Below, in pieces: positions 1-64,000 of a DNA stretch of 64,000 nucleotides. The position numbers were made by a program, and so were the translations under genes. The notes beneath the pieces were generated by a model that saw only the letters and a program-made list of their open reading frames with translations, was not told the DNA's origin and ran no database searches. Positions within the stretch are counted from its first letter, which is position 1, and every line of letters begins with the position of its first letter. The DNA is taken from assembly GCA_037481815.1 (NCBI GenBank), contig JBBFKX010000001.1:192001-256000 (forward strand), given 5' to 3'. Source of the DNA: a candidate division WOR-3 bacterium (GTDB lineage Bacteria; Hydrothermota; 32-111).

Positions 1-1097
1 AGAATGGTTATATAAAATTTTTCAAGTTTTTCTTTCTCTTTGTTCCAGTTGAACTCAGTTTGAAGTTTAGAGAAAGCGTTTTCAACAAGTTTCTGGGATA
101 GATCTCTGTTTTCAAGAACGATCAAAATTTTCTCCATTATATCTTTTGGTGATAGAGGATCAAAAAATATCGCCATATCTTTAAAGGTTGTTTTCCAGTA
201 AGGAAAATTTGACATCAAAACTGGTATTTTACAGAGAAAATATTCAAACGGTTTGTTTGGAAGAGTTGTTAGATGGTTTTTAGCAGGTAAAAAAGGTACT
301 ATTCCAATGTCACTGTTTTTTATGTATCTAAAATGTTCTCCATACGGAAAATTTCCAAGATATTTTGTAAATCTGTATCCTTTTCTCTTCTCACACTCCT
401 CTTTTAAACCTTTGTCCTGCCATTCGCCGAGAAGATGGAGTTCAACTTTTCCATCTAAAAGTTCGACCGCATCTATGAGTTGTAAAATCCCTCTTATGTA
501 AGTTAACCCGCCTGAATAAACGATTATCGGTTTTTCTCTTTCTTTTTTTATTTCATAATTTTCAATCATTATCTGTATATCTGGAAAATTTCTAAACACC
601 AGAACATTTTTGTTTTTATAAAGTTTTTTTAGATCAGGTCTTGCAACGATAACTCCATCAAAAAAATGTGAAGAAAAGAGTTCAAACAATCTGACCGATT
701 TTGCGATTAAAAATTTTAGAAGAAAAGGTTTTATATATGTTTTTTCCATTATCAAACCATAGTTGTTTTCGTGAGAATCGTAAACGACCTTTTTCCCGAA
801 CATTTTTAGGAGAACCCCTGTCAAGAGAAGTTCAGGATCGTGAAAATGATATATATCATATTCTGTTTTTACAAGTTGTAAAAAAGTATCGATGGGTGAT
901 AAAAGGATTCTTAAGAATCTATTGTTCCTTCTTTTCAATTTTAGAAAATGAAGGTTTTGTTCTTCCTTTGTTTCATTTTCCATATATGGATTGTAGTAAA
1001 AGATATTATAAAATTTTTTTAATGATTTAATCTCTTTATGATAGATTCGTACATCATAAACCTTATGAACGGTTGTGAATACAGCAATATTTTTCAT
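1..1097 (-). CDS. Glycosyltransferase family 4 (GT-B), 3' end runs off the window
   Basis: Not in the ORF track (no stop in the window). The reverse strand from ATG at 1097 reads MKNIAVFTTVHKVYDVRIYHKEIKSL..., later LPNKPFEYF and FNWNKEKEKLEKFY, typical GT4 N- and C-terminal motifs. Confidence 0.85.
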   Translation of the reverse strand, partial: MKNIAVFTTVHKVYDVRIYHKEIKSLKKFYNIFYYNPYMENETKEEQNLHFLKLKRRNNRFLRILLSPIDTFLQLVKTEYDIYHFHDPELLLTGVLLKMFGKKVVYDSHENNYGLIMEKTYIKPFLLKFLIAKSVRLFELFSSHFFDGVIVARPDLKKLYKNKNVLVFRNFPDIQIMIENYEIKKEREKPIIVYSGGLTYIRGILQLIDAVELLDGKVELHLLGEWQDKGLKEECEKRKGYRFTKYLGNFPYGEHFRYIKNSDIGIVPFLPAKNHLTTLPNKPFEYFLCKIPVLMSNFPYWKTTFKDMAIFFDPLSPKDIMEKILIVLENRDLSQKLVENAFSKLQTEFNWNKEKEKLEKFYITI

Positions 1098-1104
1098 ATC
1101 GAAG

Positions 1105-1132
1105 ATTTTAGCAAGATTTTTGAAATAATCAA
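1105..1132 (-). promoter_or_regulatory. sigma70-like promoter TTGATT-N16-TAAAAT for the GT4 gene (probably leaderless)
   Basis: Reverse complement: TTGATT atttcaaaaatcttgc TAAAAT, 7 nt before ATG, no Shine-Dalgarno (SD). Confidence 0.5.
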
Positions 1133-1148
1133 CATCTTTGATTAACTC

Positions 1149-1176
1149 TTGACTTAAATTTTTAATATGTTATTTT
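1149..1176 (+). promoter_or_regulatory. sigma70-like promoter TTGACT-N16-TATTTT upstream of rocD
   Basis: TTGACT 1149-1154, TG-n-TATTTT ending 1176, AGGAG SD before ATG 1201. Confidence 0.5.
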
Positions 1177-1200
1177 ATTAAATCAAAAAAAGGAGTTACT

Positions 1201-2409
1201 ATGAAAAAATCAAATAAACTTTTTGAAATCGAAAAAAAGTATGGTGCGAACAACTATCATCCACTCGATGTTTGTCTCGCAAAAGGTAAAGGCATCTGGG
1301 TTTGGGATACTGAAGGTAAAAAATATCTTGATTTTTTGAGTTCCTATTCTGCTGTGAATCAGGGACATTGCAATCCAAAAATAGCAAGTGCTGCAATAAA
1401 ACAGATGAAAAAACTTACTCTAACGAGTAGGGCTTTTCATAACGATCAACTTCCATTATTTTATGAAAAACTTTGTAAACTCGCAAAGATGGACAAAATG
1501 TTACCGATGAATTCTGGAGCTGAAGCTGTTGAAACAGCTCTTAAAGCAATAAGAAAATGGGGATACACTGTTAAAGGAGTTGAAAAGGATAAAGCAGAGA
1601 TCATCGTTTCAAGAAACAATTTTCATGGTAGAACGATTACAGTTATTTCTTTCTCATCAGAATTTCAGTATAAGGATGGATTTGGTCCTTTAACACCTGG
1701 TTTTGTTGAAATACCTTTCGGTGATGCGGATGCACTTGAACAGGCGATCACTCCAAACACTGTTGCATTTTTAACTGAACCAATACAGGGTGAAGGTGGA
1801 ATTATAATTCCAAAAGAGGGATTTTTAAAAAGAGCACAGGAGATATGTCAAAAGAACAATGTTCTCTTTATTCTTGATGAAATACAGACAGGGCTTTGTA
1901 GAACAGGTAAACTTTTTGCTCATCAATGGGAAGATGGAGTTAAACCTGATGGACTCATTCTTGGAAAAGCGCTTTCTGGTGGTTACTATCCTGTTAGTGC
2001 TTTCCTTGCCAAAAAAGAAGTTATGGATGTTTTCAAACCTGGTGACCATGGTTCAACTTTTGGTGGAAATCCACTCGCATCAGCGATCGCTGTGGCATCA
2101 CTTGATGTTCTTATCAAAGAAAAACTTGATAAGAATGCACTGAAGATGGGAAACTATTTTATGAAACTTCTAAAATCGATAAAATCTGATTACATAAAGG
2201 AAGTTAGAGGAAGAGGCCTTTTGATCGGTGTTGAACTCCACGAGAGTGCAGGTGGGGCAAGAAGATTCTGTGAAGCACTGATGAAAGAGGGACTTCTCTG
2301 TAAAGAAACACATGAAAATATAATCAGATTCGCTCCTCCTCTTGTTATAAAGAAAAAGGATATCGATTGGGCTTTTGCGAAAATAGAAAAAGTGTTTAAA
2401 ACGATATAA
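1201..2409 (+). CDS. rocD: Ornithine--oxo-acid transaminase
   Basis: Class III PLP aminotransferase motifs YSAVNQGHC, MNSGAEAVETA, FHGRT, DEIQTG, LGKALSGG, HGSTFGGNP. Confidence 0.93.
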   Translation: MKKSNKLFEIEKKYGANNYHPLDVCLAKGKGIWVWDTEGKKYLDFLSSYSAVNQGHCNPKIASAAIKQMKKLTLTSRAFHNDQLPLFYEKLCKLAKMDKMLPMNSGAEAVETALKAIRKWGYTVKGVEKDKAEIIVSRNNFHGRTITVISFSSEFQYKDGFGPLTPGFVEIPFGDADALEQAITPNTVAFLTEPIQGEGGIIIPKEGFLKRAQEICQKNNVLFILDEIQTGLCRTGKLFAHQWEDGVKPDGLILGKALSGGYYPVSAFLAKKEVMDVFKPGDHGSTFGGNPLASAIAVASLDVLIKEKLDKNALKMGNYFMKLLKSIKSDYIKEVRGRGLLIGVELHESAGGARRFCEALMKEGLLCKETHENIIRFAPPLVIKKKDIDWAFAKIEKVFKTI

Positions 2410-2415
2410 AAACTA

Positions 2416-2443
2416 TTGACATTTTTAATAATTTTGATATAAA
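2416..2443 (+). promoter_or_regulatory. sigma70-like promoter of the tRNA operon
   Basis: TTGACA 2416-2421, N16, TATAAA 2438-2443 (TAAAAT at N18 is an alternative). Confidence 0.6.
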
Positions 2444-2456
2444 ATGTTCTCAAAGA

Positions 2457-2532
2457 GCGGGAATAGCTCAGTTGGTAGAGCGTCACCTTGCCAAGGTGAG
2501 TGTCGCGGGTTCAAGTCCCGTTTCCCGCTCCA
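2457..2532 (+). tRNA. tRNA-Gly(GCC)
   Basis: GCGGGAA acceptor stem, anticodon arm TCACC-TT-GCC-AA-GGTGA, GTTCAAGTC T-loop, encoded CCA. Confidence 0.96.
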
Positions 2533-2542
2533 TTTTTTTGTT

Positions 2543-2614
2543 GGCGGTATAGCCAAGTGGTAAGGCGACGGTCTGCAAAACCGTTATTCTCCGGTTCAAA
2601 TCCGGATGCCGCCT
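2543..2614 (+). tRNA. tRNA-Cys(GCA)
   Basis: GGCGGTA/TGCCGCC acceptor, arm ACGGT-CT-GCA-AA-ACCGT, GTTCAAATC, U73. Confidence 0.95.
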
Positions 2615-2617
2615 TAA

Positions 2618-2703
2618 GCCGGAGTGATGGAATTGGTAGACATAGCGGACTTAAAATCCGCTGGGACTTCAATCCCGTGCCGGTTCGAGTCCGGCCTCCG
2701 GCA
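2618..2703 (+). tRNA. tRNA-Leu(TAA)
   Basis: GCCGGAG/CTCCGGC acceptor, arm GCGGA-CT-TAA-AA-TCCGC, long variable arm; the Gly-Cys-Leu order matches glyW-cysT-leuZ. Confidence 0.95.
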
Positions 2704-2717
2704 AATTAATAGTGATT

Positions 2718-3302
2718 ATGTCTTTTAAAAAAAAACTGTTTCTTTTAATTTTCATTGTTTCAATCTTAATTCCAGGTTGTTTTAAAAAGAATGACAGATA
2801 TCTTTCTTTTTTTCTAAGTAAAATTGATAAAGAATATTCTTTTTTAAAAGATCTGGATAAAAAAGATGTGGTAACAAAGAGTGATGTTGCATATCTTTTC
2901 GGGGTCTATTTTCCTGAGGATGTTTATGTTTACAGAGATGAAATACCTTTTGATATAAAAATGTTTCCCAAAAATGAAATCCTTTATGCACAGGTCAAGA
3001 GAGGAATAATACCTTCACTTCCAGATAAAACCTTCAAACCGGATACACCAGTTCTGAGGTATCAACTTGCGGTTTTCCTTTATACTTTTATATTGAATAA
3101 TGGGTATCTTTCAAATTTTAAAATGAATGTTGCCGAGATAAAAGATGTTGGAGAAAATTTTTTTGCATACAAACCGATATCAAGTATTGTATTTCTTGGA
3201 ATAATGGAACTTGAGGATGGATTTTTCTATCCGTACAAGACCGTTACAGGATATGAACTTATAAAATTTTTTTACAGGTTAAACAACCTTTTTTATAAAT
3301 AA
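2718..3302 (+). CDS. Lipoprotein with S-layer homology (SLH)-like repeats
   Basis: Signal peptide ending ILIPGC; SLH-like segments FKPDTPVLRYQLAVFL and FYPYKTVTGYELIKF. Confidence 0.65.
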   Translation: MSFKKKLFLLIFIVSILIPGCFKKNDRYLSFFLSKIDKEYSFLKDLDKKDVVTKSDVAYLFGVYFPEDVYVYRDEIPFDIKMFPKNEILYAQVKRGIIPSLPDKTFKPDTPVLRYQLAVFLYTFILNNGYLSNFKMNVAEIKDVGENFFAYKPISSIVFLGIMELEDGFFYPYKTVTGYELIKFFYRLNNLFYK

Positions 3303-3305
3303 ATA

Positions 3306-4526
3306 ATGTCGATAAAAATTTCAAAAATAAAACAGAATTCTCTTTTTAAAAAATATTCTATATCTGAAGGAGATAGAATAATTTCTATAAATGGGAGAGA
3401 AGTTTTTGACTTCCTTGGTGTAATCTATGAAACCTCTTTTGAAAAAATGGTTTTCAAGGTTAAAAAGAAGAATGGTGAGATCAGAGAGTTCGATGTTGAA
3501 AAAAAGGATTACAAAAAAATAAATGTAGAGTTTGAAGAAGGTGAAAGAAGAAAATGCAACAACAAATGTATATTCTGTTTTGTGGATCAGAATCCTGAAG
3601 GATTGAGAAAAAGTTTGTATTTTAAAGATGATGATTACAGAGAATCTTTCGAGTATGGAAATTTTATAACACTTTCAAATTTGAACGAAAGATTGTTGAA
3701 AAATATAGTTGAACATAAAATATCACCTCTTTATGTTTCAATTCACTCTGTTGATGATAATTTAAGAAAAAAAATTTTTGGTGTTGAGAATAGAATTGAA
3801 AAACTTGAAAAACTTATTGAGGGTGAAATCAAAATTCATGGGCAGGTTGTTCTTATGAGGAACATAAACGATGGAAGGTATCTTGAGCAGACGATTGAAT
3901 ATTCAGCGCAAAAAAAATTCCTGTCTCTCGGTATAGTCCCAATGGGTGTCACAAAGTACAGAAAAGATTTGTCAAAATTTTTACCAATAGATAAAGAGTA
4001 TTCAAAAAACTTGATAACTTTTGTTGAAAATTTAAAAGATAGATTGCACTATAAAAAAGTTTATCTTGCTGATGAATTTTTTTTAAAAGCTGAAGAGAAA
4101 ATCCCTCCAAAAGGTTATTATCATTCCTTCCCTCAATATGAAAATGGTATAGGTATGGTGAGAAATTTTATCGATGAAACATCAGAATTTAAAAACAAAA
4201 AACTTAAAAAAGGTTTTGCAATATTAACTGGTAAAAGTTTTGGAGAATTTTTGATAAAAAATAATTTTTTTAATTCAACAGGGATTTTACCTGTTATGAA
4301 CAGATTCTTTGGCGAAATGGTTACAGTTACAGGACTTTTATCGGGAGAGGATATTATTAAAACGATGAAAAATACAGGGTTCAAAAACTATTTGATCTAT
4401 AAAAGAGTTTTTAATGAAGATGGTTTAACACTTGATAATTACACAAAAAACGATATTATAAAAAAGAGTGGTAAAAACCTTATCATACTTAAAAACATTT
4501 TCGATATAGTGAGGTATACAGAATGA
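3306..4526 (+). CDS. PDZ + radical SAM-like Fe-S protein (DUF512 family)
   Basis: GDRIISING (PDZ-like), CNNKCIFCFVDQ, LYFKDDDYR, FPQYENGIG, VTVTGLL; usual position upstream of der. Confidence 0.88.
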   Translation: MSIKISKIKQNSLFKKYSISEGDRIISINGREVFDFLGVIYETSFEKMVFKVKKKNGEIREFDVEKKDYKKINVEFEEGERRKCNNKCIFCFVDQNPEGLRKSLYFKDDDYRESFEYGNFITLSNLNERLLKNIVEHKISPLYVSIHSVDDNLRKKIFGVENRIEKLEKLIEGEIKIHGQVVLMRNINDGRYLEQTIEYSAQKKFLSLGIVPMGVTKYRKDLSKFLPIDKEYSKNLITFVENLKDRLHYKKVYLADEFFLKAEEKIPPKGYYHSFPQYENGIGMVRNFIDETSEFKNKKLKKGFAILTGKSFGEFLIKNNFFNSTGILPVMNRFFGEMVTVTGLLSGEDIIKTMKNTGFKNYLIYKRVFNEDGLTLDNYTKNDIIKKSGKNLIILKNIFDIVRYTE

Positions 4527-5836
4527 ACATTGTTTCTATAGTAGGAAAACCAAATGTAGGGAAATCAACTCTTTTCAATGCTCTTCTTGGAAGAAGGGAT
4601 GCTGTTGTTCACTCAACACCAAATCTAACAAGGGATAGACATTATGATAGAATTGAAATAGATAACAGGGAATTTGTGATTATTGATACAGGAGGAATTG
4701 AGGAAAATCCAAAAAAAGTAACCTTCAGTGAACTTGTTGAACAACAGGTTGATATAGCTATAAACCAATCGGATCTGATCCTTTTTGTTGTGGACAACAA
4801 AAATGGTATCACAGGTGATGATCACTATATTGCAAACAAACTTAGAAGTAGAAAAGATGATGTGATACTTGTTGTAAACAAATGTGATGAATATGAGAGT
4901 TTATTGGATTCCGAAATTTTTAAACTTGGATTTGAAAATTATATCCAGATTTCTGCTGAACATAAGTTGAACATTTCCTCTTTAAAAGAGATCATGGTAT
5001 CAAGATACAAAAAAGTTGAAAGGGATCAGTTCTTTAAAGATGGATTAAAGATCGCAATAGTTGGAAAACCGAATACAGGAAAATCAACAATAGTGAACGC
5101 ACTTTTAAATGAAAACAGGATGATAGTTTCCGATATCCCTGGAACAACAAGAGATTCTATAGATTCCTATCTTGAATATGAAAATAAAAATTTTGTATTA
5201 ATCGATACGGCAGGTATCAGGAGAGCATCAAAAATTAAAGAACCAACAGAATATTATACGATTCTTCGAAGTAAACTTGCAATGGAAAGAGCCGATGTTG
5301 TTGCGGTTGTAATGGATATAAATGAGAAAGTTACATTTCAGGATAAAAAGATACTTGGAGAATCCCTTTCACTTTTAAAACCCACATTGGTTGTTTTCAA
5401 TAAGACAGATCTTATAACTGAAATCGAGAAAACAAGATTTTACAAAGAAGTTCTTGAGAATCTTGAGTTTGGAGAATTTTTACCAAAACTTTTCATTTCA
5501 GCAAAGGAGAAAAAACATATTTATAAAATACTTGAAAAATCTTATGAATTAAAAAGTAAATTACCCGCAAAATTCAAAAAAAGTTTATTGAATTCGATAC
5601 TTTTTGAAGAGATAATACCAAACTTTAAACACCCTGTATTGAAAACTGGAAAAAGACCAAGGTTTTACAGTTTAACTCAAAAGTCAGTTGATCCAGTTGT
5701 TTTCATACTCAGAGTTAACGATCCAGAAAATATTGACAGGAATTATAGAAGATATATAATTAACAAAATAAGAGAGGTATTGAAATTGTCAGAGATTCCA
5801 TTCGATGTTGAATTGAGGAGTAAGGATGATAATTAA
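4523..5836 (+). CDS. der: Ribosome biogenesis GTPase Der (EngA)
   Basis: Two G domains: GKPNVGKS/DTGG/NKCD and GKPNTGKS/DTAG/NKTD. Confidence 0.96.
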   Translation: MNIVSIVGKPNVGKSTLFNALLGRRDAVVHSTPNLTRDRHYDRIEIDNREFVIIDTGGIEENPKKVTFSELVEQQVDIAINQSDLILFVVDNKNGITGDDHYIANKLRSRKDDVILVVNKCDEYESLLDSEIFKLGFENYIQISAEHKLNISSLKEIMVSRYKKVERDQFFKDGLKIAIVGKPNTGKSTIVNALLNENRMIVSDIPGTTRDSIDSYLEYENKNFVLIDTAGIRRASKIKEPTEYYTILRSKLAMERADVVAVVMDINEKVTFQDKKILGESLSLLKPTLVVFNKTDLITEIEKTRFYKEVLENLEFGEFLPKLFISAKEKKHIYKILEKSYELKSKLPAKFKKSLLNSILFEEIIPNFKHPVLKTGKRPRFYSLTQKSVDPVVFILRVNDPENIDRNYRRYIINKIREVLKLSEIPFDVELRSKDDN

Positions 5837-6446
5837 AGTTATTATTTTTTGTATTTTGTCATATCTTTTTTCAGGTATACCTTTCGCTTTTATCATTTCG
5901 AAACTATTTTTAAAAATAGATATCAGAAAAGTTGGAAGTGGAAATGTTGGAGCAACCAATGTGTACAGAGTCGGTGGATGGAAATATGGTGTTATTGTTT
6001 TTATTTTAGATTTTTTAAAAGGCTTTATTCCAACATTGGTTTCGGTTTTTTATTTTGACAAGAACCTTGAGATTTCAACGATCGTTGCAATATCAACTGT
6101 GTTGGGACATATGTTTACACCTTATCTGAAATTTAAAGGAGGTAAAGGTGCTGCCACATCTTTTGGAAGTTTTCTGGTGCTATTCCCAATCGAAATTTTA
6201 ATATGTGCTATTTTTTTTCTTATATCAGTGATTATCACAAGAATAGTTGCTGTTGGAACGATAATATCAGCGCTGCTTTTCCCAGTAGTCTATTTTGTGA
6301 TTGGAAAACTGCTGGATATAACTTTTCCTTTTAAAAAATTTTCTAATATCGATTTTGTTTTAATTCTAATCGTTGTTATTTTTATAATCTTAAAACATAA
6401 AAGTAACATTGAAAGATTGATTAAAGGGAATGAAAACAGAATATAG
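5826..6446 (+). CDS. plsY: Glycerol-3-phosphate acyltransferase PlsY
   Basis: GSGNVGATN, GHMF..FKGGKG, HKSNIERL. Confidence 0.95.
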   Translation: MIIKVIIFCILSYLFSGIPFAFIISKLFLKIDIRKVGSGNVGATNVYRVGGWKYGVIVFILDFLKGFIPTLVSVFYFDKNLEISTIVAISTVLGHMFTPYLKFKGGKGAATSFGSFLVLFPIEILICAIFFLISVIITRIVAVGTIISALLFPVVYFVIGKLLDITFPFKKFSNIDFVLILIVVIFIILKHKSNIERLIKGNENRI

Positions 6447-6783
6447 AAAAAGATATTATTCGATAAAGGAGGTTTCTCAGATTACAGGACTGAGAAGTTA
6501 TGTTTTAAGATACTGGGAGACCGTTTTCCCAAAGTTAAAACCGATGAAACATTCGGTTAATGGAAGAAGGATGTATACTGAAAAGGATATTGAAACAGTT
6601 AAAAAAATTAAAGAATTGTTGTATGAAAAAAAATATACGATAAAAGGAGCGAATGAAGTTATGAATTCAAAAGTTGAAATCGTTCAACTCAACCTTGATT
6701 TTGAAAATGGAAAAAGTTTTTTGAAAGGGGAGGTTAAGAGGAAGTTAAACGAAGTAATTAACCTATTAAGGGGGGAAAAATGA
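6430..6783 (+). CDS. MerR-family transcriptional regulator
   Basis: YSIKEVSQITGLRSYVLRYWE...GRRMY MerR HTH. Confidence 0.88.
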   Translation: MKTEYRKRYYSIKEVSQITGLRSYVLRYWETVFPKLKPMKHSVNGRRMYTEKDIETVKKIKELLYEKKYTIKGANEVMNSKVEIVQLNLDFENGKSFLKGEVKRKLNEVINLLRGEK

Positions 6784-7817
6784 GAAATAAGATAAGAATC
6801 TATCTTCTTGATGATAGCATTACTGTTACAACATTTTTGAGTAAGTCCTTGACTTCACTCGGTTATGTTGTCTACGCTGATAACGACCCAAACAAGTGCA
6901 TCAAAAGGATAAAGGAATTTTTACCTGATATTATTATTCTTGACATAGATTTGAACGAATTCAACGGAATCGATATCTGTCGTGAGATACAGGAAGATAA
7001 ACAACTCAAAGAGATACCTGTCATATTCCTTTCACATCTGACAGATACTGCAACAGTTGCTGAAGGACTGGAGGCAGGAGCGGTTGACTACATTTACAAA
7101 CCGATAGATATCAATCAACTCGATTCAAGAATAAAAATCATTTTGAAGATGATTGAAGATATGAAGGATAACATAAAACTCGCAAAGATGAACATAATAA
7201 AAGCTTCAGTGATCACGATGCATCATGAGTTAAATCAGCCACTTTCTGTGATCCTGCTTTCAACGGAGATGCTTGAAAAAAAATTGGGTAACAAGTTAAC
7301 AGAGAAAGAAAAAAGATTGATTGAAAGGATAAAAAACAGTTTGAACAAGATAAACGATATTTTGAAAAGGTTTGCTGTTGTTCATGAAAATGATCCTGAA
7401 CTTATTCCATACACCGATGATTCTCAGAAGATCAAACTTCCACCATCATCAAAAACCGAAAAAGTTCTAATAATAGATGATGAAAAAGAGGTAAGGGAAT
7501 CGATTATCGATGTTTTAAACGAAGAGGGAATAGAAACTATTCAATCTGAGAATATAAAGGATGCTATAGAGATTATAGAAAAAGGTAAGGAAAAAATTTC
7601 GATGATATTCTGTGATATAAGAATAAAGAATGAGTCGGGATCAGAAGTTTTTCATCTTGTAAGAAAAAATTATCCAGATATCAAGTTTGTTTTTATCACA
7701 GGGTTTTCTATCCCCGCTGAAGTTAAAAGAATAATCAGAGAGTTTAAAATACCACTTTTGAAAAAACCGTTTTCAAGAAGATCAATACTTTCCTTATTAA
7801 AAAAGATGGATCAGTAG
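6780..7817 (+). CDS. REC-HisKA(DHp)-REC signalling protein without an ATPase domain
   Basis: N-terminal receiver (LLDD, ILDI, YKP), H-box HHELNQPL, C-terminal receiver (IIDD, FCDI, KKP). Confidence 0.8.
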   Translation: MRNKIRIYLLDDSITVTTFLSKSLTSLGYVVYADNDPNKCIKRIKEFLPDIIILDIDLNEFNGIDICREIQEDKQLKEIPVIFLSHLTDTATVAEGLEAGAVDYIYKPIDINQLDSRIKIILKMIEDMKDNIKLAKMNIIKASVITMHHELNQPLSVILLSTEMLEKKLGNKLTEKEKRLIERIKNSLNKINDILKRFAVVHENDPELIPYTDDSQKIKLPPSSKTEKVLIIDDEKEVRESIIDVLNEEGIETIQSENIKDAIEIIEKGKEKISMIFCDIRIKNESGSEVFHLVRKNYPDIKFVFITGFSIPAEVKRIIREFKIPLLKKPFSRRSILSLLKKMDQ

Positions 7818-8404
7818 GGAAGTAAAACATCTTTTTCTAAAATTTTAAAACTGTTTGGAAACAATTTTTCAACTTTTTCCTTAAGATTTTCTTCCAGATA
7901 AATCTTTATTGTAATTTTTTCCGTGAACTTTTCTTCCAGAATTTTATGTTTTACTTGTTTGATAAAATATAAAAATTCGTTGTAATCCTGATATCCGAAA
8001 GAAAATTCAAAAAGATAAAATTTTTCGAGTTTTTTAATTTTAGAATTTTTTACAGTTTCTATAGCACATTTTGAGTACGCACGGACAAGTCCTGAAGCCC
8101 CAAGTTTTATACCACCAAAAAATCTTATAACCGTTAAAAGTGTAAAGTAAAGATCATTCTTATCTAGAACGTTAAAAACAGGAAGCCCTGCACTATTTTT
8201 GGGTTCTTTATCATCTGTATAGTAAAATTCATCCTTTGTAAATCGATAAGCATAAACTATATGTGAATATCCTTTGTTCTCTGTTTTTAAAATATTTAAA
8301 AATTCTTTAACTTCTTTTTGATCATGTACGAAAAAAGCCCTTCCGATGAAAATCGAGTTTTTTTCAATTAGTGTTACCTTTTTTGATTCGATTATTGTCT
8401 TCAA
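7811..8404 (-). CDS. yigZ: YigZ/IMPACT family protein
   Basis: EKNSIF, HIVYAYR, DDKEP..SAG, RFFGGIKLGASGLVRAY. Confidence 0.9.
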   Translation of the reverse strand: MKTIIESKKVTLIEKNSIFIGRAFFVHDQKEVKEFLNILKTENKGYSHIVYAYRFTKDEFYYTDDKEPKNSAGLPVFNVLDKNDLYFTLLTVIRFFGGIKLGASGLVRAYSKCAIETVKNSKIKKLEKFYLFEFSFGYQDYNEFLYFIKQVKHKILEEKFTEKITIKIYLEENLKEKVEKLFPNSFKILEKDVLLPY

Positions 8405-9302
8405 ATCTGTTTCCTTTTTTGAAATTTGTTAATGAGAAAATTATTAAAATGATTCCAATAAATTGGTATAGATTTAATTTTTCTTTCAATATGATTACTC
8501 CAAGTATTGAACCAAGAAGTGGTTTAAGAAAAAAGATCATAGATCCATCAACAACGTTTAACCTTTTAAAACCTTCATAGTAAAATAAGTATCCGCATCC
8601 CGTTACAAAAAAACCAAGATAAATTAAAAATAATAAATTTGAAATATTAAGATTTTTCAATAAAAAATTATTTTGATATAATATGAAAGGAAATAGTAAA
8701 ATTATCCCTGTAAAAAATGAAATAAAGTTTACTATGATCGGGCTGTTATTTTTTAAAAACCTTTTTGAAAGGAAAGTAAAAAGTGCAAAGAAAAATGATG
8801 ATAGTAGTCCAGTTATAGATGGAACATAACTTATTTCTTTAGTGATCTTTCGTGAGAATATGATAAGAAAAAATATACCTATAATACCTAAAAATATTTT
8901 GATCAATTTGATCCTGTCAAACTCTTTGAAAAACACAAGATTTAAAATATAAACAAAAATCGGATGACTTCCAATTAAAACAGCCGCTATCGATGCGTTC
9001 CCCCTTTCAACTGAATATTGTAAAAGAAGCATGGAGATGAAAATGTTCACAAAGCCAAGAGAGGAGAGTTTGAGAAATGTTTTCACATCCAGATTTTCTA
9101 ATTCTTTTTTCAAGTCCTTTTTAAAAACTATAAAAAAAATAAAAACAAATGTCCCTAAAAAAAATCTTAAAAAAGTTAACTGTATAAAATTGAAATCATT
9201 TGAAATTAATTTTGAAGTCAATTCCATAGTTGAAAATAAAAAAACAGAAACCGATAAAAATATTATACCAACCATATATGCATAATAAACCTCATCTTTC
9301 AT
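8364..9302 (-). CDS. DMT/EamA family transporter
   Basis: About 10 TM helices in two EamA-like repeats; FLRFF, P..GSILGVIILKE.L. Confidence 0.88.
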   Translation of the reverse strand: MKDEVYYAYMVGIIFLSVSVFLFSTMELTSKLISNDFNFIQLTFLRFFLGTFVFIFFIVFKKDLKKELENLDVKTFLKLSSLGFVNIFISMLLLQYSVERGNASIAAVLIGSHPIFVYILNLVFFKEFDRIKLIKIFLGIIGIFFLIIFSRKITKEISYVPSITGLLSSFFFALFTFLSKRFLKNNSPIIVNFISFFTGIILLFPFILYQNNFLLKNLNISNLLFLIYLGFFVTGCGYLFYYEGFKRLNVVDGSMIFFLKPLLGSILGVIILKEKLNLYQFIGIILIIFSLTNFKKGNRFEDNNRIKKGNTN

Positions 9303-9382
9303 GTTGTCAACAAATTAAACGTTTGTAATGAAAAAATGCCCACCGTTTTAGTTATAAATTCTTTAAAATGATATCTTAAGTT

Positions 9383-9399
9383 TGGCATAAATAATGTTA
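9383..9399 (+). promoter_or_regulatory. Putative sigma-54 promoter (variant -12, GG-N10-GT)
   Basis: TGGCATAAATAATGTTA upstream of response regulator 9428. Confidence 0.45.
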
Positions 9400-9427
9400 T
9401 CAATTTAGTTAGTAAAAAGGAGAAATT

Positions 9428-10147
9428 ATGAAAATAGGAATTCTTGAAGACAGTGAAACTTTCGCTAACGCTTTGAGAGATATTCTTGTTCTAAAAAAAC
9501 ATGTTGTTCATCTTTTATACAAACATCCTTTGATGATCAGTAAAACTGATATAGAAAACCTTGATGTTTTAATCCTTGACATTTATTTGGGTTCAAATTA
9601 TGGAATCAACATTATAAATCAGTTGAAAAAAATGGATCTTTTCTTAACAATTGTTATCGTTACAGCAAGTCCAAATCAGAACTTGAAAGATATATTGAAA
9701 GGACTAGGTGTTCATTATTTGATCGAAAAACCTTTCCACTATGAGGAACTTGATGGTATTTTGAAGGAAATCGAAGAGTTTTATTTTATAATCGAAAATT
9801 TTCTCAAAGCGGAAGATCATGAAAAAAATATATTACTCTTAACCGATACTCCAAACGTCAAAATATTGAAAAGATTAAAGAGGTTGAAAATAGAGGAGTT
9901 TCTTGATTTTGATTTTGAAAATGATCAAGATAACAATTATTACCTCGAATTTTCATTACTTAACAACAGTGATCATATTTATAAAATAATTGATAAATTA
10001 AAATTTATTCAAAAAAGAAAAAAAATAGTTTTACATTTAAAAAACAGTATAGAAGAATTAAAATCTGAGTGTGATAAAAATCGAATTTTGAAAAATTTTA
10101 TACATGAAAAATGTTATCTTGTATCGAATTCCTTGAAAGTGTCATAA
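9428..10147 (+). CDS. Response regulator (REC + unknown C-terminal domain)
   Basis: ILEDS, ILDIYL, VTAS, EKPF receiver motifs. Confidence 0.8.
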   Translation: MKIGILEDSETFANALRDILVLKKHVVHLLYKHPLMISKTDIENLDVLILDIYLGSNYGINIINQLKKMDLFLTIVIVTASPNQNLKDILKGLGVHYLIEKPFHYEELDGILKEIEEFYFIIENFLKAEDHEKNILLLTDTPNVKILKRLKRLKIEEFLDFDFENDQDNNYYLEFSLLNNSDHIYKIIDKLKFIQKRKKIVLHLKNSIEELKSECDKNRILKNFIHEKCYLVSNSLKVS

Positions 10148-10275
10148 AAAAATGACTCTGTAATCCTTTTTTTCAAAAGCTTAAATCTCATAAATATAAT
10201 ATTTAAATCAAAAATTTTTGCTATTTACAAAAAAATTGATTTGTCATAAAATCATAACATAATAGATTTATGACA
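10140..10275 (+). promoter_or_regulatory. Repeated TGTCATAAA elements (candidate activator or operator sites)
   Basis: TGTCATAAAA at 10140 (within GTCA-N8-TGAC) and at 10242; inverted copy TTTATGACA 10267-10275, just upstream of the sigma-54-like site. Confidence 0.5.
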
Positions 10276-10283
10276 CTTATATT

Positions 10284-10300
10284 TGGCACTTTTCTTGTTA
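10284..10300 (+). promoter_or_regulatory. Putative sigma-54 promoter
   Basis: TGGCAC-TTTTC-TTGT-TA, one mismatch to TGGCAC-N5-TTGC; an NtrC-type activator is encoded in the same operon. Confidence 0.65.
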
Positions 10301-10325
10301 TAAACAATATGGAAAAGGAGGAAAA

Positions 10326-11753
10326 GTGCAAAAGAAGATGAAGGTGTTGATCATCGATGATAACAGAGATCTTGCGAACTCATTGAAGGATGCACTTAAC
10401 AATTATTCTTCTGATTATGAATGTTTGGCTTTTTATGATGGAAATTCAGCGATGAATTATATTACCAACAATCCACCAGATGTTATTTTTACAGATATAA
10501 TTCTTCCCGATCAATCGGGTTTATCAATATTGAAAAGTGTGAAAGAAATGGATAGTGACATTCAGGTGATAGTTATGACAGCATATGCCTCACTTTCAAC
10601 TTCAATTGAAGCTTTGCAGTATGGTGCTTTTGATTATATACCAAAACCCTTACATATAAATCAGGTAATGAATGCTTTGAAGAGTGCAATAAATAAAAGA
10701 AACAGTTTACTTGAAAATAAAAAAATAATTGCTGATCTTATAAATAAAAAGGAAAAAAATCTCGAAAGCGATGAGTCAAGGAAGGTTATAGAAAGGTTGA
10801 TCCTCTTAAAGCAGTTCCAGAAAAAGATTTCTAAAATCAATGATATCCAGGAATTATTTAAAATTTCTTACCTTGAATTCTCAAAGATATTTTTAACTCA
10901 GTTTGTTTATTTCTTTTTGAAGGAGAGTAAAGGTTTTAAGAATATATGTGGGCCCTCTGTTGGAGAATTCAAGATTGGTGATATTGTTGATCCAAAATTG
11001 CCAATCTTTTTTGTTCCAGTTAAAAACAATATAGGATGTATTTTTGCTGGTTCAAAATCGATGACCTCAGTTATGAGTTATGAAAATGATATAATTGGAG
11101 TTGTTTATTTTAAAAGAGAAAATGATTTTGTTGATACGGATCTTGAAATCGCGGAAGTACTTTCGTTTGTGCTTGCAAACAAATTCTCTGAAATAAAATT
11201 GAACAAAAAATTGAAAACCACAAAATATGGACTTATTTATACATTGCTTACATTAACTGGACTTTCGGACAGTAATCAAAAAACCATGATAGAAAGAAGA
11301 GCAAAATACTGTGAAGATTTTGCAAAATTTTTAAAATTTGATGAAGAAAAAGTGGAAAAGATTAAATTCTCTTCAATGCTTTTCAATATCATACAGTCAT
11401 TTGTTAAGGACAAAAAAAATGGTTCCAAAGAGGTTTCAGAAAAATTTAAAAGTGTGATAGATGATATAGAATTTTTGAGAGAACTTGAACCGATAATCGA
11501 ATCGATAGGTGAAAACTACGATGGATCAGGATTCCCTAAAAGATTGAAAGGAGATGATATACCTGTTGAATCGCAGGTTATAAAATTGGTTCATACCTAT
11601 CTTCTTATGGTAGAAAACAAAAACTATAGGGATGGTGTTGGAAAAAGAAACGCTTTTGAAAACCTTGAAAAAATGTCTGAAAAGTATTTCAAAAAGAGTT
11701 TGGTTGAAAAATTTATAACTTTTTTGGAGCAATATGAAAGAACAAATTCTTGA
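10326..11753 (+). CDS. Response regulator REC + GAF-like + degenerate HD-GYP domain
   Basis: REC (IIDD, FTDI, PKP); C-terminal ENYDGSGFPKRLKGDDIP resembles HD-GYP, but the HD and HH metal ligands are absent. Confidence 0.8.
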   Translation: MQKKMKVLIIDDNRDLANSLKDALNNYSSDYECLAFYDGNSAMNYITNNPPDVIFTDIILPDQSGLSILKSVKEMDSDIQVIVMTAYASLSTSIEALQYGAFDYIPKPLHINQVMNALKSAINKRNSLLENKKIIADLINKKEKNLESDESRKVIERLILLKQFQKKISKINDIQELFKISYLEFSKIFLTQFVYFFLKESKGFKNICGPSVGEFKIGDIVDPKLPIFFVPVKNNIGCIFAGSKSMTSVMSYENDIIGVVYFKRENDFVDTDLEIAEVLSFVLANKFSEIKLNKKLKTTKYGLIYTLLTLTGLSDSNQKTMIERRAKYCEDFAKFLKFDEEKVEKIKFSSMLFNIIQSFVKDKKNGSKEVSEKFKSVIDDIEFLRELEPIIESIGENYDGSGFPKRLKGDDIPVESQVIKLVHTYLLMVENKNYRDGVGKRNAFENLEKMSEKYFKKSLVEKFITFLEQYERTNS

Positions 11754-13834
11754 TTATTTAAAGGGATTCCATGAAATATTTAGGGAATACGAGAAAGAGA
11801 GTGAAAATAAAAATTTTGACCTTATAAGGTTTTTTACCAACCTTGTTTCAGAAAAAAAAAATAAAAGTTGATGAAAAACTTGCAAAATTGATTGAGCAGA
11901 ATTTTAAAATCACATATCTTGATGCTGATAAGATTCAAATCACAGAAGGTTTATTATCTTTATTTATTCCGACATATATAAAAAAGAATAGATTTTTACC
12001 TTTTGAGGTTTCCCAGAAAAAGATTAAAATTATCACCGATAATCCTTTTAATCTTGAACTTATAAAAGATATTCAATTCATAACGAATCTTGATGTCGAT
12101 TTCTATATAACAACTACTGAAAGTTTGAACAAAAAGTTTATAGAAATTTTTGGACAGGAAAAATTTTCCTATGAACTTGATGAAAATGTCTTAAATGTTG
12201 ATGAGTATGAAACTCTTGAAGAAGAAGAGGCTTTAGAAGATGATGAACTGAACGCAAAACCTATCGTAAGGCTGATAAACTCAATAATAATAGATGCTAT
12301 CAAGTTGAACGCTTCAGATATTCATTTTGAACCTCAGTCAAACAATCTTGTCGTAAGATATAGAATTGATGGATTTTTACAGGAACATTTAAGGTTACCA
12401 AAAAAAATAGAAAAAAGAGTTATCTCGAGAATTAAAATAATGGCAAAGATGGATATAACGATTACAAGAAAAGCACAGGATGGAAATATACAGATTGTAG
12501 TATCACAAAAAGATATATCTTTAAGAGTGTCAACGATTCCAATAATGGATGGTGAAAAAATAGTTATTAGAATTCTCGATAAAAGCAAAATCAAAGTTTC
12601 TCTTGAACAACTCGGTTTAACAGAAGAAAATATAATGATAATCAGAAAGAATGCCAATAAATCTCAGGGAATAATTCTAGTAACCGGTCCCACCGGAAGT
12701 GGGAAAACAACAACTCTATACTCAATCTTACAGGAACTCGATTATAAACATTTGAACATCACAACAATAGAGGATCCTATCGAATATACGATTAAAGGTA
12801 TAAACCAGACTCAGATAGATCCGAAAAATAATGTAACGTTTTCTTCCGCATTAAGAACTCTATTAAGACAGGATCCGAATGTGATACTACTTGGAGAAAT
12901 TAGAGATACCGAAACAGCACAAACAGCTTTCAAGGGTGCAATAACAGGACACCTTCTGCTTTCAACCCTTCATACGAACAGTGAGGTTTCAACTTTGATA
13001 AGATTGAGGGATCTCGGAGTTGAACCGTATCTGATTTCTGATGCTTTACTTGTTGTTGTTGCACAGAGGATTGTAAGAAAAGTTTGTAAGTTCTGTTCAA
13101 CGAAAGTACATCCTGACGAAAGAGTAAGAAAAATTTTAAAAGTGGATGAAAATTTTGAAATATATCAGGAAAATAAAAATGGATGTGAAAAATGTAATTA
13201 TACTGGATTTTCGGGAATCATTGGTATCTTTGGAGTACTTGAAATAGATCAAAAGTTGAGAGAACTTATAGAAAAAGAATCGAACCTAAACGAGATAGTT
13301 TCATATCTTAAAAAAATAAACTATAAAACAGTATTTGATGATGGACTTGACAAGGTGAAAAATGGTATAACGACTTTCAGTGAAATTGAAAGGGTTCTTG
13401 ATGTTGATCGTTTTATAATTGAAAACAGTGTAATCTTCGAGACAGACTTTAAAGAAGGAAGTGAAAAAAAACGGATCCTTGTTGTTGATGATGTTAAAAC
13501 TATAAGAACTGTAATATGTGCACTCTTTAAATCTGAAGGATTTGAAACATTTGAAGCTGATAATGGTGTCAATGCTCTTGAAATTTTAAAAAACAATAGA
13601 ATAGATCTGGTGATAACGGACCTTTCAATGCCACAGATGGGAGGATTTGAACTGCTTGAAAAGATAAAAAACGATGAAAATTTAAACAGTATTCCGGTTG
13701 TAGTTTTGACTTCAAAATCCGATTCTGAAAATGAGATTGAAGGACTGTCAAAAGGAGCTGATGATTATATCCCCAAACCGATAGATCCTCAAAAGGTATT
13801 GCTAAGGGTAAAAAATATATTAAAAAGGAGTTGA
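11734..13834 (+). CDS. PilB/GspE-family secretion ATPase fused to a C-terminal receiver domain; apparent +1 frameshift at A10 (11852-11861), main frame 11843-13834
   Basis: ASDIHFEP, LRVST, Walker A GPTGSGKTT, TIEDPIEY, Walker B LLGEIRD, GHLLLSTLH, CxxC...CxxC, then REC (VVDD, ITDLSMP, PKP). ATG 11734 has a GGAG SD; its frame stops at 11871 but joins the main ORF if one A is removed. Confidence 0.88.
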
Positions 13835-15099
13835 TGTTGATTGCAAAAACAGTACAAAACATTATTGATATTCTTGAGAAAAATTATCATATTAACATTA
13901 CTCCTTCTTTAAACATCAAAATTCAGGATCTATACAATCTGGGAAAGATTCAAAACGAAGGTGATTTTGAAAAGATACTTTTTGCTCTTTACAATTATCA
14001 GAATATATTTTTTGAAAATGAAGAGATCTACAAATTAACAAAGAATCTTCTTGAAACAATCGATAATGATAATTTGAATATACTCATATTCTCTTCCGAT
14101 ATCGGCAGTTCACTCTTTTCCTTTGTAATTGATTGTGAACTTATCTTGAAAAATCTTAAAAAAAGAAAAAATGTTAACTATTTTGCCGTTTATCCATCAT
14201 TTTTTATCGTTGAAAGAATTAAGAATAACAGAATCGAGTACCAACAACTCATTAAAGCATCAGATGCTCAGTTGAAATATTTTATAGATATGATTGAAAA
14301 TTATATTTTAAGAAACGATATTTTAAACAGAGTTAATTTTGTGGTAGCAAATCCTTTCAACAATTCTTTAAGGAGTGAAAATTTTGATCTTATTATAGTT
14401 AACAATTTTTCAAAAATCTTTTTAAAAGACAAATTACAAAACTTTACGAAAGAAACATACAGGTTACTTAAAAATGGCTCTTATCTTATATGTGATTTTA
14501 AAGAAACCAATATTTTTTCTTCAGGAATTTTTGAGCAGTTAAACTATGAAGGGTATTACTATTTCAAAAAACCAGAGAGTGATGAATTTATAGTATCAGA
14601 TTATACTTTTGAAGATGCCTTGAACTTTTTCAAAGAAAAAAAATACAATGAATCGTTAGGAATATTGCAAGCATTGTTAGGGAAAGAAGAAGGTAATAAT
14701 ATCGAGATTCTGAAGTTGATGCTTCTTATTTACACAAGGTTAAATGACATTTTAAAAATAGAGTTTCTTGAAAAACAACTTGAAATAAATGAGATAAAAG
14801 ACCCAGATTTTGATTTCATCCTTGGTACGTTCTATTTTAATAAACTCAACTATTCGATTTCAAAACTTTATTTTCAGAAAACTCTATCTTCGAACCCGAA
14901 CAATATATATTCATTGTATTATCTTGCCCTGATTGATAAAATGGAAGGTAAGAAAAAATCATCGGTTGAAAATTTTAGAAAAATATTAAAATTTGTTAAG
15001 GAAAACAACTTTTATATTCCCATGATATATACAAAAGATATATCAACAGATATGATAATGTATATCGCTGAAAGTGAAATAGAAGGGGAGGAGAAATGA
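13834..15099 (+). CDS. Degenerate CheR-like methyltransferase with C-terminal TPRs
   Basis: RVNFVVANPF..FDLIIVNN...YRLLKNGSYL resembles the CheR C-terminus; TPR-like helices from about aa 260. Confidence 0.55.
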   Translation: MLIAKTVQNIIDILEKNYHINITPSLNIKIQDLYNLGKIQNEGDFEKILFALYNYQNIFFENEEIYKLTKNLLETIDNDNLNILIFSSDIGSSLFSFVIDCELILKNLKKRKNVNYFAVYPSFFIVERIKNNRIEYQQLIKASDAQLKYFIDMIENYILRNDILNRVNFVVANPFNNSLRSENFDLIIVNNFSKIFLKDKLQNFTKETYRLLKNGSYLICDFKETNIFSSGIFEQLNYEGYYYFKKPESDEFIVSDYTFEDALNFFKEKKYNESLGILQALLGKEEGNNIEILKLMLLIYTRLNDILKIEFLEKQLEINEIKDPDFDFILGTFYFNKLNYSISKLYFQKTLSSNPNNIYSLYYLALIDKMEGKKKSSVENFRKILKFVKENNFYIPMIYTKDISTDMIMYIAESEIEGEEK

Positions 15100-16157
15100 A
15101 ACAGATTCTTGTGTTTCAACTTGATAATCAGGAGATTTTAAAATCAGAAGAACTGAACAGACAGAATATTACTTTTGAAGAAGATTTAAAAAATCTTGAA
15201 ATGATAAAAAATGAAATAAAAATCGATCTTATTTTAACTTCATCAAAAAACCTTGATCTTGAAAATGGTAGGGGGTTCTTGAAAAAATTGTTTAACTGGA
15301 AAATCCCGGTTCTTGTTGTATTAGAAAAAGAAGAGAGTATCGATAAATACAAAGATCTATTTGAAGTGCCTTTTATTGACTTTATCTATGAAAACAATTT
15401 TGAAAACGATTTTGAATTCAAAATGGAAAAAATAATTGGAGTTAAAAATTATATAGTTTCATGTGAAAGTATGTCTTCTCTTCAACATGAGATAGGAAAA
15501 ATTTCAAAATTGTCTGTTGCTGGTGAACTCATATCAAGTATAAGTCATATGATCAATAATCCAGTAACTTCAATCGTTTTGCAACTTGATATGTTAAGGA
15601 TGGATAAAAATTGTCCAAAGGAACTCCATAAAAAAATAGATATGATCGAACAGAATGTCGACAGAATAGTTTCGATAGTATCAACTGTAAGAGAATTAAA
15701 ACTTGGAGTTTCTGAAAAAATGGAACTTGTCAACATTGAAGAGGAAACTGTAAAATTTTTCCCGATAATCAAAGATTATTTTATCAACCACAATGTTGAA
15801 ATTGAATACACATATGATAAAAAGATTCCACCAGTAAAGTTGCCATGTGGGTTTTTAAAATACATTTTTCTTGAGTTGATTCTTCTTTTGTTCCACAGGT
15901 GTGAAAAGGTCAAAGGAAACAGGATCATGGTGAGTTTTAAACTTTTAGAGGATAGCATCTATATCATTTTTAATACAAATTTTAAAACTGGTATAGAGAT
16001 GCTGTTTGAAAATGTAGAAGATGAGAGTAGCAGATCTGATGTTCTTACGATCAATTCGATTAAGTTTGATATAGAAAATGTTTCAGGTAAATTGATTTTT
16101 AAAGATTACGATTCGGGATCTGAGATAAAGGTCATTTTACCGTTACCTGCTATATAG
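15096..16157 (+). CDS. Pseudo-receiver + HisKA + degenerate HATPase protein
   Basis: H-box ISHMINNP is retained; no recognisable N, G1 or G2 boxes in the C-terminal domain. Confidence 0.65.
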   Translation: MKQILVFQLDNQEILKSEELNRQNITFEEDLKNLEMIKNEIKIDLILTSSKNLDLENGRGFLKKLFNWKIPVLVVLEKEESIDKYKDLFEVPFIDFIYENNFENDFEFKMEKIIGVKNYIVSCESMSSLQHEIGKISKLSVAGELISSISHMINNPVTSIVLQLDMLRMDKNCPKELHKKIDMIEQNVDRIVSIVSTVRELKLGVSEKMELVNIEEETVKFFPIIKDYFINHNVEIEYTYDKKIPPVKLPCGFLKYIFLELILLLFHRCEKVKGNRIMVSFKLLEDSIYIIFNTNFKTGIEMLFENVEDESSRSDVLTINSIKFDIENVSGKLIFKDYDSGSEIKVILPLPAI

Positions 16158-16165
16158 GAGGTTTT

Positions 16166-17551
16166 ATGAAAATGAAAAATATACTCATAGTTGACGATGA
16201 TCCTTTTATTCTCCAATCGGTTGGAGAGATGCTTGTAGAAAATAAGTATAATGTTTATACATCATCAAATGGTAAAGAAATGTTTCAGATTTTGGAAAAG
16301 AATTCAGTTGATTTAATACTTCTTGATGTGAAGTTGCCTGATAGAACTGGAATAGAATATCTACCAGAATTGAAACATTTTTTTCCAGATATCCCCATAA
16401 TAATTATTACAGGTAATGCGGATATAAATGATGCCGTGAAAGCGATAAAAATGGGTGCATTTGATTATCTAAAAAAACCCTTTAAAGGAAAGGAATTACT
16501 GGTGAATATAGAAAAAGCTTTGAAATGGAACGAACTGATGATAAAAAATGAAATTTTACAGGAACAGGTTGAAAAGGAGTTCTCATTTCAGGGAATAATT
16601 GGAAAAAGTGATAAGATGAGAGATCTGATAAAAATGCTAAAACAGGTATCCAAGACAGATTCGAATGTTCTGATTACAGGTGAAAGTGGAACAGGTAAAG
16701 AACTCGTTGCAAAAGCGATACATTATTCTGGTAAAAGAAAAAATAGTCCATTTGTCCCAATAAACTGCGCATCTTTACCTGAAACATTGCTTGAAAGTGA
16801 ACTTTTTGGATATGTAAAAGGTGCTTTTACGGGTGCCTACAATAATAAAAACGGACTTTTCAAAGTTGCTGATATGGGAACAATATTCCTTGATGAAATT
16901 GGGGATATGCCTTTAAGTTTGCAGGCAAAAATTTTAAGAGTTATTGAGAGTGGTGAGTTCACTCCACTTGGTTCCACAAATGTGATAAAGACGGATGTAA
17001 GAATAATCTCGGCCACAAATGTTAATTTAAGAGACAGAATCCTTGAAAATAGATTCAGAGAGGATTTGTATTACAGGTTAAACGTAGTAAATATAAATAT
17101 ACCTCCTTTGAGGGATAGGAGAGAAGACATACTGCTGATAGCCGAGCATTTTCTTGAAAAGTACTGCATAAAGATGAACAAAAAGATTAAAGGTTTTTCG
17201 GAAGGTGTAAAAGAGGTCTTTTTAAGATACGATTGGCCGGGAAATGTCAGGGAACTTGAAAATGCGGTTGAGAGCAGTTGTGCTCTTACAACGGGTGATG
17301 TTATAGATGTTAAAAACCTTCCATCACATCTTTTTGGTAATGTCATGCATTCTAACAAAGTTGATTTTATTCCAATCAACAGACCTTTGAAAGAAACGAT
17401 GGATTATTATGAAAGGGAATATCTTGTTCAACTTTTAAAATTTTGCAATGGGAACATAACGAGGGCTTCTCAGATAGCACAGATCGCAAGGCAAAATCTT
17501 CATTCAAAATTAAAACTTTATAACATTAATGTAAAGGATTTTAGAAAATGA
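16166..17551 (+). CDS. Sigma-54-dependent response regulator (NtrC/AtoC family)
   Basis: REC, GESGTGKE, ESELFG, GAFTGA, FLDEIG, WPGNVRELEN, C-terminal HTH. Confidence 0.95.
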   Translation: MKMKNILIVDDDPFILQSVGEMLVENKYNVYTSSNGKEMFQILEKNSVDLILLDVKLPDRTGIEYLPELKHFFPDIPIIIITGNADINDAVKAIKMGAFDYLKKPFKGKELLVNIEKALKWNELMIKNEILQEQVEKEFSFQGIIGKSDKMRDLIKMLKQVSKTDSNVLITGESGTGKELVAKAIHYSGKRKNSPFVPINCASLPETLLESELFGYVKGAFTGAYNNKNGLFKVADMGTIFLDEIGDMPLSLQAKILRVIESGEFTPLGSTNVIKTDVRIISATNVNLRDRILENRFREDLYYRLNVVNINIPPLRDRREDILLIAEHFLEKYCIKMNKKIKGFSEGVKEVFLRYDWPGNVRELENAVESSCALTTGDVIDVKNLPSHLFGNVMHSNKVDFIPINRPLKETMDYYEREYLVQLLKFCNGNITRASQIAQIARQNLHSKLKLYNINVKDFRK

Positions 17552-20523
17552 AAAATTTTTTGAAAAATTTATTTTTTAATTTCAACACGAACTATTTTTC
17601 AAAATATTCAACAAAAGAAATTTTTTTCAGGATCAGATACAATTTCCTTTTGTTAATTCTAATACTCGGAATAACAGATACATTCTATTTTTCTTTAAAA
17701 CATTTGTTCCCATACATAAGTCCAATAGAGTTTTTAACACACTTTATCTCTTTGGTAATATGTCACATTCTTCTTGTAATACTTGTAAAAAAGAAAAATG
17801 TTGATCTCGTTGGAAGAATTCTAGTTTTTGTTCTTTTTCTTGTAGGTTTATACACATTGTTTTTTACACAGCTTGATTCTTCAAGAAGGGCTTTTGTTTA
17901 TATTTTTCCGCTTCTATCATTTCTTTCGATACCATTCTGGGAAAGTTTTGTTTTCTGTTTTTTAATTTTAATATTTATCATTTTAAGAATTCCAGTGTTC
18001 TCAAAAATTTTCACATATGATAGGTCTCTACACTTCAGTTTCTTTTTTACATACCTCTCAATATTTTTTGCCACTTCTATATTTAAGTATTTTGTTGAAC
18101 TGTTTCAAAGAATAGCCCTAGAAAACGAGGAAAGGCTGGATTATGAGAATAAAGTTTTAAAAGTTTTAAAAGATAATTTTCAGAGAAAGACCGAAGAGTT
18201 TGAAAAACTTTTTGCAGTTGTTCCAAGTGCTGTTTTTATAGCAGATAAAGACAGAAGAATTTTATCAATAAACAAAAGGGCACTTGAGATACTCAAATAT
18301 AAAGAGGAAGAACTGGTTGGAAAAGAATGTACATTTTTTGCTAATGAGCCTTGCAGAAGTGGCTGTGGCCTTATAAATAAAATGGATGATAATCCGATAT
18401 ATAACAAAGTATGTACGGTAATAACAAAGGATGGAAATGTAAGAATAATTTCAAAAAATGCACAGGTTTTAAGAGATGATCAAAATAATTTTACTGGTTG
18501 TATTGAGGTTTTTGATGATATTACAGAAAAATTCAATTATGAAAGAGAGATAGAAAAATTGTTGTTCTCTGTTAATCAAAGCCCTGCAAGTATTGTAATA
18601 ACCGATACGGAAGGTAATATAGAATATGTTAACAAAAAATTCACAGAGGTTTCAGGTTATACTTTTGAAGAAGTCAAAGGAAAAAATCCAAGAATTTTAA
18701 AATCAGGCGAAAAGAGCAAGGAGGAATACAAAGAGTTGTGGGATACGATAAAATCTGGAAAGGAATGGAGGGGAGAATTTCATAATAAAAGAAAAGATGG
18801 AACTCTCTATTGGGAACTTGCTCTGATTGCACCAATAATTGATAAAGATGGAAAGATAATAAATTTTGTTGCGGTTAAAGAGGATATAACTGAAAGAAAA
18901 AGGATGGAACATGAACTTTTTGAATCGAAATTGAAAGCAGAGCAGGCAACAAAAGCAAAATCTGTTTTTCTTGCAAATATGAGTCATGAGATCAGAACAC
19001 CTCTTAATGGAATAGTTGGAATGGTTGATCTACTTCTTGGAACAAAACTCGATAAAGAACAGGAAGATTATGTAAAAACGATAAAATATTCTTCTATAAC
19101 TTTATTAACATTGATAAATGATATTCTTGATTTTTCAAAAATAGAATCTGGGAAGATGAGTTTTGAAGAGATAGAATTTGATCTTTATCAACTTGTTGAA
19201 CTATCTTTAAAACCTCTCGTTTTTGAAATATCGAAAAAAGGTCTTGAAGTTCTTATCGATATAGATAAAGATGTTCCAAGATATATAAAATCTGATCCTG
19301 TAAGGTTGAAACAGGTTTTACTCAACCTTGTTGGAAATTCTTTAAAATTCACAGAAAAAGGGGAAATACTCGTTGAAGTAAAGAGGGTAGAAAAAAAAGG
19401 AAACGATGTGATATTAAAGTTCATCGTTTCAGACACAGGAATAGGTATAGATAACGATAAAATAGAAAAAATATTTCAACCTTTTGAACAGGCGGATAAT
19501 TCTATAACAAGAAAGTTTGGAGGAACGGGTCTTGGAACAACCATTTCGAAATACATTGTGGAAAAATTGGGTGGAGAGATATATGCTCTTTCTCCTTCAA
19601 AACTTTCTAAAGATGGAGGTAGAGGAAGAGGAAGTGAATTTGGATTCACTATAAAAACTGTTCAGGTGTCAGCTGATGATATCAAGAAAACATTTTCTAA
19701 AATCAAAGGAATTGAAAGGGTTCTTGTTATAGATGATAATAAATTGAATTTAAAGATAATGCATAACATGTTATCGGTCTGGAATGTCGAGTGTGAGTGT
19801 CTAACATCTTTTAAGGATTTTACAAAGAATTTGAATGATTATGATATTGTATTTGTCGATTATATTATGCCTGAAATTGATGGACTTGAAGTAGCAAAGA
19901 TGATCAAAGAAAAGAATAAAAAGATTAAAGTCATCATCTTTACATCTTCAATATTAAAAGAGGATAAAGAAAGATTTGATACTATCGGTGTTGATGGATA
20001 CCTTCAGAAACCTGTTTCTCAATCATCTTTGTATGATTTGCTTATTTCAATTTTTGAGAGTAAAGAACAGGAAAAGGAAGTAAAGGATACAAAAGCGCAG
20101 GTTGACAAAAAAGACATTAAAATTCTTGTTGCTGAGGACAACACGGTTAATCAGAAGGTAGCGAAAAACATGTTGAACAAACTTGGTTATGATGTTGATA
20201 TCGCTGAAAACGGAGAAAAGGTTTTAGAGATGATGAAAGAAAGGTCATATGATCTTGTTCTTATGGATGTACAGATGCCTGTAATGGATGGTTTAACCAC
20301 AACAAGAATCATAAGAGAGGTTGAGGATGATATCAAAAACAACAGGAATCTTAGTTATAATCTTATGATTAAGAAAATTCCTGTTCCAATAATTGCCTTG
20401 ACAGCGAACGCTATGAAAGAGGATAAAGATGTATGTCTTGCCAACGGTATGAATGATTATTTGCCAAAACCTCTAAATCTGAACGAGTTAAAGGATATTG
20501 TTGAAAAGTATACAAAGAGTTGA
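17548..20523 (+). CDS. Membrane-bound hybrid sensor histidine kinase (TM-PAS-PAS-HisKA-HATPase-REC-REC)
   Basis: About 5-6 N-terminal TMs, two PAS domains, FLANMSHEIRTPL, DTGIG, GGTGLG, two receivers. Confidence 0.94.
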   Translation: MKNFLKNLFFNFNTNYFSKYSTKEIFFRIRYNFLLLILILGITDTFYFSLKHLFPYISPIEFLTHFISLVICHILLVILVKKKNVDLVGRILVFVLFLVGLYTLFFTQLDSSRRAFVYIFPLLSFLSIPFWESFVFCFLILIFIILRIPVFSKIFTYDRSLHFSFFFTYLSIFFATSIFKYFVELFQRIALENEERLDYENKVLKVLKDNFQRKTEEFEKLFAVVPSAVFIADKDRRILSINKRALEILKYKEEELVGKECTFFANEPCRSGCGLINKMDDNPIYNKVCTVITKDGNVRIISKNAQVLRDDQNNFTGCIEVFDDITEKFNYEREIEKLLFSVNQSPASIVITDTEGNIEYVNKKFTEVSGYTFEEVKGKNPRILKSGEKSKEEYKELWDTIKSGKEWRGEFHNKRKDGTLYWELALIAPIIDKDGKIINFVAVKEDITERKRMEHELFESKLKAEQATKAKSVFLANMSHEIRTPLNGIVGMVDLLLGTKLDKEQEDYVKTIKYSSITLLTLINDILDFSKIESGKMSFEEIEFDLYQLVELSLKPLVFEISKKGLEVLIDIDKDVPRYIKSDPVRLKQVLLNLVGNSLKFTEKGEILVEVKRVEKKGNDVILKFIVSDTGIGIDNDKIEKIFQPFEQADNSITRKFGGTGLGTTISKYIVEKLGGEIYALSPSKLSKDGGRGRGSEFGFTIKTVQVSADDIKKTFSKIKGIERVLVIDDNKLNLKIMHNMLSVWNVECECLTSFKDFTKNLNDYDIVFVDYIMPEIDGLEVAKMIKEKNKKIKVIIFTSSILKEDKERFDTIGVDGYLQKPVSQSSLYDLLISIFESKEQEKEVKDTKAQVDKKDIKILVAEDNTVNQKVAKNMLNKLGYDVDIAENGEKVLEMMKERSYDLVLMDVQMPVMDGLTTTRIIREVEDDIKNNRNLSYNLMIKKIPVPIIALTANAMKEDKDVCLANGMNDYLPKPLNLNELKDIVEKYTKS

Positions 20524-20535
20524 TATAATAATTAA

Positions 20536-21585
20536 ATGGATCCAAAAGTTTATTTTATAGATATTCAAACTTTTTCAGGAAATTTTAAAATATTTGAGAA
20601 CATCCTTTTAAAGGAAATAGAGGTTCAAAAAATATTTTATGAAAATTCTTTGATTGCTGTAAAAATACATTTTGGAGAAAAAGGAAACAGAGCTTACATA
20701 AAGCCTGTATACGCCAATTGGTTCTGTGAATTTTTAAAGAAAAACGGGTATAAACCTTTTTTAACTGATACAAATACTCTTTATAAAGGTATGAGATCAA
20801 ACTCCGTGGATCACCTTGAGAACGCATTCTTTAATGGGTTTTCATATTTCCCGATAATAATCTCTGATGGATTGAGGGGGGAAAGTTTTGTAAAGGTAGA
20901 AAAGGAACTTGAAGTACTAAAGGAATTTTATATTGGCTCTGACATCTATTATTCCGATGGAATATTATTTTTAACACATTTTAAAGGGCATGAATTGACA
21001 GGATTTGGAGGTTCAATCAAAAATATGGGTATGGGTTGTGCTGCGAAGAGAGGAAAACTTTCCATGCATTCTAATCTAACACCTTTTGTTGATAAAGAAA
21101 AGTGTAAAGGATGTTTTAAATGCATAAAATGGTGCAATGTGAAGGCTATCAGGGAATCGGGGAACACTGCTTTTATTGATAAAAATATATGTGTTGGGTG
21201 CGGTTTATGTCTTGAGATATGTGATTTTAGAGCAATAAACATTGATTGGGGAATAGAGAGTTCTTTGATGCAGAAAAAGATGGCTGAGTATGCAAAGGTA
21301 TCTGTTGAAAGCAAGCCAGCAGTTTTTGTAAATTTTGTAATTGACATTTCTCCTGTTTGTGATTGTTATCCTTATAATAAAGGCCCAATTGCAAAAGACG
21401 TTGGTATACTTTTTTCTAATGACCCTGTCGCTATCGATAGAGCGTCTTATGATCTTGTTTGTGAAAGAACCGGATATGATCCTTTTAAAAAAACTCATCC
21501 AGATATAGATCCTCTTGTTCAACTTGAACATGCACAGAAAATTGGCCTTGGGACAAACAGTTATGAACTTGTTCAGATCACTTAA
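20536..21585 (+). CDS. DUF362 family Fe-S protein with 2x[4Fe-4S] ferredoxin insert
   Basis: KIHFGEKGN, THFKGH, GGSIKNMGMG, CKGCFKCIKWC / CVGCGLCLEIC, CDC, DPVAID. Confidence 0.88.
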   Translation: MDPKVYFIDIQTFSGNFKIFENILLKEIEVQKIFYENSLIAVKIHFGEKGNRAYIKPVYANWFCEFLKKNGYKPFLTDTNTLYKGMRSNSVDHLENAFFNGFSYFPIIISDGLRGESFVKVEKELEVLKEFYIGSDIYYSDGILFLTHFKGHELTGFGGSIKNMGMGCAAKRGKLSMHSNLTPFVDKEKCKGCFKCIKWCNVKAIRESGNTAFIDKNICVGCGLCLEICDFRAINIDWGIESSLMQKKMAEYAKVSVESKPAVFVNFVIDISPVCDCYPYNKGPIAKDVGILFSNDPVAIDRASYDLVCERTGYDPFKKTHPDIDPLVQLEHAQKIGLGTNSYELVQIT

Positions 21586-23518
21586 AATATCAATACTTAT
21601 TTTTTCCTTTATCAGAGTGTTTCCCTTCTGGCAGTATTTTGATGATTCAGAAAATGTAAAAAAATTTTTTAATAAAGAAATCGATTTTGAAAAGGTTCTC
21701 TATACTAAAAGTGTTGAACAACTCGAAATATTATCAAACATAGATAAATTTATTCTGTTTAGCGATTCTTTGATCAAAGATGGGAAATTGCCTCAAAATT
21801 ATTTTCAAGAATATTTATATTTAAAAAATAGTTTTATAGAAAAAAAATTTAATCAAATAATTTCATTTGAACCAAAATTTTTAAAAGATTCTTTAAAAAA
21901 CATCTTTTTTATTTTCAAAGGTTATTCTTACTATAATCTTAATGATTTAGAAAATAGTTTAAAAATATCTTCAGAATTTAAAGGGGATCTTTCGAATATT
22001 TTAAAAATAATTTCGTTGTATAAATTGCAAAAGTATGATGATTGTATAACAACGATAGAAGAATTTGAGAACTTTATTAACTATCCTGAAATCTTTAAGA
22101 TTTATATAAATCTGAACTTTGTGAAAAAAAATTATGAAAAGTTGGATTATTTTTGTGATCTCTTTCTTACTAAGTTTCAAGAGGATAAGGATTATTTTTA
22201 TGTTGTCTATATAAAAAGTCAGGTTTTGTTTAAAAAAGGATATTTTAATAAATCGCTCTATTTTGTAAATCAGGTTATTCTAAATGAAAAATATGATTCG
22301 ATACTTTTGGGTAATGCATATTATCTTGCTGGTAAAAATTATTTTATGCTTGGTGATTATGATAAAATGGAGAACTATTTCAATGTTTTCAGAGAATCAA
22401 ATATATCATCAGATTTTAAAAAAAATGCCCTCTTTTTAGATGGTAAAGGTTTTTTTCTCAAAGGTGATTTTAAAAAAGCGATTAAAAAACTCGAAAATTT
22501 TTCGAACGAATTTCCTGAAGATGAGTTAACAATATATGCAGATCAAATGATCGCAGAGTCCTATTTCAATATAAAAAACTATAAGAAATTCAAGGAATAC
22601 CTTAATAAAAGAAATTATCCAGATTTTATAAAAGACAAGATGGTTTATTTGAAATATTTTGTAGATTATAAAGATGGTTTATATCCCGATAGCATTCAGT
22701 CATTCATATCTTTTATAAACAATGAAAAAAATAATCCTTTCAAAAAGAACGCTTATGAAAGAATTATTGAAGAAACATCTTCAGATTCTTTAAAGGTTTA
22801 CTATCTTAAAAACTATCTAATAGAATTCAATAGAGGTGAAAAAGTTTTTCAGATCTTTGAAAAAAATATTTCTTTTATTTATGAAAATCTAAAATTGGAT
22901 TTTATAATAAATTTTTTTAAAAATATGGATTTTTCTAATGAAAAAGTATGTAAAATATTTTATCTTCTTCTAAATTATGCTTACAAAAATAGACAAGATA
23001 ATATATTTGTTATAAACATTGTCCAGAATTTTACTGACAACATGAAATTTTATAAAGACGAAGTTGAATACCTATTAATAAATTCACTAAAAAATATTGG
23101 CAATTATGATGCAGCACTTATTTTGATCGATAAAAAGTTGAAAGTAAAAAACAGTTTTTCAGATTCCTTGTTAATTTTACAATTTACAATTTATTCTCAG
23201 AAAAATGATATCGAAAAACTTACAAAACTTGTCGAGAATTATGGTGGTGATATTTTTGTTGAAGCAGAATTGAACAGATTTTTAGGTGAAAAATTTTTTT
23301 CACTGAAAATGTACTCACAGGCAAAAGATTATTTCAGAAAAGCACTTGTTCTCTATCAGGATAATCGAGAAAGGGTCGCCCTTGTCTTAACAGAACTTGC
23401 TGAAACTCATTATGCTCTTGACGAAAAAGAGAATGCTTCTATAATTGCACAACAGGCGCTATTTTTTACAAAAGATGTTAACTTAATAAACAGGATAAAA
23501 CTTTTAATTGAAAAGTAG
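21563..23518 (+). CDS. Exported TPR-repeat protein
   Basis: ATG 21563 gives a signal-like N-terminus (MNLFRSLKISILIFSF); multiple TPR-like helices. Confidence 0.7.
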   Translation: MNLFRSLKISILIFSFIRVFPFWQYFDDSENVKKFFNKEIDFEKVLYTKSVEQLEILSNIDKFILFSDSLIKDGKLPQNYFQEYLYLKNSFIEKKFNQIISFEPKFLKDSLKNIFFIFKGYSYYNLNDLENSLKISSEFKGDLSNILKIISLYKLQKYDDCITTIEEFENFINYPEIFKIYINLNFVKKNYEKLDYFCDLFLTKFQEDKDYFYVVYIKSQVLFKKGYFNKSLYFVNQVILNEKYDSILLGNAYYLAGKNYFMLGDYDKMENYFNVFRESNISSDFKKNALFLDGKGFFLKGDFKKAIKKLENFSNEFPEDELTIYADQMIAESYFNIKNYKKFKEYLNKRNYPDFIKDKMVYLKYFVDYKDGLYPDSIQSFISFINNEKNNPFKKNAYERIIEETSSDSLKVYYLKNYLIEFNRGEKVFQIFEKNISFIYENLKLDFIINFFKNMDFSNEKVCKIFYLLLNYAYKNRQDNIFVINIVQNFTDNMKFYKDEVEYLLINSLKNIGNYDAALILIDKKLKVKNSFSDSLLILQFTIYSQKNDIEKLTKLVENYGGDIFVEAELNRFLGEKFFSLKMYSQAKDYFRKALVLYQDNRERVALVLTELAETHYALDEKENASIIAQQALFFTKDVNLINRIKLLIEK

Positions 23519-24782
23519 AAAAACATTTTCATTTTTTCCATTAACTCTTGGTTGTTCGAAAAATCAAGTTGATCTTGAATATTTGTTGGGAGAATTGACA
23601 AAAGAAGGGCATTCGATTGTTGGTGATATTGATAGAGCCGATTTTGTTCTTATAAATACCTGTTCCTTTATACATGATGCAAGAGTTGAAAGCGAAAGAA
23701 TAGCGAAAAAATTTTCAAAAACAAAAAAAGTTATACTCCTTGGATGTTATGTCCAGATGTTTAAGGAAAGAGTTTTCAAAATATTTCCTAACATAAATCT
23801 TTTCATTGGAACCGAAAGTGGGCAATTTAATGATTTTATTCTTGAAAATCTGAATACGAAAAAAAAGTTGATAATGTTGAATGAGAATAAAACAATCTTC
23901 TATAGTTCAAAAAGGTATCCTTTAAACAGATTCCATACTTACATTAAGATTTCTGAAGGGTGTTTAAGAAAATGTTCTTTTTGCAAAATTCCATCGATAA
24001 GAGGGACTTTAAGAAGTAAAAGAATAGAAGAGATTTTAAAGGAAGTCGAGAATTTTTCAAAAAAGGGCTTTAAGGAGTTTGAACTGATATCAGAGGATTC
24101 ATCTGTTTATGGAATTGATCTTTATAAAAAGAGAATGATTTTAAAACTTATTGAAAATTTAAACAAAAATTTTCCTGATCGATTGTTCCGACTTCTCTAT
24201 GTTTACCCTGATAGCGCTATAAATGATATTGTTTTTGCAATAAAAGAAGCAAAGAGTTTTATCAAATACATCGATGTTCCATTCCAGCACGTTTCAAATG
24301 ATGTTTTAAAATCTATGAAAAGAGATAACATTGATGTTTTGGAAATTTCCAGTATGATAAAAAAAACAGGCCTTATTTTAAGAAGTTCATTCATAGTTGG
24401 GTTCCCTCATGAAAAAGAAAAAGATTTTCAAATCTTAAAGGATTTTATAAAAAGAGGATATATAGATAAACTTGGGCTTTTTCTGTATTCTGATGAAAAT
24501 GAAGAAATCGAGGATACTATAGATTTTTCTAAAAAGGTTGAAAGATTCAACAGGTTGATCAATGTTAACAAAAAAATAGCAATGAAAAAAATGAGGAATA
24601 AAGTTGGTCAATATAAAGATGTTGTTTTTTATTATTCAGACGATGAGTATACTTATGGAAGGTTGATTGAAGATGCCCCTGACATCGATGATGTTGTAGT
24701 TTCAAAAAATAGGGATATCGAAAAATTTAAAATTATAAAATTAAAAATAACAGATGTTAAGAATTACACTTATTTTTGCTAA
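23508..24782 (+). CDS. rimO: Ribosomal protein S12 methylthiotransferase RimO
   Basis: LGCSKNQVD, NTCSFI, YIKISEGCLRKCSFCKIP, APDID near the C-terminus. Confidence 0.85.
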   Translation: MKSRKTFSFFPLTLGCSKNQVDLEYLLGELTKEGHSIVGDIDRADFVLINTCSFIHDARVESERIAKKFSKTKKVILLGCYVQMFKERVFKIFPNINLFIGTESGQFNDFILENLNTKKKLIMLNENKTIFYSSKRYPLNRFHTYIKISEGCLRKCSFCKIPSIRGTLRSKRIEEILKEVENFSKKGFKEFELISEDSSVYGIDLYKKRMILKLIENLNKNFPDRLFRLLYVYPDSAINDIVFAIKEAKSFIKYIDVPFQHVSNDVLKSMKRDNIDVLEISSMIKKTGLILRSSFIVGFPHEKEKDFQILKDFIKRGYIDKLGLFLYSDENEEIEDTIDFSKKVERFNRLINVNKKIAMKKMRNKVGQYKDVVFYYSDDEYTYGRLIEDAPDIDDVVVSKNRDIEKFKIIKLKITDVKNYTYFC

Positions 24783-24790
24783 AACTTTTC

Positions 24791-24818
24791 TTGACTTAAA
24801 AAAACTTTTATAGATAAT
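24791..24818 (+). promoter_or_regulatory. sigma70-like promoter TTGACT-N16-GATAAT (likely leaderless transcript)
   Basis: 7 nt upstream of ATG 24826; no SD. Confidence 0.5.
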
Positions 24819-24825
24819 ACAATTT

Positions 24826-26649
24826 ATGGCTATTATAAACTATGATATTATTGTTGTTACCGATGATCGTAAGAAAAAGGTAAAATATAACTTTCTTGAT
24901 GGAGAAGAAGTTATTTATAACCATACAAGGTTCAAAATAAGGTTGATAAGCAAATTCATCTATTCTGAACCAGGACTTGACAAATTGATGTATGATGGAG
25001 TTATTGTAGATGTCAAGCAGTTTGAGGATGATATTATAAATACCCTTCTTTTTTATAACAATCAAAGTGAAATTTTTATTTTTGATTATAAATTTAAACC
25101 GAACATTGTTAACAGGAATATAAAATATTTTTACGAACTTTCAGGTTTAAAAAATTTGATAATCCAGTTTTTTTATGAGAGAAGATACAATACTCCATTT
25201 TTCAATTCTTTAAAAAAACTTGCAAGAAGTAAAAAACAGAGATGGCATACACCAGGGCATGTCGGAGGTGAGGCCTTCGAAAAATATACCTCTGTGAGGG
25301 ATTTCAAACGTTTTTATAAAAATAATATTTTTTTAACAGATACATCCGTATCCGATCCTTCTTTTGGTTCTTTGCTTTCTCACAACGGTGTATTTAAAGA
25401 AGCAGAAAAACTTCTATCGACCGCCTATGGAACTTTATACTCTTTCATTAATGTTCATGGTACATCAACTTCAAACAAAATCATTTTTATGACTCTTCTG
25501 GACAAAGGTGATAAGGTCATAGTCGATAGAAACATTCATAAATCGACGATACATTCGATAATCGTTTCAGGTGCTTTGCCTGTATTTTTAAAAGCCAATT
25601 TTAACAAAGAGTTCGGGATCATATTACCTACAAGGAAAGAGGAGGTTATAAAATGTATTGAGGAGAACAGGGATGCGAAACTTCTCGCTTTGACTGTTCC
25701 CACTTATGATGGTTTAAGATACAATTTACCGGAAATAATTTCTGTTGCCCACAAATATAAAATCAAAGTTCTTGTCGATGAGGCATGGGGAGCTCATATG
25801 CATTTCCACCATGATTATTACCCTGATGCTTTACAGAGTGGAGCAGATTATGTTGTTCAATCCACACATAAAGTAATGGGGGCTTTTTCTCAAGCATCTG
25901 TGATTCATGTCAACGACAAAGATTTTAAAGATAAAAAGTATGAGTTTTTTGAAAATTACATGTTTTTCTCATCGACTTCTCCCTTTTATCCGATGGTTGC
26001 GAGTATAGATGTAGCAAGAAAACTTCTGTCTTGTGAAGGAAAGATGATTCTGGAAAAGTTAAAAAAATATTATGAGCAACTTGTCACTGAAATTGATGCT
26101 CTAAACGATTTTAAAGTTTTAAAAAGGTCTTATCTGAAAGGATACTATCAAAGCATAAACGAAATATTGTTTGACTATACAAGAATCCTTGTAAATTTTT
26201 CAAAAGCCGGTATAGGGAAAAAACAGATATATTCTTATCTTTTAAAAAATAAAATTGTCGTCGAAAAAATAAATTATAACAGTTTCACTTTACTTCTTGG
26301 AGTTGGAACAACACAGAATATGGTGAGAAGGTTGTTAAAAGTTTTAAAAGATTTTAAATATGAAAAAAGAGATTTGAAAGAGAAAGAAATTCAATTTATC
26401 TGGAACGATCTTGAAGCCACCATACCACCATTTGAGGCATACCAATCAAAAGGTGAATGGATAGATTTGAAAAACGCAAAGGGAAGAATTTCATCAAACA
26501 TGCTTGTTCCTTATCCTCCCGGAATTCCTTTGATCATACCTGGACAGATTTTTACAGAAGATCTTATAAACAATCTTTTGGAGATAATCTCGTTTGATGA
26601 GATTGAAATACATGGTTTAATAAAAGGAAAGGTGAAAGTTTTAAAATGA
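24826..26649 (+). CDS. Orn/Lys/Arg decarboxylase (PLP, fold type I)
   Basis: WHTPGH, DRNIHKS, VDEAWGAH, QSTHK (PLP lysine), STSPFYP, PYPPGIP. Confidence 0.92.
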   Translation: MAIINYDIIVVTDDRKKKVKYNFLDGEEVIYNHTRFKIRLISKFIYSEPGLDKLMYDGVIVDVKQFEDDIINTLLFYNNQSEIFIFDYKFKPNIVNRNIKYFYELSGLKNLIIQFFYERRYNTPFFNSLKKLARSKKQRWHTPGHVGGEAFEKYTSVRDFKRFYKNNIFLTDTSVSDPSFGSLLSHNGVFKEAEKLLSTAYGTLYSFINVHGTSTSNKIIFMTLLDKGDKVIVDRNIHKSTIHSIIVSGALPVFLKANFNKEFGIILPTRKEEVIKCIEENRDAKLLALTVPTYDGLRYNLPEIISVAHKYKIKVLVDEAWGAHMHFHHDYYPDALQSGADYVVQSTHKVMGAFSQASVIHVNDKDFKDKKYEFFENYMFFSSTSPFYPMVASIDVARKLLSCEGKMILEKLKKYYEQLVTEIDALNDFKVLKRSYLKGYYQSINEILFDYTRILVNFSKAGIGKKQIYSYLLKNKIVVEKINYNSFTLLLGVGTTQNMVRRLLKVLKDFKYEKRDLKEKEIQFIWNDLEATIPPFEAYQSKGEWIDLKNAKGRISSNMLVPYPPGIPLIIPGQIFTEDLINNLLEIISFDEIEIHGLIKGKVKVLK

Positions 26650-26909
26650 GCAAGAACAAAGAAATTTTAAAAGAGTTTGAAGAACTTTTTGATTCTTTAG
26701 GGATCGTTATAAGATATGACAACATCCAGAATGATGGTGGTTATTGTAAATATAAAGATAAAGAGTACATTATTTTAAACAAAATTTTACCTTTAAAAAA
26801 TAGGTTAGAGATTTATAAAAAGATTTTGAAAGATATTTTAAGTGAAAGAGGGGATATATTTTTAAAACCTGTATTACGGGAGTTTATTGAAAATGATCAA
26901 GATTCTTGA
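26646..26909 (+). CDS. Small hypothetical protein
   Basis: 87-aa ORF coupled by ATGA overlap; LGIVIRYD..GGYC...IILN pattern. Confidence 0.65.
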   Translation: MSKNKEILKEFEELFDSLGIVIRYDNIQNDGGYCKYKDKEYIILNKILPLKNRLEIYKKILKDILSERGDIFLKPVLREFIENDQDS

Positions 26910-27681
26910 AAACTTTTTTTTGAAGAAGAGGGTTAAAAGTATTGGAACAGAGTGGAAGAAACAGATAAACACATCTACTTTGTTTTATGGAATAAAAAAT
27001 GTTGTAGTAATCTGGAACAACGAAATAACTTCTCTAAACAGTTTTTTGACTTTTGATAGAAGTTTGAAAAACAAATTGAAAAATGTTAATATTTATTACT
27101 TAATCTTTCCTTATTTTACGCTTTATAAAGATTTTTTTAATCAAGAAAATATTGAAGAGTTAATAATACCAAAGCCAATTAAATTCCAGGAACTCGAAAA
27201 AATGGTTGAGTTTAAAAAAAAGGTAAAAGAGATAGATCTTTTTATTGATTTATCAAATATTGAAAAAGATTACAGGAAACTTTTTATTAGAACTTTGCAA
27301 CCTTCAGTATCGATAACTTTTTTTGAAGTAGGAATCGAGGAAGATTTTAACATTCTTTTTAAAAGCAAAGATAAGGATCCGGTTAATCTTTTGAAACTGC
27401 TCAATTTTGATATAGTTGACGAAAATTTTTTAGAATATTTAAAAATTAGAATAGAAAAATTGAATATAACGGTATTTCCTCTTGTGCTCATAGGGCAATC
27501 TTCTAAAGTTTTAAAAGAAAAGAAAAAAGCGGAAAAGGAAGGAAAAAGATTTCTTTATATATCAAGCTTAAAGAATGAACTGAACATTGTAAACTTTTAT
27601 CATATACTTAAAACGCAAGAACTTATATTTGATGAGAATGTTTCAAATGAGGTTACTTTTATAAAGAGTTTGAAATTCTAG
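26893..27681 (+). CDS. Hypothetical protein
   Basis: About 262-aa ORF in the operon, overlapping the previous gene; no motif recognised. Confidence 0.6.
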   Translation: MIKILENFFLKKRVKSIGTEWKKQINTSTLFYGIKNVVVIWNNEITSLNSFLTFDRSLKNKLKNVNIYYLIFPYFTLYKDFFNQENIEELIIPKPIKFQELEKMVEFKKKVKEIDLFIDLSNIEKDYRKLFIRTLQPSVSITFFEVGIEEDFNILFKSKDKDPVNLLKLLNFDIVDENFLEYLKIRIEKLNITVFPLVLIGQSSKVLKEKKKAEKEGKRFLYISSLKNELNIVNFYHILKTQELIFDENVSNEVTFIKSLKF

Positions 27682-27685
27682 AATA

Positions 27686-27713
27686 TTGACAACCATCTTT
27701 TATACAATATAAT
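27686..27713 (+). promoter_or_regulatory. sigma70 promoter TTGACA-N16-TATAAT of hppA
   Basis: Perfect hexamers at 27686-27691 and 27708-27713. Confidence 0.75.
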
Positions 27714-27746
27714 AAAAAAATTAAAATAAAAATTTGAGGAGTGCTT

Positions 27747-29960
27747 ATGAATGATAATCTATTCTTGTTGTTACCATTTTTTGGTTCATTGTTATCTTTA
27801 GTTTTTGCATTTATTTTTTATAAAAATATGCAATTGCATCCAAAGGGTGATGAAAAGATGGAAGAGATAGCATCCATCGTAAGGAAAGGTGCTTTTGCTT
27901 ATTTGAAGGAACAGTATAAATCTGTTGGAATCTTCTTCATTTTTGTTTTTATAATTCTTTTTATAGTTTCATACTTTTTAAAACTTCAATCTCTTTGGAC
28001 CCCATTCGCTTTCCTGACAGGTGGATTCTTTTCGGGACTTGCTGGTTTTATCGGTATGAACACAGCAACACAGGCAAGTTCAAGAACAGCACAGGCAGCA
28101 AAAAAGTCACTTGATGAAGCGTTAAAGGTTGCTTTCAGAGCAGGTGCAGTGATGGGGCTTACAGTTGTCGGGCTTGGACTCCTTGATATCACCATATGGT
28201 TTTTCATCTTAAGATTGTTTTATCAAAATGATCTATACATTATAACCTCGACGATACTGACATTTGGTATGGGAGCTTCATCACAGGCACTTTTTGCAAG
28301 AGTAGGAGGAGGAATTTTTACTAAAGCTGCTGATGTTGGAGCTGATATCGTTGGGAAAATAGAATCTGAGATCCCTGAGGATGATTCGAGGAACCCCGCT
28401 GTCATAGCTGACAATGTTGGTGATAACGTTGGAGATGTTGCTGGCATGGGTGCAGATCTTTATGAGAGTTATTGTGGTTCAATTCTTTCTGCTGCTTCGC
28501 TAGGTGCTGCTGTATCGATTTCTTTATCTCCATCAACAACTCTTGCTTTAAAACTTGTGCTATTACCACTAATGGTTGCAGCGATTGGAATAATCTCTTC
28601 AATTATAGGAATATTTTTTATCAAAACAAAAGAGAATGCTGATCAGATTCACTTGATGCAGTCATTGAACAAAGGAATAAATATATCGACTTTTTTGATC
28701 TTTGCTTTATCATTTCTTCTTATGTGGCTTTTATTCAAAGATTCTGCAATAAAATATTTCAACTTCTGGTTATCGTTAATCACCGGACTTATCGTTGGAG
28801 TATTCATAGGAAGGATCACGGAGATTTATACATCTTTTTCTTACAAACCAACAAAGTTTGTTGCTGATCAAACAAAAACAGGAACGGCAACAGTTATTCT
28901 TGCAGGGCTTGGGGAATCGATGATCTCCACAGGTTTTGTTGTTTTGGTCATAGTAACAGGAATCATTGTATCTTATCTTTTCTCTTCAAATTTTGATTTT
29001 AAAAATATTACTTTAGGACTTTATGGTATTGCTCTATCAGCGGTTGGAATGTTATCAACTTTGGGAATAACACTTGCAACTGATGCTTATGGACCTGTCG
29101 CTGACAATGCAGGTGGAAATGCTCAGATGAGTAAACTCGATAAAGTTGTAAGGGAAAGAACAGATGCTTTAGATTCTCTGGGAAACACGACCGCAGCAAC
29201 TGGAAAGGGCTTTGCTATAGGTTCTGCTGCTTTAACTGCACTTGCTTTAATCGCAGCATTTTCAGAAGCGATAAAAGCAGCACTGATCAGAATTGCTCAA
29301 AATTCGAATGGTTTTGTTGATATAGGAAATAAATTTCTTTCATATGAGAAAATTAAAGAGATGGGTATAGTTGATGTTCTTCTTGTTTATGATGTACATC
29401 TTATGAATGTAAAAGTTATAGTGGGAGTTATGATCGGCTCGATGATGCCATTTCTATTTTCAGGATTAACTTTAAACGCAGTTGGAAGAGCTGCAACAAA
29501 AATGGTTGATGAAATAAGAAGACAATTCCACACGATACCAGGGATACTTGAAGGTAAAAACAAACCTGATTATGAAAAATGTGTATCAATTGCAGCGAAA
29601 GCAGCTGAAAAAGAGATGATCGTTCCAGCACTACTTGCTGTTATAGTTCCAATTTTTGTTGGATTAACGATAGGAATTCCAGGAGTTTATGGACTTCTTG
29701 CAGGATCACTCGGAAGTGGTTTTGTTCTTGCGATAATGATGGCAAATGCTGGTGGATCATGGGATAATGCTAAGAAATACATAGAGAGTGGGGAACTCGG
29801 TGGAAAAGGAAGTGAAAATCACAAATCTGCTGTCGTAGGAGATACTGTTGGTGATCCTTTGAAGGATACAGCTGGTCCTTCTTTAAATATTCTCATAAAA
29901 TTGATGAGTATAGTTTCAATAGTTACAGCAGGTCTTATGGTATATTTTCATCTATTTTAG
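27747..29960 (+). CDS. hppA: Membrane-bound K+-dependent (probably Na+-translocating) pyrophosphatase
   Basis: [29 protein letters not shown] (Ala marks the K+-dependent type), [10 protein letters not shown]. Confidence 0.95.
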
Positions 29961-29976
29961 TTCTTTAAAATTTTGT

Positions 29977-30064
29977 GGAGAGGTGTCCGAGTTGGTCGAA
30001 GGAGCATGATTGGAGATCATGTATAGGGGAAACTCTATCCTGGGTTCGAATCCCAGCCTCTCCG
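29977..30064 (+). tRNA. tRNA-Ser(GGA)
   Basis: GGAGAGG/CCTCTCC acceptor, G73, arm CATGA-TT-GGA-GA-TCATG, long variable arm, GTTCGAATC. Confidence 0.93.
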
Positions 30065-30085
30065 TTTATTTAAAAAGGAGGAGAA

Positions 30086-30643
30086 ATGTTTATTTTTTTA
30101 GTCGTTGTTGGTGTTATTCTGTTTCTAATCATACTCGCTATAATTGGGATCTACAACAATCTTGTGAAAGAAAAAAATCGAGTGAAAAATGCTTGGTCTC
30201 AGATAGATGTTCAACTTAAAAGAAGATACGATCTTATTCCCAACCTTGTTGAAGTTGTAAAAGATTATATGTCGTATGAACAGGAAACATTAACAAAAGT
30301 TATTGAAGCGAGAAATTTTGCAATGAATGCAAAAGGTGTAAAAGCTCAGGCGGAAGCAGAAAACATGCTTTCTGGAGCATTAAAATCTTTATTTGCAGTG
30401 GTTGAAAATTATCCTGAACTTAAAGCCAACGAAAATGTTATGAGATTACAGGAAGAGTTGACTTCAACTGAAAATAGAATCTCTTATGCAAGACAATTTT
30501 ACAATGATTCTGTTATGCAGTTCAATACGATGGTCGAAACTTTCCCAACAAATATAATAGCAGCAATCTTTAATTTTAAACAGATGGAGTTCTTTGTTAT
30601 TCCTGAAACTGAAAGACAGAATGTTAAAGTTGATTTAAGATAG
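30086..30643 (+). CDS. lemA: LemA family protein
   Basis: N-terminal TM, AWSQIDVQLKRRYDLIPNLV, ENYPELKA, ENRISYARQFYN. Confidence 0.95.
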   Translation: MFIFLVVVGVILFLIILAIIGIYNNLVKEKNRVKNAWSQIDVQLKRRYDLIPNLVEVVKDYMSYEQETLTKVIEARNFAMNAKGVKAQAEAENMLSGALKSLFAVVENYPELKANENVMRLQEELTSTENRISYARQFYNDSVMQFNTMVETFPTNIIAAIFNFKQMEFFVIPETERQNVKVDLR

Positions 30644-30650
30644 GAGAAAT

Positions 30651-31670
30651 ATGGCAGCAAAAATTTGTCCAAGATGTGGATTTTACAATAATGTTATGAG
30701 AAAAAAATGTGCTTTGTGTGATACACCATTGGATGTTGCACAACTTTCTGATCTGAGTTATAACAGAAAAGAAAATTTTTACAACATTCAAAGTGCTAAC
30801 AAAAGAAATTCTATACTGTTAATAGTTTCTCTCTTTATTTTTCTTATTGGATTTGGATTTTTATTTGGTTATATTTTTGATTTGGGTTATTTTGGACCGA
30901 TACTTGCCTTTTTTATATCAGTTATTACAACATTGATCTCCTACAACATGGGAAAAACGATTGTTCTTAAGATTTCTGGAGCAAGAAAGGTTACAAAAGA
31001 TGAAGAACCACAGTTTGTAAATGTTGTTGAGGAGATAGCACTCGCCGCTGGTCTTCCAACTCCTGAAACATATATCATTGAAAGTGATGCGTTAAACGCT
31101 TTTGCAACAGGAAAAAATCCAAAAGATGGTGCAATTGCAATCACGAGAGGTCTTCTAAAAAAACTTAACAGAGAGGAGTTAGCAGGAGTTGTTGCACATG
31201 AAATGTCACACATAGCGAATCTTGATATAAGATTTTCTATGCTTGTTGGAGTTATTGTTGGAACTATAGTTATGTTATCAGATTGGCTTTTAAGATATCT
31301 TTTCTGGGGAGGAAGAGGTAGAAGAGAAAGAAGAGAAAACAGTGGCTATTTAGGTTTGATAATTTTAGTTATTGCGATCGTTCTTGCGATCTTAGCACCA
31401 ATTCTTGCAAAACTGATCCAGATGGCGATTTCAAGGAAAAGAGAACTTATGGCTGATGCAAAAGCGGTTGAGTATACAAGAAATCCGGAAGGGCTCGCTT
31501 CTGCTTTGGAAAAAATCGCTCAATCATCGATAAAACTTGAAACTGCTTCAAGAGCAACAGCACATATGTTCATAGCAAACCCTTTCAAAGATTTTTCAAA
31601 AAAATCTTCTGCTCTGTTTTCAACACATCCTCCTATTGAATCAAGGATTAGAATTTTAAGAAGTATGTAA
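30651..31670 (+). CDS. htpX: M48 zinc metalloprotease HtpX with N-terminal zinc ribbon
   Basis: NAFATG, HEMSH, SRKRELMAD, STHPP; N-terminal CPRC...CALC. Confidence 0.9.
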   Translation: MAAKICPRCGFYNNVMRKKCALCDTPLDVAQLSDLSYNRKENFYNIQSANKRNSILLIVSLFIFLIGFGFLFGYIFDLGYFGPILAFFISVITTLISYNMGKTIVLKISGARKVTKDEEPQFVNVVEEIALAAGLPTPETYIIESDALNAFATGKNPKDGAIAITRGLLKKLNREELAGVVAHEMSHIANLDIRFSMLVGVIVGTIVMLSDWLLRYLFWGGRGRRERRENSGYLGLIILVIAIVLAILAPILAKLIQMAISRKRELMADAKAVEYTRNPEGLASALEKIAQSSIKLETASRATAHMFIANPFKDFSKKSSALFSTHPPIESRIRILRSM

Positions 31671-32620
31671 TGGATAAAGTTCTTGCTGTTGTTTTGAATT
31701 TTAATGGTAATCTGTTAACTGGAAATCTATTTTTAAAAACCATAAAATCACTAAAAGAACAATCTTATAATGACTTAAAGATTCTTGTAGTTGATAATGA
31801 TTCTTATGATGATTCAATAAAACTTATTAAACATAACTTCCCTGATATTGAAATAATAAAATCATCAAAAAACTATAAAACATCATCATACAATTTCGGT
31901 TTATCATATGCTCTAAAAAATCATTGTAAATATACATTACTTTCCAACAACGATATAATATATAGTAAAGATTTCATCGAAAATATGGTTAATTTTGCAA
32001 ACAGATTTAAAGATGGAGGAATATTTACACCTAAGATTTTACTTTTTGATGACCCTGAAACGGTTAACTCAACGGGTCTTGTTGTAAATAGAACTGGTTA
32101 TGCATACGATAGAGATTTTGGGAAAAATTTAAAAGATTTAAAACGAGAAAGTGGTGAAGTCACAGGTGGATCTGGTGGAGCAATGTTTTTGAGAACCGAA
32201 ATAATAAAAAAGATAGGTTATTTTGAAAAATTTTACTCAGCATACTATGAGGATCTCGATTTTTCTTTTAAATTAAGAAGGTTTACAGATTTCAAAATTT
32301 TTTATAACGAATATTCTGTATGCTATCATAAATTTTCTTGTTCATGGAAAAATACAAAAATAAAAAATTATTTTATGAATCGAAACCGTCTCTTTTTTTT
32401 AGTCATTCATTTTCCATTAAGTTTAATATTTAAATCTCTAAAATTTTTGATATTTAATCAAGCAAATTCAAGTAAAGAATTAAATTATTATATGTATTTT
32501 GATATTTTATTTCATTTACCATTTTTAATTTTAAAAAGGTTAAGTTATTACCATAAAGATAAAACCAAAAACATAGCCGTTTATCTGGAAAAATATTCGG
32601 GTTTCCCAACGATTGATTAG
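31670..32620 (+). CDS. Glycosyltransferase family 2
   Basis: VVLNFN, VVDNDSYD, SNND, YYEDLD. Confidence 0.9.
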   Translation: MDKVLAVVLNFNGNLLTGNLFLKTIKSLKEQSYNDLKILVVDNDSYDDSIKLIKHNFPDIEIIKSSKNYKTSSYNFGLSYALKNHCKYTLLSNNDIIYSKDFIENMVNFANRFKDGGIFTPKILLFDDPETVNSTGLVVNRTGYAYDRDFGKNLKDLKRESGEVTGGSGGAMFLRTEIIKKIGYFEKFYSAYYEDLDFSFKLRRFTDFKIFYNEYSVCYHKFSCSWKNTKIKNYFMNRNRLFFLVIHFPLSLIFKSLKFLIFNQANSSKELNYYMYFDILFHLPFLILKRLSYYHKDKTKNIAVYLEKYSGFPTID

Positions 32621-32741
32621 TGCAAATTTTACCTTTATTTTATAAAATTAAAATAAATAATGCAAAATTTTCCATCTTTTCTTTTCACCAAATATAACTA
32701 TATTATAAATATGAAAATATATAGTCTATTGTACAGAATGA

Positions 32742-32758
32742 TGGAACGAAAATTGTTT
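32742..32758 (+). promoter_or_regulatory. Putative sigma-54 promoter of the S8 protease gene
   Basis: TGGAAC-GAAAA-TTGT-TT, same GG-N10-GT pattern as at 9383 and 10284. Confidence 0.5.
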
Positions 32759-32800
32759 ATAATTTATAAAAAAAAGGAGAAAAATGAAAAAGGAGGATAA

Positions 32801-35800
32801 ATGTTAAAAAGAAAACTATCCATGCTCCTTTTAATCTTATTTGTTTTTACCATTTTTTATGCAGAGAGTATGATAAGATTAAAAGTAGCAAAATTTTCAA
32901 CTGATTTCGAACCACCTTCATTTGCAAACCTTGGACTTGAAAGAACTCAAGTTAAAGGTGATTATGATTATTATGTTGTTCAGTTCAACGACCTTGTGAG
33001 ACAGAGTTACAAAGATGAGATCAAAAAGTTGGGTGGAGAAATATTTGACTACATTCCAGATAACGCTTTCATCGTCAAACTTTCAAACAAAAGTTTTGAG
33101 CAGATAAAAGGTAAAAAGTTTGTGAAATTCATTCAGATATGGCAGCCAGCATACAGAATAGCACCCAATCTCATAAGTGATAAGCAGGAGCCTTTAAAAG
33201 GCGATTTACCAGGAAAAGTTAACCTTTTGGTTGGACTTTTTGCTGGTGAAGATGTTGAACTTTTCCATTCAAAACTGAAAAATCTTTCAGATATTACAAT
33301 TCTTGCCGGTCCAAATCCAGTGAGGATTTCAGTTCCAGCTGAAAAAGCAAACGATATAGCAAAATATCTTGCAAATCAGGTTGAAGTGTACTGGGTTGAA
33401 AGGGATTATCCTGTTGAACTCCATAATGCATGGTCAAGATGGATACTGCAAACATTTGATACATTGAACATGAAAGCAGCAGCTGATTCATGGAAATCAC
33501 AACTTACGATCTCAACAGCAGCTGATTCTGTTCGTCTACCATTTTATGCTAAAGGAATCTATGGTCAGAACCAGATAGTTGGAGTTGATGATACCGGTTG
33601 TGATTGGGATAACATTTATTTTAGAGATCCATCAGGAACAAAACCTGTCTATGATAAAGATAAAGATAGAGTTTGTGAAACAACTGGAACACATAGAAAG
33701 ATAGTTGCATATAATGTTCATGCAGATACTTTTGATCTTAACTCATCAGGCCATGGTTCCCATACTTGTGGTTCAGTTGCTGCTGATTCGATGAACTCAG
33801 GTCTTCCATCTGTTACCGCTTATGCAAGAGTCATGGGAATGGCCCCACTTGCAAAACTAGCATTCACTGATATTGGAAACTCGAGTGATGGTTTGGTTCT
33901 TCCAACTAACTATCAGGATATATATCAATGGGCTTACAACGCTGGTGCAAGAATTCATACATCTTCATGGGGGCAGTCATATGGTGGTTATAGTTCTTAC
34001 ACTTTAAATGCTCAGCAAATAGATTCATGTGCATGGGATAAAAAAGATTTTCTGATGTTTAGATCAGCAGGGAACTCAAACCTTGACAGGGATTCTGTTA
34101 ACACTCCGGCAACAGCGAAAAATATTGTTTGTGTTGGAGCATCAGAATCTGGTTTTGGTTCAGGGGCGACAACATGGGCTGTGAATGGAACTTCAACAAG
34201 AAATGAACTTCTTGATGTTGCAGAGTTCTCTTCACACGGACCAACAAAAGAAGGAATGATGAGACCTGATCTTGTCGGAACTGGTGGATGGTATATCTGG
34301 TCAGTTGATTCAGATGGGAATTTAGCATCCAATAATACTGGAATCACCTATATGGGTGGAACATCGATGTCAACTCCAACGGTTGCTGGTTTTGGTGCTC
34401 TTGTGAGACAATATTTTACAGAAGGTTGGTATCCATCAGGAACAAAAAATGCAGCGGATGCTTTTACACCTTCTGCTGCTTTGATCAAAGCTGTACTTAT
34501 AAATTCGACAAGGAACTCTCCTGGTGCATATTCAATAAGTACAATAAATAACTCTGGAACCCAAAATGCTCCTTCACAGGGACAGGGTTGGGGTAGAATA
34601 GTAACAGATGATGCTATATATTTTGCTGGTGATGTCAGAGATTTGAAGGTCTGGGATGTTACATCAGGATTTACAGCAGCAGGACAATATCATGAATATA
34701 CAATAAATACAGGTCCTTCAACAACCGAATATATAAAAATAGTTTTGTGCTGGACTGATTATCCAGCAGCAGTTGGTGCGGATCCTCTTGTAGTTAACAA
34801 TCTTAATTTAACAGTTACTGCCGGTGGAAACACGTATCTTGGAAATGTTTTTGGAACGAATGCAAGATCAACAACAGGAGGTTCTGCTGATGTTGAAAAT
34901 GTTACTGAGGTTGTCTGGCTTGATCCAATACCAAATTCAACGATAACGATTAGAGTTACCGCAGCTAATGTTCCAAATGGACCACAGCCATACGCTCTTG
35001 TTGCAACAGGTGATTTTGTTACAACAGCACCTGCTGGAAAGATTCTTTATAAAAAATCTGTGATTCTTGATTCACCGACAGCGGTTCTTGTTGATGGAAA
35101 GTTGAACAACGGTGAAACAACAGATATGAATATCTGGGTTGTTAACAATACGGGTGCTTCTCAGTCAAATATCACAGCAAAACTTAGAGAAGGTTCACCT
35201 TATATAACAAATCTTGATTCAACTGGAACCTATGGAACACTTGCAAATGGTGACTCAACTTATTCAGTATACAGATTCCAGGTTGCAAATAATACTCCTG
35301 ATGGAACGAGTATACCATGTACACTATTTGTGTCTTATGGAACGAAAGTTGATACTTCAGCGTTCACTTTAACTGTTACAGGAGTAAGGATTGCATCACT
35401 TTCAACATCACAACTCGTTTTTGATTTCTCAACAAAAAAATCAACAACTGAAGTGCTTTCTGTGAATAATCAAACAACAAAGAATATATATCTGGGAGAT
35501 TATTATAAAGATATAAAATTAGTCAATCTATCAGAAAATGTGATAAATACAAAAGGCATCTGGGATACATTGAAATGGGATGATGCAGAAACAGAAGGTG
35601 CAGCTGGATGGTATGGTGTGAGTTATTTTGCAAATAAATTTTCAGTCGCACAGGGCTGTTCTTTAAGAGCTATATGGTGGGGTAGAATGATAGAAAGTGG
35701 CCTTGCAAGAACAGATACACTTTATGTATGGACAGACAATGCTGGAGTTCCAGGGACACTGCTTGGAAAATATGTTGCTTCTGGCCTTACAACCGGTGGG

Positions 35801-36838
35801 GCAGCACAATTATTTAGAGCAACCGTTCCAACAGCAGTTTATCTTACTGGCAACTTCTGGGTTGGTGTTTATGCTGTAACAAACGCATCAACAACACCAC
35901 CAAACAGAAGATCATATATGCTTTCAGACACAATAGGTGGAACATATTCCTACTATGCTTCAGCAATCACAGGTCCTTGGACAAATATGTCACCCGATGG
36001 AGATCTTATCATAAGAGCAGAAATCGAATATCCAACAACACCCGCAGGGTCAGGAACGTTCTATGTAAAGAATACTGATTCAGGTTCAGTTTTGCCATTT
36101 GATGTTACAGGAATAACAAAAGCAAGAAATTCTTCGTGGATTGTTTCAATAACCCCTACAACAGGAACAGTGAATGTTGGAGATTCTTTGGGTGTTACAG
36201 TTCTTGTTGATACAGCCGGTCTTTCTTATGGAACAACATACTATGATACTCTTTTGATTGCAACTTCAGCGGATCTATCAAAAGCTGTAACGGTCAGGTT
36301 ACCAGTAACATTGATTATGCCATCCAATACAGGTATAATGTCAACCTCTTTGGTGGCAACAGTTTCTGGAAAAGATGTTGTATTAAAATGGAATTCTAAC
36401 AATGAAACTGCAAAAACTTGGATAATTGAAAGAGACAATGTTATAGTTGGTACAGTACTTGGAAAAGATAACATGACTTTTGTTGATGAAAATGTGTCAA
36501 CCGGAACACATACTTATAGGGTTGGGTTCAAAGTGAATGATCAGATCGTTTATTCAGATGCAACAACTGTTCTGGTGAGCAAAATTTCAACAAGTTTATC
36601 TGTAAGAAAAATGGTTGACAATGAGAATGTTTCCATAAGATTTTCAAATGGTGAAACTCAAAAGGTTACAATTGAAATCTTCGATCTAATGGGAAGAAAA
36701 GTTTCTACTTTATTTAATGGAATCTTAAATGAAGGTGTTTACAACTATAAAGTTGATAGCCTTTCAAAAGGTGTATATTTTGTGAAAGTTGTTGCTGGCA
36801 ACGAAAATCTTAAAGAAAGATTTGTAATTATAAAATAA
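32801..36838 (+). CDS. Secreted S8 subtilase (KP-43-like) with T9SS-like C-terminal domain
   Basis: Signal peptide; catalytic triad VDDTG / GHGSHT / GTSMSTP; SAGN; C-terminus IFDLMGRKV...SKGVYFVKV...FVIIK. Confidence 0.93.
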   Translation: MLKRKLSMLLLILFVFTIFYAESMIRLKVAKFSTDFEPPSFANLGLERTQVKGDYDYYVVQFNDLVRQSYKDEIKKLGGEIFDYIPDNAFIVKLSNKSFEQIKGKKFVKFIQIWQPAYRIAPNLISDKQEPLKGDLPGKVNLLVGLFAGEDVELFHSKLKNLSDITILAGPNPVRISVPAEKANDIAKYLANQVEVYWVERDYPVELHNAWSRWILQTFDTLNMKAAADSWKSQLTISTAADSVRLPFYAKGIYGQNQIVGVDDTGCDWDNIYFRDPSGTKPVYDKDKDRVCETTGTHRKIVAYNVHADTFDLNSSGHGSHTCGSVAADSMNSGLPSVTAYARVMGMAPLAKLAFTDIGNSSDGLVLPTNYQDIYQWAYNAGARIHTSSWGQSYGGYSSYTLNAQQIDSCAWDKKDFLMFRSAGNSNLDRDSVNTPATAKNIVCVGASESGFGSGATTWAVNGTSTRNELLDVAEFSSHGPTKEGMMRPDLVGTGGWYIWSVDSDGNLASNNTGITYMGGTSMSTPTVAGFGALVRQYFTEGWYPSGTKNAADAFTPSAALIKAVLINSTRNSPGAYSISTINNSGTQNAPSQGQGWGRIVTDDAIYFAGDVRDLKVWDVTSGFTAAGQYHEYTINTGPSTTEYIKIVLCWTDYPAAVGADPLVVNNLNLTVTAGGNTYLGNVFGTNARSTTGGSADVENVTEVVWLDPIPNSTITIRVTAANVPNGPQPYALVATGDFVTTAPAGKILYKKSVILDSPTAVLVDGKLNNGETTDMNIWVVNNTGASQSNITAKLREGSPYITNLDSTGTYGTLANGDSTYSVYRFQVANNTPDGTSIPCTLFVSYGTKVDTSAFTLTVTGVRIASLSTSQLVFDFSTKKSTTEVLSVNNQTTKNIYLGDYYKDIKLVNLSENVINTKGIWDTLKWDDAETEGAAGWYGVSYFANKFSVAQGCSLRAIWWGRMIESGLARTDTLYVWTDNAGVPGTLLGKYVASGLTTGGAAQLFRATVPTAVYLTGNFWVGVYAVTNASTTPPNRRSYMLSDTIGGTYSYYASAITGPWTNMSPDGDLIIRAEIEYPTTPAGSGTFYVKNTDSGSVLPFDVTGITKARNSSWIVSITPTTGTVNVGDSLGVTVLVDTAGLSYGTTYYDTLLIATSADLSKAVTVRLPVTLIMPSNTGIMSTSLVATVSGKDVVLKWNSNNETAKTWIIERDNVIVGTVLGKDNMTFVDENVSTGTHTYRVGFKVNDQIVYSDATTVLVSKISTSLSVRKMVDNENVSIRFSNGETQKVTIEIFDLMGRKVSTLFNGILNEGVYNYKVDSLSKGVYFVKVVAGNENLKERFVIIK

Positions 36839-36848
36839 TTTTTTAAAA

Positions 36849-36871
36849 GCACCGGGGGCACACCCCGGTGC
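36849..36871 (+). terminator. GC-rich hairpin after the S8 gene
   Basis: GCACCGGGG-GCACA-CCCCGGTGC. Confidence 0.65.
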
Positions 36872-36978
36872 AAAAAATTCAGATTCAAATATCAAAAAAA
36901 GCAATTTTTTCACTTTATCTAAAATATATTATTACCTTATTATTTAACTAAAGAAAAATATAAACTTATTTAATAAAA

Positions 36979-36995
36979 AGGTATAATTTATGCAA
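36979..36995 (+). promoter_or_regulatory. Possible sigma-54 promoter of the C25 protease gene
   Basis: AGGTATAATTTATGCAA = GG-N10-GC; the TATAAT inside could alternatively be a sigma70 -10. Confidence 0.35.
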
Positions 36996-37020
36996 TAATT
37001 TTTATAAAAAAGGAGGTTTT

Positions 37021-39660
37021 TTGAAAAAATTTGTTTTTCTATTTTTAACTTTTCTGTTAACAATATCACTCAGCGCGAGTATGACTATTTACAATGTTGG
37101 TGAAAATAAAGTAAATCTCTATAAAGCGACAGATATTTTCAAATCATCGCTTGAATTTGAACTTGACAAATTTTATGTTGAGAAAGATGGAGAATATGAT
37201 TTAGTTAAAATTGATGGGTTTGACCAGTTCAGTTTTCAGGAAGGTTATCCCTCTTTACCTTTCATTATAAAAAATATTGCTCTACCTGATGAAGGGGATC
37301 TGGATTATAAAATTGAAATAATCGAAGAAATTGAGGTTTTAGGAAATTTTAATATAAAGCCATTACAGCCACCAGTTTTTGATGCTCCGGGTTTTAAACC
37401 GGAATTTTTAAAGGATGAATATTTTTATAGTTTAAATCAATTTTACCCTTCAAGCAATATAACAATTCTTGAACCAGCGGGAATAAGAGATGTAAGATTT
37501 TCAAAAGTATATTTTACACCTTTCAAATATAATCCAGTTACAAAAAAGTTAAAGTTGATAAAAAAAGCAAGAGTTACATTTTTTGTTAATACCTCTAAAT
37601 CAACTAATCCAATAACAAATTCTCCATTTCTTACTGAAGAGTTTGTTCCTTTGTACCAAGAATTTTTAAGTAACTTTGATGCAGTTTTGAAATTCAAAAA
37701 AATTGAAACACTTGAAGAAAGAAGCAGAAGAATTCAGGAAATTAAAAAATCTATTAAAGGAGATAATTTTTCAGCACCTGGTGATTATCTGATAGTTGTT
37801 GGTGGGACAACTTTGAGCACAAAAATAAAAACTTTTGCAACCTATAAAGCAAAATTAGGTTACAATCCTGTTATAATGCATCTTCCAAACTATTCTTCAT
37901 CAATTTTGATTAAAGATTCGATCCAGTATGCATATAACAATTGGTCTGTAAAACCAGTATACATTCTTATCGTTGGTGATGCTGATTCAACAAGAACACC
38001 ATCTGAAAGCTGGGTAGTTATGAGGCCGCTTTGGAAAGATTTTCGATCTGTTTATAATTATGGAATAAAAGCAGGATATGTTCCTGGAGACCATTGGTAT
38101 GCATGTTTGAATGATACAAGTTATTATCCTGATGCTTATATTTCAAGATTCAATGTCAAAGACACAATCACTTTAAACAACATAGTGAACAAAACTATAA
38201 AATATGAAACTAATCCACAACTCACTGGAAACACGGATTGGTTTACAACTTATGTTGCTGTTGCAGGGTATGAAACAGGAAGGATTTTTGATACAACCGC
38301 AACAAGAGTATGGAAAAATTATTTAAGACCGTATGGATGGACAGATTGGGATTCTTTGATCGAAACAGCAACATGGAGTCCGGGAAGAGCAGCAGTTTCA
38401 GATTCAATAAATGATGGACAGAACTTTATACTTTTCAGAGGACATGGTGCTGAGGGGTATGATGGTGATAGCGATGATGGTAAAGGTTTTGGTTGGATGG
38501 GTGGTGCTAACCAGAATTACAAAGATCTTTATACAAACGAAGATATCGCGATAAGGGCAAACGGTTATATGGGTGGATTTGTTTTTGCTCCAACTTGCCT
38601 GGCCGGTAACTATGCTTATCCAAACGATACCAACTCGATGGGTGATTACTGGACACATCTTTCTGCAACAAATGGTGGAGTTGGATATTTTGGAGCAACA
38701 AATGTTTCATTATCTTATTACAATGATTCGATGTCTCTTGGAGTTGGTAGAGCATTTGCAAATTATAACAATGTGATGCCTGATAGAACTTTTGGGAAAG
38801 TTACCAATTATGCAAAACTTTATATGGAGTCGTATGCAGGAACTGTTACATACTTTAGATTGGAAAACTATCTGATGAATACTCTTGGTGATCCTGCTGT
38901 AAAGATTTGGACAAAGATTCCAAAAAATTTAATCGTTTCACATGATCCTTCTGTTCAAACAAGAACGGATACCATAACAGTTACTGTAACTGATAATACA
39001 AAGGCAGCAGTTCCTGGAGCGACTGTTTGTCTATACGATACTCTTGAAACTCCAGCACTTCAGGTCGTTTCAACAACCGATGCAACAGGAAAAGCAACAA
39101 TAATAACAACCTATACAAAAACTGGCAGTGCATTCCTGACAGTTTCAAAACAGGACTATATTCCATATATGGGAACAGTTGCTGTAAATCAGGCAACAGA
39201 ACTTGCTGAAATTTCATTTACTGGAAAAGTTATAAATGGGAAAGTGATATTGAACTGGAATGTTTCAAATCCACTATCAGTGGATAAGTATAAAATTTAT
39301 AAAAACAACAAAGAGATAGCAACTCTTGAAAATACGAAAAAAGAATTCAAAGATGTTTTACTTTCAAATGAAACTAAAAAAATAGAGTATAAACTAGAAG
39401 TATTCTATCTCTCAGGAAAGAAAACCGAGTATAAGTTGCCATTGGTTGTTGATGCAAAAAAATCGGTTCAGTTTATTGAAAACAAACTGTATTTATCTAA
39501 TATTGAAAATCTAGTGATATACAATGTTTCAGGTCAAAGAGTAAAGGAATATTCAATAAACAGAACTTCAGCGCTCTTGGATATATCATTTCTTTCTTCT
39601 GGATTCTATATCATTAAAGCGGATAATCTTGAAAGCAAAAAAATCTTGATAGTTAAATAA
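37021..39660 (+). CDS. Gingipain-like C25 cysteine peptidase with propeptide and T9SS-like CTD
   Basis: Signal peptide, propeptide (GYPSLP, PFKYNPV), YILIVGD, catalytic FRGHG and TCLAG, LGDPA; CTD IYNVSGQRV...SGFYIIK. Confidence 0.9.
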   Translation: MKKFVFLFLTFLLTISLSASMTIYNVGENKVNLYKATDIFKSSLEFELDKFYVEKDGEYDLVKIDGFDQFSFQEGYPSLPFIIKNIALPDEGDLDYKIEIIEEIEVLGNFNIKPLQPPVFDAPGFKPEFLKDEYFYSLNQFYPSSNITILEPAGIRDVRFSKVYFTPFKYNPVTKKLKLIKKARVTFFVNTSKSTNPITNSPFLTEEFVPLYQEFLSNFDAVLKFKKIETLEERSRRIQEIKKSIKGDNFSAPGDYLIVVGGTTLSTKIKTFATYKAKLGYNPVIMHLPNYSSSILIKDSIQYAYNNWSVKPVYILIVGDADSTRTPSESWVVMRPLWKDFRSVYNYGIKAGYVPGDHWYACLNDTSYYPDAYISRFNVKDTITLNNIVNKTIKYETNPQLTGNTDWFTTYVAVAGYETGRIFDTTATRVWKNYLRPYGWTDWDSLIETATWSPGRAAVSDSINDGQNFILFRGHGAEGYDGDSDDGKGFGWMGGANQNYKDLYTNEDIAIRANGYMGGFVFAPTCLAGNYAYPNDTNSMGDYWTHLSATNGGVGYFGATNVSLSYYNDSMSLGVGRAFANYNNVMPDRTFGKVTNYAKLYMESYAGTVTYFRLENYLMNTLGDPAVKIWTKIPKNLIVSHDPSVQTRTDTITVTVTDNTKAAVPGATVCLYDTLETPALQVVSTTDATGKATIITTYTKTGSAFLTVSKQDYIPYMGTVAVNQATELAEISFTGKVINGKVILNWNVSNPLSVDKYKIYKNNKEIATLENTKKEFKDVLLSNETKKIEYKLEVFYLSGKKTEYKLPLVVDAKKSVQFIENKLYLSNIENLVIYNVSGQRVKEYSINRTSALLDISFLSSGFYIIKADNLESKKILIVK

Positions 39661-39671
39661 TCAAACAAATC

Positions 39672-39699
39672 TTCAGGGTGGGATAACTCCCACCTTGAA
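39672..39699 (+). terminator. Hairpin after the C25 gene
   Basis: TTCAGGGTGGGA-TAAC-TCCCACCTTGAA (one G-U pair); overlaps the TTGAAA-N16-TATAAT promoter (39695-39722) of the next gene. Confidence 0.55.
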
Positions 39700-39732
39700 A
39701 TCCCTGAAAAGTTTTATATAATTTTTTTGAAT

Positions 39733-41337
39733 ATGAGATTTATTTTCGTATGCGTCCTTTTTTTCTATTTTCATTTCTTGAATTCAAAAGTTGTTTTCAA
39801 TGAGGTCATGTTCAATGTAAAAGGAAATGAATCTGGTATAGGTTCACCAGGTGATAGAAATGAATTCATTGAACTTTATAACGATTCATCAGAGAGTGTC
39901 AACATACTGAATTATTATTTTTATGATGGTTCTTCAAAAGATTACATAACACTTTATCCTGAAACTTTAAAATATCCAGGTGGTATTGTAGGAGAATCTT
40001 TGGTTCCACCTTGTTCATATATTGTTGTTCTTGATCCAGAGTATACACAGATAGGGGATAGTGTTAATTATATGATTTACAACATACCCGATTCTGCTTA
40101 TGTTTTCACAATTTCAAATACAACATTTGGGACATCTGGTCTCTCATCCTCAACTTCTCTTTATCTTTATAATAAAAATGATAGTTTACAAGATACTTAT
40201 GGAACACCATCTTTAGAGGACTCTTTCCCTTACCAGACAAAAGATGGTTATTCTTTCGAAAAAAAGAATCCTGTTTTCCCTGATGGAAAAATCTATTATT
40301 CTGAATCGGTTGATTCAACGGGAAATACAATAGGAAGAAAAAATTCTATTTTTATATCAGGAGCGATTATCGATTCTTTTAAACTTGTTGAAGAGAGTTC
40401 AAAAAAGTTTTTTTTAGTTTACTTTTCTGGAGATTTTGAAAACGATGAGTTTATAGTAGAATATGAAAATTTTATCGATAGTTTTGAGATAGATGAGAAT
40501 TATCAAAAGATAGAACTTTCAGAAAATGAAAGGGTGTTCAATTTTTATACTCTTGGAGAAAAACAAAAAAGAACCTATATATATGATCAAGAAGTCAACC
40601 CCGGTTCAATCAGTTTGAACGAGTTTATGGTAAAAGGTTTTGAATGGCTTGAGATTTATAACCCGTATAAAATCGACTTCAATTTTGAAAATTTAACATT
40701 GTCAACATTGAACGATTCTGTTGTACTAAAAAACGGAGTAATTCCAAAAGATTCATACCTAGTGGTAACTTCAGATTCGATCACTTTAAAAACTTATTTT
40801 CCATATATAAAAATGAACATATTTCAGACAGAACTTTTTTCTTTACCTGATAGAGAGGATACATTTGTTTTAAGATATCTAAATTTTGCACTCGATTCTG
40901 TTATAAGAGGTTTTGAAAATAAAACTTCTTCGATTGAAAGAATCAACTATCTTGTTGAAGGATACAGGAAGGATAACTGGGACAACAGCATCAATTATTT
41001 GAACGCGACACCTTCATTCAAAAATTCGATCTCCTATTCATTGCCTTTAAACGAAGATTCGATTTCTATTTTTCCAGTAATAATTGACAAAAATAGTCCG
41101 GTACTTTTTATAAATTATAAAACGGATATGTACAAAGCGACTTTAAACATAAAAATTTTTGATCAGATGGGAAAAGAAATTTATTCACCTTATATAGATT
41201 GGATCAGTTCGTCACAGGAAAATCTTTATATCAAAAATTTGAACTCACTTTTAAAATCGGGTCTTTACATCTTATATTTTGAACTAAAAAATGAAAGCAA
41301 AATTGTAAGGAAAAATTTTCTGTTTTATGTAAGATAA
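39733..41337 (+). CDS. Secreted protein with two lamin-tail (LTD)-like domains and CTD-like tail
   Basis: VVFNEVMFN...EFIELYN and SLNEFM..EWLEIYN; tail KIFDQMGKEI...SGLYIL. Confidence 0.75.
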   Translation: MRFIFVCVLFFYFHFLNSKVVFNEVMFNVKGNESGIGSPGDRNEFIELYNDSSESVNILNYYFYDGSSKDYITLYPETLKYPGGIVGESLVPPCSYIVVLDPEYTQIGDSVNYMIYNIPDSAYVFTISNTTFGTSGLSSSTSLYLYNKNDSLQDTYGTPSLEDSFPYQTKDGYSFEKKNPVFPDGKIYYSESVDSTGNTIGRKNSIFISGAIIDSFKLVEESSKKFFLVYFSGDFENDEFIVEYENFIDSFEIDENYQKIELSENERVFNFYTLGEKQKRTYIYDQEVNPGSISLNEFMVKGFEWLEIYNPYKIDFNFENLTLSTLNDSVVLKNGVIPKDSYLVVTSDSITLKTYFPYIKMNIFQTELFSLPDREDTFVLRYLNFALDSVIRGFENKTSSIERINYLVEGYRKDNWDNSINYLNATPSFKNSISYSLPLNEDSISIFPVIIDKNSPVLFINYKTDMYKATLNIKIFDQMGKEIYSPYIDWISSSQENLYIKNLNSLLKSGLYILYFELKNESKIVRKNFLFYVR

Positions 41338-41381
41338 ATCTGTATTGACCTTTTTATCTTTATATATTATATTAGTTCCTT

Positions 41382-41858
41382 ATGAAAAAAGATGATAATT
41401 ATTTTATGGAAAAGGTTTTAAAAGAAGCACTGAAAGCAAAGAAAAGAGGGGAGATCCCGATCGGTGCAGTTATCGTTAAAAATGGAGAAATAATTTCAAA
41501 ATCTTATAACAGAGTTGAAACCAAAAAGAGTTCAATTATGCATGCTGAACTTGATGCGATAGTAAAAGCACAGAAAAAATTAAAAGATTGGCGCCTTGAA
41601 GGTTGCACAATCTATACAAATGTTGAACCGTGTTTGATGTGTGGTTTTGCGATCGTTCTTTCGAGAATCGATAGACTGGTTTTTGGTTGTAGAAACAAAA
41701 AGTTTGGGGGTATATATTCATTGATAAATCTTGAAAATCTTAAAACAAACCATAGATTAAAAGTAAAAGAGGGTGTTTTAAAAGAGGAATCGATAAAAAT
41801 TTTGAAAGAATTTTTTAAAGAACTCAGAGAAAAAGGAGAGGTGGTCGAGCTGGTTTAA
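41382..41858 (+). CDS. tadA: tRNA-specific adenosine deaminase
   Basis: EIPIGAV, HAE, EPCLMC, LKEFFKELR; the last 24 nt overlap tRNA-Ser(CGA). Confidence 0.9.
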   Translation: MKKDDNYFMEKVLKEALKAKKRGEIPIGAVIVKNGEIISKSYNRVETKKSSIMHAELDAIVKAQKKLKDWRLEGCTIYTNVEPCLMCGFAIVLSRIDRLVFGCRNKKFGGIYSLINLENLKTNHRLKVKEGVLKEESIKILKEFFKELREKGEVVELV

Positions 41859-41922
41859 GGCACCGCACTCGAAATGCGGAGTATCCGAAAGGGTACCCCG
41901 GGTTCGAATCCCGGCCTCTCCG
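41835..41922 (+). tRNA. tRNA-Ser(CGA)
   Basis: GGAGAGG/CCTCTCC acceptor, G73, arm CCGCA-CT-CGA-AA-TGCGG, long variable arm, GTTCGAATC. Confidence 0.94.
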
Positions 41923-41953
41923 CATTTATTTTGAAATTAAAAAAGGAGTAAAT

Positions 41954-43174
41954 ATGGGAAACGGGAAAAAACTTGACAGAGAGATGAAGAAAGCGTTTCT
42001 GATAATCACTCTTTTTGGATTGATCAGTTTGTTCGGTGATATAATTTATGAGGGAGCAAGGGGGGTTAATGGGCCATACTTAAAAATTCTTGGTTCAAAT
42101 GCAGCACTACTTGGACTGATAATCGGTATCAGTGAGTTTATCGGTTATGGACTCAGATTCTTTTCAGGTTATCTTTCGGATAAAACAAAGGCACACTGGG
42201 TTTTCCTTTTTTTAGGTTATTCTTTGCTTATATCTATTCCTTTGCTTTCATTAACAGGTATCTGGCAGATAGCAGCGGTTTTAATCGTGCTTGAAAGGTT
42301 GGGTAAAGGTTTGAGAAGTCCTGCAAGGGATACTTTAGTTTCATTTGCAACAAAGAAAGTTGGAACAGGAGTTGGTTTTGGTATCTCAGAGTTTTTTGAC
42401 CAGATCGGTGCAACAACAGGGCCTTTAATATTTTCTTTATTTTTTCTTTCAAGAGGTGTTGGGGAAAGAAGTTTAAACGATTACCAGTCAGCATATAGAA
42501 TAATGTTTATTCCTTATTTGATTCTTATAGGTATCATTGTTTCAGTATATTTTATATACAAAGGTTATAAAGTTGAAAGTGGTGAAAGAAAAATTGAAAA
42601 TGAAGGTTTATCAAAACTTTTCTGGCTCTATTCTCTGTTCACATTTACAACAACATTTGGTTTTGTTAACTTTGCTTTGATCGGTTATCATATGAAGGAT
42701 TCAAAAATAGTATCAGATAACCTGATACCACTTTTTTATGCTGTTGCCATGCTCGTTGATGCTGTTTTTGCAATCATAATAGGAAAGGTATACGACAATT
42801 TTAAGGAAAATTCAAAGAAAGAGGATGCTGGGTTAAACCTTCTGGTTGTTATCCCAATACTTACAACTTTTATTATTCCTCTTGCGTTCTCTATGAACTA
42901 TTATTTTGTTCTGACAGCTGTTATCATCTGGGGAATAGTTATGGGAGCACATGAGACGATTATGAAGGCTGCTATAGCTGACATAACTTCAATCAAAAAA
43001 AGGGGAACCGGTTATGGAATTTTTAACCTGATATATGGTCTATCTTTTTTCCTTGGAAGTAGTTTTGTTGGATTTTTATATGATTTTTCAAAAGGTATAT
43101 TGGGGACATTTTTGATAATTTCACAGGTAATTTCAATATTTTTGTTCTTTGTATTAAAGAAGAATCTTTCATAA
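41954..43174 (+). CDS. MFS transporter
   Basis: About 12 TM helices; GYLSDKT motif A, ERLGKGLRSPARD. Confidence 0.9.
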   Translation: MGNGKKLDREMKKAFLIITLFGLISLFGDIIYEGARGVNGPYLKILGSNAALLGLIIGISEFIGYGLRFFSGYLSDKTKAHWVFLFLGYSLLISIPLLSLTGIWQIAAVLIVLERLGKGLRSPARDTLVSFATKKVGTGVGFGISEFFDQIGATTGPLIFSLFFLSRGVGERSLNDYQSAYRIMFIPYLILIGIIVSVYFIYKGYKVESGERKIENEGLSKLFWLYSLFTFTTTFGFVNFALIGYHMKDSKIVSDNLIPLFYAVAMLVDAVFAIIIGKVYDNFKENSKKEDAGLNLLVVIPILTTFIIPLAFSMNYYFVLTAVIIWGIVMGAHETIMKAAIADITSIKKRGTGYGIFNLIYGLSFFLGSSFVGFLYDFSKGILGTFLIISQVISIFLFFVLKKNLS

Positions 43175-43184
43175 AAATAGATTA

Positions 43185-43212
43185 TTGACAAGAAAGATGA
43201 TTTAAATATAAT
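43185..43212 (+). promoter_or_regulatory. sigma70 promoter TTGACA-N16-TATAAT of tRNA-Ser(TGA)
   Basis: Perfect hexamers at 43185-43190 and 43207-43212. Confidence 0.75.
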
Positions 43213-43221
43213 GGAGCAAAC

Positions 43222-43305
43222 GGAGGATTAGTCTAATTGGTAAGGCAGCGGATTTGAAATCCGCCGGGTGATGAGCCCTTGGGGGTTCGAGTCCCTCATC
43301 CTCCG
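43222..43305 (+). tRNA. tRNA-Ser(TGA)
   Basis: GGAGGAT/ATCCTCC acceptor, G73, arm GCGGA-TT-TGA-AA-TCCGC, variable arm, GTTCGAGTC. Confidence 0.9.
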
Positions 43306-43321
43306 TTTTTTAAAAAAACTA

Positions 43322-43349
43322 TTGACTTAATTAAATTTTAGTATATTAT
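43322..43349 (+). promoter_or_regulatory. sigma70-like promoter TTGACT-N16-TATTAT; gives the RRM gene a ~160-nt leader
   Basis: Hexamers at 43322-43327 and 43344-43349. Confidence 0.55.
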
Positions 43350-43438
43350 ATTTTTAATGAAAAATTTTAGTAATAAAAAAAGTTCGGAAGTGTTTGATGT
43401 TTCAAAAAGTTTTTAAGGGAAGGAATATTTCCAATTAA

Positions 43439-43846
43439 AATAGATTCTCAGATGAAAATGAAATTAGGCGATTTTCCATATATAAAATTCAATTCAAAAA
43501 AGAAAAAGGAGAACAAATGAAGATTTACGTAGGTAATCTATCTTTCTCATTGACAGAGGAAGAACTCAAAAAAGAATTTGAAGTATTTGGTGAAGTGAAC
43601 TCAGTTACAGTTATCAGAGACAGAGAAACAAACAGATCGAAAGGGTTCGGTTTTGTTGAAATGGCTGATGACAGTGCACAGAAAGCGATTAATGAATTAA
43701 ATGGAAAAGAAGTTGCAGGAAGAAAACTGGTGGTAAACCAGGCGAAACCAAGAGAGGAAGGATTTAGAAGGCCAAGAGGAAATAGTTTCAGAAGAGGTAG
43801 ATAAGAAAAAGGAAAAATCGCCTAATATACTTCTTTTGAATCTATT
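43439..43846 (+). repeat. Bipartite long-range inverted repeat flanking the RRM gene
   Basis: AATAGATTC (43439-47) pairs with GAATCTATT (43838-46); ATTAGGCGATTTTCC (43463-77) pairs with GGAAAAATCGCCTAAT (43811-26). Confidence 0.8.
43517..43804 (+). CDS. RRM (RNP) RNA-binding protein
   Basis: RNP2 IYVGNL, RNP1 KGFGFVEM, Arg/Gly-rich tail. Confidence 0.95.
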   Translation: MKIYVGNLSFSLTEEELKKEFEVFGEVNSVTVIRDRETNRSKGFGFVEMADDSAQKAINELNGKEVAGRKLVVNQAKPREEGFRRPRGNSFRRGR

Positions 43847-43872
43847 GACATTTGGTCTTTAAAATATATAAT
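43845..43872 (+). promoter_or_regulatory. sigma70 promoter TTGACA-N16-TATAAT of the lipoprotein operon
   Basis: Perfect hexamers at 43845-43850 and 43867-43872; AGGAGG SD before ATG 43891. Confidence 0.75.
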
Positions 43873-43890
43873 TTTCCAAAAGGAGGTTTT

Positions 43891-44154
43891 ATGAAGAAAG
43901 TACTCTTAGGTATTCTTGCATTTTCATTTTTACTTTTCGTTTTTACTGGATGCACAGACACACAGATGAAAACAGATGTTCAGAAATTGCAGGATGATGT
44001 TGCAAAACTTCAGGAAACAGTTACCAAACTTCAAACAACGGTTGATTCTTTAAACATGAAATTGATGCCAAAAGAAGAAGTGAAATCAACAACAGGTGCA
44101 CCAACAAACACAACAGATAAACCAGTAAAAGCTGCACCACCAAAAACAAAGTAA
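43891..44154 (+). CDS. Small coiled-coil lipoprotein (Lpp-like architecture)
   Basis: Lipobox FTGC, heptads VQKLQDD-VAKLQET-VTKLQTT-VDSLNMK, Pro/Thr/Lys tail ending in Lys. Confidence 0.75.
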   Translation: MKKVLLGILAFSFLLFVFTGCTDTQMKTDVQKLQDDVAKLQETVTKLQTTVDSLNMKLMPKEEVKSTTGAPTNTTDKPVKAAPPKTK

Positions 44155-44163
44155 GGAGGAAAG

Positions 44164-44709
44164 ATGAAAAGATTGTTAACAGTTTTATTCGTTTTAGTTT
44201 TGGTTTTTGCTGGCTGCTCAATAATTCAACCACCAGTTGTTGATCACTCTGAAACAGTTGAATATTATTCAGACATAACACTTTACGATTTTGATCAGGC
44301 AGGTCCATCAGGATTCTGGATTTCAAATGACGAAACAGGACAGGGTGAAGCAATTTCTGTTACAGGTAATGGTGAAGTTATTGATTTCTATTATAATGAT
44401 AGAGATTATACTTCTGGAGCATACTTTGTTTCAGCGGATGGTGATTCAGAAGTTTATTACTGGGGCTCAGAAAATGATCCAAAGACAACATATTTTGAAG
44501 TTATTTCTGACACATCTGTAACAACAGCACCAGCAACGATGACTGGAATTTCAGTTGTTGTTAACGCTGATGCATGGTACTGGGTAAAATTTGAAAATGG
44601 TTGTTATGCAAAATTACATATAACCGAGTATGCATCACCTTATGATTTTGTAAAATTTGAATACTGGTATCAGACAGACGGAACAAGATATTTTGGTGTT
44701 GAAGAATAA
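44164..44709 (+). CDS. Lipoprotein, HmuY-like beta fold (tentative)
   Basis: Lipobox FAGC; C-terminal YWVKFENGCYAKLHITEY...VKFEY resembles HmuY-family C-termini. Confidence 0.6.
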   Translation: MKRLLTVLFVLVLVFAGCSIIQPPVVDHSETVEYYSDITLYDFDQAGPSGFWISNDETGQGEAISVTGNGEVIDFYYNDRDYTSGAYFVSADGDSEVYYWGSENDPKTTYFEVISDTSVTTAPATMTGISVVVNADAWYWVKFENGCYAKLHITEYASPYDFVKFEYWYQTDGTRYFGVEE

Positions 44710-44718
44710 CTAAAATTC

Positions 44719-44746
44719 AAGGAGGGTTAAAAAACCCTCCTTTTTT
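44719..44746 (+). terminator. Rho-independent terminator
   Basis: AAGGAGGGTT-AAAA-AACCCTCCTT followed by a T-tract. Confidence 0.8.
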
Positions 44747-44760
44747 ATTTTAATTGATTG

Positions 44761-45240
44761 ATGAAAAAAACATTTATTATTCTTTTTAATTTTATTTTGA
44801 TTTCATGCTCATTAAAAAATATTCAAACGATAGATGTTAAGAAATATTCGGATGTAAAAATATACAACAATTCTTTTAATTCACTATCCTCAATCTCAGT
44901 CCAAGATTCCATTTTAACAATCGATACGATATCAATATTTTCTGATCTCATCGTTTCATCTTATGTTTCCCATTCAATACTTTTTTTATCACCATCCAAA
45001 GACACTATTCTTTCAAAAGGAAATAAAAAAATCACAGGATTTTGTAATACAGGAAAAGAAAAATACGATATTCCACCAGAAGAAGGATATTTTGATATGG
45101 AGTATCCTGCAAAAGATAACTGGTATTTTGTTAAAACAAGTGATGAAAGGTATTTAAGAATTTTTGTTAAGGAGTTTTCACAAGATAGTTTGATACTTGA
45201 CATTGAACTTCTGAATGATACAATTTTGATCTTCCAATGA
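44761..45240 (+). CDS. Lipoprotein, distant relative of 44164
   Basis: Lipobox LISC; WYFVKTSDERYLRIFVKEF. Confidence 0.6.
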   Translation: MKKTFIILFNFILISCSLKNIQTIDVKKYSDVKIYNNSFNSLSSISVQDSILTIDTISIFSDLIVSSYVSHSILFLSPSKDTILSKGNKKITGFCNTGKEKYDIPPEEGYFDMEYPAKDNWYFVKTSDERYLRIFVKEFSQDSLILDIELLNDTILIFQ

Positions 45241-46562
45241 AATTTTTCGAGATTTTAATTTTTCTTTTTCTATTGAACTGGAATCTATTTTCAGAAACTT
45301 TTTCATACACAATCTTTAAGGGAAATAAGATCGTTGGATATTCCAACTTTGAAATAAATAACTCTCTGATAATAGAAAGGACTCTTTTTATAGATGGTTT
45401 TTCAAAAGAGTATAATCTTTCAAAAACGAGCATTAAAGAGAATACTTTTAAATGTTTTAAATACTATTCTGATATGGCTTTCCCTGAATTTATAGAGTAC
45501 AATAATGGAATTTTAAAAAAAACTTTTCATGATAAAATTTTAAAATATAAAATAAAACCCTATGATTTTTTCGGTATAGAAAATATTTTAACTGTTTCAT
45601 ATCTGGGAGGTATAAAAAAAGATAGTGTTTTCAATTTCAATAGAAACGAATTTTTGTCGGTAAAAAGGTATGGTAATAGATTTATTTTTGGTGTTGGAGA
45701 ATATTCTATTTTTAGTAAAGATGGAACGATTGATTCTCTGTATTATTTCAATTACAAATACATTAAAAATGAAACAACTGTTGATATAAAAAACCCTTAC
45801 CATATTGTTTTGAACAAAATTTTTAAACCTGAGAGTTTTTATAAAAAGAAAAACAGAAAATTTACAGAATTGAAACATACAAAGATTTTACTTTCCTACA
45901 ACGATAAGACAAATACCGTTGTTTTGATAACTCCGTTCACATTCACTTCTGATAAATTTGGTAACATCTCAAACACTATAATTCCTTTTACTCAACTCCA
46001 AATTTCAGAAAATCTGAATCTGCCAACTCTTATTTTTGAATTTAAAAATAAAGAACTTGATAGAGTTGAAATAGAAAAAGCTTTAAAAGAAATATACGAT
46101 TTTCTAAAAAAAGATTTCAAAAAAGTTTATCTATTATCTTTCAATCATATTTTTCTGTATTCGAACATAGAGAATTTTGATCGAATTATTCTTATTAATC
46201 CCCCACTCATAGATTTGAAAATTTGGGCTGAAGATTTTTATAAAAAAATTTCTTTTAAGAATAACTATTTGTTTAGAAGTTATGAAAAATTTTTGAAATA
46301 TGAAATGGTTGATACCACTCTGACCATTGATGAAATTGAATTACTTTATAAAAAAAGGAACGATTTAGTGTTTATTTTTTCAAAGGATATTTTAGCAAAA
46401 GAGGAAATCAATAAAACTTTTGATTTGAATGGAAAAGTGTTTTTTATAAAAAATGTTGACAGAAGGTTAAATTCATACTATAAATATGATCTGTGGTCAT
46501 ATGAGAATGAAATAATGATAGATAATAAAATTTTTGATTTTCTTAATGTTCTTTTAAAATAA
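45237..46562 (+). CDS. Exported hypothetical protein; C-terminal half resembles a degenerate alpha/beta hydrolase
   Basis: Signal peptide; LITPFTFTSDKFGN and KKVYLLSFNH...RIILINPP resemble hydrolase strands but lack GxSxG. Confidence 0.5.
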   Translation: MKFFEILIFLFLLNWNLFSETFSYTIFKGNKIVGYSNFEINNSLIIERTLFIDGFSKEYNLSKTSIKENTFKCFKYYSDMAFPEFIEYNNGILKKTFHDKILKYKIKPYDFFGIENILTVSYLGGIKKDSVFNFNRNEFLSVKRYGNRFIFGVGEYSIFSKDGTIDSLYYFNYKYIKNETTVDIKNPYHIVLNKIFKPESFYKKKNRKFTELKHTKILLSYNDKTNTVVLITPFTFTSDKFGNISNTIIPFTQLQISENLNLPTLIFEFKNKELDRVEIEKALKEIYDFLKKDFKKVYLLSFNHIFLYSNIENFDRIILINPPLIDLKIWAEDFYKKISFKNNYLFRSYEKFLKYEMVDTTLTIDEIELLYKKRNDLVFIFSKDILAKEEINKTFDLNGKVFFIKNVDRRLNSYYKYDLWSYENEIMIDNKIFDFLNVLLK

Positions 46563-46578
46563 AAAAAAGGAGTGATAT

Positions 46579-48150
46579 ATGATAACAAAACCTTTTGAAA
46601 ACACAAAGATTATTCTGTTCAAAACTCAGGAAGAACAGAAACTAATGAAAGATGCTATAAAAAAGGTAGAATCTGAGTTTGGAAAGGAATATCCAATAAT
46701 AATTGATGGAAAAGAGATCTTTAATCAGGATAAAATAAAGTCAACAAACCCATCAAAACCATCTGAAATAGTTGGTCTTGTGAGCAAAGCGACAAAACAA
46801 CAGGCAATCGAAGCCATAGAAAAAGCATACAAAAGTTTTTCATGGTGGTCCAGAGAGAGTCAGGCGAAAAGATCTGCGATACTTTTAAGAGCAGCCGAAA
46901 TAATGAGACAGAAAAAGATGGAACTTTCTGCAACTATGGTTGTTGAAATCGGCAAAAACTGGGTAGAAGCGGATGCTGATACATCTGAAGCTATAGATTT
47001 TCTTGAATATTATGCAAGAGAGGGACTCAGATACTCACAGGAAACTCCGCTTGTAAAAATAAATGGTGAGGATAATCATCAGGTCTATATACCTCTTGGA
47101 GTTGGTGTAGTTATCCCACCATGGAATTTCCCGCTTGCAATAACAACCGGTATGACAACAGCGGCCCTTGTAACAGGTAATACGGTTGTATTAAAACCTG
47201 CATCAGATACACCTGTTATCGCTTATAAACTTGTTGAAATTTTGAAAGAAGCAGGTCTTCCGGATGGTGTTTTGAACTTTGTTCCTGGAAGTGGTGGAGA
47301 GGTTGGCGATACTCTGGTAGATCATCCTTTGACAAGGTTTGTTTCCTTTACCGGTTCTATGGAGATTGGAATGAGAATCTATGAAAGGGCTTCAAAAGTC
47401 AATCCAGGACAAAAATGGTTAAAGAGGGTTGTTGCCGAAATGGGCGGAAAAGATTACATAATCGTTCAAGATGATGCTGATCTTGAAAGTGCTGCCAACG
47501 GAATAGTGCAGGGTGCATTTGGTTTTCAGGGACAAAAATGTTCTGCGTGCTCGAGAGCTATAATTCATGAAAAAGTGTATGACAAAATGGTGGAGTTGAT
47601 AAAAGAAAAAACTGAAAAAATAAAAGTGGTTGATACAAGAGAATTCCCGATTCCCGATGTTCATTATTACAATATGGGACCTGTTTCAAGTGCTTCTTCT
47701 AAAGCAAAAATAATGAGTTATATTGAAGAAGGCAAAAAAGATGGTAGATTGATCACAGGTGGAAAAGCCATAGATAACAACGGTGGATATTTTATTGAGC
47801 CAACAGTTTTTGCTGATATAAAACCACTTTCAAAACTTGAGCAGGAAGAAATTTTTGGACCAGTTCTTGCTATCATAAAATCAGAGTCGTTTGAAAGATC
47901 AATAGAAATTGCAAATGATACCATATATGGTTTAACTGGTGCAGTATATACGAAAGACCGCGCAAAGATTAAAAAAGCAACAGAAGAGTTACTCACAGGG
48001 AATCTTTACATCAACAGAGGTTGCACAGGCGCACTCGTTGGTGTTCATCCTTTTGGTGGTTTCAATCTTTCAGGGACCGATTCAAAAGCAGGTGGCCCAG
48101 ATTATCTTTTGCTCTTCTTACAGGCAAAAGTTTTTAGCGAAAAAGTTTAA
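46579..48150 (+). CDS. pruA: L-glutamate gamma-semialdehyde (P5C) dehydrogenase, RocA/PruA type
   Basis: EAIDFLEYYA, PPWNFP, FTGS, EMGGK, FQGQKCSAC, EEIFGP, GTDSKAGGPDYL. Confidence 0.94.
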   Translation: MITKPFENTKIILFKTQEEQKLMKDAIKKVESEFGKEYPIIIDGKEIFNQDKIKSTNPSKPSEIVGLVSKATKQQAIEAIEKAYKSFSWWSRESQAKRSAILLRAAEIMRQKKMELSATMVVEIGKNWVEADADTSEAIDFLEYYAREGLRYSQETPLVKINGEDNHQVYIPLGVGVVIPPWNFPLAITTGMTTAALVTGNTVVLKPASDTPVIAYKLVEILKEAGLPDGVLNFVPGSGGEVGDTLVDHPLTRFVSFTGSMEIGMRIYERASKVNPGQKWLKRVVAEMGGKDYIIVQDDADLESAANGIVQGAFGFQGQKCSACSRAIIHEKVYDKMVELIKEKTEKIKVVDTREFPIPDVHYYNMGPVSSASSKAKIMSYIEEGKKDGRLITGGKAIDNNGGYFIEPTVFADIKPLSKLEQEEIFGPVLAIIKSESFERSIEIANDTIYGLTGAVYTKDRAKIKKATEELLTGNLYINRGCTGALVGVHPFGGFNLSGTDSKAGGPDYLLLFLQAKVFSEKV

Positions 48151-48157
48151 AAAAAAT

Positions 48158-48182
48158 AAGAGGGGGAAAGTGCCCCCTCTTT
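48158..48182 (+). terminator. Hairpin after pruA
   Basis: AAGAGGGGG-AAAGTG-CCCCCTCTT. Confidence 0.65.
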
Positions 48183-48189
48183 CTCCAGG

Positions 48190-48217
48190 TTGACTAAAAT
48201 TCCCAATTAGATATAAT
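48190..48217 (+). promoter_or_regulatory. sigma70 promoter TTGACT-N16-TATAAT (near-leaderless transcript)
   Basis: 8 nt upstream of ATG 48226; no SD. Confidence 0.7.
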
Positions 48218-48225
48218 TTTGAAAT

Positions 48226-50052
48226 ATGTTTGGAATCTTGTTGTTTTTTTTGTTTTTTGTTTTAAATTTCAATCTATATTCGAATTCGTATGAATTTTCA
48301 AAAATTGTTGATATTGGTAATTCTTTAAAAAGTTTCAATAGTAAGATTTTTGCTACAGAAATTGGATTCTTCTATGATGATAACAATATAACTCCGGTAA
48401 AAATTTTTGATAGAAATGTGAAATCTGTTGCGAAAACTGATTCTTTGTTTTCAATTCTATATGAGGATAATTTTTTTGAAATCTTTAGGATGGATTCGTT
48501 ACCATCATTGATTTTTTCAGATTCGTTTGATTTCAAAGTTGAAAATTTTTTGATCTCAAAAGAATATTTACTTTTTAAAACAGGTGAGGTTTACTATCTT
48601 TATAAATTTAAAGATGATTCTCTGGTACGGATAAAACATTTCAATCTGAATTCAATCTATAAATTTTTTTCACTTAACAACAACCTTCTTTTTATAATTA
48701 ATAATGGTGAAATTATTAAATATGGAAAAGAGGAAGGCGATTCATTTCTATTGAAGAACAGTGTTTTTGTTAACAATTCAAAATTTCTTTTTTTTAACCG
48801 ATATTCAACGATAATTTCAAATTCTACTGATAAGTTTCTCTACTTTTTCGTGTTAAGAGATGATTCTTTAAAACTTTTATATGAGGTTCCAGATAACAGA
48901 ATCTATGAAAATGGATTTATCGTTGATTCTTTTTTGATTCTATCAAGTTCGGATTCTCTTTTTATAAGAACTGTGATCGACTCGTTTATAACATATTCTC
49001 TTGATTCTTTTGAATTTAAATATCCTGTAAAGGATATTGTATTCAAAAATGACACCTTTTTTATTAACACCGGTTATAAAATCATAAAATATCCTTTGAT
49101 TTCAAAATTATTTAAAGAAGGGGAAAATTTTTCCAGAACTTTTCAAGGATTTCTTAGAACGAACTACAAAAAAGGATTTTACTCTGATGACAGTTTTTAC
49201 ATTTTTGTTAAAGATTCAATTGTTGAAGCAAAAGGTAAAAGTAAAACTTTACTGAAAAAAGAAAATATACTTTTATGTTATGATCAAATAATAATTCCAG
49301 AAGAAGATTCTTTTAACTTTTTCCCAATGTATTCCTATGTTAACCTGATCAAATCAACTGTTGATGGTGTCTATTTTATAGATAACAGTTTTAGATTAAA
49401 AAAGATTAACCTCGTAAGTGATTCCATAGAAACACTTTTTGATATAGGTTTTAATTCTAACGATTTTGAACAACACGATTCAATTTTTTATTTTATTTCT
49501 GGGCAGAATGGAATCTTGAAACTTACTCAAAATGGACAATTTATTAGATCATATTTTGATGGTTCTTATTTTAGGAAAATTTTTTCTTTTAAAAATAGGT
49601 TGTTATCCATAAAAGATGATTATAAAATTTCAATAATAGATTCTCACAATCTTATTGTGAATGAAATTTTTTCTATACCGGGCTATGTAGACTTTTATAA
49701 TTACGATGATACATTATTAATTTTTTTAACAGAAGATTCTATAATCTTTTATAAGGATTATATCGAACATGTTTATCTTGAAGGTAAAAATCTAAAGAAT
49801 ATCAAAGATATAATATTTGATGGTCAGGGGTGTTATGTTCTTTTAAAGAATAGTGCGGTTCTATTTTTCAATAAAAAAATATCCCATCTAAAGGAAGATG
49901 ATCAAAAAGGAGAAGTTGATAATTTTACTTTTAAAAACGAAAATGTATGTTATGATATTTTGGGAAGAAAATTATCAAAAAATTTAAATTACAGAGGATT
50001 GTATTTTATAAAAAAAGAAAATAGAGTTAAAAAAGTTTTAAAAATTAAGTGA
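48226..50052 (+). CDS. Secreted beta-rich (propeller-like) protein with T9SS-like CTD
   Basis: Signal peptide, repeated short beta strands, tail YDILGRKL...RGLYFIK...KKVLKIK. Confidence 0.65.
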   Translation: MFGILLFFLFFVLNFNLYSNSYEFSKIVDIGNSLKSFNSKIFATEIGFFYDDNNITPVKIFDRNVKSVAKTDSLFSILYEDNFFEIFRMDSLPSLIFSDSFDFKVENFLISKEYLLFKTGEVYYLYKFKDDSLVRIKHFNLNSIYKFFSLNNNLLFIINNGEIIKYGKEEGDSFLLKNSVFVNNSKFLFFNRYSTIISNSTDKFLYFFVLRDDSLKLLYEVPDNRIYENGFIVDSFLILSSSDSLFIRTVIDSFITYSLDSFEFKYPVKDIVFKNDTFFINTGYKIIKYPLISKLFKEGENFSRTFQGFLRTNYKKGFYSDDSFYIFVKDSIVEAKGKSKTLLKKENILLCYDQIIIPEEDSFNFFPMYSYVNLIKSTVDGVYFIDNSFRLKKINLVSDSIETLFDIGFNSNDFEQHDSIFYFISGQNGILKLTQNGQFIRSYFDGSYFRKIFSFKNRLLSIKDDYKISIIDSHNLIVNEIFSIPGYVDFYNYDDTLLIFLTEDSIIFYKDYIEHVYLEGKNLKNIKDIIFDGQGCYVLLKNSAVLFFNKKISHLKEDDQKGEVDNFTFKNENVCYDILGRKLSKNLNYRGLYFIKKENRVKKVLKIK

Positions 50053-50059
50053 GGTTTGT

Positions 50060-51064
50060 ATGATAGAAAAATTCATTGAAGAATTGGTATCGATAGATTC
50101 CCCATCAGGTTTTACAGGAGAAATAGTTAAACATATTGAGAAAAGAGTTTCAAATTCTGGTTATAAAACTTTGATAACGAATAAAGGTGCTTTGAAAGTT
50201 TACACGGGGGATAAACCTCTGTATGCGATAACAGCGCATATAGATACACTTGGTGGAATGGTGAAAGAAATAAATTCGGATGGAACTTTAAAGATAACTC
50301 AGATTGGTGGTTTCCCAAACAATTCATTTGAAGGATCTTATTGTAAAATAAGAAATTCAGAAGGTGATATATTCACAGGTACCTATCTTATTAAAAACCC
50401 TTCAACACATGTTAACAGAGATGTTTCAAAAAGTGAAAGAACAACAGAAAATATGATCATAAGATTGGATGAAGAGGTTAAAAGTAGAGAAGATATATTG
50501 AAATTAAAAATAAATGTTGGTGATTTTGTTTTTTTTGATCCCAGATTTGAATTTACAAAATCTGGTTTTGTTAAAACAAGATTTCTTGATGATAAAGCAT
50601 GTGCTGGAATACTTCTCGATTTGTTGATCAACGAAAGTGAAAAACTCAAAAATAAGCCTTTTTTATTCTATTTTTCAATTTATGAGGAAGTTGGGCATGG
50701 AGGAGCAACTGGATTTGACCCATCTATAAAAGAACTGATAGTAGCAGATATGGGAACAGTTGGTGAAGGAGTTGAAGGTGATGAATATTCAGTTTCGATC
50801 TGTGCGAAAGATTCAACCGGCCCTTACGATTATGATTTAAAAAATGAACTTGTCACACTTTGTAAAACTAACGGTATCCCTTACAAAGTTGATGTTTTCC
50901 CTTACTATGGTTCAGATGGGTCAGTAGCACTAAGAGCGGGTTACGATTTTAAAGTTGGATTAATTGGCCCAGGAGTTTCAGCTTCCCATGGAGTCGAAAG
51001 AACACATTTGAAAGCTTTGAAAGCAACAAAAGAATTACTTTTAAAATATATTGAGAAAAGATGA
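50060..51064 (+). CDS. M42 family metallo-aminopeptidase
   Basis: SPSGFT, AHIDTLG, RFLDDKA, YEEVGHG, YGSD, SHGVER. Confidence 0.92.
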   Translation: MIEKFIEELVSIDSPSGFTGEIVKHIEKRVSNSGYKTLITNKGALKVYTGDKPLYAITAHIDTLGGMVKEINSDGTLKITQIGGFPNNSFEGSYCKIRNSEGDIFTGTYLIKNPSTHVNRDVSKSERTTENMIIRLDEEVKSREDILKLKINVGDFVFFDPRFEFTKSGFVKTRFLDDKACAGILLDLLINESEKLKNKPFLFYFSIYEEVGHGGATGFDPSIKELIVADMGTVGEGVEGDEYSVSICAKDSTGPYDYDLKNELVTLCKTNGIPYKVDVFPYYGSDGSVALRAGYDFKVGLIGPGVSASHGVERTHLKALKATKELLLKYIEKR

Positions 51065-51525
51065 AGAACTTTTTGCTACTTTTTTTCATAATCTTATTTT
51101 TATTTATGATCGAAATCTTTCTCTGGATTAAAAATTTTTTCTTAGTGATTCTATCTTTTTTTATAGTTATTTTTTTAACTTTTTTGTATCTATCAAGAAT
51201 GACAGAGGACTTAAAAACTTTTAAGAAACTTGTGAGTTTGTTTTTTAAAAATATTGACACAATTTTTTTGATCGTTTTAAAAAATTTTTACTTTTTTACT
51301 TACCTTATATTAAAAAGAAATACTGAAGATGATATTATTGAAAAAAAAATAAATCTTGAAAAAAATGATCAAATTTTTAATCATTTTCTAAAATTGATTT
51401 TTTTTATGGATATAACGATTTTGAATCTATATTTTACTGAAAAATCGTTAAACATAAAAATAAAAAGAGATTTTGATTCTGAAATTTATCAAACGAGATA
51501 TTATAGAATGTTAAGAAAATTATGA
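51061..51525 (+). CDS. Divergent MnhE/MbxA-like membrane subunit
   Basis: N-terminal TMs, size and first position in the Mbx-like operon; motifs eroded. Confidence 0.4.
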   Translation: MKNFLLLFFIILFLFMIEIFLWIKNFFLVILSFFIVIFLTFLYLSRMTEDLKTFKKLVSLFFKNIDTIFLIVLKNFYFFTYLILKRNTEDDIIEKKINLEKNDQIFNHFLKLIFFMDITILNLYFTEKSLNIKIKRDFDSEIYQTRYYRMLRKL

Positions 51526-51770
51526 CACAATATTTTTACTTTTTTATTGTTTTCGTTTTTTCTATCAATTTTATAATTTTAATTTTAAAAAATAAAAAGA
51601 TTGATAAAGTTTTTGCTTTTATGAATATAGCAAATACTTTCATTCTCACAATATTTCTTTTTTCTGATTTCCAAAAATTTTCTATACTTAAACTGTTTTT
51701 TTCTTTAATCTTCATTTTGCAGTCTGGAGTTATAATAAAAAATCTAATCGATAACTTTAAAGAGGTTTAA
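51522..51770 (+). CDS. Divergent MnhF/MbxB-like 3-TM subunit
   Basis: 82 aa, IDKVFAFMNI resembles the MnhF DRvvAlD motif; operon position. Confidence 0.45.
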   Translation: MTQYFYFFIVFVFSINFIILILKNKKIDKVFAFMNIANTFILTIFLFSDFQKFSILKLFFSLIFILQSGVIIKNLIDNFKEV

Positions 51771-52016
51771 ATGTTTTTTCTATGGACAGTTTTCATTTTT
51801 GTTCAAACAATAATAGTCGCAAAGAAAAATGATCCCTATAAAAAAAGGATTTTTGTTTATATGAATATTCTCTTTTCAATTTTCTTACTTTTGTTTGCTT
51901 TTATAAACGCTTTGAAAGGTTTTATTTTTATTGGGATTTTATTGATATTTGTATTTCTGTTTAATCTTTTTATTGTTTTGTATGTTCAATATTTTAGTTT
52001 TTTGGTTTCAGATTGA
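51771..52016 (+). CDS. Divergent MnhG/MbxC-like 3-TM subunit
   Basis: DPYKKR resembles the MnhG D.Y.R motif; operon position. Confidence 0.4.
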   Translation: MFFLWTVFIFVQTIIVAKKNDPYKKRIFVYMNILFSIFLLLFAFINALKGFIFIGILLIFVFLFNLFIVLYVQYFSFLVSD

Positions 52017-52264
52017 GGGTAATAATGTTGGATAACAGTTTGATAATACCTGTTTTGATCTTTTTTGCTATACTCGGAAATCTTATTATGTTGTACAATA
52101 AAAAAGGATATGTTTTTTCTTTTATAGTTCTTTTAAACATTTATGCACTGGTAATCTTTTTTTTAGATAATGATTTTATATCAATATTGTTCGTTTTCTT
52201 TAACTCTTTCATTACTTCGAATCTGATGATGAAATTTATAAATGAAATAAATACAAAAAAATGA
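52013..52264 (+). CDS. Small 3-TM subunit (MbxD-like)
   Basis: Hydrophobic 83-aa ORF; operon position only. Confidence 0.35.
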   Translation: MRVIMLDNSLIIPVLIFFAILGNLIMLYNKKGYVFSFIVLLNIYALVIFFLDNDFISILFVFFNSFITSNLMMKFINEINTKK

Positions 52265-52271
52265 AGTTAAT

Positions 52272-52568
52272 ATGTCAGAGTTTATTTTCATAGAGATTGT
52301 GTTACTGATTATTTTAAATTTGCTAATTTTTATACAAACTGACTCAATAGTCAAAACTTTTGTTTCGTTATTCCAGATGTTTCCTATCCTGTTGATTTTA
52401 ACAATGACAAAAATAATAATCAGTAATACTATACTTGCCACAGTTTATCTTTCAACATTTATAATCTTGAATTTATTGTTGGTTATCATGATTCTTTTTT
52501 TCATAAAAAAAAGTTTAATGATAAAAAAAACCGATAGAAATTTCAGGCCTGATGATTATGATGAATGA
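52272..52568 (+). CDS. Divergent MnhC/MbxG (NuoK-like) subunit
   Basis: 3 TM helices, 98 aa, directly before the antiporter-like subunits. Confidence 0.4.
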   Translation: MSEFIFIEIVLLIILNLLIFIQTDSIVKTFVSLFQMFPILLILTMTKIIISNTILATVYLSTFIILNLLLVIMILFFIKKSLMIKKTDRNFRPDDYDE

Positions 52569-53991
52569 AATTTTATTTTTATTTCTTGTAATGTTTACTT
52601 TTTATTCAATGGACCATTTCAAATTAAAATCTATTAATACACAACTTAACCTCTTGGTTAGTGTATACATCTTATATAAACTTTTGATAGTTTTTTATTC
52701 AAAAAATGAATTTTATGTTTTTAATATTTTACCTTTTTTGACTTTTCATTTTGATTCTCATCGTTCAATAAAAGTACTGGAGTTACTGGTTATATTTTTT
52801 TACTTCATCTTTTTGTTATTGGATAAAGAGAAGGAAGATATTTTTAGAGATAAAAACTACAATATGGTTTTATATTTTTTAGCCGTTCCGATTTCAACAT
52901 TTGCATATAGAACTTCGGATATATTTATTTATTATATTTTTTGTTTTTTAATATTTTTATGTTTAATTTTTACTTATAAAAACAAAAAATTGAGTTTTAT
53001 CACAATAAATGTTAAGGTTTCATTTATCATATATTTTGCTTTCCTAATATCTTATTTTGTATCTGTAAAATTTCTTGAAAATTATAATACAACCAACATT
53101 TTGGAAATTTCAAAAAATACAGGTTTTCAAACTTTAAATGGTTTACTTTTTTATTTACTATTTTTTACTCCTTTACTTTTTTCTTTCATTTTTCCTTTAA
53201 ACATATTTTTATCTGATTTCATATCTACAATGAACACGAAACAGATATCATTGTTCGTGTTATTTTTAACTATTCCTTCTCTTGTATTTATAAACAAACT
53301 TCTTTTGGTAACACCAGTAAAAATAATCAATTCACTTTTTATAATATCACTCTTTTCATACCTGATAAACATAATTCTTCTAATATCTCCTAAAGTAAAA
53401 TATTTTAAAACTTTTTTATTGTTTACGATTTCAAACGAGACCATCCTTCTTATTCTTTTTGAGCATAGATTTAACACTTTTATGTATACGGGATTTTTGT
53501 TTTTTTATGTAGGGCTATTCTTTGCTTTTCTATATTCACTTTCCAAGTTTGATTTTGAAAACGATGATGATCTTAAAAACTCATTTATAAAACAACCAAC
53601 AAATTCTTTAATTTTTTTCATAACAAGTTTTTCTTTCACTTCTTTACCTTTTTCATTGCTCTTTTTGTATCAATACAAATTCCTTCTTATTCTTTACAGA
53701 TTTGAAAAATTTCTTTTTTGGGTGTATCTTATCGCTCTGATATTAAAATCCTATGCTCTCTTAAGGTTCGATCTAAAAATGTTGTTGGTTGAAAGAAGAA
53801 GTAAAAGTCATTTGATAAATCTGATAAAAAACTTTAACAGGATTGATTTTGCTGTCTTAATAACGATTGCAATTCTTGCAATTTTCTTTTATCATAATTT
53901 TGTTAACAGGAAAGAAGAGAATTTTGGTGAATATAGAAAACTTATTTATAAAGTTTCAAGCATGGAAAGCAAAAATATAAATGAAAAATGA
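52561..53991 (+). CDS. Degenerate MrpD/MbxH-like antiporter subunit
   Basis: About 14 TM helices; SDIFIYYIF, FPLNIFLSD and SFTSLPFS match MrpD positions, but the conserved Glu/Lys are absent. Confidence 0.55.
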   Translation: MNEILFLFLVMFTFYSMDHFKLKSINTQLNLLVSVYILYKLLIVFYSKNEFYVFNILPFLTFHFDSHRSIKVLELLVIFFYFIFLLLDKEKEDIFRDKNYNMVLYFLAVPISTFAYRTSDIFIYYIFCFLIFLCLIFTYKNKKLSFITINVKVSFIIYFAFLISYFVSVKFLENYNTTNILEISKNTGFQTLNGLLFYLLFFTPLLFSFIFPLNIFLSDFISTMNTKQISLFVLFLTIPSLVFINKLLLVTPVKIINSLFIISLFSYLINIILLISPKVKYFKTFLLFTISNETILLILFEHRFNTFMYTGFLFFYVGLFFAFLYSLSKFDFENDDDLKNSFIKQPTNSLIFFITSFSFTSLPFSLLFLYQYKFLLILYRFEKFLFWVYLIALILKSYALLRFDLKMLLVERRSKSHLINLIKNFNRIDFAVLITIAILAIFFYHNFVNRKEENFGEYRKLIYKVSSMESKNINEK

Positions 53992-55706
53992 ATAGTGTAT
54001 ATTTTTATTCATCCATAATCTCCATAATAAGTGTTTACATCTTAGGAAATCTTAATAAAGTTTTAAGGAATGTTTTTGTATCCGTTTTCTTTGTTTTTTC
54101 TTTTCTTTATTTTTATTCGATCGATTCTACAAAATTAACCATCAATTTTTTTGGGTTTGAATCGCTGAACCTGAATTTTTCAAAAACTGACCTCTCATAT
54201 TCTTTTTTAATTCTTAATCATATTCTATTCTTCTTTTTTCTATTGAGGGAGATCTTTCGTGCTCCGCGTGAAAGTGAAAACAGTTATTTTATGAATATCT
54301 GTTTTATTTTTGCTTTGCTGAATCTTATTTTTGTTTCGAATGATTTTATAACCCTATATATATTTTTTGAAATTTTATTCTTTATTATGGTTATAACTTT
54401 AACGATAAATCTCAACGACTATAAAAGTAGTGAAAACATCCTTCTTATTAATCTTTTTGGTTCACTTTTATTGCTCTCGGTTATAGTTGTGATAACATCA
54501 AGTAAAACTTTTTTAAACTGTCCATCTTTTTTTTATATTGTGTTATATATTTCTGTGGCACTCAGGACTCTTGTTTTACCTTTAAGTACCTTTTTTAAAA
54601 AAGAGTTGATGAAGTCAGATTTTAACTTTATGGGTATTTTTACCATGTCAATTTTTCTATCTGGATTTTTTATAATGAGTTTCCTTTACAATAGTTTTTT
54701 AATCAATCAACATTTTTTGCCAGATCTTTCCAAATTTTTTATTTATCTTTTCTTCCTAATAACTTTGTTCATATTTTCCATCGAATCTTTGATTTCAAAT
54801 GATTTAAAATTGTCGATTTTTAATTTTTCAGGAGCAATATTTGTAACAAATCTTTTGATATTTCTTTACTATTCCAATTTTTCTTTTGGATATTTGATAA
54901 ATGTAATTTTTTACTTTATTCCTTTAACTTTTATTTTTATTTTTTTTGATTATATTGAGGATAAATTTAAAACATCAAATTTCAATTTTTTGTTTAACCT
55001 TTTTTATCTGAAACCAATATCATCATTTATAATAATATTATCATTTCTATCGCTTTCATTTCTCTATCCTACTGTTGGTTTTTTCCTTTTTAAAGAACCT
55101 CTTTTTACCTTATCATACAATTCTTTTCCTATATTTTTTGTTTTTCTTATCTATTTTCTTTTTTATCTTACTTTCATTCTGAAATTGTTTTATATTCTTT
55201 TTATTCAAAAAAGTAATATTTCTGAAACCAAAACAATAAAAGATTCTGAATTCTTGATTTCAGTTTTAACAATACCATTTTTAGTGCCAATCTTATTCTT
55301 CGGTATTTTAAAATATATTATTGGTTTTAGTTCTTATATTTCTTATCTAATGATCGTGATTTTAAGTGCAATAATCTTTTTGATTCTCTTGAAAATGAAG
55401 GAGAATGGATTTAACTTGGCAATATTTACAACAGAAAACAGTAAAGAATATTTTTACATTCAAGGCAGAAAAAGTTCGATGATAGGGGATCTATTGAATT
55501 TTGATTTAACCACAAATCAAAAAAATTTGCAAAAATTTTTGGAACAAACCGATTTGAATAGAATATTTCATTCCATAAAAATATTTTTAGAAGATTTTAG
55601 TTTAACTATTTTAAAATTATATCAGAGAAGTTTTTCTGCAACGATATTCATTCTTTTGATTTTTTTTATTTTTCTGTTTATAATTCTGTATAGAGGTAAC
55701 ATATGA
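53988..55706 (+). CDS. Divergent MrpD/MrpA (MbxH'/NuoL-like) antiporter subunit
   Basis: NDFITLYIFFE (TM5 Glu kept), LRTLVLPL, SLSFLYPTVGFFLFKE. Confidence 0.65.
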   Translation: MNSVYFYSSIISIISVYILGNLNKVLRNVFVSVFFVFSFLYFYSIDSTKLTINFFGFESLNLNFSKTDLSYSFLILNHILFFFFLLREIFRAPRESENSYFMNICFIFALLNLIFVSNDFITLYIFFEILFFIMVITLTINLNDYKSSENILLINLFGSLLLLSVIVVITSSKTFLNCPSFFYIVLYISVALRTLVLPLSTFFKKELMKSDFNFMGIFTMSIFLSGFFIMSFLYNSFLINQHFLPDLSKFFIYLFFLITLFIFSIESLISNDLKLSIFNFSGAIFVTNLLIFLYYSNFSFGYLINVIFYFIPLTFIFIFFDYIEDKFKTSNFNFLFNLFYLKPISSFIIILSFLSLSFLYPTVGFFLFKEPLFTLSYNSFPIFFVFLIYFLFYLTFILKLFYILFIQKSNISETKTIKDSEFLISVLTIPFLVPILFFGILKYIIGFSSYISYLMIVILSAIIFLILLKMKENGFNLAIFTTENSKEYFYIQGRKSSMIGDLLNFDLTTNQKNLQKFLEQTDLNRIFHSIKIFLEDFSLTILKLYQRSFSATIFILLIFFIFLFIILYRGNI

Positions 55707-56464
55707 AAATCCTTTATAATTTTATTTTCTTTTACCTCTTAAATTTTGTTGTCATTTTTTGGTTTGAAAAATATTTTTTGTTCAAAATTTCAAGAAGAGA
55801 TGAAAGGGATATAATTCTTTACGATATTGTTTTGTTTTCAAAAGAAAAGTTTTTTTTCATTTTAACTATTATGATTAAAATTATTTTTTTGCTTTTACTC
55901 TATATCTGGTTATATTTAATGAGTAAAGAAAATATTTTGATAATCTTTTCTCTTATCGTTCTTTTGCTTTTTTTCTCATTTTACAGAAAAATTAAAAATT
56001 CACAATTGATCTATCATAAGGAAATACTAAAAGATTACTTGATTACTTTTTTTTCACTTGGAGTATTTCTTCTTAATTTGTTCGCTTTGAATAATCTAAA
56101 CAGAGATAATTTAGGTATTAAACTTATTATTCTTGTGTTGGGTTTTCCCTCTCTGTTTGTTTTAAATTTTGATAAAACAAAACAAAACATTTACTTATAT
56201 ATTTCAAAAGGGGAGTTATATTTTTTAAATATTCTTGACTCCATTTTTTTTACCATTTTAAATTCTTTGTTTATAGTTTTTATGTTAGATTCTGGAATTG
56301 ATTTTTTCTTTTTATCTATAGCAGTTTTCATCTTTAGATTATTTTTCTATACTATTAAAATTGTTTTTTTGAGTTTTTCTTCAAACTTAATGTCTATATT
56401 TTTATTTTTATCGTTTTTTTTGAACATTGTAATCAATGTGATTTTGAAATATGCTGTATGGTAA
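55703..56464 (+). CDS. Degenerate NuoH/MbxM-like membrane subunit
   Basis: Multi-TM; WFEKYFLFKISRR resembles the NuoH ERK...R motif; sits before the NuoB-like gene. Confidence 0.45.
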   Translation: MKILYNFIFFYLLNFVVIFWFEKYFLFKISRRDERDIILYDIVLFSKEKFFFILTIMIKIIFLLLLYIWLYLMSKENILIIFSLIVLLLFFSFYRKIKNSQLIYHKEILKDYLITFFSLGVFLLNLFALNNLNRDNLGIKLIILVLGFPSLFVLNFDKTKQNIYLYISKGELYFLNILDSIFFTILNSLFIVFMLDSGIDFFFLSIAVFIFRLFFYTIKIVFLSFSSNLMSIFLFLSFFLNIVINVILKYAVW

Positions 56465-56825
56465 AATCTATTTGAAATACATAATCTTTGGATCAGGTTG
56501 TTGCATAGACACTTTCATTTCGCTCGAATCAGAGTGTTATACATCTGAAAAATTGATTCTTGAAAGAACAACTTCTATATTTGATGCTGATATAATTTTT
56601 ATATACGGTTGCCTGAATTCGAATGCTCTTCAGGTTATAAAGAAAGAATTCTTAAATATGAATAAAGTCAAAGTATTTCTTGGTAATTTTACTTTTGTTG
56701 ATGAAAGTGTTAAGGATGAAATTCTTAGAAATTTTGATTACACAATAGTTGGTTGTCCGGTTGATTGCATAAATTTGATCAAATTTTTGGAGGAAAAGTT
56801 TTATGAAAGAAATTTTTTACGATGA
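56451..56825 (+). CDS. Divergent NuoB/MbxJ-like small subunit
   Basis: FGSGCC, ADIIFIYG, GCP; third Cys ligand (GxC) replaced by GNF. Confidence 0.75.
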   Translation: MLYGKIYLKYIIFGSGCCIDTFISLESECYTSEKLILERTTSIFDADIIFIYGCLNSNALQVIKKEFLNMNKVKVFLGNFTFVDESVKDEILRNFDYTIVGCPVDCINLIKFLEEKFYERNFLR

Positions 56826-57234
56826 TAGCCAATTTTTACAACATGATATAAAAACCCTTATAACGGAAAATATTTTTCCAGGGAAAGATTCTATTTATTT
56901 TAAACTTGAAGAAAAGAAAATCTTGACCTACACACTAGATTTTTTATACAATAAATGGAATTACAAATATCTTTCAACTATTGTTGTGATTGAAAGGGAA
57001 AATGGTTTTACAATAAAATATTTTATAAATTCAACATCCATCAAAAAAAATGTAATTATCGAAGTTTTTGTTGAAAAAGAAAATCCCGTTTTTACTTCCA
57101 TAGATATGATCTATCCTGTTGCTACCATTTTTGAAAGGGAAATCAATAAAAAGTATGGTATTGTTTTTGAAGGTAACCCTGAAACGAAAAATATAATCTA
57201 TAACTACCTTGAGACATCTAAGGAGGAATTTTGA
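56803..57234 (+). CDS. NuoC/MbxK-like subunit
   Basis: YLSTIVV, SIDMIYPVATIFEREINKKYGIVFEGNP. Confidence 0.8.
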   Translation: MKEIFYDDSQFLQHDIKTLITENIFPGKDSIYFKLEEKKILTYTLDFLYNKWNYKYLSTIVVIERENGFTIKYFINSTSIKKNVIIEVFVEKENPVFTSIDMIYPVATIFEREINKKYGIVFEGNPETKNIIYNYLETSKEEF

Positions 57235-58340
57235 GGAAGAGGTTCCCTTATATTGTTAATACTGTTGATCCCTGTTTATCGTTAGGTAATATTAATTTTG
57301 AATTTGATATAGATAAATTCTCGTTTAAAGAATTGAATATTGATTTTGAAAACGAAAGAAAAAACATAAATAAAACATTGAAAGGGAAAAAAATTTCAAC
57401 TGCCATTAAGATAATACCAAAACTTTCTTTTGTTCAAACATACCATTTTCAAGAGGTCTTTTCTCTTGCGATTGAAGAGATATATAATGTTAAAATACCA
57501 GAAAAATCTAAAATTTTTAGAATGATTGTTTTAGAACTTGAAAGAATATCAGCATCTTTACTTTTTTTATCAACAATTTCATCCGTCCTTGGTTTTGAAA
57601 CTTTTAAATACTGGACTCTGAAAGATCGAGAAAAGGTTGTTTCAATATTGAAAATTTTAACAAAAAACGAAAATATTTTAACCGATTTCATCGTTCCAGG
57701 AGGTATTATGAGGAGAATTTATAATGTTGATATAGAAACAATGTTGGAATTTTTTGATAGATACTTTGAAAAGATTTTGTTTGATTATGAAAAAATCTTT
57801 TTCAAAAATATTTCTCTTATATCAAGAACAAAGGATTTTGGTGTTTTCGAAAAAGAAATTTTAAAAAAAAATAATGCAACTGGACTTTTACTCAGAAGTT
57901 GTGGGATAAAATTTGATTTAAGAAAAAACGTTCCTTATGAGATGTATAAAAAAGTTGAATTTCCGATTTATCATTTTGAAGTTTCAGATGTTTATAACAG
58001 GATTCTTTCCTTGTATTTTGAAATAAAAAATTCGATAAAAATAATAAAGTGTTGTTTAAAATTCTTGAATGAAATATCTGATGAGGATTTTCAAAATGAA
58101 ATTCCTTATCATGAAAAAATAGGTAACAGATTTTCTTTCAAAAGAATTGAAGGTGTAAATGGTGAACTTTCTGTTTATGTCGAAGTTCGTGATTCGAATA
58201 TAGAACATATAAAATTTACATCTCCTTCTTTTATAAACGGTCTTTTAATGATCAACAAATTAAGTGGGAACTATTCGTGCTCAGATATACCTTTAATTTA
58301 TTCATCTCTCTATATAGTTCCAATGGAGGTTTTTATATGA
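57231..58340 (+). CDS. NuoD/MbxL-like large subunit lacking metal-binding and catalytic Cys
   Basis: IVLELERISASL, REK, VPGGI, TGLLLRSCGIKFDLRKNVPYEMY, EGVNGE, SPSF; no CxxC motifs at the [NiFe] ligand positions. Confidence 0.82.
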   Translation: MRKRFPYIVNTVDPCLSLGNINFEFDIDKFSFKELNIDFENERKNINKTLKGKKISTAIKIIPKLSFVQTYHFQEVFSLAIEEIYNVKIPEKSKIFRMIVLELERISASLLFLSTISSVLGFETFKYWTLKDREKVVSILKILTKNENILTDFIVPGGIMRRIYNVDIETMLEFFDRYFEKILFDYEKIFFKNISLISRTKDFGVFEKEILKKNNATGLLLRSCGIKFDLRKNVPYEMYKKVEFPIYHFEVSDVYNRILSLYFEIKNSIKIIKCCLKFLNEISDEDFQNEIPYHEKIGNRFSFKRIEGVNGELSVYVEVRDSNIEHIKFTSPSFINGLLMINKLSGNYSCSDIPLIYSSLYIVPMEVFI

Positions 58341-58648
58341 TCAACATTGTTGGTTTTTTTGAAACTTTTTTTCAATTGAAATATCTTGTTAGAAAAGAAA
58401 AAAAGGAATTCTTTTTTACTGGGGGTATAAAATTGGTTGTTCCCTCACTGGATAAAGAAAAATGTAATCTGTGTGAATTGTGTGTTGATATATGTCCAAC
58501 AAAAAGTTTTAAAACAAAAGAAGAAAACCTTGTTTTTGACATAATAAGATGTATAAATTGTTCTTTATGCATCGAAGAGTGCCCTCAGAATGCTTTAAAA
58601 AAAGAATTAACAGAAAGGATAGTTTTGAAAAAAACAGATCATATTTAA
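58337..58648 (+). CDS. NuoI/MbxN-like 2x[4Fe-4S] subunit
   Basis: CNLCELCVDICP and CINCSLCIEECP; ATG 58337 overlaps the previous stop, GGAGG SD. Confidence 0.82.
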   Translation: MINIVGFFETFFQLKYLVRKEKKEFFFTGGIKLVVPSLDKEKCNLCELCVDICPTKSFKTKEENLVFDIIRCINCSLCIEECPQNALKKELTERIVLKKTDHI

Positions 58649-58690
58649 AATAATATTTACAAAATTTAACTATAAAAAAGGAGAAAAACT

Positions 58691-59209
58691 ATGTTTATAA
58701 AATTAAACAACAAAGAACCACAACCACCTTTTTATATTTCTGAAGATGCTGTATTGATAGGAGATGTAAGATGTAAAGAAAATTCATCGATCTGGTTCAA
58801 ATCAGTTTTAAGAGGTGATATAAATTATATTGAAATTGGAAAATATTCGAATGTTCAAGATCTTTCTGTATGTCATGTGACATTTGAGTTACCATGCATC
58901 GTTGGAGATTATGTAACCGTTGGACATAACGCTGTGTTGCACGGATGCAAAATTTCTAATTATGTTCTTATCGGTATGGGAAGTGTTATTTTAGATGGTG
59001 TAGAAATAGGTGAAGGAAGTATTATTGCCGCAGGAACGGTTGTAAAAGAAAATAGTAAAATACCCCCTTTCTCTCTTGTTGCTGGAGTCCCCGGACAGAT
59101 AAAAAAAACTCTACCAGAAAGTGTAATAGATGATTTAAAGAAGCACGCTGAATCTTATTTCGAATTCGCAAAATCTCTCAAGAAAAACGGGAAAACCATT
59201 TTATATTGA
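58691..59209 (+). CDS. Gamma-carbonic anhydrase family (hexapeptide repeat) protein
   Basis: IGDV, VLRGD, SNVQD..VCH, VGHNAVLHGC. Confidence 0.92.
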   Translation: MFIKLNNKEPQPPFYISEDAVLIGDVRCKENSSIWFKSVLRGDINYIEIGKYSNVQDLSVCHVTFELPCIVGDYVTVGHNAVLHGCKISNYVLIGMGSVILDGVEIGEGSIIAAGTVVKENSKIPPFSLVAGVPGQIKKTLPESVIDDLKKHAESYFEFAKSLKKNGKTILY

Positions 59210-59233
59210 CTTGATATTTTTAAAAGTTATAAT
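59206..59233 (+). promoter_or_regulatory. sigma70 promoter TTGACT-N16-TATAAT of rnpB
   Basis: Hexamers at 59206-59211 and 59228-59233, just before the P1 helix. Confidence 0.75.
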
Positions 59234-59238
59234 AGAAA

Positions 59239-59570
59239 TTGTGGGTAGATGCTGGCTACAAGTTCTTTAACTTGAGGAAAGTCCGAACTCCGCAGGGCAG
59301 GATGCCGGGTAACACCCGGAAAGCGAAAGCTTATGGAAAGTGCAACAGAAAATATACCGCCTACCTATGGTAGGTAAGGGTGAAAAGGTGAGGTAAGAGC
59401 TCACCATCTGTTCAGGTAACTGAACAGATTGGCAAACCCCATCCGGAGCAAGATCAAACAGAGGTTAGCTTGCCCGGCTGATACCTCGGGTAGATCGCTT
59501 GAGATGGTTGGTAACAACCATCGCAGATAGATTGCCAGAAAACAGAATTCGGCTTACTATCTACCCACAA
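59239..59570 (+). ncRNA. rnpB: RNase P RNA (bacterial type A)
   Basis: GAGGAAAGTCC, AGTGCAACAGAAA, GGTAAGAGC, GGCAAACCCC, ACAGAATTCGGCTTA; terminal P1 helix TTGTGGGTAGAT/ATCTACCCACAA. Confidence 0.96.
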
Positions 59571-59594
59571 ATTTTTATAGTTTTGGAGGTTCAA

Positions 59595-60890
59595 TTGAAA
59601 TATTTAACAGTTGATGAATTGAAAAATCATATTGGTGAAGAGGTTGAATTGAAGGGCTGGGTATACAATACCCGTTCAAGTGGAAAAATTTCTTTTCTTT
59701 TGTTCAGAGATGGAACAGGTATAGTCCAAGCAGTTTTGTATCATCCCAACCACAATGAAGAGATCATAAAAAGATTTGATGAGTTGACACAGGAAACGAG
59801 TTTAGTATTGTTTGGAAAGATAAGGGAGGATAAAAGAGCTCCATCAGGGGTTGAACTTGATATAATAGATTTTAAAATTATTTCAAAATCGATAGATTAT
59901 CCGATTTCTCCAAAGGAACATGGTGTTGATTTTTTACAATCCAATAGACACTTATGGCTCAGGTCAAAAAAACAGGCAGCTTTGATGAGGGTAAGAAGTG
60001 ATGTTGTTTTTTATGCGAGAGAATTTTTTAACAACAGGAAATTTTTATGTATCGATGCTCCGATATTCACCCCATCGGCCTGTGAAGGAACCACAACTCT
60101 TTTTGAGGTTAACTATTTTGATGAAAAAAAGGTTTATCTTTCCCAATCAGGTCAACTCTACATGGAAGCAGCAGCACTCGCTTATGGAAAAGTTTACTGT
60201 TTTGGTCCGGCTTTTAGAGCAGAAAAATCAAAAACGAGAAGACATTTAACAGAGTTCTGGCAGATTGAACCGGAGGTTGCTTTCTTTGATATAGACGATG
60301 ATATGGAACTTGCTGAAGATCTTGTTGTATATTTGGTTGAAAAAATACTTGAAAGGAGAGTTGAAGATTTGAAAACATTGGAAAGGGATATCAAACCACT
60401 CGAAAATGTAAAAAAACCTTTTTATAGAATAACATATGAAGATGCGATTAAAATTCTAAACAAAAAAGGAATCGATATAAAGTTTGGAGATGATTTTGGT
60501 GCACCAGATGAGGCCGCTCTGTCATTAGAGTTCGATAGACCTGTTTTTGTTCACAGGTACCCTGCTGAAATAAAAGCGTTTTATATGAAAAGGGATAAAG
60601 ATAGACCTGATCTTGCTCTTGGTTTTGACATGATTGCAGGGGAAGGATATGGAGAAACGATTGGAGGTGGACAAAGAGAAGACGATTATGATACACTTTT
60701 AAAAAGAATCGAAGAACATAAACTTCCAGTTGAAAATTTCAACTGGTATCTTGATTTAAGAAAATATGGTTCTGTTCCGCATGCTGGTTTTGGACTTGGA
60801 ATCGAAAGATTTGTTCAATGGATCACCAAAACCCAACATATAAGAGAAGTGATTCCATTTGCCAGAACACTTGATAGAACTGAGCCTTAA
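59595..60890 (+). CDS. asnS: Asparagine--tRNA ligase
   Basis: TTG start after GGAGG; OB fold (LKGWV..R.SGKI.F...RDG), YLSQSGQLY, FRAEKSKTRRHLTEFW, GFGLGIER. Confidence 0.93.
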   Translation: MKYLTVDELKNHIGEEVELKGWVYNTRSSGKISFLLFRDGTGIVQAVLYHPNHNEEIIKRFDELTQETSLVLFGKIREDKRAPSGVELDIIDFKIISKSIDYPISPKEHGVDFLQSNRHLWLRSKKQAALMRVRSDVVFYAREFFNNRKFLCIDAPIFTPSACEGTTTLFEVNYFDEKKVYLSQSGQLYMEAAALAYGKVYCFGPAFRAEKSKTRRHLTEFWQIEPEVAFFDIDDDMELAEDLVVYLVEKILERRVEDLKTLERDIKPLENVKKPFYRITYEDAIKILNKKGIDIKFGDDFGAPDEAALSLEFDRPVFVHRYPAEIKAFYMKRDKDRPDLALGFDMIAGEGYGETIGGGQREDDYDTLLKRIEEHKLPVENFNWYLDLRKYGSVPHAGFGLGIERFVQWITKTQHIREVIPFARTLDRTEP

Positions 60891-60916
60891 AAGTTTATTT
60901 ATAGGAAGGAGGAAAG

Positions 60917-62068
60917 ATGAAAAAAATTTGTCTTTTAATTTTGGTAGTTTTAACATTTTTTAATCTCTTCGCTTTGAAGATCAACGAGTTTATCGTAACA
61001 CCAACGAGTGCTGAACAGATAGAACTCTACAACGATGGAACTAGTTCAATTGATGTTAACGGTTATAAACTTTATATAAAGGGTTCTACATCAACAAGTA
61101 GTACAACTTTTAAATCTTATACGATTCCAGCAGGTGGATATAAAGCGTTTAATCTGGGAGCAGTAGATTTTAACGATTCTTTGGGACTTCCCAACGATGG
61201 AGCAATAATAATCATAAAGGACGCTTCAGATAATCTAATAGATTCGGTCGGTTACGGTGATCTTGGAGGAGCACCAGCCCCGATATACAACTTTTCAAGC
61301 GCAAGAGTTGATAACACTGGCGATAACGCTTTAGATTTCAACATGGATTTTACACCGACTATGGGAAGTGCAAACGATTGTCCAGCGAATATGTTGGGTT
61401 CAGGCACAATTTTTATCAATGAAGTGTATCCTTCGGATTCAAACGATAATTCGACTGCTGTAACTGAATTTATTGAACTTTACAACAATTCAAATACTCC
61501 TGTTGATATATCAAACTGGATAATCGTTTGTGATGATGATTATTATATACCTTCTGGAACAACGATTTCAGCGTATGGATACTTTGTTTTATATGATACA
61601 TCTTTCCCACAATATTTTTACCTTGATGCTTACAGGGACAACATATATCTTTATAACAATTCAGGTAACAGGATAGATCAGGTTGGATGGCATAATATTC
61701 CTGTTGATACTTCATTTTCAGTGATACCAAATGGAACGAGAACATTCTTTAAAGGTTATGATGAGATAACCTCTGTTGATTTTAAAAAAGAGGTTCCAAC
61801 ACCTGCAGATTTTAATAACCTTGATGAAATCATAAAAACAAATGAGAAACCTGTTTCAGTTAAAGTTTGCTCTCTAAACAACGTTGGAATCAAAATTGAA
61901 ACTTCAACAGATTACTCTTCTAAAGTTTCGATTATTGATATAAGTGGAAGAACCCTGTACACTTCATTCTTGAAAAATATGATATTCTCTGCAAAATCGG
62001 GAATTTATTTTGTAAAAATAGAAAAAGAAGGAAAAACTTTTGTTTATAAAGTTAACCTTTTAAAGTAA
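60917..62068 (+). CDS. Secreted protein with two LTD domains and T9SS-like CTD
   Basis: KINEF..EQIELYN and FINEVY..EFIELYN; tail IIDISGR...SGIYFVK. Confidence 0.8.
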   Translation: MKKICLLILVVLTFFNLFALKINEFIVTPTSAEQIELYNDGTSSIDVNGYKLYIKGSTSTSSTTFKSYTIPAGGYKAFNLGAVDFNDSLGLPNDGAIIIIKDASDNLIDSVGYGDLGGAPAPIYNFSSARVDNTGDNALDFNMDFTPTMGSANDCPANMLGSGTIFINEVYPSDSNDNSTAVTEFIELYNNSNTPVDISNWIIVCDDDYYIPSGTTISAYGYFVLYDTSFPQYFYLDAYRDNIYLYNNSGNRIDQVGWHNIPVDTSFSVIPNGTRTFFKGYDEITSVDFKKEVPTPADFNNLDEIIKTNEKPVSVKVCSLNNVGIKIETSTDYSSKVSIIDISGRTLYTSFLKNMIFSAKSGIYFVKIEKEGKTFVYKVNLLK

Positions 62069-62077
62069 GAGGTGGTT

Positions 62078-63991
62078 ATGAAAAAGTTTTTAATTTTATC
62101 GTTTATACTTTTCATATGTGGATCGATTTTTGCTATACCAACGCTTTATATAAACGAATTTTTTTACGATTCACCAGGAATTGATACGAGTTGTTATATT
62201 GAGATAAAAGGAATACCTGGAACATCTCTTGATTCAGTAAAGATTGTTGGTATCAATGGAAATGGTGGAGCAGTATATGCTACCATAAATCTTACAGGAT
62301 ATGTTATACCTGCTGACAGTTATTTTGTTGTAGCACAATCAACAAATGTTCCAAACTATGACATGATTTCAACGCTGATTGATTTTCAGAATGGCCCATC
62401 GGATAATATAATTTTAAGATTCGATTCACTCGGTGCATCTACAACACTTGATGCTGTTTGTTTTGGTCTCCCATCTGGAACAGATTCAGTGTTTAGAGGA
62501 GAGACATGGCCAACTTATGATGTAACACCTGCAACAACATATTATGCTTATATGGGACGACACACCGATCCTTTCACTTTCGAATTTAACAACAACTATT
62601 TAGATTTTGCACACTATATGGTAAGAACACCTGGAAGTGCAAACAAACCATTGTTACTAAAAGGTATAGTTGAAATACAGACCACACCTGATTCTTTCTC
62701 ACTTTTTAAAGATTCAACTGTAAAAGTAATTGATACCTGTGTTGTTACAGCAGTTTTTACAGGTCAATACTATATAACTTCAAAGACAGGTCCAAAAGAA
62801 TGGGATGGTATCTGTGTTTATGGTGATATTGGAAATCATACATATAATGTTGGGGATACTATTATTTTTTATCATGGTTTTGTAAATGAATACTTTAACA
62901 AAACACAACTTGTGAGTGTTGGAACAGAACTTTATAAAGCAGGTGATGGAACTTCTCCTGTACCATTTATTCTTTCTTTATCACAGGTTGGGGAAAATTA
63001 TGAAGGTGTTTTAATAAAAGTTGGACCAGTTACAGTTTTAACTGGACCTGATGCAAACGGTGAATGGCTTGTTTCTGATGGTGTTGATACACTTATAATC
63101 GATAACCTTGCAACCTATACCGTTCCTTCGATTGGACAAACAGTTTATATAACAGGAATCCTTGATTATACCTATGGGAATTATAAGATACAACCAAGAA
63201 ATGATTCAGATATCCAGGTAGTTAATTTTTATAACATTTCAGGTGTAGTTACACTTGATGATAATTCAAATTCCTCAGGTATCTCTGTAATTCTTTATAA
63301 CAATACATTCAATGATACTATTTTAACAGATTCGATTGGTTATTTTGATTTTGGTACTGTTGTTGAGGGAACATACAATTTGATTTTCAAAAAGACATAT
63401 TACGATACCGATTCATCTGAAATAGTTTTGCAATCAGACACTATAATAAATAAAATACTTTCAAGATCAAAAGGAACGATTTCCGGCTATGTTGATTTGA
63501 GCGATTCTCCATCAGACCTTTCTAATTCAATAGTAACAATATACTATGATGTTGTAACTGTTGATACGACAGATGCAACAGGATATTATTCTTTCTCAAA
63601 TTTACCTCTTGGAAAATCTTACAAACTTAAATTTGAACACAACGGTTATGCACCGGATTCTGTCACATTCACACTTGAAGACACTTCTTACACTTATTCT
63701 GTTAATTTAACAAAACTCACAGGTCTTGAAGAAACTTTAAAAATTGAAAAGATTATAGTTGAAGACAATGGTAATGGTATTTTCTCGTTCATATACAATA
63801 AAGAAGTCGATAATCCAACAAATATTATGATCTATGATTTAACTGGAAGAAATGTTGTTAATAAAACTGTAGAATCCGGGAAAGGAATGTATAAGATAAC
63901 ACTCTCAAAAAGATTATCAAAAGGTGTTTATTTTATACAAATTACAGGTGAAGAGAAGCCGTTTGTTAAAAAATTCGTTGTAGTTAACTGA
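62078..63991 (+). CDS. Secreted LTD + OB-fold + carboxypeptidase-regulatory-like repeat protein with T9SS-like CTD
   Basis: YINEFFYDSPG; ENYEGVLI...GNYKIQPR (OB folds as in extracellular nucleases); two ISG.V...TD..GYF repeats; tail IYDLTGR...KGVYFI. Confidence 0.75.
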   Translation: MKKFLILSFILFICGSIFAIPTLYINEFFYDSPGIDTSCYIEIKGIPGTSLDSVKIVGINGNGGAVYATINLTGYVIPADSYFVVAQSTNVPNYDMISTLIDFQNGPSDNIILRFDSLGASTTLDAVCFGLPSGTDSVFRGETWPTYDVTPATTYYAYMGRHTDPFTFEFNNNYLDFAHYMVRTPGSANKPLLLKGIVEIQTTPDSFSLFKDSTVKVIDTCVVTAVFTGQYYITSKTGPKEWDGICVYGDIGNHTYNVGDTIIFYHGFVNEYFNKTQLVSVGTELYKAGDGTSPVPFILSLSQVGENYEGVLIKVGPVTVLTGPDANGEWLVSDGVDTLIIDNLATYTVPSIGQTVYITGILDYTYGNYKIQPRNDSDIQVVNFYNISGVVTLDDNSNSSGISVILYNNTFNDTILTDSIGYFDFGTVVEGTYNLIFKKTYYDTDSSEIVLQSDTIINKILSRSKGTISGYVDLSDSPSDLSNSIVTIYYDVVTVDTTDATGYYSFSNLPLGKSYKLKFEHNGYAPDSVTFTLEDTSYTYSVNLTKLTGLEETLKIEKIIVEDNGNGIFSFIYNKEVDNPTNIMIYDLTGRNVVNKTVESGKGMYKITLSKRLSKGVYFIQITGEEKPFVKKFVVVN

Positions 63992-64000
63992 ATCTATATA

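Follow-up and report, generated by a model that had tools for sequence, protein, structure and literature searches.

As far as is known, PilB motors are controlled either by c-di-GMP at their MshEN domain or by separate partner proteins. The PATAN regulators of Synechocystis are reportedly response regulators that act on pilus motors in trans, as separate proteins. In Xanthomonas campestris, according to the accessible part of PMC13507683, the response regulator DrdR binds PilB/PilT and increases their activity. Two-component input there goes straight to PilB, as proposed below, but through a separate protein rather than a fused receiver. A REC-MshEN-T2SSE protein, Gmet_3473 of Geobacter metallireducens, was catalogued by Wang et al. 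2016 (PMC5013675, Supplementary Table 4). The premise of an earlier sequence-only reading of the present DNA, that such motors carry no receiver, is therefore wrong as a rule. Like the protein studied here, Gmet_3473 combines a receiver and a PilB/GspE ATPase in one chain, but its receiver is N-terminal, and the order MshEN-T2SSE-REC is missing from that table. We found no paper on an MshEN-T2SSE-REC fusion; most subscription journals lay outside this search, and reviews of response-regulator output domains may list it. Finally, several extension ATPases can act on one machine, as do PilB and TfpB in Acinetobacter baylyi; the accessible part of PMC11656802 describes no receiver or dedicated phosphorelay for TfpB.

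The signalling block and its PilB-REC gene

The fusion studied here is encoded by an uncultured WOR-3 bacterium, in a 64,000-nucleotide stretch of DNA that was analysed as a whole (the window). It belongs to a block of seven ORFs on the + strand (9428-20523), the last five of which overlap or are at most 9 bases apart. The features are as follows.

9383-9397, + strand: sigma-54 -24/-12 promoter before gene A, GG-N10-GT variant (-24 box conserved in 7/8 genomes)
9428-10147, + strand: gene A, receiver with Asp, Thr and Lys kept, then about 120 C-terminal residues (Pfam REC, alignment)
10240-10298, + strand: conserved TGTCA..TAACA..TGACA repeats (by eye), then the second sigma-54 promoter
10284-10298, + strand: second sigma-54 promoter, before gene B (-24 box in 8/8 genomes)
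10326-11753, + strand: gene B, REC, GAF-like middle, putatively dead HD-GYP (Pfam REC and HD_5, alignment)
11734-13834, + strand: gene C, MshEN-type N-domain, PilB/GspE ATPase, C-terminal receiver; 700 codons (Pfam, alignment)
11852-11861, + strand: A10 run holding an extra A in gene C (one of 7 runs of at least 10 A/T in the genome)
13834-15099, + strand: gene D, degenerate CheR fold and TPR, putative pseudo-methyltransferase (hhalign, motif alignment)
15096-16157, + strand: gene E, pseudo-REC, DHp with its His kept (HMINNP), putatively dead catalytic domain (Pfam HisKA only, model)
16166-17551, + strand: gene F, NtrC-type sigma-54 activator, REC-sigma54 AAA-HTH (Pfam, motifs)
17548-20523, + strand: gene G, membrane hybrid histidine kinase, PAS-PAS-HisKA-HATPase-REC-REC (Pfam, motifs)

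The seven-gene signalling run reported by the sequence-only reading is thus present in ORFs and Pfam domains. It also recurs: the block was found, with its order kept, in 8 WOR-3 genomes from two genera. The sigma-54-like sites of that reading correspond to the two promoters listed, whose -24 boxes are conserved across these genomes. The box lies 39-47 bases upstream of gene A in 7/8 of them, the eighth having TGGTA, and 39-47 bases upstream of gene B in 8/8. In genus g5 the -12 element reads GC, the canonical form; genus g1 has GT there. A relaxed sigma-54 pattern gives 3 matches in the window versus 0.36 expected, but this pattern was picked after the sites were seen, and conservation among the 8 genomes is therefore the better test. 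rpoN was found in the same genome. A 345-residue REC-HisKA-REC gene (6780-7817) was kept out of the block, because genus g5 has it at an unlinked site and G005, a relative without the fusion, also carries it.

Gene C was called as a 663-residue ORF (11843-13834), which is the tail of a 700-codon gene starting at ATG 11734. One extra A at 11852-11861 causes a +1 frameshift that the sequence-only reading missed. The extra base is present in run X1, possibly the window's own source, and absent in X2, X3 and X4 from three other studies, where near-identical strains have an intact frame. Either slippage at the A10 run would be required to make full-length gene C protein in this genome, or the extra base is an assembly error. 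We considered recurrent frameshifts in the block and discarded the idea, since ntrC of G003 is split by an NN gap and the G008 fusion is an open frame without the Zn module.

By Pfam, gene C carries MshEN, T2SSE (PF00437, 419 bits, well above the curated cut-off of 24.9) and REC (105 bits). The 663-residue ORF, which is short of 37 N-terminal residues, scores 505 with the PilB model TIGR02538 (cut-off 676), 509 with the GspE model TIGR02533 (cut-off 630) and 423 with the TfpB model (cut-off 850). Gene C shares with PilB/GspE of known structure (PDB 5TSG, 5ZFR, 3JC8, 4PHT, 4KSR) an MshEN-type N-domain, N2D and CTD, Walker A/B, Asp box, His box, two Arg fingers and the tetra-Cys Zn module. It differs in its C-terminal receiver, in its place among signalling genes away from pilC, in lacking the Arg equal to EpsE R441, and in scoring, as the 663-residue ORF, below both equivalog cut-offs. 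In the numbering of that ORF, the catalytic set is complete (K288, E310, E352, H370/H377, R228/R243), all four Zn cysteines are kept (C415/418/448/451), and the receiver has D549/D550, the acceptor D593, T623 and K645. The receiver stands at the end of the chain and has retained both the Tyr/Phe and those alpha4-beta5-alpha5 residues that play a role in allosteric receivers. The tandem RLGxxLxxxGLV of c-di-GMP-binding MshEN domains (PMC5013675) is absent from gene C in genus g1 (N-terminus MKEQILDYL...); the N-domain in genus g5 retains a loose K/R-I-G version.

EpsE R441 contacts adenine and ribose. The equivalent position after the Zn module is Ile459 in gene C, and the genome's own first pilB also lacks this Arg (GM..E). 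Because the Arg is lost throughout the clade of this block, ATP turnover by its PilB-REC may be weak. The motifs GIIGIFG and DGN noted by the sequence-only reading are both present. The change of GR to GI/GV with E to G is real and confined to the clade of this block (12 of 155 fusion rows, FastTree support 0.998). DGN reflects a family-wide relaxation, with Arg in 87/155 fusions versus 80/82 plain PilB/GspE.

Pseudo-enzymes around PilB-REC

Judged by their motifs, three neighbours are pseudo-enzymes: an HD-GYP protein (B), a CheR-TPR protein (D) and a histidine kinase (E). In gene B, previously read as REC-GAF-HD-GYP, REC and HD_5 are called by Pfam; the GAF domain has no Pfam call, the middle region being judged GAF-like by eye alone. 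Both the HD and the HHE metal ligands are lost in 8/8 genomes, with FN/YN-type and xEN residues instead. The HD-GYP metal-ligand motif used here was checked against two intact HD-GYP paralogues encoded elsewhere in the genome. For gene A, a second degenerate receiver at the C-terminus was rejected, as this region does not align to the REC profile (hhalign P 0.5).

By Pfam, gene D has a weak methyltransferase/CheR match and TPR, and it aligns with three CheR proteins (hhalign P 96.8, E 2.7e-10). The position assigned by motif to the catalytic Arg98 in Salmonella numbering is Glu, Ser or Lys in 8/8 genomes, and the presumed Tyr235 position is Tyr in 1/8. In joining a CheR fold to a C-terminal TPR, and in lying among multidomain response regulators, gene D resembles the WspC-type CheR-TPR proteins (PMC3447774). 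According to that study both catalytic residues are conserved in this subfamily, whereas gene D has lost the Arg in 8/8 and its block has no CheA, CheW or receptor. A complex prediction of gene D with only the ATPase-REC part of gene C (residues 130-663) gave a score of 0.00, which counts neither for nor against an interaction.

In gene E, Pfam gives no HATPase_c match. HMINNP and KY(I/V)FLE occur in 14/14 homologues, the acidic residue after the His is absent, and the N and G boxes are lost. The predicted model has a REC-DHp-CA fold, with LvrB (8VC9) as best fold match (E 4e-14). The nearest known systems are the pseudo-kinase phosphotransferases and phosphatases ChpT, Spo0B and PhyT/PhyP, and the REC-kinase LvrB. 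Gene E pairs its DHp His with a catalytic domain that is degenerate, the mark of the ChpT/Spo0B type; it differs by an N-terminal pseudo-receiver and a Met after the His, and 14 homologues were found. From its motifs and model, gene E is likely a phosphatase or a ChpT-like phosphotransferase.

Genes F and G appear intact. F has its receiver Asp, Walker A, GAFTGA and Fis-type HTH; G has the H, N and G boxes and both Asp, and no Hpt domain was found in the kinase. Gene E occurs in genomes whose kinase lacks a fused Hpt. E itself, rather than a distant Hpt, could be the relay phosphotransferase (ChpT/Spo0B/PhyT type), the block forming a self-contained relay of kinase, pseudo-kinase and multiple receivers with the motor still as output. 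Its kept His and dead catalytic domain in 14/14 homologues, the REC-DHp-CA model, its presence where the kinase has no fused Hpt, and pseudo-kinases that act as phosphotransferases (accessible parts of PMC9981736 and PMC5898713) speak for this role. We nevertheless consider it very unlikely, given that the same 8 genomes all retain a stand-alone Hpt, and that Met follows the His while the H+4 Asn, a marker of phosphatase activity according to the accessible part of PMC3510030, is kept.

So many dead enzymes (CheR, HD-GYP and kinase), the frameshift in gene C and a degenerate sigma-54 box at the first pilin pair (see below) could also suggest a module that is decaying or phase-off in this genome, the block being a remnant of an ancestral chemosensory cassette that now does little. 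Locus L224, where PilB-REC is followed by an intact-looking CheR-TPR, two CheW, CheA and CheB, would agree with such an ancestry. This seems most improbable to us: all six remaining ORFs are open, with 84-98% identity to G001/G002, the dead enzymes have kept their full length and are conserved across two genera at 35-46% identity, and the frame of gene C is intact in the near-identical strains of three other studies.

The fusion family and its pilus loci

MshEN-PilB-REC fusions form a widespread family, with members in WOR-3, Desulfobacterales, Omnitrophota and others. The Walker A Lys, catalytic Glu, Walker B Glu and second Arg finger are found in 155/155 fusion rows and the first Arg finger in 154. 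Of the same 155 receivers, 154 keep the Asp, 154 the Thr/Ser, 154 the Lys, 150 the GADDY Asp and 151 the alpha5 Arg. PilB-REC groups apart from the other three PilB of the genome (FastTree; deep nodes weak). A junction-region search of five named genomes missed known fusions, and the counts of the fusion across genomes are therefore lower bounds; the G014 fusion, missed by that count, was found in a separate search. A whole-alignment scan of genome contigs gave 79 loci with only 4 fusions, the rest being mostly plain PilB/GspE, and was therefore used as the control set.

Genes within 4 kb were compared for 55 fusion loci, 8 of which are this block, and 75 plain PilB/GspE loci. A kinase or Hpt is found at 39/55 fusion loci versus 14/75 plain loci, and PilC at 3/55 versus 60/75. 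An Hpt occurs at 18/55 versus 0/75 and a small membrane partner of a pilin at 12/55 (3 of the 12 being the seeds themselves) versus 0/75, two counts that favour the fusion set because their seeds were drawn from fusion loci. Neither a pilin nor pilC lies within this distance at 45/55 fusion loci.

The scarcity of PilC, together with GGDEF, EAL or HD-GYP genes near 22/55 fusion loci, would suit an ATPase acting as a signalling hub apart from filament assembly. The receiver would then be a phosphate sink or shuttle and the nucleotide state would feed sigma-54 and c-di-GMP outputs. M. xanthus PilB, for its part, is reported to signal to exopolysaccharide production. This idea, already put forward in the sequence-only reading, becomes less likely because 154-155 of the 155 rows retain the residues needed for catalysis, namely the Walker A Lys, the catalytic Glu and both Arg fingers. 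The receiver at the chain end with its allosteric residues and the pilin pairs that travel with the fusion gene also stand against it, and we regard it as unlikely.

That no pilus or secretion machinery is nearby holds for the window but not for the genome, where one complete set of type IVa pilus genes lies at other sites: pilB1-pilB2-pilT-pilC-pilS-pilR-pilA-pilA-pilD, pilMNOPQ and minor pilins. Genome-wide searches by protein family placed PilC, the secretin and each of the seven N-methyl pilin matches outside the window. There are one PilC and one secretin for four PilB-type genes. Flagellin was searched for in the genome and not found. In relatives the fusion adjoins pilins or pilC, and in the Omnitrophota loci L214, L217 and L220 the order is PilB-REC, pilC, pilin, the fusion being the only PilB-type gene beside pilC.

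Three unlinked loci track the fusion: one non-CheA Hpt and two pilin/membrane-partner pairs. These co-occurrence counts are not independent because the compared genomes are kin. Among 14 family genomes, the Hpt is present in 11/11 with the fusion and 0/3 without; it is fused to a kinase on the fusion's contig in G006-G008 and stands alone in the 8 genomes whose kinase lacks one (here G000:C3:154315-154665). In G005, one of the three genomes without the fusion, the place expected for the block coincides with an assembly gap; contig ends fall 224 bases past gene A and within the DUF362 gene, making a clean loss of the block uncertain. The pairs of this genome are at G000:C1:135466-136406 and C1:531976-532985. 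The first pilin occurs in 10/272 WOR-3 genomes, every one with the fusion, and its pair shares the operon of the fusion in G006 and G007. The second pilin is found in 7/19 class genomes, each of which has the fusion. In G008 neither tracked pilin accompanies the fusion, which there lacks its Zn module. The sigma-54 box before the first pair is degenerate in this genome.

A further possibility is that PilB-REC modulates the housekeeping motor. With its nucleotide contacts weakened, it would join or compete with PilB hexamers at PilC, and phosphorylation would toggle a brake or a primer. The altered GR and E positions, seen only in the clade of this block (12/155) and including an Arg that contacts nucleotide in EpsE, are compatible with this, as are the three neighbouring pseudo-enzymes and the ATPase-ATPase contacts reported for Acinetobacter PilB and TfpB on one machine (accessible part of PMC11656802). 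However, every universally conserved catalytic residue is kept, dedicated pilins track the fusion gene, and three Omnitrophota loci have no other PilB-type gene beside pilC. A modulator thus appears somewhat unlikely.

A proposed phosphorelay to an extension motor

We give about an even chance to a model in which the hybrid kinase signals through an Hpt in trans to PilB-REC, an extra extension motor switched by phosphorylation that uses the shared PilC and has its own pilins. A motor switched by Asp phosphorylation, as the sequence-only reading suggested, would fit the comparative evidence. At the level of sequence, the model builds on established domains, intact or lost motifs, gene order, promoters and co-occurrence. 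Kinase G would autophosphorylate, and its own receiver would hand the phosphate on to the stand-alone Hpt. The latter would phosphorylate Asp593 of the 663-residue ORF, and probably also F, A and B. Once phosphorylated, the receivers may pair via the alpha4-beta5-alpha5 face, and this pairing would stabilise the hexamer of the ATPase, as in EpsE with an engineered C-terminal Hcp1. According to the accessible part of PMC5061722, that fusion forms a stable hexamer with raised ATPase activity. The motor would engage the single PilC and assemble its own pilins from the two membrane-partner/pilin pairs. F would activate sigma-54 promoters at both the block and the pilin pairs; E, with kinase residues lost and the phosphatase Asn kept, would reset the relay; and the dead B and D may serve as adaptors.

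A more tentative extension is a swap of both motor and pilin. The phosphorelay would turn on a second motor through its fused receiver, and with a dedicated, membrane-anchored pilin-like partner this motor would make the same machine build a different filament.

A motor that is its own response regulator would let the switching of hexamer assembly be tested in a single protein, and bears on why genomes retain several PilB paralogues for one machine. Since it points to a likely kinase, Hpt and phosphatase and to likely pilins, this locus opens the whole path to rebuilding in vitro or in a laboratory host that has a similar pilus system. If the swap reading is true, the type of pilus would be set by phosphorylation of the motor itself, across several uncultured phyla.

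Gene block, promoters and frameshift

The sequence-only reading described a tightly coupled run of seven signalling genes (A to G, window 9428-20523, + strand), and ORF calls and domain searches bore out all seven ORFs with their domains. The source genome (G000) is 1.58 Mb long, about 31% GC and 95% complete. Gene C encodes the PilB-REC fusion; its MshEN, T2SSE and REC domains all score above Pfam cut-offs and, among the matches listed, its closest named homologues carry WOR-3 labels. The neighbourhood recurs: the A-G order is identical in G000-G004 (genus g1) and in G009, G012 and G013 (genus g5), while the flanks in g5 differ from those in g1. In G003, ntrC is interrupted by an NN gap. The -24 box is kept upstream of A in 7/8 genomes and upstream of B in 8/8, the -12 element is the canonical GC in g5, and rpoN was found in G000. 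Conserved order, promoters and rpoN together indicate that the block is a real unit under predicted sigma-54 promoters. The NtrC-type protein F may be their activator, a role that we only infer because the genome encodes several further response regulators of about its size.

In g1 the module's boxes have GT at -12 (for example at window 9383 and 10284), in place of the GC of g5; other sigma-54-type boxes in the same g1 genome retain GC. A third match to a relaxed sigma-54 pattern (window 36308-36322, - strand) lies inside a 1345-aa ORF with no gene start close by and is probably due to chance. At window 6780-7817 (+ strand), downstream of engA-plsY-merR, a REC-HisKA-REC protein present in 11/14 family genomes lacks a catalytic domain, and its H box (HELNQP) is intact. 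It is possibly a stand-alone phosphotransfer or phosphatase protein.

Homologues of gene C are 700-707 aa long, versus 663 aa for the called ORF, whose numbering is used here. From ATG 11734, which has a GGAG ribosome site, the frame is shared with four relatives until an A10 run at 11852-11861. Contigs from sequencing run X1, possibly the source of the window, have the same run, whereas in those from X2, X3 and X4 (three other studies) it is one base shorter and the frame is intact. Thus, in this strain or in its assembly, the frame of gene C is shifted by +1 from about codon 42 onward. We counted this frameshift against the motor mechanism outlined below; decay of the whole module seems very improbable.

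PilB-REC family and conserved residues

Judged by sequence searches, the MshEN-PilB-REC architecture is widespread. T2SSE-receiver fusions were found across many lineages, the best 120 of 823 matches giving 96 distinct proteins with both domains as judged with our own seeds. Source labels among the listed fusions include Omnitrophota, Desulfobacterales, Calditrichaeota, Acidobacteria and Elusimicrobia. A junction query matched 23/272 WOR-3 genomes, 21 of them across both domains, and G014 is one further fusion genome. At E 1e-180, a query from Desulfobacterales gave matches in 21/251 genomes of the order and one from Omnitrophota in 16/251 genomes of the phylum, a few of the matches being partial.

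We aligned 155 fusion rows (database proteins and locus ORFs, near-duplicates kept) with 82 rows of plain PilB/GspE. Across the fusions, the residues of catalysis and of the receiver are near-invariant. McCallum et al. call Walker A/B, the catalytic and Asp-box Glu and two Arg fingers fully conserved (PMC5424180), and all of these are retained. The Arg of DGR is present in 87/155 fusions versus 80/82 plain proteins, a family-wide relaxation. Past the Zn module, Arg to Ile/Val together with Glu to Gly occurs in 12 rows, exactly the clade of the block (support 0.998); two other rows have Gln in place of the Arg. In EpsE the aligned residue is R441, which touches adenine and ribose (PMC5061722). 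Loss of the Arg was counted against the motor mechanism, as were scores under the PilB and GspE equivalog cut-offs. PilB-REC is predicted to work like PilB, from which it differs in these two respects and in its MshEN motif; that it is a modulatory subunit appears unlikely.

In the main pil operon, the first pilB (G000:C2:238704-240434) likewise lacks the post-Zn Arg (GM..E), the sole case in the 82 plain rows. In G008, a PilB-REC with an open frame (L040:6918-8849) lacks the whole tetra-cysteine Zn module. Two receivers, as REC-PilB-REC, are found at L041 and L228 (G033, G142), L042 and L229-L232, where they are preceded by an Hpt together with either a REC-GGDEF gene or a hybrid kinase and an H-NOX-like gene.

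Gene context and candidate partners in trans

The sequence-only reading saw no pilus machinery around the block; this does not extend to the genome as a whole, which encodes four ATPases of PilB type and two of PilT type, a single PilC, a single secretin and seven pilin leaders. ORF translations give the orders pilB1-pilB2-pilT-pilC-pilS-pilR-pilA-pilA-pilD and pilMNOPQ. No flagellin was found in the genome.

Contexts within 4 kb were counted by phmmer, again with our own seeds, at 55 fusion loci (the window, 14 from a locus search, 20/24 Desulfobacterales matches, 14/16 Omnitrophota matches and 6 further WOR-3) and at 75 plain PilB/GspE control loci (79 minus 4 fusions). A kinase or Hpt is present at 39/55 fusion versus 14/75 plain loci, Hpt at 18/55 versus 0/75 and a c-di-GMP enzyme at 22/55 versus 2/75. 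The opposite holds for PilC (3/55 versus 60/75), pilin (10/55 versus 39/75) and PilT (0/55 versus 16/75). These counts suggest that the fusions left the pil operon for signalling operons. The absence of pilin/pilC near 45/55 fusion loci was also counted against the motor mechanism. At L214, L217 and L220, however, the fusion lies immediately upstream of pilC and pilin. A small single-helix membrane protein, often with a pilin, occurs at 12/55 fusion (three of the 12 being seeds) versus 0/75 control loci. A filament-independent hub is doubtful, slightly more so than a modulatory subunit.

Candidate partners are encoded elsewhere in G000:

C1:135466-136406, pilin pair 1, homologous to the pair closing the fusion operon in G006 and G007 (pilin 203 bits)
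C1:531976-532985, pilin pair 2, with a sigma-54-type box of the same GT variant
C3:154315-154665, stand-alone Hpt, 116 aa, its occurrence matching PilB-REC across the family

The pair-1 pilin occurs in 10/272 WOR-3 genomes and the pair-2 pilin in 7/19 class genomes, every one with a fusion. Non-CheA Hpt is found in 11/14 family genomes, exactly those with the fusion. In G006-G008 it forms part of a hybrid kinase encoded on the same contig as the fusion; in the eight block genomes, where the hybrid kinase G is without Hpt, it is stand-alone. The same searches found neither fusion, Hpt nor either pilin in G005, G010 and G011; in G005 an assembly gap coincides with the block site, although its Hpt and pilins would sit at other loci. 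G008 has fusion and Hpt, and neither pilin was found there. Since the compared genomes are kin, this co-occurrence is a pattern, not a statistic. In both pairs, which track PilB-REC, the pilin stands beside a single-helix membrane protein whose tail is pilin-like; related partners in other genomes have an N-terminal B-box-like zinc finger.

Pseudo-enzymes and a possible mechanism

In B (REC/GAF-like/HD-GYP), the HD and HHE metal ligands are lost in 8/8. D aligns to CheR (P 96.8) without the catalytic Arg that a study of CheR-TPR proteins whose TPR is C-terminal reported as conserved (PMC3447774). At L224 (Omnitrophota), an intact-looking CheR-TPR lies with CheW, CheA and CheB downstream of PilB-REC, which suggests that D may derive from such a protein. 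At L224 and L227 (G232), PilB-REC is first or central in a chemosensory cassette (CheR-TPR or CheR, CheW, CheA, CheB). E is modeled as a REC-DHp-CA fold (pLDDT 73, pTM 0.45; best match LvrB), and 14/14 homologues have HMINNP and a lost N box. According to Willett and Kirby, kinase activity requires an acid following the His, and phosphatase activity an Asn four residues on (PMC3510030); by this rule E is predicted to act as a phosphatase. The competing role is that of a ChpT/PhyT-like shuttle, and we consider relay phosphotransfer by E improbable.

GADDY and alpha5 Arg residues have a role in OmpR/PleD-type dimers. Their conservation here and the EpsE-Hcp1 precedent underlie the receiver-pairing step of the mechanism that we favour over its rivals, at roughly even chances. 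G would pass phosphate to Hpt in trans and then to Asp593, and the phosphorylated receivers would stabilise the hexamer by pairing. Through the sole PilC, the motor would assemble filaments from its own pilins; F would close the sigma-54 loop and E would reset the system.

Our literature search found no study of the fusion. The accessible part of Wang et al. 2016 lists REC-MshEN-T2SSE and not MshEN-T2SSE-REC (PMC5013675), and that of a 2024 review of PilB control describes no fused receiver (PMC11656802). New here are the Hpt and pilin pairs in trans that track the fusion, the pseudo-enzyme status predicted for B, D and E, and the frameshift.
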